From NCBI RefSeq assembly GCF_001481685.1, contig NZ_CP006867.1, forward strand, positions 690,001 to 722,000: a DNA stretch of 32,000 bases. The letters run 5' to 3'. This document shows positions 1 to 32,000 of the stretch, in pieces. This DNA comes from Ignicoccus islandicus DSM 13165. Its GTDB lineage: Archaea > Thermoproteota > Thermoprotei_A > Sulfolobales > Ignicoccaceae. The notes beneath the pieces are model-generated. The model was not told the origin of the DNA and did no database searches. It saw nothing but the letters and a program-made list of their open reading frames with translations. The stretch's first letter is position 1. Every line of letters begins with the position of its first letter. Both the position numbers and the translations under genes were made by a program.

Positions 1-168
1 ACGGCGTACCAATTGCTCCGTTCTACGAACCTCCCAACAGTAGTCAAGTTAGCTCGAGCGTGCCCTCAACTCCTCTAGCAGTATTCCTTTACCCCTTACT
101 TAGATCTATTAGGAACTATATGATAAGGAAAATCAGGTAGCGTTTTAACTAATACGTCCTTCCGCTCC

Positions 169-1116
169 TTGACTGATAGAGGCGAGAAGCAAGTGAACGA
201 CCTCGAGCTATACTTGAAGGCCGGTGAGGCCGTTTCCAAGGCTCTTGAACGAGGTTTCGAGTTAGTAAAACCCAACGCGAGCGTTCTGGAGATATGCGAA
301 GAAGTGGAAGACGTTATTAGGAAACTGTCAGATGGTCCAGCCTTCCCATGTAACCTGAGCGTTTCCTATGAAGCGGCGCACTATTCACCTATACCAGACG
401 ACAACAAGAAACTGCCCGAGAAAGGTATAGTAAAACTTGACTTAGGCGCACATGTACAAGGCAGGATAGCGGATGCAGCTATAAGCATTGTTCTAGACGA
501 AAGCGTTAAGAAGCACGTGAAACTGTCTAACGCCGTTAAAATGGCATTACATAGAGCTATCGAGAAAGTCAAACCGAACGTACCGGTCGCTCTAATCGGT
601 TCTACCATTAACTATACGCTTAAGAAGGAGGGTTTCAAGCCTATCAGGAACTTAGGTGGACACAGTCTGGGTTTGTACTTAGTTCACTCGGGCGTAAGCA
701 TTCCCAACGTACCGGAGAGACTACCATTTAGATTAGAGAAAGGAGGTGCTTATGCAATAGAACCGTTCGGTACGGATGGTGCGGGATACGTTGTAGAGGG
801 AGAAGAAGTAACGATATTCTCGCTAAATCCTCGACCCCCGAAACACTCCTTACTAAAGGTAAGCGATGAGGAGAAACATTTAATGGTTGAAATAGAAAAT
901 AGGTTCAAGACGTTACCATTCTCTCCGCGATGGCTGCTAGACGTTTACCCCTATGATAGACTGATCGAAATATTAGCGTCATTGACCAAGAAGGGAATTC
1001 TGATAGATTACCCCGTGTTACTAGAGGCGAAGAGAGGAGAAGTAGCTCAATGGGAACACACTATACTTATAACTGATAAGGAAGCGATCGTCACCACGAA
1101 GACTTCTTTGCATTGA
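169..1116 (+). CDS. map: Methionine aminopeptidase, type 2 (archaeal type)
   Basis: 315-aa ORF with a pita-bread-fold MetAP pattern: LKAGEAVSKAL near the N-terminus, then HYSP, DLGAHV, GHSLG..HSG.SIPN, YAIEPF and WEHT. The start is ambiguous: TTG 169 or in-frame GTG 193. Confidence 0.88.
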   Translation: MTDRGEKQVNDLELYLKAGEAVSKALERGFELVKPNASVLEICEEVEDVIRKLSDGPAFPCNLSVSYEAAHYSPIPDDNKKLPEKGIVKLDLGAHVQGRIADAAISIVLDESVKKHVKLSNAVKMALHRAIEKVKPNVPVALIGSTINYTLKKEGFKPIRNLGGHSLGLYLVHSGVSIPNVPERLPFRLEKGGAYAIEPFGTDGAGYVVEGEEVTIFSLNPRPPKHSLLKVSDEEKHLMVEIENRFKTLPFSPRWLLDVYPYDRLIEILASLTKKGILIDYPVLLEAKRGEVAQWEHTILITDKEAIVTTKTSLH

Positions 1117-1131
1117 TCTTACGGTGAGAGG

Positions 1132-2250
1132 TTGTTCGGAGAATGGTTCTTGTTAAGGCCTGATGCAATAAGTGTGTGGAAGGATCCTGAAGTAAATAGA
1201 AGACTGAAATGGTATAAATCAGTAATGCTTAACAAGAGGCAAGCGAAGTTCCTAATAGCTAGGTCGATCCCGAGCGGTTATACCTTCAAAGAATTAACGA
1301 AACTAACAGAGGAAGAACTCTGGAGACTACACTCATCCTTAAAGAAGGAATTCTCGTATAAGTGGGAAGAGGCTAGGAAGGGCGAATGGTTCAAAACAGT
1401 AGAAGGTAACTTCCTAGACTTGAAGGCCGTTCTTGTACGGAAACTGGTATCGCCGAAATGTCGCTTGTGCGAAAGGCGTTGCAACGTTGATCGATCAAAG
1501 AGAATAGGTGCTTGTTTCGTTGACGATAAAGTTTACGTGCATTCGGCGTTTCTTCATTTAGGCGAGGAAGCGCCGTTGGTACCGTCAGGCACCATTTTCT
1601 ACGGGGGTTGTCCGTTTAAGTGCGTCTTTTGTCAGAATTGGGACGTGAGTCAAGCTAACGCTAGGAACGGACAGATTACGTACGCGAAAGAACTTGCTAG
1701 AATACAAGAAGGTCTTAGATTAGAGGGAGCTAGGAACGTGAATCACGTAGGTGGAGATCCTATTCCATCAGCTCACGAAATAGTTTCTTCAATGAGATTT
1801 TTGAACGTAAACGTTCCACAACTATGGAACAGCAACATGTATATGACTTCCGAATTGATGGATATAATAGAGGATCTGATAGACATATGGCTCCCCGACT
1901 TCAAATACTGGAACGATAATTGCGCATTGAGACTCTCAGGTGTGAAGAATTATAGAGAAGTGGTCACTAGAAACATCGAAAGAGCCTCAAAGAGCGGAGA
2001 CGTGATAATAAGGCATCTAATACTACCGAACCATCTGGAATGCGACACTTTCCCCATACTTGAGTGGATAGCTAAGAACTTGAAAGACAAGGTCCTAGTC
2101 AATATTATGGATCAATACAGACCCGAATATTTGGTGCTAAGGTATCCCGAAAGGTGGCCAGATATCGCACGAACACCGACTCTCGAGGAAGTAAGGGCGG
2201 CTAGGGAGTATGCATCGGAATTAGGAATTGTATGGGAGCCCGTGAGCTAA
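1132..2250 (+). CDS. Radical SAM enzyme, PflX-like (pyruvate formate-lyase-activase related)
   Basis: 372-aa ORF with the CPFKCVFCQNW motif (CxxxCxxC radical-SAM cluster), preceded by a CRLCERRC cysteine cluster. TTG start 16 nt after the map stop. Confidence 0.8.
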   Translation: MFGEWFLLRPDAISVWKDPEVNRRLKWYKSVMLNKRQAKFLIARSIPSGYTFKELTKLTEEELWRLHSSLKKEFSYKWEEARKGEWFKTVEGNFLDLKAVLVRKLVSPKCRLCERRCNVDRSKRIGACFVDDKVYVHSAFLHLGEEAPLVPSGTIFYGGCPFKCVFCQNWDVSQANARNGQITYAKELARIQEGLRLEGARNVNHVGGDPIPSAHEIVSSMRFLNVNVPQLWNSNMYMTSELMDIIEDLIDIWLPDFKYWNDNCALRLSGVKNYREVVTRNIERASKSGDVIIRHLILPNHLECDTFPILEWIAKNLKDKVLVNIMDQYRPEYLVLRYPERWPDIARTPTLEEVRAAREYASELGIVWEPVS

Positions 2251-2269
2251 GAGGTAATACCTTATACGT

Positions 2270-4423
2270 ATGATGAAGCTAAAGGGCAGAATAAGAGTGA
2301 AGCTCAGCAGGTTAAGAGCACCAGAAGAATTAGCGAAGTTAACTATTACGTTAGCGATAGTCGTTTCAATAATAGTCGCATTAGCAATAGTTTACGTTAA
2401 CCTAACTGATATAGCGATTGTGATGGTTAACGGAGACGTAATATTAAAGGGAAAAGTTAGCTCGAACGAGGTCTTATATGCTTATGTAATTAGAGAAAGC
2501 GCGCGTCCACTAATCTCTTATATTGACCCGAGTTTACCATTAATCAAGTACCCGCTTATTGCGCTCGATGACGAAGCCACCGTTATTGACGCTATTCCTC
2601 TCGTAACATGTGAGACCTACACGAGACTCATAAAAAATGAGGTAATTGCAACCTATATGTGTAATGGAAAATCCTTCATGAAGGTAGTATCACCCCAATT
2701 GTCCACCATTTCATTAATTGGAGGTAACGTAACTTCGATTTCTTTGGAATTCTTCCCTAATCATTTGCTAAGTTATGATTTCGATAGTACTACTCTTAGG
2801 ATGAAAGCGCTTCTCCCATTTCTAAATATGAGCTATACTCTCTCACTAAAACTGAAAGGATGTTCTATAATGAACGTTAAAGCGACTCCTTGGAGTAAGT
2901 TAATAATATACACACAACCTACAGCGAATAGTTGTAAGATAGAGTTACGTAACCTAAGTTTATGTTTCGAAGGTATTACTGAATATATGGAGAAAAGCTG
3001 TCAACCCTCACCTTTATTCGTGAGGTTTCTTGCTTATTCTATGAACGGATTAATGAACGTGATTGCGATCATAATAATGCCCCTGATCGCAGTAATTACG
3101 TGGAGAAAAATAAGAAACGAGTTGAGAACCCCACGTGGTTTCTTCGTCTTCGTCATTTTAATGAGCTTCATGGGATCAATAACTGCTCTTCATTGGGATG
3201 CCATAATGAGTTACTATTTCGCTAAGTATTCTTTCGATCCTATTTCTCTCTATAAATGGACTTATTCGAATCAACTGATGGCTAAGGTGAAGCTCCCGAG
3301 CCATTATCCTATGTTCGCAGGCTACACATACATAACGCCTTGGATAGCCATTCTATTATTCCCACTCTCATTTATTCAATCGCTTTTCAATCCAACAGGT
3401 TTTCTATATACTCTTACGCCGGATGCGTTAACTCTCGGTATGTACTCACTTTGGACGTTTAAACTCAATCACCTAATATACTATTTTACACTAGGATTAT
3501 GGTTCGGCATTTTCTTGTATGCCACATATCTTATTGCGAAAAGGATATTTGAAGAAGAGAAAGTATTGATGTTTATGTATTCGCCCTTTACCGTTCTAAT
3601 AACATTTTATTGGAAGATGTTTGAACCAATGCTTCTACTCTTTTTAGTCTTAGTGATATATATGGTTTCAAAAAGTAAGAAGCATTACTTGATTTCCGGC
3701 TTCTTTGGTGGAATCGTTACTACTAAAGTATATGGAACTATCTACCTTCTCCCTTTTATAAAATATATTTCTAAGAGGAAATTGGTTTTAGCTCTCCTTG
3801 GCATATTAATTTCCTATATTCCTTCTTTAATAATAGTAAAGAGCCTCGGATTGGATAAATTCATTTTCATTACGTTGTACTATCAAAGCCATAGAGAGAT
3901 AGCAGCGGTTAACTACTTCCCACTGATTCTAGGGGAGCCTATTAAAATAATAACCTCGTTCGGTAACTTGGCTATGGTAATTGAAATATTTCTATTTGTC
4001 TTAGTGTTTGCGCTTTTCTTAAAGTACGGTCGTATAAGATCTATAAGAGATCATCTAATCTGGTCTATTGCAATGATAGTCCCTTATATGATTTTCAACA
4101 AAATCGTTTCGCCTCAAAACTACTTGTTTATGTTATTTTCACTCTACGTATTAGGTTTAACAGAACTGGCGAACTTGCTTTCAATCACTCTAACCCTTTA
4201 CGTAATTTCGGTGTTTCCAACCGTTTTCTACTTTGCACTTTCTGGAATGACGTATTTGGGTAAGTACTATTTCTATGCTAAGGGCAGTGTGTTTTCAGTT
4301 ATTGCCTACCTCTTCGAAGCCTTTGTTAGACCAATAGCTTGGTCCTTTTTGGTTGCCATGATAATTGTTATCAATGGAATCGCTTTAATGAGGGTACTAG
4401 AAGAAGCCCTCACGGAGAAATAA
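2270..4423 (+). CDS. Large polytopic membrane protein, function unknown (GT-C-like topology is only a guess)
   Basis: 717-aa ORF. It has an N-terminal hydrophobic anchor, then a roughly 230-aa non-hydrophobic Cys/N-x-S/T-containing domain, then many long hydrophobic segments rich in F/Y/L/I. I recognised no catalytic motif (no WWDYG). Confidence 0.6.
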   Translation: MMKLKGRIRVKLSRLRAPEELAKLTITLAIVVSIIVALAIVYVNLTDIAIVMVNGDVILKGKVSSNEVLYAYVIRESARPLISYIDPSLPLIKYPLIALDDEATVIDAIPLVTCETYTRLIKNEVIATYMCNGKSFMKVVSPQLSTISLIGGNVTSISLEFFPNHLLSYDFDSTTLRMKALLPFLNMSYTLSLKLKGCSIMNVKATPWSKLIIYTQPTANSCKIELRNLSLCFEGITEYMEKSCQPSPLFVRFLAYSMNGLMNVIAIIIMPLIAVITWRKIRNELRTPRGFFVFVILMSFMGSITALHWDAIMSYYFAKYSFDPISLYKWTYSNQLMAKVKLPSHYPMFAGYTYITPWIAILLFPLSFIQSLFNPTGFLYTLTPDALTLGMYSLWTFKLNHLIYYFTLGLWFGIFLYATYLIAKRIFEEEKVLMFMYSPFTVLITFYWKMFEPMLLLFLVLVIYMVSKSKKHYLISGFFGGIVTTKVYGTIYLLPFIKYISKRKLVLALLGILISYIPSLIIVKSLGLDKFIFITLYYQSHREIAAVNYFPLILGEPIKIITSFGNLAMVIEIFLFVLVFALFLKYGRIRSIRDHLIWSIAMIVPYMIFNKIVSPQNYLFMLFSLYVLGLTELANLLSITLTLYVISVFPTVFYFALSGMTYLGKYYFYAKGSVFSVIAYLFEAFVRPIAWSFLVAMIIVINGIALMRVLEEALTEK

Positions 4424-4425
4424 AG

Positions 4426-4884
4426 TTGGTATGTGTAGCTATAGTTGATACGACCTTCTCTAGGGTAGACATGGCGTCGGAAGCGATAAAGGTTTTGAGG
4501 AAAAAGGTTCCTGGACTCAAAGTAAAACGGTATACAGTGCCTGGCATAAAGGACATTGCAGTAGCAGTAAAGAAACTATTCGACGAAGGATGCGACGCAG
4601 CAATGACCTTCGGGTGGGTTGGGCCTACTCAAACAGATAAGTACTCTTACTTAGCTATGTCCATAGCCTTACAAATGGTTCAGATAAACTATGGACGACA
4701 CGTAATAGACGTAACTGTTCATGAAGACGAAGCTGAACCAATTAAGTTGAAGGAAATAGCACTAGGAAGGGCGCGGGAACACGCCGAGAACCTCGCAGTA
4801 ATTCTAACTAAGGGCCCTCAAGGCTTAACGCCTCTCGCCGGAACCGGTCAAAGACAAGGTTGGCCTGATGTAGGACCTCTATGA
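4426..4884 (+). CDS. ribC: Riboflavin synthase, archaeal type
   Basis: VAIVDTTFSRVDMAS, VPGIKD, VHEDEA and RAREHAEN match the archaeal (MJ1184-type) riboflavin synthase from memory. The ORF-track start 4339 overlaps the upstream gene by 85 nt. TTG at 4426, directly after the upstream stop, gives the expected N-terminus. Confidence 0.85.
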   Translation: MVCVAIVDTTFSRVDMASEAIKVLRKKVPGLKVKRYTVPGIKDIAVAVKKLFDEGCDAAMTFGWVGPTQTDKYSYLAMSIALQMVQINYGRHVIDVTVHEDEAEPIKLKEIALGRAREHAENLAVILTKGPQGLTPLAGTGQRQGWPDVGPL

Positions 4885-4932
4885 AGGGTTGGTATATTTA
4901 ACCTTCAAGATGAATTTCCCTTTGGTGTCTGC

Positions 4933-5319
4933 TTGAAGAAGAAACCCAGTACGGAAAAGAGCAAGGAAGTGACGCTTCCCGGCGAAGGCGAAGTGTTGTG
5001 TATAGTTGAGAGAATAATAGGAGCTGACTACGCACTGATTAGGTGTCTTGACGATCCAGAGAGAGTTAGGAAAGCTAGAATCCCCGGAAGAATGAGAAGG
5101 AGAGTTTGGATAAGAGAAGGAGATATAGTAATTGCTGCAGTATGGGACTTCCAGCCAGATAGGGCTGACATTACTTATAGGTATCAACGAGACGAATTGA
5201 AGAGACTTATTGCAAAGGGTTTGTTACCCAAGGAAATAGCCGAATTAGCTAACATAACTGAAGAAGAAATTCAAGCTACCTTACAGCAACTCACAATGGA
5301 GGAGGGTGAGGAGGAGTGA
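4933..5319 (+). CDS. eif1a: Translation initiation factor aIF-1A
   Basis: 128-aa ORF with the S1/OB-fold signature LPGEGEVLC.V......Y.L.RC.D...R.ARIPGRMRRRVWIREGDIV. TTG start about 35 nt downstream of a TATATTTAA box (4892-4900). Confidence 0.9.
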   Translation: MKKKPSTEKSKEVTLPGEGEVLCIVERIIGADYALIRCLDDPERVRKARIPGRMRRRVWIREGDIVIAAVWDFQPDRADITYRYQRDELKRLIAKGLLPKEIAELANITEEEIQATLQQLTMEEGEEE

Positions 5320-6245
5320 GCAAGAAAGTGGATGAGTTCGTAACGAAAACCGAGGAAGAACTCGAAAAGCCTACCGAGGAGGAACTAGAGGAACTAGAAA
5401 AGGAGTTAGAGGAAGAGACGGAGGAAGAAGAGCTGCTCGAGGAAGTAGAGGAGAAGAGCCCACCACCCAAGGAATTAGTTCAGAAGAGAAAGTTCTTAAA
5501 GCGTCAAAAGGATAAGGACATGTTTGAAACTGTAGAGGAGGTATTCGATACCTCAACTCTTATGGCTGTTTACGAACTGATGAGGAGAGGCGTTATAGGT
5601 GAACTTTTCGGAACGATCTCTGCAGGGAAGGAGGCTAGGGTTTACTGTGCAAAGTCTCCGGAAGGAAAGGATCTCGCAGTAAAGATATATCTAACTAACA
5701 CAGCCGAGTTCAGGAAAGGCATCAGGAAATACATTCTAGGAGACCCTCGCTTCGAACAAATAGCTAACAGAGGACTTAGGAGACTTATCTACGCATGGGC
5801 TAGGAAGGAGTTTAGGAACTTGAAGAGATTCGCTAAGGCTGGTATTAGGGTACCGGAGCCTATATCTGTCTATAAAAACGTACTCGTAATGGAGTTCATT
5901 GGTGAGAACTGCAAACGTGCCCCACTCTTAGTCGAGCTAGCCAAACCAGAGAACAAGCTAAGCACTGAAGAATGGCAAAAGATATTCGATACGGTCGTTG
6001 ATTACATGGTCAAAATGTATCAGAAAGCTAAATTAGTACACGCGGACTTAAACGAGTTCAATATAATGTACTGGCAAGGCGAACCTGTAATAATAGACGT
6101 CAGTCAAGCGGTACCTCTAAGCCACCCCTATGCAGACGAGTTCTTAAGACACGACATACAGCAAATTAGGAGGTTCTTCAGTTCCGTTGGCGTGGAGGTT
6201 CCTAGCTTCGCCGAACTTTACTCTAAGATAACTGGCATGGAATGA
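5316..6245 (+). CDS. rio1: RIO-type serine protein kinase (Rio1)
   Basis: 309-aa ORF with RIO-domain motifs: ISAGKEARVY, LAVKIY, VLVMEFIG, HADLNEFNIM and IIDVSQAV. It has a Glu-rich low-complexity N-terminus. The GTG start overlaps the aIF-1A stop (GTGA). Confidence 0.9.
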   Translation: MSKKVDEFVTKTEEELEKPTEEELEELEKELEEETEEEELLEEVEEKSPPPKELVQKRKFLKRQKDKDMFETVEEVFDTSTLMAVYELMRRGVIGELFGTISAGKEARVYCAKSPEGKDLAVKIYLTNTAEFRKGIRKYILGDPRFEQIANRGLRRLIYAWARKEFRNLKRFAKAGIRVPEPISVYKNVLVMEFIGENCKRAPLLVELAKPENKLSTEEWQKIFDTVVDYMVKMYQKAKLVHADLNEFNIMYWQGEPVIIDVSQAVPLSHPYADEFLRHDIQQIRRFFSSVGVEVPSFAELYSKITGME

Positions 6246-6267
6246 CGTGGTTAAATTCGATGATGAG

Positions 6268-6993
6268 TCATGCCCGGAACGAGTTTTTCGATGACTTAAA
6301 AAACTTCCTCTGAACGCCCCATTCGCTAGGCCAAGGTACGTATTTCCATAACTTGTACCTTATTGGTACAATTAATTTACGCAAAGTATTGAGCGAATTG
6401 CTCTTTACGTAACCTGGAAAGCCGTAAAAGCACTTCCCCGGCTCGAGATCTATGTCCCAACACCCCTCTTTAGGAAGATCAATTAAAATGGGTGCTTCCG
6501 TAAGTCTATTCCCTATAACTTTCCCAGGAACCTCGTAGTACTTAGCGCACCCCAATATGGGGACGGTAACCCAACAGCAATGGAACGGAACTTCCTTTAC
6601 TATTAAGAAAGGAACGCCTAACTCCTCCTTTAACCTCTCCAGCGCTCTCTCAGGTTCCGTTAATACTTTAAATCCATTCTCACTTAAGAAAGCTGGCTCT
6701 ATGAAGTACCTCTCACCCCTCTTCACTACTATGGCCCTTCCGTGCAATTTGTAAAGGCCTTTCGATAACGGGACGGGGTCCACTTCCTCGTAGGGTACTT
6801 CGAGGAAATCTATTACTTCGCCTACTCTCATGCTAGCCTCTACTCTAGATGGTTCTAAACCGTATATAGAAGCTATAACCTTGGCCTTCAAGCTGTATTC
6901 GTTCCATTTAATTTCGGTTAAGAAATCATCCATTTCCGAAATATGACAGATCAAACCCTTTTTCGCTTCCCTATAACTTTTCAATCTCTTCAA
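6268..6993 (-). CDS. Hypothetical Cys-rich protein, co-oriented and overlapping with the metallophosphoesterase gene
   Basis: 241-aa ORF. Its TTG start overlaps the upstream stop (TTGA). Cysteine pairs are present (FHCCW..C, EGCW..GKC). I recognised no family. Confidence 0.55.
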   Translation of the reverse strand: MKRLKSYREAKKGLICHISEMDDFLTEIKWNEYSLKAKVIASIYGLEPSRVEASMRVGEVIDFLEVPYEEVDPVPLSKGLYKLHGRAIVVKRGERYFIEPAFLSENGFKVLTEPERALERLKEELGVPFLIVKEVPFHCCWVTVPILGCAKYYEVPGKVIGNRLTEAPILIDLPKEGCWDIDLEPGKCFYGFPGYVKSNSLNTLRKLIVPIRYKLWKYVPWPSEWGVQRKFFKSSKNSFRA

Positions 6994-7781
6994 TAGTATT
7001 CCCTCTCACCTAGCTTGACCTCTACGTGATCGCCCTCCAAATCTATTATAGCGAAGTATAGCTTGCCCCATTCGGCTTCCGAACCTGGATTAACGACTAC
7101 GGTTCTACCTATCTTCCCGTAGCCTCTGGATTCGTGTATGTGACCGTGAAGTGATAGCAACGGTTGCTTTTCCTCAATCCATTTTCGGACGGAAGTGGAT
7201 CCCACGTGGCCTCCGCCGTGATAGTTACTCACATCTACAACTCCTCTCGGTGGAGTATGTGAAACTAAGATATCTGCTTCGTGAGGTAAGCATTCCCATA
7301 CGTCCTCCTCGCTCCCCTCTCTATAAGTTCCAAAAGGAGTATATGGCACTAGACTGCATCCGTCTATTCTCAACCCCCTAAAATCCATAGGCTTGGAAGC
7401 CTCCTTCAAGGCCTCGTTCATAAGCCAATGGTCAACGTTTCCAGCAATTACGAAGTAATTGATATCGTGCAGAGATTCCAACCACTGTTTCACCCTATCG
7501 TGAGCTGCTTTAGCTAACAAACCCGGAGCCCTGGCTTCTATTTCCCTATTGCTCGCATCTACCACGTAACCTCCAGACGCCTCGAACTTATCTCTCCCCA
7601 TTGATAGATCCTTACGTCTTCCCCATACGCATTTGCAAACTGAATCTAAATTACAAACGCACTTACCCGTTAGGTCTCCTGAGACAATTAGTAGGTCCGC
7701 TCCTAATTCTCTGTATAGTCTTTTAGTCAATTCGAAAGCTTTCGTTGATCCGTGAAGGTCGCTTACGTGAAGGATCCTCAA
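6990..7781 (-). CDS. Metallophosphoesterase (calcineurin-like)
   Basis: 263-aa ORF with ILHVSDLHG, SGDLTG, AGNVDH, SHTPP and HGHIHE, the canonical metallophosphoesterase motif series. Confidence 0.82.
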   Translation of the reverse strand: MRILHVSDLHGSTKAFELTKRLYRELGADLLIVSGDLTGKCVCNLDSVCKCVWGRRKDLSMGRDKFEASGGYVVDASNREIEARAPGLLAKAAHDRVKQWLESLHDINYFVIAGNVDHWLMNEALKEASKPMDFRGLRIDGCSLVPYTPFGTYREGSEEDVWECLPHEADILVSHTPPRGVVDVSNYHGGGHVGSTSVRKWIEEKQPLLSLHGHIHESRGYGKIGRTVVVNPGSEAEWGKLYFAIIDLEGDHVEVKLGEREYY

Positions 7782-7823
7782 AGCTATAACGCCCCGAGAG
7801 TAGTTGAATATCGAAAGTTATTA

Positions 7824-7881
7824 GGGGATGAAGAGTGACTCCAATTCAGAGAGATGAAGAGTTTCCGCCCCTCCTGATCCC
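7824..7881 (+). ncRNA. Box C/D sRNA (2'-O-methylation guide)
   Basis: The layout reads in order as follows. GGGG terminal stem. C box gATGAAGA (7828-7834). A 12-nt guide GTGACTCCAATT. D' box CAGA (7847-7850). A 3-nt spacer. C' box ATGAAGA (7854-7860). A 13-nt guide GTTTCCGCCCCTC. D box CTGA (7874-7877). TCCC terminal stem. The boxes are duplicated and the spacing and total length of about 58 nt fit archaeal C/D sRNAs. The element lies in a divergent intergenic region. Confidence 0.7.
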
Positions 7882-7930
7882 TCAAATACATGAACCCTAG
7901 CCACAGACTGCTTTTAGATGGGAGTCTAAG

Positions 7931-8527
7931 ATGCGCGCTGGTGTTTTAGCCTTACAAGGTGGTGTAGTGGAACATTTACATATGTTAAAGAAAGCAGCAG
8001 AGAAGCTTTCGATCAATGTTGAATTGATTGAGGTTAGGAGCAAGAGCGACTTAGAGCAAGTAGACGTATTAGTAATACCCGGTGGCGAAAGTACTGCTAT
8101 TTATAGACTCTCTAAGAGGTTGGGATTGATAGAACCCCTCAAGGAGAAGATACTGGAGGGAACGCCTACTCTCGGAACATGCGCTGGTGCAGCCGCTTTG
8201 GCTAAACAAGTAGTTGACGCGCAAAGTCATAAGGAATATGAACCTATCCTGGGCGTAATGGACGTAAAGGTGATCAGAAACTATTTTGGAAGACAAAGAG
8301 AAAGTTTCGAAGCAGACCTTAATATCAATGGTATAGGCCAATTCAGAGGAATCTTCATACGAGCACCCGTTATTGAACCGCTTAGTAGTAGCGTTGAAGT
8401 GCTTGCTAAGTTCAAGGACGTAACAGTGGCAGCGAGACAAGGCAACGTCATCGCCACTTCTTTCCATCCAGAACTCACGTCCGATACTAGAATCCATCAG
8501 ATGCTATTTGAGATGGTAAAGAAATAA
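7931..8527 (+). CDS. pdxT: Pyridoxal 5'-phosphate synthase, glutaminase subunit PdxT
   Basis: 198-aa ORF with GVLALQGG..EH, VIPGGEST, GTCAG (catalytic Cys) and FHPELT motifs. Confidence 0.9.
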   Translation: MRAGVLALQGGVVEHLHMLKKAAEKLSINVELIEVRSKSDLEQVDVLVIPGGESTAIYRLSKRLGLIEPLKEKILEGTPTLGTCAGAAALAKQVVDAQSHKEYEPILGVMDVKVIRNYFGRQRESFEADLNINGIGQFRGIFIRAPVIEPLSSSVEVLAKFKDVTVAARQGNVIATSFHPELTSDTRIHQMLFEMVKK

Positions 8528-8572
8528 AACTATTTAAAATATGAGATAATCTCCCTTTTAGGAAACGAAGTA

Positions 8573-9571
8573 ATGGATAGGAGAATACTTTTCGCTCTTT
8601 CACTAATTGCGGTCAGTACCGAAATAGTAATTGGTCTTAGCATTGACAAGTTCTGGAGCGTCAAGTTACAAGGCACGGAAGGAATAAAGTTTTCGGCAGA
8701 CGGTTACCTAGGCGTAGCCGGAACTGATGGATGTGCGTACGTATTTGATATCCAAGGGAACTTACGTCAGAAGGTGTGTCGAACGGAAGGCATGTCTGAC
8801 GTATCGTCTTTTAAAAACATATTTGCTTTCTCATGTTACGATGGCTACGTTTACGTGATCGATCCAGAGAAGGGATTGGTTGGCGCTCACTTCGTTGGGT
8901 TTGGGAGTAGCGATGCGATTACGTTACTATCAGATGGATACATTGCGTGCAAATGGGATTGCGTCTACTATAAGTTAGGGGAGATTCGTTGGAAGCTCCC
9001 ACTTCATTGGGTTGAGAACGGACCTGCAGTTTACATGAAAACAGTTTATATTCCCGAAAGAGACCTTAAGGAGTTGCTAATAGTATCTTTAGGAAACGGT
9101 GAAATTAGATATCGAATAAGGTTTAGGTCTCCGGTTTGGCATGCAACCGTATGTTCCGGAAACCTCGCAGTGGCAACTTCTAATAGCGTTTATATATTTG
9201 AAATTTTCGATCTGACGAAGCCACGTGAAATACTTGCAATTAATGCAAGCAAACCGTTTAGAGTATCTTTCTCTCCAGATTGTAACTACATAGCTATCGC
9301 GGACGCTTCGAGGTACCTAAAGGTATACGACCTCAAAGGAAACCTAACCCTTAGCATAGAGCTCTCTAATAACGCTACTTCCGTTGATTGGTGGAGCCGA
9401 TACATTGCCGTAGCGCTCGCAGATGGTACAGTCGAGGTTTACGTTATACATGTACCCTTGTTCAAGTCACTCTCTGAGTACTTCTTGCCTATATTAGTGC
9501 TACCGCTACTACTAGCGATCTCTGGAATCATACTTTATAAGAGGAAAAAGGATTCTTATTTAAAATTCTAG
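8573..9571 (+). CDS. Secreted, C-terminally anchored beta-propeller (PD40/WD40-like repeat) protein, paralogue A
   Basis: 332-aa ORF with an N-terminal signal-like hydrophobic segment, repeated DG..YV.D and FSPDCNYIAIAD (PD40-like) motifs, and a C-terminal TM helix followed by a basic tail (YKRKKD). It aligns by eye along its full length with ORF 12131-13177. Confidence 0.7.
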   Translation: MDRRILFALSLIAVSTEIVIGLSIDKFWSVKLQGTEGIKFSADGYLGVAGTDGCAYVFDIQGNLRQKVCRTEGMSDVSSFKNIFAFSCYDGYVYVIDPEKGLVGAHFVGFGSSDAITLLSDGYIACKWDCVYYKLGEIRWKLPLHWVENGPAVYMKTVYIPERDLKELLIVSLGNGEIRYRIRFRSPVWHATVCSGNLAVATSNSVYIFEIFDLTKPREILAINASKPFRVSFSPDCNYIAIADASRYLKVYDLKGNLTLSIELSNNATSVDWWSRYIAVALADGTVEVYVIHVPLFKSLSEYFLPILVLPLLLAISGIILYKRKKDSYLKF

Positions 9572-9589
9572 CCTAGTAATGGTACTAAC

Positions 9590-9674
9590 GCCCCGCCGTT
9601 CCCGGCGACGGCTGGGATGCCTCACACCGGCGAACGCCGGTGGATGGGCAAACCCGCCTCCACGGCGGGGCACA
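9590..9674 (+). ncRNA. GC-rich structured RNA candidate, H/ACA-like single hairpin
   Basis: A perfect 10-bp closing helix, GCCCCGCCGT (9590-9599) with ACGGCGGGGC (9662-9671), is immediately followed by ACA (9672-9674). An internal 7-8 bp hairpin pairs CACCGGCG with CGCCGGTG (9625-9642). GA dinucleotides next to that hairpin could form a K-turn or K-loop. By hand count about three quarters of the element is G+C, against an AT-richer background. Confidence 0.4.
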
Positions 9675-9712
9675 TAAACTTCCCCTAGGCATATGCGCTT
9701 GGGCCGAAGATA

Positions 9713-11215
9713 ATGGACTGGTTAAAGAAAATAGCAGACGAAATAATAAAGAGAGGAGGTAAGGCGTTCGTTATCGCTTCAGGCATGACTACCTCAGGAC
9801 CAGCTCACTTAGGTACGTTAAGTGAATTCATTTACCCATATTCTATAGCTCAAGAACTAAAGAAGAGGGGCTACGATGCGGAATTCATATTCGTTGCAGA
9901 CATTATGGACGCATTCGATGACATACCTCTAACTCTGAAAGACAAGGCAGAAGAGCTGAAGAAGTACCTAGGCAAGCCGCTCGCAGAGGTTCCAGATCCC
10001 TATGGTTGCCACGACAGCTACGGCGAGCACTTCCTCGCGGAATTTTTGGAACTCATGAAGAGGTTTGGAATAGAGCCTGACGAAGTGTTTAAGGCATCTG
10101 ATCTATACAAAGAAGGATGGTATGACGACTACTTGAGGTTATTTGTTGAAAGGAGAACTGAATTGAAAAAGATAATGGAAGAAACCGCTATGAGGAAGCT
10201 GCCCGAAGATTGGTGGGACTTCGTTAAGCCAATATGTGAGAAGTGTGGAAGGATAGATAAAACGAAGGTAAAGAAGGTCGAAGGCGATAAAATATATTAC
10301 AAATGCGAAGCATGCGGTCACGAAGGATCAATCGATATATCTTCTCATAGATGGAAGCTTGCGTGGAGAGTCGATTGGCCTTCTAGGCAAGATTTCTTGG
10401 GCGTAGATGCGGAAGGAGGCGGAGTGGATCACTTCACTAAGGGAGGTTCGTGGGATACGGCCCGAGAGATACATAAGAGAATTTTCGGGAAAGAACCACC
10501 AGTTGGTTTCAGGTACGGATTCGTACTAATGGATGGTAAGAAAATGAGTAAGAGTAAGGGTATAGGAGCTCTCAACGAAATAATGGCCTTACTTCACCCA
10601 GCGGTAATTATGTACTTCATTCTGAAACACGATATCGTTGAAAACAAGAACTTCAAAATGAACCCAAGGTTCCTGCTTCAGTTATATGAAGAATATAGGA
10701 GGGTTGCCCTCGGGGAAGATAAGGACCCCAAGAGAGTGAAAGCGTGGGAACTAAGTGGTAAAAAGGTGTGGAAAGTAGGTTTCGCTGATCTCTTAGTGTA
10801 TTACCAGATATATAGGGATTGGAAGAAGGTTGCAGAACTCGTTGGAGACGTTGAATCCATCAAAGACTTAGCACCGTACGTTGAGGAATGGATCAAGAGG
10901 AACTTCGTTCCAGATGAATATAAGGTAGAAATTAAACAAGGAAAAGTTGGCGATCCCAAAGGCTGCGAGTTCCTTTCAAAGCTAGCTCAATTACTTAAAG
11001 AAGAGATGAGCGATGTAGAGATACATAACGCAATTTACGAAATAGCGAGAGAACTCGGACTCTCTCCCAAAGAGGCATTCAAGTACGTGTATCGGGTTTT
11101 GTTAGATAGCGACCGGGGACCGAGAGCTGGGAGATTGATCAAAGCTATAGGGGTAAAGAGGGCAAGGGACATGTTCCTTAAGGCTTGCGAAGACGAACCC
11201 TCAAAAGTACGTTAA
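9713..11215 (+). CDS. lysS: Lysyl-tRNA synthetase, class I
   Basis: 500-aa ORF with a HIGH-type motif (GPAHLGT) and KMSKSKG. AEVPDPYGCHDSYGEHF and KLAWRVDWPSRQ match archaeal class I LysRS from memory. A CxxC...CxxC zinc knuckle is present. Confidence 0.9.
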   Translation: MDWLKKIADEIIKRGGKAFVIASGMTTSGPAHLGTLSEFIYPYSIAQELKKRGYDAEFIFVADIMDAFDDIPLTLKDKAEELKKYLGKPLAEVPDPYGCHDSYGEHFLAEFLELMKRFGIEPDEVFKASDLYKEGWYDDYLRLFVERRTELKKIMEETAMRKLPEDWWDFVKPICEKCGRIDKTKVKKVEGDKIYYKCEACGHEGSIDISSHRWKLAWRVDWPSRQDFLGVDAEGGGVDHFTKGGSWDTAREIHKRIFGKEPPVGFRYGFVLMDGKKMSKSKGIGALNEIMALLHPAVIMYFILKHDIVENKNFKMNPRFLLQLYEEYRRVALGEDKDPKRVKAWELSGKKVWKVGFADLLVYYQIYRDWKKVAELVGDVESIKDLAPYVEEWIKRNFVPDEYKVEIKQGKVGDPKGCEFLSKLAQLLKEEMSDVEIHNAIYEIARELGLSPKEAFKYVYRVLLDSDRGPRAGRLIKAIGVKRARDMFLKACEDEPSKVR

Positions 11216-11339
11216 GTCAAAGAGAAGGAATATTTAGCTAAAAGTGTATCTTTATGGTCGGGAATAATAACGTGGAGTCCGATAACTCAACATTGGTCGT
11301 TGCGGCATGGGGGGACGTTTATTAGGGTTAATTAGGGTA

Positions 11340-12062
11340 GTTTGCTGTAGATTAGGAGCCCTTGCGGGGCGATGGGAGCAACGTTCCAAGCTCCTTAGGG
11401 CGCCTTATCCTAGATGGGAGCCCCGTGCCTAACTTAGGTGAGATATAATGAAGAAGTCTTCATGCAAATCTACTCTACCCGAATGGGTGAGAGGTTGGTT
11501 AGCTGGGATAATTGATGGCGAGGGCACAATTACCCTTAAAAAGAAACGGCGAAAAGATAATGGGAATATTAACTATATACCCTTGACAGTTATAAATAAC
11601 ACTAACTTAGAGTTTCTTGAGAGAATTAAAGAAATTTGTGGATGTGGAACAATAGCACAACAATCTTCCTCGTATACAAAGAAACATCCAAATTGGAACT
11701 TAATTTATAGGCTGGAAATAAAAGGTTCATTTAATGTAAAAACTCTACTGAAACAAGTTTATCCGTATCTAATCATAAAACGTAAGCACGCCGAGATAGT
11801 TATGAGAATATGTGAAGAGAACATTAGAGCGTATTCGTTAAACCGACCAGCAAATACAGAATACTTGGAGAAACTCATTCAAGAACTTAAGTCTTTAGCA
11901 AAGGGAGGAAGAAGAAGCGCTGTTGGGCTCGATGGCCGCCCATGACCCCACAGCCTCCAAGAGGGGTTGTGGACGAAGTGGAAGTCTCTAGAGGCGACCC
12001 TTATCTTACAAGGGAAGACCCTCTAGGCACAAACGGCATCTTCCCGATAACGTTCGAATCGG
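11340..12062 (+). mobile_element. Intron-like or mobile RNA element carrying the LAGLIDADG ORF (boundaries uncertain)
   Basis: An A+T-rich ORF is embedded between GC-rich segments dense with helices. Upstream these are 11354-59/11390-95 and 11364-70/11420-26. Downstream they are 11948-55/11965-72, 11988-94/12020-26, 11998-12002/12010-14, 12012-18/12039-45 and 12044-48/12058-62. A possible long-range pairing joins GTGCCTA (11424-30) with TAGGCAC (12024-30). I could not identify a host gene or a clean bulge-helix-bulge motif. Confidence 0.35.
11448..11945 (+). CDS. LAGLIDADG homing endonuclease, single-motif (I-CreI-like homodimer type)
   Basis: 165-aa ORF with WLAGIIDGEGTI, a canonical LAGLIDADG motif with the catalytic acidic residue. 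The downstream pattern (NL.FL..I....G.G.I, Y.L.I, LL..V.PYL..K...A) is colinear with I-CreI-type enzymes. A strong SD, AGGTGA (11436-11441), lies 6 nt upstream of the ATG. The ORF is visibly more A+T-rich than its flanks. Confidence 0.85.
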   Translation: MKKSSCKSTLPEWVRGWLAGIIDGEGTITLKKKRRKDNGNINYIPLTVINNTNLEFLERIKEICGCGTIAQQSSSYTKKHPNWNLIYRLEIKGSFNVKTLLKQVYPYLIIKRKHAEIVMRICEENIRAYSLNRPANTEYLEKLIQELKSLAKGGRRSAVGLDGRP

Positions 12063-12130
12063 AGCGTAATTATTCATCGAGAACCAGCTCGAAGGGGGTT
12101 AGGAAAGCGAATACCCATTTAAAAACTAGG

Positions 12131-13177
12131 TTACTCCCTCTTCCTCCTCAGCTTAGGCATCAAGAACGCAGCTGCCAGAGCAATGACCGGAATCTTCGAT
12201 ATGTTCAGCGTAGTGGTGGAACTGGAAGTCGTCGTGGTTGTCGTAGTAGTGGTTGTTACTGGCTGAGGGGTATATCCAACTACTCGGTACATCTCAACCT
12301 TACCGTCCCAATTACCTCCGTCATGGAGCAAGTAGCCAACTGCTAGCCTATCCCTCCACCAAGCTACGCTCCAAGTTCCGCCCATGTACTTGGAATAGAC
12401 CACGTCCCCGTTAATGTCGAATATATTGAGCATGTTGCGGGTATCGGCCACTGCTATGTACTTGCAATCCGGAGAGAAGGCAGGAGTGTGTTCCCCCCAA
12501 CCAACGTTCAGCCCGACGCTCTTCCACAACAGCCTAGGATTGACTGGATCGGAGATATCGTAAACGTACAGCTCATCAGCGATTACCGCTAGGTAGTTCC
12601 CGCAAGCGTTGACGCTACCGGTATAGTAATCGTAGCTTATCTCCTTGACTATTTCCCCAGTGTCTAAGTCAAGTATTTGGAGCTTGTAGCTCCCATGGTT
12701 AGCTGCGTAAACGTAGCCCTTGTGGACTACGACGTCTTGAACCTCACCGCCAACGTTAGTGTCCCAGTACTTATTCCCATTGAAGTCGTACTTGGCACAG
12801 TACCCATCGCAAGCTATGAAGCCTTTATCGAAGAGGACAATTGCAGTATCGTGGCTGTCCCCAACCGCTATCTTCTTCCAGAAGGTTCCGTTTTCGTAGA
12901 AGAGGTAGACGTAGTCATCGAGATTGACGAACCCGAACACTCCGTTGGAGTAGCCGGCCCCATCCATACTATATCTTCCGCACTTCTTCCCAAGCAAGTT
13001 CCCGTTGGGATCAACAATGTAGGCGCAATTGTCCCAAGAGGCTATTCCCAAGTTGCCGTTGGACGAGAGGGCCATGTCTCCAATGACATCGCTAGGCTGA
13101 TCGAAGGTCCACAAGAGCTGTAAGTCCAATGCGTGTAGGGCTACCGCTAGCAGAGCTAAGGCGAGAGGTATCCTCAT
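12131..13177 (-). CDS. Secreted, C-terminally anchored beta-propeller (PD40/WD40-like repeat) protein, paralogue B, with Thr/Ser stalk
   Basis: 348-aa ORF with a signal peptide-like N-terminus (ALALLAVALHA), CAYIVDPNGN, FSPDCKYIAVAD and WSVAWW motifs colinear with ORF 8573-9571. It ends with a T10-S3-T3 linker, a TM helix and a basic tail (KLRRKRE). Confidence 0.75.
   Translation of the reverse strand: MRIPLALALLAVALHALDLQLLWTFDQPSDVIGDMALSSNGNLGIASWDNCAYIVDPNGNLLGKKCGRYSMDGAGYSNGVFGFVNLDDYVYLFYENGTFWKKIAVGDSHDTAIVLFDKGFIACDGYCAKYDFNGNKYWDTNVGGEVQDVVVHKGYVYAANHGSYKLQILDLDTGEIVKEISYDYYTGSVNACGNYLAVIADELYVYDISDPVNPRLLWKSVGLNVGWGEHTPAFSPDCKYIAVADTRNMLNIFDINGDVVYSKYMGGTWSVAWWRDRLAVGYLLHDGGNWDGKVEMYRVVGYTPQPVTTTTTTTTTTSSSTTTLNISKIPVIALAAAFLMPKLRRKRE
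12209..12256 (-). repeat. Low-complexity Thr10-Ser3-Thr3 coding tract (probable O-glycosylated stalk)
   Basis: Sixteen consecutive Thr/Ser codons using mixed synonymous codons (ACN/TCC/AGT), read directly from the sequence. Confidence 0.8.
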
Positions 13178-13649
13178 TCTAAAACGTCCTCACGTAACGT
13201 AATTTACTAGCGAACCCTATTATAGTTAATTACTATTTTACATTGTCTTCATTTGCTATATATCGTTGTTCAGAAAATCTAGAAAACAGGTAAACATAAG
13301 GGTATGGGACTATCAGAGTGGGACCGGAGTATAAAGTATAAGCTGGAGCTTCCCGGAGGGTATCGATGGAAGTATACCAACGTTATCAAGAGACTCATGA
13401 GGGCTTTGCGGAACATCCGAAGAGATTACGAAAACTTATCGAATCCGTTCGTGTAAGGGATTTCTCCCATCAACTTCTGCGTCACGCACTACGTATGATA
13501 CGTCATACGCCTCCTCGAGTCTTAGTATATAGATCGACTGTCTCTAATAATATGTTTGTTTAATTCTGAGGTAGTTCCTTGAAAACTCTCGCACATAAAT
13601 ACGAGAAGTTTAACTATAAAATTGCATCCTTAGAGGAGGGATCACTAAT

Positions 13650-15162
13650 ATGTACAATAAATCAATATTGGTCGTTGCTGTATGGGGAGTTCCCTTCGGT
13701 TGAGAGAAGGTCGAGTATGTCCTTCCGAACTCATCTGAAACCTTCGTTTGCAGATCCTCAACGTTTCCATTGCTTCTCCAACTTTGTAGAGACGGGAAGA
13801 ACGTATACGAAAAAGTATTCCTTTTGGACTCGTCTGTTTTAGTTCGTTCGAGAAATGAGTGCGTTCAAAGGACAACAACATCAGATAAGCTACCGGAGGC
13901 TTCTAACAGCTATAATGAAGTGATTAAGTACGTTAAACAGAGAACGTTCGAGTGGGGTCCGAAAATGCGGTTGCCCGGATCACGAATACGTTAGTGAAAT
14001 AATAACGTTCTCGGTAAACCAAACGTAGGTAGGTACGGTAATTGGGAATACAGCTATTTCATGAGAAATAGCGTAGAACCTTATTCGTTAGCATACCCAT
14101 TAATGGTTTTAGACCTATTAAGGACGGTAATCGAATAGGAAACCAGATGAAATAGTAGTAGATCTCTCTCACGGCCCGAATTACGTAGTCGCTTCCCTAA
14201 AGGACGCCGTCCTTGACGTGGCTAAGTTATATTCCATGACCCTCCAGCGAGAAGTAAAGGTAGTGTTCTATAATAGCAACCCATTACCTTTTCCATTTCC
14301 GAAAAGCGAAATCCCTCGAATACCGATCCATAAAACAGACGAAGTTCTAATAAGTCCCCGAGAAGCGGCCGAAGACGTAGCCCTTGAATTAAATAGAAAA
14401 GGCGAGTCACCTAAATCCATACTAAAGCTTGATTCAAGATTTTTTGAGGGAGGGGAAGCTAGTGAGTATCATAGGGTTCTAGATAGCGCATTTAAAGTAA
14501 ATGCGAATTTACTAAGAAAGTACTCAATAGCCTCGGCCAGGGTCTTCGCTTATTCGATGGCCCTGGCGGGGGCTTATATCGCTCGAAATCTACTCAGCTT
14601 CAATTACGATTATTTGAAAGGAGCAAAGCACCTCGCAGATACGCTCTTTAATGGACTAATAAGTAAAACCTTAATCAATAGATCCTCAAAGAGAATAGAA
14701 TTACCTATGAGGGTAAAGGGTAAGGAATTAGTTGCCTTGCTAAAGGCCTTCGCACTAAGCTATTACATTTTAAAGAAATACGAATCCGAGCTTGGTACTC
14801 AGAGACTTGCTGAGGTGGAGGGAGAAGGACTCAGTCTCAATGAAATGGAATTAATGTCGCCACACCTAAGTAGCTTCTACAAGAGCGTACTCGAATCGGA
14901 AATTAATGACTATGAAAGGAAATGCGTTAACGAGAACAAGGGTTGCGATATTGTAATAGATAAAGGGAGGTGGTCCAACGAAGAATGCAATATCAGTTCT
15001 CCTAATCCTCGACATATGAAGGCCCATATAGGTCTTGAGAAAAACCTCGTCGAAAGCAGAATAGATAATGGAATCTTACGAATTAGGTATAGGAAATTGG
15101 AAGGGAAATATTCGAAATGCTGGAAGAAGATACTTGATGAATTATCTAAGCCCCAGTTTTAG
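13650..15162 (+). pseudogene. csx1: Decayed CRISPR-associated CARF-HEPN gene (Csx1 / DxTHG-motif family)
   Basis: The frame starting at ATG 13650 reads MYNKSILVVAVWGVPFG-TGA-EKVEYVL, with a stop at 13701 where the family has Trp (WG.P.GW..V.Y). Further in-frame stops are TAG TGA at 13992-13997 and TAG at about 14131. Between those stops the same frame reads KPNVGRYGNW..F. A +1 shift then leads into ..IVVDLSHGPNY (the DxTHG motif, 14161-14181). This runs on into an intact 314-codon ORF (14218-15162) that carries an R-x4-H HEPN motif in the context PRHMKAHIGLEKN. Confidence 0.75.
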
Positions 15163-15167
15163 TGAAG

Positions 15168-15255
15168 TGGTGCGGGGGGTGGGATTTGAACCCACGCAGG
15201 CCTACGCCATCGGGTCCTGAGCCCGACCCCTTTGGCCAGGCTCGGGCACCCCCGC
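15168..15255 (-). tRNA. tRNA-Leu (anticodon CAG), class II long variable arm, CCA encoded
   Basis: The reverse complement folds as a cloverleaf. Acceptor stem GCGGGGG/CCCCCGC. D-loop AGCCTGGCCAAA. Anticodon stem TCGGG/CCCGA with loop CTCAGGA. Variable arm GGC-GTAG-GCC. T arm GTGGG-TTCAAAT-CCCAC. Discriminator A followed by CCA. No intron. Confidence 0.93.
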
Positions 15256-15280
15256 AGCGCCGGTAAGGCCAACTATAAGA

Positions 15281-15290
15281 AAATTTAAGA
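15281..15290 (-). promoter_or_regulatory. Putative TATA box for tRNA-Leu
   Basis: The minus strand reads TTAAATTT, 26-35 nt upstream of the tRNA 5' end. It overlaps the stop codon of the HAD gene. Confidence 0.35.
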
Positions 15291-16034
15291 GCTTAACCCT
15301 CTTGCCTTAAGTAACTCTTTAGCGAACCAAGCGAAGCCCTTTCCAGCAGGGTACGGGGTTACTATATCAGCATGCTTCTTCAAAACGTCTTGTGCGTCGC
15401 TAACGGCAACCCCTATGCCAGCTAATTTTATCATGTCGAGATCGTTTTCGGCGTCGCCAACGGCAGCCAACTTCTCTAACGGTATACCGAACCTCTTCAA
15501 GATCCTCTCTACACCTAGTCCCTTCCCGCATCTCTCTGGCATTACGTGTATCGCGTGACGACTCGCTTTCACCCTTATACCGTGCTTTAGGTAGCCGAAC
15601 TCTCTCAGTATTTCCTCAGCCTTCTGGGCATCGCTTTCCTTTACCTCACCCGTAGGAGAGTTCAAGGCGAAATCGCACATTCTCCAAGGGTTTTGCCAGG
15701 AAGGTTTCCAACCGTTTGTAGATAGTACCTTTAGTAGTATTTCGGCAGCCTCTTTCGCTACATTACATAATTCCTCGTCTACCACCAATTCCCTCCAATT
15801 GAAGTCTCCTACGCCACAACCGTTCTCGAATACAGTAGGTGCGGAGGTACCTAGATATCTCTTTAAGGTAGCAACGATAGGGAAGCTGTTACCACTTACC
15901 AGTATGACCCTTATTCCATATCTTTCCAATTCCCTCAGCGCTTTTATCGCATCTATATCCAAGACGAAGGAAATTCCCTCTGTTAAGGTACCATCTACGT
16001 CTGCAGCAACAACTTCTACTTTTGAGAGGTCCAT
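15285..16034 (-). CDS. HAD-IIB family phosphatase, archaeal phosphoglycolate phosphatase-like
   Basis: 249-aa ORF with AADVDGTLT (motif I), VSGNS (motif II) and GDAENDLDM (motif IV). The ENG and cap region resemble the archaeal PGP/SPP-like subfamily. Confidence 0.75.
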   Translation of the reverse strand: MDLSKVEVVAADVDGTLTEGISFVLDIDAIKALRELERYGIRVILVSGNSFPIVATLKRYLGTSAPTVFENGCGVGDFNWRELVVDEELCNVAKEAAEILLKVLSTNGWKPSWQNPWRMCDFALNSPTGEVKESDAQKAEEILREFGYLKHGIRVKASRHAIHVMPERCGKGLGVERILKRFGIPLEKLAAVGDAENDLDMIKLAGIGVAVSDAQDVLKKHADIVTPYPAGKGFAWFAKELLKARGLSS

Positions 16035-16606
16035 TTCCTCAGCACCTCCACTACCTCACTTATGAGAGGTTGTAAAACCATTACTTTAGGTCGAACTTCC
16101 CTCCATTCGCCACTTAGCGTAACGGTGAGTAAGTGGTAACTTCCCATGGGGCTTACAGCAATAACTTTTCCCTCAGAAGTCGCTACTAAGCCGTTTACTA
16201 TCAACTCTCCTAAAAAGTCTGTTCTTAAGAGACCTAAGTTCAAATTCAAGTTCTCTATTGGAACATTTGCTATTAAGGTCGACATGTCAATTTGGTCTTC
16301 ACTGTAATTTATCTCAGTAAGGAAGGAAATAAGTTCGGCTACATAATCTTTAAAATTATCTATATCGCCAAACAGTATGATGTTCTTCGCATCGGGAGTA
16401 ACGTATATTTTATATGCTATTGACTGGAGATCTTCCGAAGGCTTATAACCAATTAGCAAATTTTCCATGCTTAGTATCTCATATGTACCGTCCTCTTTTG
16501 GGAGGACCTTAGCGCTCCATAAACCGTATTTCGCTAATACTTTCGAGAACTCGACTAGGTTGAGGGGAACGCTTAGGTGAAGCTCCAATCTCGCACTTCC
16601 TTCCAC
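16016..16606 (-). CDS. Hypothetical protein
   Basis: 196-aa ORF, co-oriented with the HAD gene and overlapping it by 19 nt. I recognised no motifs. Confidence 0.5.
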   Translation of the reverse strand: MEGSARLELHLSVPLNLVEFSKVLAKYGLWSAKVLPKEDGTYEILSMENLLIGYKPSEDLQSIAYKIYVTPDAKNIILFGDIDNFKDYVAELISFLTEINYSEDQIDMSTLIANVPIENLNLNLGLLRTDFLGELIVNGLVATSEGKVIAVSPMGSYHLLTVTLSGEWREVRPKVMVLQPLISEVVEVLRKWTSQK

Positions 16607-16701
16607 TAGGCAGCACCTCTCAAATGGGCCACGGGTTCTAGTCGTTCCTCAGTTTAATTTAATTGCAAATCGTTCGTCTTAGGAAGTAACGGGCATAACT
16701 A

Positions 16702-17619
16702 TTGCGTCACCTAATCTCAACTAGAGAATTATCTAAGAAGGACATGATGGAAATATGGGACATTGCTTCTGAAATAGAGAGTAAACGCCTCCACAAAAGC
16801 TCTTGGTGTCTCCTAGAGGGCAAGACGGTCACTCTAGCATTCTTCGAGCCTTCCACTAGAACACGCTTAAGTTTTCAACTAGCGGCCAAGAGGTTATGTG
16901 CCAACGTTCTTCCTACGGTTGGGGAAGAAGCGTTAAGTTTAGCAAAGGGCGAGAGTTTTCACGATACCGTTATGGTCTTAGATGAACTAAGTGACGTGTT
17001 AGTAATAAGGCACTGGATGGAAGGCGCAGCTAAGTACGCTTCGGAAATAGCTAAGCATGCTATCGTTAACGCTGGCGATGGACGTAACTACCATCCAACT
17101 CAGACGCTGATAGACTTGTATACCGTAAAGAAGAGATTCGGAACCATTGATGGACTCAGTTTCGCATTAGTGGGAGATTTGAGATACGCTAGAACGGCTA
17201 AGTCACTCCTAATGGCTCTTACTAAGTTCAATGTTAAATCAATATATATAGTTGCACCGCCCCAGCTGAAACCACACCCATGGATAGTGGAAGAACTAAG
17301 GAGAAATAACGTTAGGGTTTTCGAAACGGATAACTTAAATGAAATTATAGGAATGGTAGACGTTTTATATGTAACTAGGATACAAAAGGAGAGAATCCCC
17401 GATCCAGCTGAATATGAGAAATTAAGGGGAAGTTATAGAGTAACGCTTGAATTGGTGAAGAGAGGCAAGAGCGATTTGCTAGTATTACACCCACTGCCTA
17501 GGCTCGATGAGTTGGATTACGAAATAGATAGTACGCCACACGCCGGTTATTTGGAACAAGTACGCGTTGCCGTTCCAGTTAGGATGGCCGCTCTAGCGTG
17601 GAGCTACGGGGTGGTATGA
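16702..17619 (+). CDS. pyrB: Aspartate carbamoyltransferase catalytic subunit
   Basis: 305-aa ORF with STRTR, HPTQ and HPLPR motifs. TTG start. Confidence 0.92.
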   Translation: MRHLISTRELSKKDMMEIWDIASEIESKRLHKSSWCLLEGKTVTLAFFEPSTRTRLSFQLAAKRLCANVLPTVGEEALSLAKGESFHDTVMVLDELSDVLVIRHWMEGAAKYASEIAKHAIVNAGDGRNYHPTQTLIDLYTVKKRFGTIDGLSFALVGDLRYARTAKSLLMALTKFNVKSIYIVAPPQLKPHPWIVEELRRNNVRVFETDNLNEIIGMVDVLYVTRIQKERIPDPAEYEKLRGSYRVTLELVKRGKSDLLVLHPLPRLDELDYEIDSTPHAGYLEQVRVAVPVRMAALAWSYGVV

Positions 17620-18092
17620 TGAAGGAAATGAAGGTAAGCAAAATAAACAATGGAACTGTAATTGACCATATTCCTCCAGGAAGAGCCCTGGAGGTACTCA
17701 AGCTACTAGGCATAACTGGAAAGGAAGGTAAAATGATACTGGTAGCAATGAACGTAACTTCAAACAGGATGAAAGGTGGTAGGAAGGACATAGTAAAGAT
17801 AGAGGGACTCTATTTATCTGAGGACCAAATAAGGAGAATAGCCTTAATAGCACCGACTGCTACCATAAATATTATAAAGAACCGGGAAGTCGTAGAGAAG
17901 AAAGGCGTTGAAATACCCGACGAGGTATCCGGAATATTGAAATGCTCTAATCCTACTTGTATAACTAGAAACGAAAAGGTTAGAGTGGCTTCAAAGTTTA
18001 GAGTCATAAATAAAAATCCGCTTAGATTACAGTGTGTCTATTGTGAGAGTATAATCGAAGAGGAAGAAATTAGTAAGTACATGGTGACGTAA
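17616..18092 (+). CDS. pyrI: Aspartate carbamoyltransferase regulatory subunit
   Basis: VSKINNGTVIDHIPPGRALEVLKLLG, plus a C-terminal zinc domain (CSNPTC...CVYCE). ATG at 17616 overlaps the pyrB stop (ATGA). The ORF-track start 17598 is probably too early. Confidence 0.9.
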   Translation: MMKEMKVSKINNGTVIDHIPPGRALEVLKLLGITGKEGKMILVAMNVTSNRMKGGRKDIVKIEGLYLSEDQIRRIALIAPTATINIIKNREVVEKKGVEIPDEVSGILKCSNPTCITRNEKVRVASKFRVINKNPLRLQCVYCESIIEEEEISKYMVT

Positions 18093-18093
18093 C

Positions 18094-18774
18094 TTGAAGT
18101 ACGAATATAAGATATCGGGAGTATTGAGGAAAAGGAAACTCAATAAGTACGTATACGAAATTTACGTGAAATGGGCTGAGAAACCTCCAGTAGGAACGTT
18201 CTTCATGGTGTGGCTGCCGGGGTTCGAAGCCATACCACTCTCCGTAGCCGATTGGGATAAAGGCGCCCTCAAGTTCTTAGTTCAAATAAGAGGTCAAACT
18301 ACTAAGGCGTTATATAGTGCAGAGAAAGTTGGACTAATGGGTCCTTTGGGAAGGGAGGCACCCAGACCTTCTTCGAAACCCACTTTGATAGCCGGTGGAA
18401 TAGGGGTCGCTCCATTGCTTTACATGAGACGCGAATGGGGAGGAAAGTTAATATATGGGGCTCGGAACTCAGAGATGTTGATACCTCTAGATGAGCTTGG
18501 GGGAGAGGTAATAGTAGCTACTGAGGACGGTTCTAAGGGAATTAAAGGTACCGTTATAGATGCGTTCAAGGAAAATCTCGCTAAGAGCGACATCTATTCA
18601 TGTGGACCCCTTCCCATGATGAGGGCCTTAGGCGAAATGGCTCGTTCCATGGGTTTAAGAGGTTACGGGAGTACGGAAGTACCAGTGAAATGCGGAATGG
18701 GGATATGTGGCGCTTGCGCTATAGCGGGAAGGTTATTGTGCAAGGAACCTTGGATACCCCTTCACCTATTTTAA
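18094..18774 (+). CDS. pyrK: Dihydroorotate dehydrogenase electron-transfer subunit (PyrK-like), short form
   Basis: 226-aa ORF with GPLG, AGGIGVAPL, TEDGSKG.KG, CGP..MM and a C-terminal CGMGICGAC 2Fe-2S motif. TTG start 1 nt after the pyrI stop. Confidence 0.8.
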   Translation: MKYEYKISGVLRKRKLNKYVYEIYVKWAEKPPVGTFFMVWLPGFEAIPLSVADWDKGALKFLVQIRGQTTKALYSAEKVGLMGPLGREAPRPSSKPTLIAGGIGVAPLLYMRREWGGKLIYGARNSEMLIPLDELGGEVIVATEDGSKGIKGTVIDAFKENLAKSDIYSCGPLPMMRALGEMARSMGLRGYGSTEVPVKCGMGICGACAIAGRLLCKEPWIPLHLF

Positions 18775-18778
18775 AAAA

Positions 18779-19090
18779 TCATCCCTTTACGTTAACCACT
18801 ATTACTTGGCCGCTACCTCCAGTAGCAGCCCCAACGCTTTGACCAGTAGTCTGTACTGGAACGGTTTGTGGAATGGCTGGACTCAGCGCTGTGGAGTGAC
18901 TCTGTATTATAGTTTCACACGCCGAAATCTTTGGAAACACGTATAGCCAGCCGAAGACTATCAGCAAGAACGTCAAGATTAGTGCTATTACGAAGTCGCC
19001 TATCTTGTCCCTTTCACACTCGTTTGGTAACAGTAATATCGCTAAGGGTGGAAAGATGAACCCTAAGATCCATGCTAGTATCAAACCCAC
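18779..19090 (-). CDS. Small membrane protein, possibly Pmp3/YqaE-like, with a Gly/Thr/Val-rich tail
   Basis: 103-aa ORF with two hydrophobic helices. The ILGFIFPPLAILL segment resembles the PPL motif of UPF0057/Pmp3 proteins. GTG start. Confidence 0.45.
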   Translation of the reverse strand: MGLILAWILGFIFPPLAILLLPNECERDKIGDFVIALILTFLLIVFGWLYVFPKISACETIIQSHSTALSPAIPQTVPVQTTGQSVGAATGGSGQVIVVNVKG

Positions 19091-19175
19091 GAACCTTTCA
19101 CCGATGGTGTTCTAGACTGTAAAACATTTCAATGGTCACTGAAACTGAAACGTTTGGTAAATGTGAATAGAATGA

Positions 19176-19335
19176 GAGGCCGGGAGACCTCGGGGTCATT
19201 CTCCCGATAATCGGGCGTCACGTGGATCCCCGAGGCACTCCTCGTGATGAAATTAGGAATTGAGGATTAGTTAAGCTTAGCCCGATGAGGAGTACGCCAT
19301 CGGGAGAGGAGTGATCGGAAGCCCCCACTGAGGGA
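19176..19335 (+). ncRNA. GC-rich structured element(s), unclassified; possible K-turn-containing or atypical C/D-like RNA
   Basis: Four helices are present. The first is CGGGAGA/TCTCCCG (19181-87/19200-06). The second is CCTCGGGG/CCCCGAGG (19188-95/19228-35), which is mutually exclusive with the first or forms a pseudoknot with it. The others are CCCGA/TCGGG (19203-07/19211-15) and CCCGATG/CATCGGG (19281-87/19298-304). C-box-like GTGATGA (19244-50) and GTGATCG (19311-17) and D-box CTGA (19328-31) occur only on the + strand. Confidence 0.3.
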
Positions 19336-19339
19336 AAAA
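19335..19339 (-). terminator. T5 tract immediately after the stop codon of the giant gene
   Basis: The minus strand reads TAA-TTTTT-CCC. Oligo-T tracts are the usual archaeal termination signal. Confidence 0.35.
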
Positions 19340-22300
19340 TTACTTGATTGGAATAGTCATGTTACACGTTACTGCTATTAATCCTACTTGAGTGGACGTT
19401 ACGTTACCGCTTAGCTTCGTCGGTTGACTCTGCATCCCGCATACGCAATAACAGTCCGGCGGCTCTTCGGCTACCTTTGCTGGCTGTGGACTGGGCGGGG
19501 GCTGAATTGCCGGGGTCTTACAGTTGAGGCACTCGGCACCTCCTACTACCGTGAATAAGCTACCTTGATATTGGAAGAGCACGTCCTTGCTGCTAGTGAA
19601 GGCGTAGCTCTCGTAGTTTGCGTTGCAATTAACTTGGTTATCTTGTTCGGCGTAAGCTCTGCATTCGCTCAAACTGACCTCTCCAAGCGAGGTATCGTTG
19701 ACGGTCTTTAGCAGCATATCGGGCCTTTCCGCTTTCTTCGGTCTATCGAAGAGATCTAGGCCGCTCCATACGTCAGCAAAGATACCGACTTGTTGGCCAG
19801 TGTTCTCGGGCGTGGCATTGCTATCGAACGATTTCACAGTGCTAACTAGAGCGCTCCATCCCGCGTTGTTACCGCTAGTTATTCCACTGAAGAACCAGTT
19901 GAGAGCTATGTACGGCCAAGTCCAGTTCTCTCCTAATACTAAGTCAGCCCTATCGTAGTGGAAGACAACGTCACCGCTCTCGTATAGGGTCGCTCCGAAC
20001 CTAGCCCTTAACCACGGATCGTTTTCCCAATATGGATAGAAGCTCTCGTCCCACCATATTGATGCCCACCTCTGACCGTGACTGTAACCGTACTGGGTCC
20101 ATTTCTCGATATGTGCTCCGTGCCATCCCGCATACAGGAAGCTATTCGTCCAAGCTATTAAGTCGCTGAAGAACGGATATATACCAGTGTGGCCTAAGAA
20201 CTCGTTCCAGTTGGGCGTGTAGTCCCTTAGGAACCAATCTTGTTGGGTGCAATCGTCCTTGAAGTACATGTCGCCGTTAACCATTATAGCTATCCAGTTG
20301 AGCCAGTTTACGCCGTAGAACGGGAATTGCGATAGATCGAACGATGGTATGTCCTCCCTACTCGAAGGCGTTGCCTTGAACCACACCCAGTCGTCGTCTA
20401 GGGTTAGAGGGGCGTGCCAACACCCAATGGGCGTTACGTCGCTCGGGTAGCGATAGTAGGACTCCTCAGTAGCCACGAGCACTTGTAGTACGCCTCCGTT
20501 ACACATGTCGTACCATTGTATGGTAACGGTGTGGTATCCTTCAGGTACCTCTATGACGTAATAGTCTTGTCTAGGAGCCGTCGGGTCCCATAGGTCTAGT
20601 GCTGTATTGTTATCTATCCAAACCTTAATTCCATCGTCGTGGCGTATGTAGATCTTAGTTCCCGGCGTGAAGTACATAGTTGTATTCATTACTCCGTAGT
20701 AGGCCCAGTGCTTCCCATCTAGTAAGCATCTAGGCCCTCTATATGGTATCTTTACTAAGGGATTACCTATTAACCAGTAGCTCTCTGGGTTCGTACACCA
20801 ATTGGCGGCGCAACATGGACCACCGTTTGGTAGAGTTTCGTTGCTATACACGGCAACGCTGTAGTCCCAATCACTAGTCGTAGGCGAACCGCTTACCGGC
20901 TTAGTCGGAACCGTTGCGTCCACCTTAGCGACAAGCGAACAGCTCTCTGAACACTGCCATTGCGGATCTAACCATGGTCTATCTCCAGGGGAGTCCGGTT
21001 CCCAGTGAGGTTGATAGTGAGTAGAGAAGGTACACTGGTGACCCCATTGGCAGTCTGCATCCATGGGGAAGGCCTTGTACACCTCTACGTGCCACTTCAC
21101 GAGAGGTTGGGTGTTACTTCCAGTTAGACCCCATATTTGGTTGTTTCTCTCGAGAGCGCCTCTGCGGCTCCACGGTTCTTCTATGTAGTATCCCTTCTTA
21201 GTGAGATAGACTACGTAGAAGCTGTTCGCTTGAACCCACGGGTTGCGAGCCAGTTCTAGTAATTTCTTAGGATCGTTAACCTCCGGACTCTTCGGAGCGA
21301 CTACTATTACGTCGTCTATACTGACCGTACCATAGTGCTCTTCCGAGTTAGAGGCAGTGAATCCTAGGAACCACTCCTCTGGAATACTGAATCCTTCGAG
21401 TCCCACGCTAGTATTTAGTACTAGTTCGTTGTCTATCCACACCATTACCTTTCCTCCGCACGTAGCTATTTGCGAACACGCCTCGAAGGAGCTGAAGCCT
21501 ACGTTAGGCTTCAAGCAGTAGGTCATGTAACTGAACTCGCCTATTGATTGAGATACGTCGAAGTAGCAGTTACCGGACCATTGAGGATCAACGTATATCG
21601 TCAATTCGTGCCAGTTTCCATCTATTATTGAAGACGGTGAGATTGCGTGGTATCCTATGAGTGCGTAAGGTGAATCCTTCACTAATGCGACATGCGCGTC
21701 CACCAGAATATTATTCTCCATGAATAGACCAAGGCTCTTTACTCTATGTGCCTCTACTGGAGGCGCTTGGCTCCTGTGGAAGTCTACTTCTACTGCGTAA
21801 CCGGGACTATAGCCGCTGTTAGGTCCAGCTATTAAGCCTAGCGCGGAACCTCCCCACGGTCTCACTTGCCATACGCTCGTGAAGTCCTTGCTCTCTAACG
21901 GATAGTATTTCTTGTAGAAAGCGACAGCGAAGCCTTCGGGATCGCCCTCAACTTTGAACTTCAAGTTCAATAACCACGGTCTTCCTTGCAGTAACCATCT
22001 GATGTTCTCCATGATTTTCGGATCGACTAATATAACACTGGCTTGGTTCGGCTGACCTGACACTAACTCTATCAGTCCGTTCCCTCCTTGGTTTAGCGCC
22101 TTGAGTCCAAGCTTCGGTTGGGAGTTAGAGCCCGGTGGAGCTTCGTATCTTTTTATTACGGTCCAGTTCGCCATATAATTGAAATCGTCGTCCACTAGGA
22201 CCTTTATTTCACCGCTTTGCGCATGGACGTAGTAATCGTCCGCTGCACAGAGCTTAGCGACCTCAGTTAAGTTCTCTACAGTACCAGGCTGGCATAGCCT

Positions 22301-25300
22301 GAAGTCATCGATGAGGGTAACGGTCGATAGATCCCCAATGTTACCGCTCGAAGTGAACCCGATGCTCCATGCCGGTGGGATATAGAAGCCGGAGCTCGGC
22401 TCGCTAACTACTTCGTTTACCTTTACGTATAGTCCTCCTCCGCAACAACTGTCCGCGAAGTAGATCACGACAATGTAATAGCCTGGCTCTGGGAAGTTCA
22501 GACTGAACGTCCTGACCCTCCCGGGTGTATAGGCCCAGTTGCTCTCGACGATCCTTGGCTTACTTATTATTATCCATTTTCCTTGCTCTTCGTCGTACTT
22601 AACTTTCGCAACAGCAACGGCTTGGGCGTCATCGGCAGCTATTTGGAACTGAAGCGTCGTAGGCTTAGTTATCTGAACTATTGAGTACGCGCTGACGAAT
22701 GCAGCCTCATCTAACTCGGGTGGCCTCTGATATACTACGTAAGTTGCTGCATCAGTTGGTACTATGCCGTAACAACCGCTTATTTGCCTTAATCTGCCGT
22801 CGTACGTAACAACCTCGTTACTTCCTAGGAACCAAGAGGTTCCGAGTGGTTGTATTACGCCTATTGGATATCTATACTCTTCTCCATCCACAGTGATGTG
22901 ATCAATTCTCTGGAACCATATAGAGTCTTCGTCGTTGCTGGCCACTTCGTAGACGTTACCCGGATCCCAAGCGTTGCCGTTATCGAAGAAGTTAGGTATT
23001 GAAGAGGTTGGCGGTTTAAGTAGTTCTCTTATTTCGTCATTGACGTTGACGTTCGGCACGATGTACTTACTTGGATCGGGCGGGACTCTGGGGTTGCGAC
23101 CGGGACAATCATCGAAGTTGTCGTCATAGAATAGCCTCACTTTCCACGCTAGCTTACCAACTCCATTATAGAGCTTGAGAGTTATTGGTTCGTCCCACCA
23201 AGAATTGCCCCACTGCACAATTATCCTATTGAGGCCGGGTCTAGCGTAGATTGTCCATAGTATTTTCGGATTACCAGCCATTACGAACCATCCGGAGACC
23301 ACCGGTTCAATTCTAGTTTCGGTACTCCCATCTTCTCGAAGCACTTGATACTCGTGCCATACTTTTATGTAGTCGCTTCCGTACGCTTCAAGTACTACTA
23401 TTCCATTACTCGATGCTTGGAACTCCGCCACTATTACTGCCCTACTGCTACTACTACCACCACTTCTCTTGGTCCAGACTATGTTTTCCGCTATGTAATC
23501 GAACTCGTAAACGTAGCCTTCGGAGGGGCCATCGAATACCGTTACGCCTTGATCGGGCTTAGCGACGAATACTAGAGACGTTCCCGGAGTTTTCGTAAGC
23601 GGGATAGGGAAGCTATCAGTTAATTCATATGGGTTAGCGTTAGCTACAACGTAACTACCGTCTAGGTTGACCGGGTTCGCGTTCGATGGTACTTCGTTGT
23701 AGTTGTTCGGTTCTTGAGTCGCACACGTCGTACCACTGCAAGTGAAGAGGGCGACGTACCACTTCACGGCGTTACCGTTTTCGTCGTAGACGAAGACGTC
23801 GTGGCCTATAGCGCTTCCACTACCATAGGTGGCCTTGGTTACGTCTTGCGCATCAAGTAGGACTTTATTTACGTTACCGTTTCCATCCATCTCGTACGCT
23901 ACCACGCTCATTCTCTGGAAATAGGCATTTCCTCTACTTACAACGTCTTCGGGCTTAACTATGACACAAATTCTCTTCCATGCGTTTAGGAAGTCTTCGA
24001 ACGTCGTTGTGAACCTAGCTAGGACCTCTCCCGGTAACCAATTGGTGAACATATCTCTATATATCAGTGCATAGTGAGGGGCTAGAGGTTCATTATCTAT
24101 CCAATAGCTATTGGTACCATCGAATTGAGCCATTGTCGTATATCTCGGGTCGAACTCTACACCAAAGCCCGAGCTATCGCCGGTTCCATAGAAGCCTAAC
24201 AAGTCTGGGGCATTGGAGGGTACTATGTAATCGAATTGTTTGTAGAAGCTGAACGTAAAGCCTCCTTCAGGTCCGCCAACGTTCGTTATCCCGCTGTAAG
24301 AGTTCCTAGTCGCGATGAGTGCATTGAAACATGCGACCCAAGGCTTTAATAGATCCTCTCTGATGTTATCCATTACGAAATCGCTTAACCTTATGAATCC
24401 GTTTTGGAGGAGTACCTCCATATCTCCATTGTCGTTTTCAATCGGGTAACCAAGGCTCTTTAAGTAGGTATCGAAGTCGCCTACGTATACGTCGCCTTGT
24501 AGGTTCCACTTACCCGCCTCCTTCATGACCTCAGCATTGGCTTTTCCGATATCCAGTTCGTTTGAAGATATCCTATTGAAGTCTTCCTTGAACGGTATGT
24601 TTACTAGGAGGCTCGGTTGCGAACCGTGTTCGTTAACTAGGTATGGAGACGGACAGTCTGTCTTAGATTGGTGTATGTTATCGTAACAGCCTCTTTCTAG
24701 TGGAGCGTAGAAGACGCCGTAGTTCCCTTGCGGAGGCGGTATGTAGGTACTCGAAGGCTTAACGTTGATCGGTGGGAGGAAGTTAGTGCCCATGTAAGGA
24801 CCTCCTAGTTGGTACCATATTTCGAGAGGCCAGTACTTGACGTAAACGCATACGCCACCTCTCACGGTCTCTCCTGGATAGACCGTGAACGGTATCCTTA
24901 CAGTCACCCAACCAGCTGCGTTGCCGTAGCCATAGTCACTTAGTAGAGGCTTATAGAATATTCCGGCCTTCTTATCAGTTATCGCGAACTTTAGGTATCC
25001 GGTATCTAGAGCATCGTAGAAGTGGATGGTTACCACGTGCGCACCGGGCTTAACTGGCAGAGCTATAGTCTGCGTCATTTCGTAAGGCATGGTTTCGTTT
25101 CTCGTAACTACCTCTTCCACGAACCTACCATACACTTTAGTCTCATCTACATATTCTCTTATTCTTAGTTCATCTATCCAGTAGGGCCATCCTCCCCTAA
25201 CTACTATCCTCGTATACGTTCTCTGGGTGCTCGGTAACCTCCTTAGTTCGGTGTCCTTTAGCGTGTAAGTACCAGTGGTGGGTCCATCTAAGAAGAGCTT

Positions 25301-32000: not shown

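Follow-up and report, generated by a model that had tools for sequence, protein, structure and literature searches.

Positions 11315 to 12036 of the window, the 32,000-nt stretch of Ignicoccus islandicus DSM 13165 analyzed here, constitute a 722-bp non-autonomous derivative of an IS607-family transposon, composed of a left end (LE), the 5' part of a putative omegaRNA, a LAGLIDADG endonuclease gene, the 3' part of that RNA, and a right end (RE). Coordinates of the features are collected in Table 1. Overall, the explanation that we favor, and consider probable, is that of an IS607-derived element in which a free-standing gene for an I-CreI-type homodimeric endonuclease is nested in the omegaRNA scaffold.

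Table 1. Features of the endonuclease-bearing element and its neighbors
Feature	Position	Strand	Description	Basis
lysS (class I)	9713-11215		5' neighbor of the endonuclease region	
G-run GGGGGG	11309-11314	+	Immediately 5' of the element; G-rich/GG target, TAM-like flank expected for IS607-type insertion	Sequence
LE remnant	11315-11357	+	Two subterminal TTAGGGT repeats (11322-11328 and 11332-11338), 3 nt apart	
tnpB 3' remnant	11356-11448	+	Last 30 codons (EPLRGDGSNVPSSLGRLILDGSPVPNLGEI) and stop	tblastn
SL1 stem-loop	11358-11401	+	GCCCU..GGGGC(GAUGGGAGC AAC GUUCC AA)GCUCC..AGGGC	Covariation, MFE and centroid folds
Interrupted hairpin, left half	11413-11429	+	GATGGGAGCCCCGTGCC; H1 5' strand GAGCCC (11418-11423); left junction of the cassette after ~11429	
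Shine-Dalgarno-like AGGTGA	11436-11441	+	6 nt before ATG	Sequence
LAGLIDADG endonuclease gene	11448-11945	+	165 aa, single motif, I-CreI/I-CvuI/I-MsoI type	Pfam, PDB profiles, AF2/Foldseek
Right junction TGTT and H1 3' strand	11921-11930	+	H1 3' strand GGGCTC (11925-11930)	Alignment with endonuclease-less L095 and L097; pair counts
Putative omegaRNA 3' domain	11931-12036	+	Relic of the tnpB C-terminal tail, plus RE	Homology, covariation
Hairpin 2	11948-11957 with 11963-11972	+	9 of 10 pairs changed on both sides	
Stem 3 (long)	11984-11994 with 12020-12030	+	Both-side changes in 6 of 7 pairs	
RE terminus	Ends at 12036	+	...ACAAACGG (...AAACGG); GACCCT repeats at 11996 and 12017	
Flank 3' of RE	12037-12056	+	CATCTTCCCGATAACGTTCG; predicted guide segment if an omegaRNA is still made	
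Beta-propeller surface-protein gene	12131-13177	-	3' neighbor	

A preliminary description of this DNA had noted an A+T-rich ORF with G+C-rich flanks, placed between lysS and a surface-protein gene. Both neighbors were confirmed, as was the composition, with a G+C content of 0.25 to 0.41 in the ORF, 0.54 to 0.56 at 11300-11419, and 0.55 to 0.60 at 11900-12019. The reported absence of an rRNA or tRNA host was likewise borne out, as an Rfam scan of the window at gathering scores returned only the tRNA-Leu gene at 15171-15255. No further transposon copy was detected in the window by tblastn and motif searches. An endonuclease-less allele of the locus itself was sought in relatives, and no clean empty site was present in the three closest by LysS (86, 81, and 73% identity); the closest relative, L098, is without the entire stretch from 11216 to ~13890, and gene order at the locus differs in L099 and L100.

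The endonuclease has the I-CreI size first attributed to it, with WLAGIIDGEGT as its lone LAGLIDADG motif. The 165-aa ORF matched LAGLIDADG_1 (E = 2.8e-6, above the cutoff) and LAGLIDADG_3 (E = 2.5e-5) in Pfam, and the PDB profiles of I-MsoI (7.6e-11) and I-CvuI (4e-9). An AF2 model (mean pLDDT of 86.1 and pTM of 0.81, with pLDDT falling to ~50 in the tail, residues 151 to 165) displays the alpha-beta-beta-alpha-beta-beta-alpha core expected of a protein of ~150 to 170 aa, and Foldseek comparison of this model with known endonucleases returned I-CvuI (5a74, E = 2e-9), I-CreI, I-MsoI, and I-Vdi141I as top matches, with TM scores of 0.69 to 0.77. Residue E25 aligns with D20 of I-CreI, the metal-binding acid (here Glu), and the invariant K111 corresponds to I-CreI K98; DGEG is present in all close members of the family. 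Judged from its sequence, the enzyme is apparently catalytically competent. The Shine-Dalgarno motif noted ahead of the ORF has a purine-rich equivalent (GGTGA or GGAGG, with 6- to 9-nt spacing) in L003, L012, L015, L090, and L091, and the described overlap of the ORF 3' end with the G+C-rich segment was also seen, the final 8 codons with the stop (VGLDGRP and stop) lying inside conserved sequence of the host RNA. In viral contigs, scans for this family detected only distant (27 to 35%) LAGLIDADG genes, and no TnpB relative was found there.

The ends of the element were evaluated against the traits of IS607-type transposons, namely insertion at GG or G-rich sequence, a GG or CGG terminus, and subterminal repeats without terminal inverted repeats or target duplication (PMC13565253). 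Such elements insert after GG, with AGGAG and GAGGG as TAMs, and the guide used by TnpB and its omegaRNA is the sequence adjoining the right end (PMC13565253). With slashes marking the borders, which follow from comparison with the independently inserted L095 and L008, the window copy reads GGGGGG/ACG...AAACGG/, and carries two TTAGGGT repeats in the LE and two GACCCT repeats, inverted copies of the LE repeat, in the RE. A G-run also precedes the left end in L095 (GAGAGGG/), L008 (TAAGGG/), L011 (GAGGGGG/), and L015 (CTGGGGG/). The LE repeat pair TTAGGGTAGTTTAGGGT recurs just upstream of tnpA in L008 (4128 and 4138) and L095 (2759 and 2769), the 12-mer TTAGGGTAGTTT is shared exactly by the window and these two relatives, and homology among all loci ends immediately after A(A/G)ACG(G/C). 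The genes of an IS607 element, a serine-recombinase TnpA (HTH plus Resolvase) and TnpB, are missing from the window except for the 30 tnpB codons, which were recovered by tblastn with L003 TnpB (65% identity over 31 positions, E = 1e-6); tblastn detected similarity to TnpA or TnpB nowhere else in the window. Because tnpA is absent and tnpB is reduced to this remnant, the copy can only be a non-autonomous derivative.

Comparison with relatives, among them only about a dozen endonuclease-bearing loci, placed the gene in its transposon setting. Homologues of 58 to 80% identity sit directly behind tnpB, which in turn follows the serine-recombinase gene tnpA in L004 to L006, L008, and L009 (TnpA and TnpB are both present in these loci and in L096 and L097). 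The tnpB stop codon overlaps the endonuclease start codon in L003, L004, L008, and the window (ATGA or TAATG), and in the window it is the stop of the tnpB remnant that does so (TAATG). The insertion point is clearest in L008, whose TnpB is 83% identical to that of the endonuclease-less element L095: the L008 cassette, 517 bp long (5957-6473), splits the L095 sequence cleanly between its positions 4146 and 4147, and falls in the 9-nt loop of the hairpin CCGCCC(CAUGCCGUU)GGGCGG. The same hairpin is found, uninterrupted and without an endonuclease, in Desulfurococcus mucosus (L097). In endonuclease-less alleles the uninterrupted site (L095, GATGACCGCCCCATGCCGTTGGGCGGGAGG; D. mucosus, GGAGGGCCGCGTGCCGTTCGGCCCCATG; reconstructed window type, GATGGGAGCCCCGTGCCGTTGGGCTCGATGG) is symmetric about the loop center at 7 to 8 of 11 positions, and the insertion lies within its central 9 nt. 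The hairpin DNA is thus a pseudo-palindrome and therefore suits a homodimer of I-CreI type, and we infer that it is the site recognized by the endonuclease. The apparent insertion points of L008 and the window type lie ~5 nt apart, and the window type shows a 4- to 5-nt duplication of a kind not made by classical homing. In coding terms, the loop specifies (V/M)P(L/F), a conserved peptide that 9 of the 10 endonuclease-less TnpBs read possess; eight of the ten are 409 to 424 aa long, one is 461 aa, and all have the C-terminal tail. Among the 558 TnpB matches obtained, elements without the endonuclease were far more numerous.

The structured RNA flanks of the preliminary description proved to be real and covarying. 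In an alignment of only 11 sequences (A3), in which hairpin 2 is partly uncertain, both-side changes were observed in 20 of 27 pairs, and 77.5% of cells were paired versus 62.1% in shuffles, with none of 500 shuffles reaching the observed values and slid controls attaining at most 47%. RNAalifold and the single-sequence MFE fold gave the same helices, including one that spans the ORF. The outer stem of SL1 covaries (L009, CCCTACGGGGC/GCCCCGTAGGG; L094, CCCACCTAGGC/GCCTAGGTGGG; L011, CCTGCAGGG/CCCTGTAGG), and its base marks the start of tnpB homology in all short forms of the element. The 9-nt direct repeat GATGGGAGC is present as described, at 11371 (inside SL1) and 11413; repetition of a 9-mer in a sequence this long is by itself close to chance expectation, yet both copies are kept in L003, L011, L012, and L015. 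The ORF-spanning helix, H1, is conserved with compensatory changes in L011 (GAGGCC/GGCCUC), L009 (GAGGCU/AGCCUC), and both L008 and L095 (CCGCCC/GGGCGG), takes the form GAGGGC/GCCCUC in L090, which lies outside A3, and is predicted in the MFE structure of the full 707-nt RNA. A second long-range pairing that had been suggested, GTGCCTA (11425-11431) with TAGGCAC (12024-12030), is complementary in the window but unpaired in L003 (TAGGGAC) and L011, and is probably not functional because it is not conserved in either.

DNA corresponding to 11931-12036 falls inside the tnpB ORF in L095 and L097, where the conserved RNA lies within the last ~45 codons and the element ends 10 nt past the stop codon. 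By position, covariation, and analogy with known TnpB systems, the structured RNA is assigned to the omegaRNA scaffold of a TnpB nuclease; the tnpB/omegaRNA homology rules out two other identities considered for the flanks, a minimal RNase P and a permuted SRP RNA. Since no Rfam family, RAGATH-18 included, matched L004, L008, L095, or L097 at E ≤ 1, uninterrupted relatives among them, the scaffold would be an undescribed archaeal one. Covariation across the ORF is no proof that the helix forms or matters after insertion, because each homing event could carry it over from an endonuclease-less ancestor.

The endonuclease gene occupies the loop at the tip of a conserved hairpin, toward the 5' side of the scaffold, in a region that doubles as the 3' tail of the tnpB ORF in intact elements. 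In the mechanism that we propose, the enzyme would recognize the DNA of the uninterrupted hairpin, a ~23-bp pseudo-palindrome centered on (A/G)TGCCGTT, in endonuclease-less transposon copies and cleave it there. Repair from an endonuclease-bearing copy would then insert the gene, a form of homing with a multicopy transposon as host gene. Insertion may be tolerated because the hairpin stem could still close around the ~0.5-kb insert, as with ORFs in group I intron loops, and because the TnpB tail may be dispensable. In intact elements the endonuclease would be translated by stop/start coupling to tnpB, and transcription of the window copy would probably start from the left-end, formerly tnpA, promoter.

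The endonuclease gene is under purifying selection, with dN/dS values of 0.05 to 0.25 (dS being saturated) even between copies without a working tnpB. The window and L011, both short forms, differ by a pS of 0.72 and a pN of 0.11 (dN/dS = 0.05), and the window and L003 give a dN/dS of 0.14; given the L011 divergence, the short forms have long been under constraint. Similarity of the gene and of its flanks is discordant. The L091 gene is nearest to those of L009 and L012 (80 to 82% of nucleotides), and its RNA flank is nearest to L004 (80%), while L009 and L012 share 93% identity in the endonuclease gene and 62% in the RNA. Because these patterns disagree, the endonuclease gene seems to move between transposon lineages.

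Strong and long purifying selection, conserved translational coupling, and survival without tnpB would equally suit a protein that benefits the element and not only itself. The endonuclease could be a domesticated, integral accessory protein, either a maturase-like chaperone of the omegaRNA, for which LAGLIDADG maturases are a precedent, or a nuclease that supplements or replaces TnpB in element maintenance. The low dN/dS values, including those of the window with L011 and L003, where tnpB is absent or truncated, would be expected of such a protein, as would the conserved Shine-Dalgarno motif and the stop/start coupling. An intact ORF is found in L009, whose tnpB is broken, in L003, whose tnpB has an internal deletion, and in the window, L011, and L012, from which tnpB is gone; SL1 and both RNA halves are retained in every short form. 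On this view, a tnpB-less short form would be a functional endonuclease-plus-RNA unit by itself. Against this, the gene is not integral to the element, because close (83% TnpB identity) and far more numerous endonuclease-less elements exist. Catalytic residues are kept, insertion at the symmetry center of a palindrome is a signature of self-targeted invasion, gene and flank histories are discordant, and a protein of fixed specificity could not recognize the variable empty donor sites targeted by TnpB. We therefore regard an accessory role as unlikely. A related proposal, which we judge about equally doubtful, is that the endonuclease-bearing omegaRNA acts as a dual transcript, both LAGLIDADG messenger and guide scaffold, and that the tnpB-less short form is a new (semi-)autonomous mobile unit. 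The endonuclease would then replace or cooperate with the RNA-guided nuclease, for example by acting on the split scaffold in the manner of a maturase or by serving as the homing engine of the element, which would represent a natural handover between RNA-guided and protein-guided homing systems.

Less probable still is a window copy that is inert, left over from a dead transposon, and whose ORF and foldable flanks have survived only because decay began recently. The copy has lost tnpA and tnpB, a partner for it of either kind is not seen within the 32-kb window, the stretch from 11216 to ~13890 is missing from the closest relative, and copies of this kind do decay, as seen in the frameshifted endonuclease gene of L015. 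However, the full-length ORF has kept its catalytic residues and Shine-Dalgarno motif, both sets of subterminal repeats and both RNA halves are intact, copies nearly identical to that of the window were found in two separate samples, and the divergence from L011, high at synonymous and low at nonsynonymous sites, points to short forms that have long evolved under constraint.

The preliminary description had placed the ORF inside an intron-like structured RNA, and an archaeal (BHB) or group I intron in a noncoding RNA gene, spliced to restore the omegaRNA and/or the tnpB frame, is the least credible of the explanations weighed, to which we give very little weight. A structured RNA gene is indeed interrupted by the ORF, its flanks pair across it, and precise excision in L008 would rejoin a tnpB tail that is still open and in a conserved frame downstream of the cassette; crenarchaeal splicing endonucleases also tolerate relaxed motifs. 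Yet a search for the hBHBh' motif (3-nt bulges, 4-bp central helix, and 3- to 4-bp outer helices) in 9 loci gave only scattered matches, with none at the junctions or recurring at the homologous position, and the helix adjacent to the insert has no staggered bulges. Rfam searches of the whole window at gathering scores, of 11150-12250 at E ≤ 10, and of the relatives at E ≤ 1 returned only tRNAs, with no Intron_gpI or other intron, RNase P, SRP, or RAGATH family. No group I core (P3 to P8) was found around or beside the ORF, and the ~20 to 60 nt that belong to neither ORF nor host are too short to hold a ribozyme core. In the window type, excision would restore no protein, because changes in hairpin length shift the frame of the tail, which is lost. 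Of the three origins first proposed, ectopic transposition of an rRNA-type intron does not hold, and the decisive context is that the flanks are the LE, tnpB 3' remnant, and RE of an IS607-family transposon. Interruption of an unrecognized noncoding RNA gene holds insofar as that gene is the putative omegaRNA scaffold, but shows no signature of an intron, and a free-standing mobile unit of endonuclease and structured RNA captures part of the truth as well.

Several known systems resemble the nested endonuclease gene in part. I-CreI, I-CvuI, and I-MsoI are encoded by group I introns and the archaeal I-Vdi141I by an rRNA intron; like the window protein, these enzymes have ~160 aa, one motif, the same fold, and equivalents of the metal-binding acid and K98, and their genes likewise sit centrally in a pseudo-palindromic site, the arrangement expected for homodimers. 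Sequence identity to the window protein is only 16 to 24%, however, and the host here is not an rRNA intron or intein but the guide-RNA and 3' coding region of a transposon, with no splicing element around it. ORFs in peripheral loops of group I introns also occupy a terminal loop whose helix can close, with an ORF end that overlaps RNA structure, whereas the host in the window is a putative guide RNA, not a ribozyme, is not excised, and has no intron core. Free-standing endonucleases of intronless homing spread by cutting endonuclease-less alleles, followed by recombinational repair. Those of T-even phages similarly lack an intron or intein, are inserted in or beside a conserved target, and have mosaic flanks, but they are mostly GIY-YIG or HNH genes between phage genes, unlike a LAGLIDADG gene inside a protein- and RNA-coding gene of a multicopy transposon. 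As in IS607 TnpB elements, the relatives studied here have tnpA, tnpB, and an RNA that runs across the tnpB 3' end to the RE, and as in MITE-like IS607 derivatives, the window copy keeps only the ends, with G-run insertion, a CGG terminus, and subterminal repeats. This lineage differs in carrying a third, intact gene and a scaffold that matches no Rfam family, and its window copy has neither transposase nor TnpB. IStrons, too, are composites of selfish elements, with sequence common to a TnpB transposon and to a second element, RNA-based or homing; they have IS607-type ends (GG insertion and CGG terminus) and have often lost tnpA (PMC13565253; bioRxiv 10.1101/2023.11.20.567912). In the present element, which resides in a hyperthermophilic archaeon, the partner is by contrast a protein-only endonuclease gene rather than a ribozyme, it lies within the putative omegaRNA scaffold rather than at the transposon 5' end, and it can outlast tnpB as well as tnpA, a loss of tnpB alone not being seen in IStrons (PMC13565253).

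No description of an endonuclease gene nested in the omegaRNA of a TnpB transposon was found by full-text searching of the literature. The arrangement proposed here would be a three-layer nesting of selfish elements in hyperthermophilic archaea, with a protein-guided endonuclease inside the guide-RNA gene of a TnpB that itself belongs to a serine-recombinase transposon, and would extend the niches of LAGLIDADG genes from introns, inteins, and free-standing positions in phages to a transposon omegaRNA. It may reveal where a TnpB scaffold naturally seems to tolerate a 0.5-kb insertion, which is relevant to omegaRNA engineering, and may offer a candidate thermostable I-CreI-type enzyme whose target can be predicted from the uninterrupted alleles. 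It also provides a setting in which conflict or cooperation of two homing systems can be tested, and explains what had appeared as an orphan endonuclease of a crenarchaeal chromosome.

The preliminary description had reported an A+T-rich LAGLIDADG reading frame between two G+C-rich segments, and this layout was confirmed. The ORF (11448-11945, plus strand) encodes 165 amino acids with a single motif, WLAGIIDGEGT (Pfam LAGLIDADG_1, E=2.8e-6); its G+C content is 0.25-0.41, and the flanks reach 0.56 and 0.60. The SD sequence AGGTGA lies 6 nt upstream of the endonuclease ATG, copies of the direct repeat GATGGGAGC were verified at 11371 and 11413, and GTGCCTA (11425) is complementary to TAGGCAC (12024) in the window. 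The MFE fold of the 707-nt RNA also contains a small local hairpin at 11425-11441 (UGCCUAACUUAGGUG region) that pairs part of the SD and could modulate endonuclease translation. As first noticed, there is no rRNA or tRNA host: Rfam and ARAGORN searches of the whole window returned only a tRNA-Leu at about 15170-15255, and Rfam gave no meaningful match within 11150-12250 even at E<=10.

A protein search recovered a small family of endonucleases with 58-99% identity, every member of which came from a metagenome or MAG. On relatives' contigs L003, L004-L006, L008 and L009, the last two from Desulfurococcales MAGs, the endonuclease gene lies directly 3' of a TnpB gene (Pfam MJ0013 and Cas12f1-like_TNB), which is preceded by an HTH_17 and Resolvase serine recombinase wherever the contig extends far enough. 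Recombinase and TnpB are the tnpA-tnpB pair of IS607-family transposons. The tnpB stop and endonuclease start overlap (ATGA or TAATG) in L003, L004, L008 and the window, whose upstream G+C-rich flank is the last 30 tnpB codons including the stop (65% identity to L003 TnpB, E=1e-6); no further TnpA or TnpB similarity was found elsewhere in the 32 kb. Several decay states were seen. The tnpB gene is split into two ORFs in L009 (4739-5971) and internally deleted in L003 (307-1053; 248 aa), each with an intact endonuclease gene, and in L015 (3989-4159) the endonuclease gene itself is frameshifted.

The L008 TnpB retrieved 558 relatives at E<=1e-10; of the 10 whose sequences were examined, 8 measure 409-424 aa and another has 461 aa, compared with 399 aa for L008 TnpB. 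Endonuclease-less alleles, which the preliminary description had suggested looking for, were found on contig L095 (TnpB 83% identical to L008) and in a tnpA-tnpB element of Desulfurococcus mucosus (L096/L097), both without a LAGLIDADG gene. In these, the tnpB ORF continues through a C-terminal tail (...LVDDRP MPLGGRPMNPRPEVAVLPMRVW...GMTL, then stop) whose DNA corresponds to the structured segment downstream of the ORF in the window; the element terminates 10 nt past the tnpB stop (...CTAGGGACAAACGG). BLASTN alignment showed L095 and L008 to be collinear save for a clean 517-bp insert in L008 (5957-6473), which falls between L095 positions 4146 and 4147 (gatgaccgcccc^atgccgttgggcggg); this point belongs to the 9-nt loop of hairpin CCGCCC(CAUGCCGUU)GGGCGG. 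A caveat is that the L008 junction and that of the window type are offset by about 5 nt, and the window type has a short TGCC-like duplication. Two independent insertions (L095, L008) set the element borders, with the left end directly after GGG and the right end at ...CGG. Separately, tnpA of L095 (2744-3008) is internally deleted by roughly 440 bp, leaving a 69-aa HTH fragment beside an intact tnpB (424 aa). In D. mucosus (CP002363), a tRNA gene (L097 5557-5662) about 1.3 kb downstream of the IS607-type element has 32 nt inserted in the region that the Rfam tRNA model assigns to the variable loop.

Features of the window around the endonuclease ORF
Feature	Position	Strand	Remark
Beta-propeller surface-protein gene	8573-9571	+	paralogue of 12131-13177
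Class I lysS	9713-11215		upstream neighbour of ORF
G-run	11309-11314		left flank
Left-end remnant	11315-11357		two TTAGGGT repeats matching the pair just 5' of tnpA in L008 and L095; 12-mer exactly shared
SL1, covarying stem-loop	11358-11401		tnpB homology resumes at stem base
Left half of interrupted hairpin	11413-11429		then SD, then ORF
Right half of interrupted hairpin	11921-11930		then 3' RNA domain
3' RNA domain	ends 12036		two inverted GACCCT repeats, terminus AAACGG
Beta-propeller surface-protein gene	12131-13177	-	downstream neighbour of ORF; Thr/Ser stalk and C-terminal anchor
csx1-like gene	13893-15162	+	
tRNA-Leu(CAG)	15168-15255	-	sole Rfam/ARAGORN feature

Similarity among all loci stops after 12036. 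The traits of the window copy agree with the IS607 criteria of insertion after GG or G-rich sequence, a GG/CGG terminus and repeat units at the ends (PMC13565253). Having IS607-like ends without tnpA or tnpB, the window element is therefore a non-autonomous derivative of 722 bp. The same layout recurs on contigs L011, L012 and L015, where no TnpA or TnpB match was obtained at E<=1e-3. An empty site was not found: in the closest relative, L098 (LysS 86% identical), the csx1-like gene comes immediately after lysS and the entire stretch from 11216 to about 13890 is missing, so the transposon derivative and the second of the propeller genes that flank lysS are extra in the window.

The two GATGGGAGC copies fall in an apparent tandem duplication (roughly 42 nt) of the target hairpin's left half (11358-11429; peptides ALRGDGSHAPS and ALDGSPVPKS), present in all window-type elements (also L003, L011, L012, L015 and L090) and not in the L008/L095/L097 type. 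The L011 short form lies about 90 nt downstream of an opposite-strand tRNA-Leu(UAA) gene (2972-3059), and about 100 nt past its right end (about 3850-3990) is a tRNA-like sequence, GGGCCCGTAGCTCAG...GGTTCAAATCCCCCGGGCCCGCCA, interrupted by a long insert; uncalled by ARAGORN, it may be an intron-bearing tRNA. The csx1-like gene of the window gave a weak Csx1_HEPN match (ORF 14218-15162, E=1.9e-4), its L098 homologue matches Csx1_CARF (E=1.3e-17), and in the window the CARF part (13893-14135) is out of frame with the rest (14146 onward), which points to either a frameshifted pseudogene or an error of assembly.

Nine endonuclease-bearing loci with the cassette removed were aligned with two uninterrupted loci. 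Four named helices pair in 77.5% of cells, compared with 62.1% in shuffles (0/500 as high), and both sides have changed in 20 of 27 pairs; sliding the partners by 1-3 columns gave 34-47%. The ORF-bridging helix covaries (GAGCCC/GGGCUC in the window, GAGGCC/GGCCUC in L011, GAGGCU/AGCCUC in L009, CCGCCC/GGGCGG in L008 and L095, and, outside the alignment, GAGGGC/GCCCUC in L090), although its covariation may have been passed down from ancestors that had no insert. Several of these substitutions change the amino acids of both ORFs that overlap here. An independent RNAalifold prediction contains the bridging helix and hairpin 2 as well as a long stem 3, which closes just before the terminal AAACGG, and the MFE fold of the whole 707-nt window RNA pairs 11418-11424 across the ORF with sequence just before 11931. 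Because hairpin length changes shift the frame, the window-type tail is not a conserved protein frame; the constraint on it acts on the RNA. Covariation, and a position between the 3' end of tnpB and the right end, match the known omegaRNA (reRNA) architecture (PMC13565253). Since no Rfam family matches this RNA, uninterrupted versions included, we regard it by analogy as a putative omegaRNA.

Comparison of the protein with LAGLIDADG families gave profile matches to I-MsoI (7.6e-11), I-CvuI (4e-9), I-CreI and the archaeal I-Vdi141I. Its AF2 model (pLDDT 86, pTM 0.81) matches I-CvuI and I-CreI structurally (TM 0.69-0.77), with E25 equivalent to I-CreI D20 and the invariant K111 to K98; the last roughly 15 residues, coded by host RNA sequence, are disordered in the model. 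Pairwise dN/dS lies at 0.05-0.25, also when both copies of a pair lack a working tnpB, and the protein has therefore long been maintained by selection. Such strong constraint, together with survival in tnpB-less copies, would also fit a domesticated or maturase-like endonuclease, which we consider improbable. The same constraint makes it unlikely that the window copy is an inert relic. The intron-like reading of the preliminary description did not hold: no hBHBh' motif occurs at the junctions, nor does one reappear at equivalent sites across nine loci, so a BHB intron around the ORF is not supported, and Rfam detected no group I ribozyme core in 11150-12250 or in relatives.

Endonuclease genes and RNA flanks have discordant affinities. 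The L091 gene is nearest to those of L009 and L012 and its flank to that of L004, and L009 and L012 share 93% identity in the gene and 62% in the flank, as would be expected if the gene moved between transposon lineages. Full-text literature searches on TnpB/LAGLIDADG and IS607/homing endonuclease/archaea/omegaRNA found reviews and IStron work, none of it describing a gene for a protein homing endonuclease within an omegaRNA or tnpB; the nearest known composites are IStrons and the ORFs carried in loops of group I introns.

The uninterrupted hairpin DNA is pseudo-palindromic: around the C of (A/G)TG[C]CGTT, symmetry holds at 7-8 of 11 positions, and the cassette lies inside these central 9 nt. 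The loop codes for the TnpB peptide (V/M)P(L/F), conserved in 9/10 endonuclease-less TnpBs read. A homodimeric LAGLIDADG enzyme centred in a conserved, symmetric, multicopy target is the arrangement that classically marks a homing endonuclease gene residing in its own recognition site. The central position of the insert in such a target leads us to propose that the gene, if expressed with the corresponding cleavage specificity, would home into transposon copies that lack it. The element would tolerate the insertion because the hairpin stem can close around the added sequence, presumably preserving RNA function, and because the TnpB tail would be dispensable.
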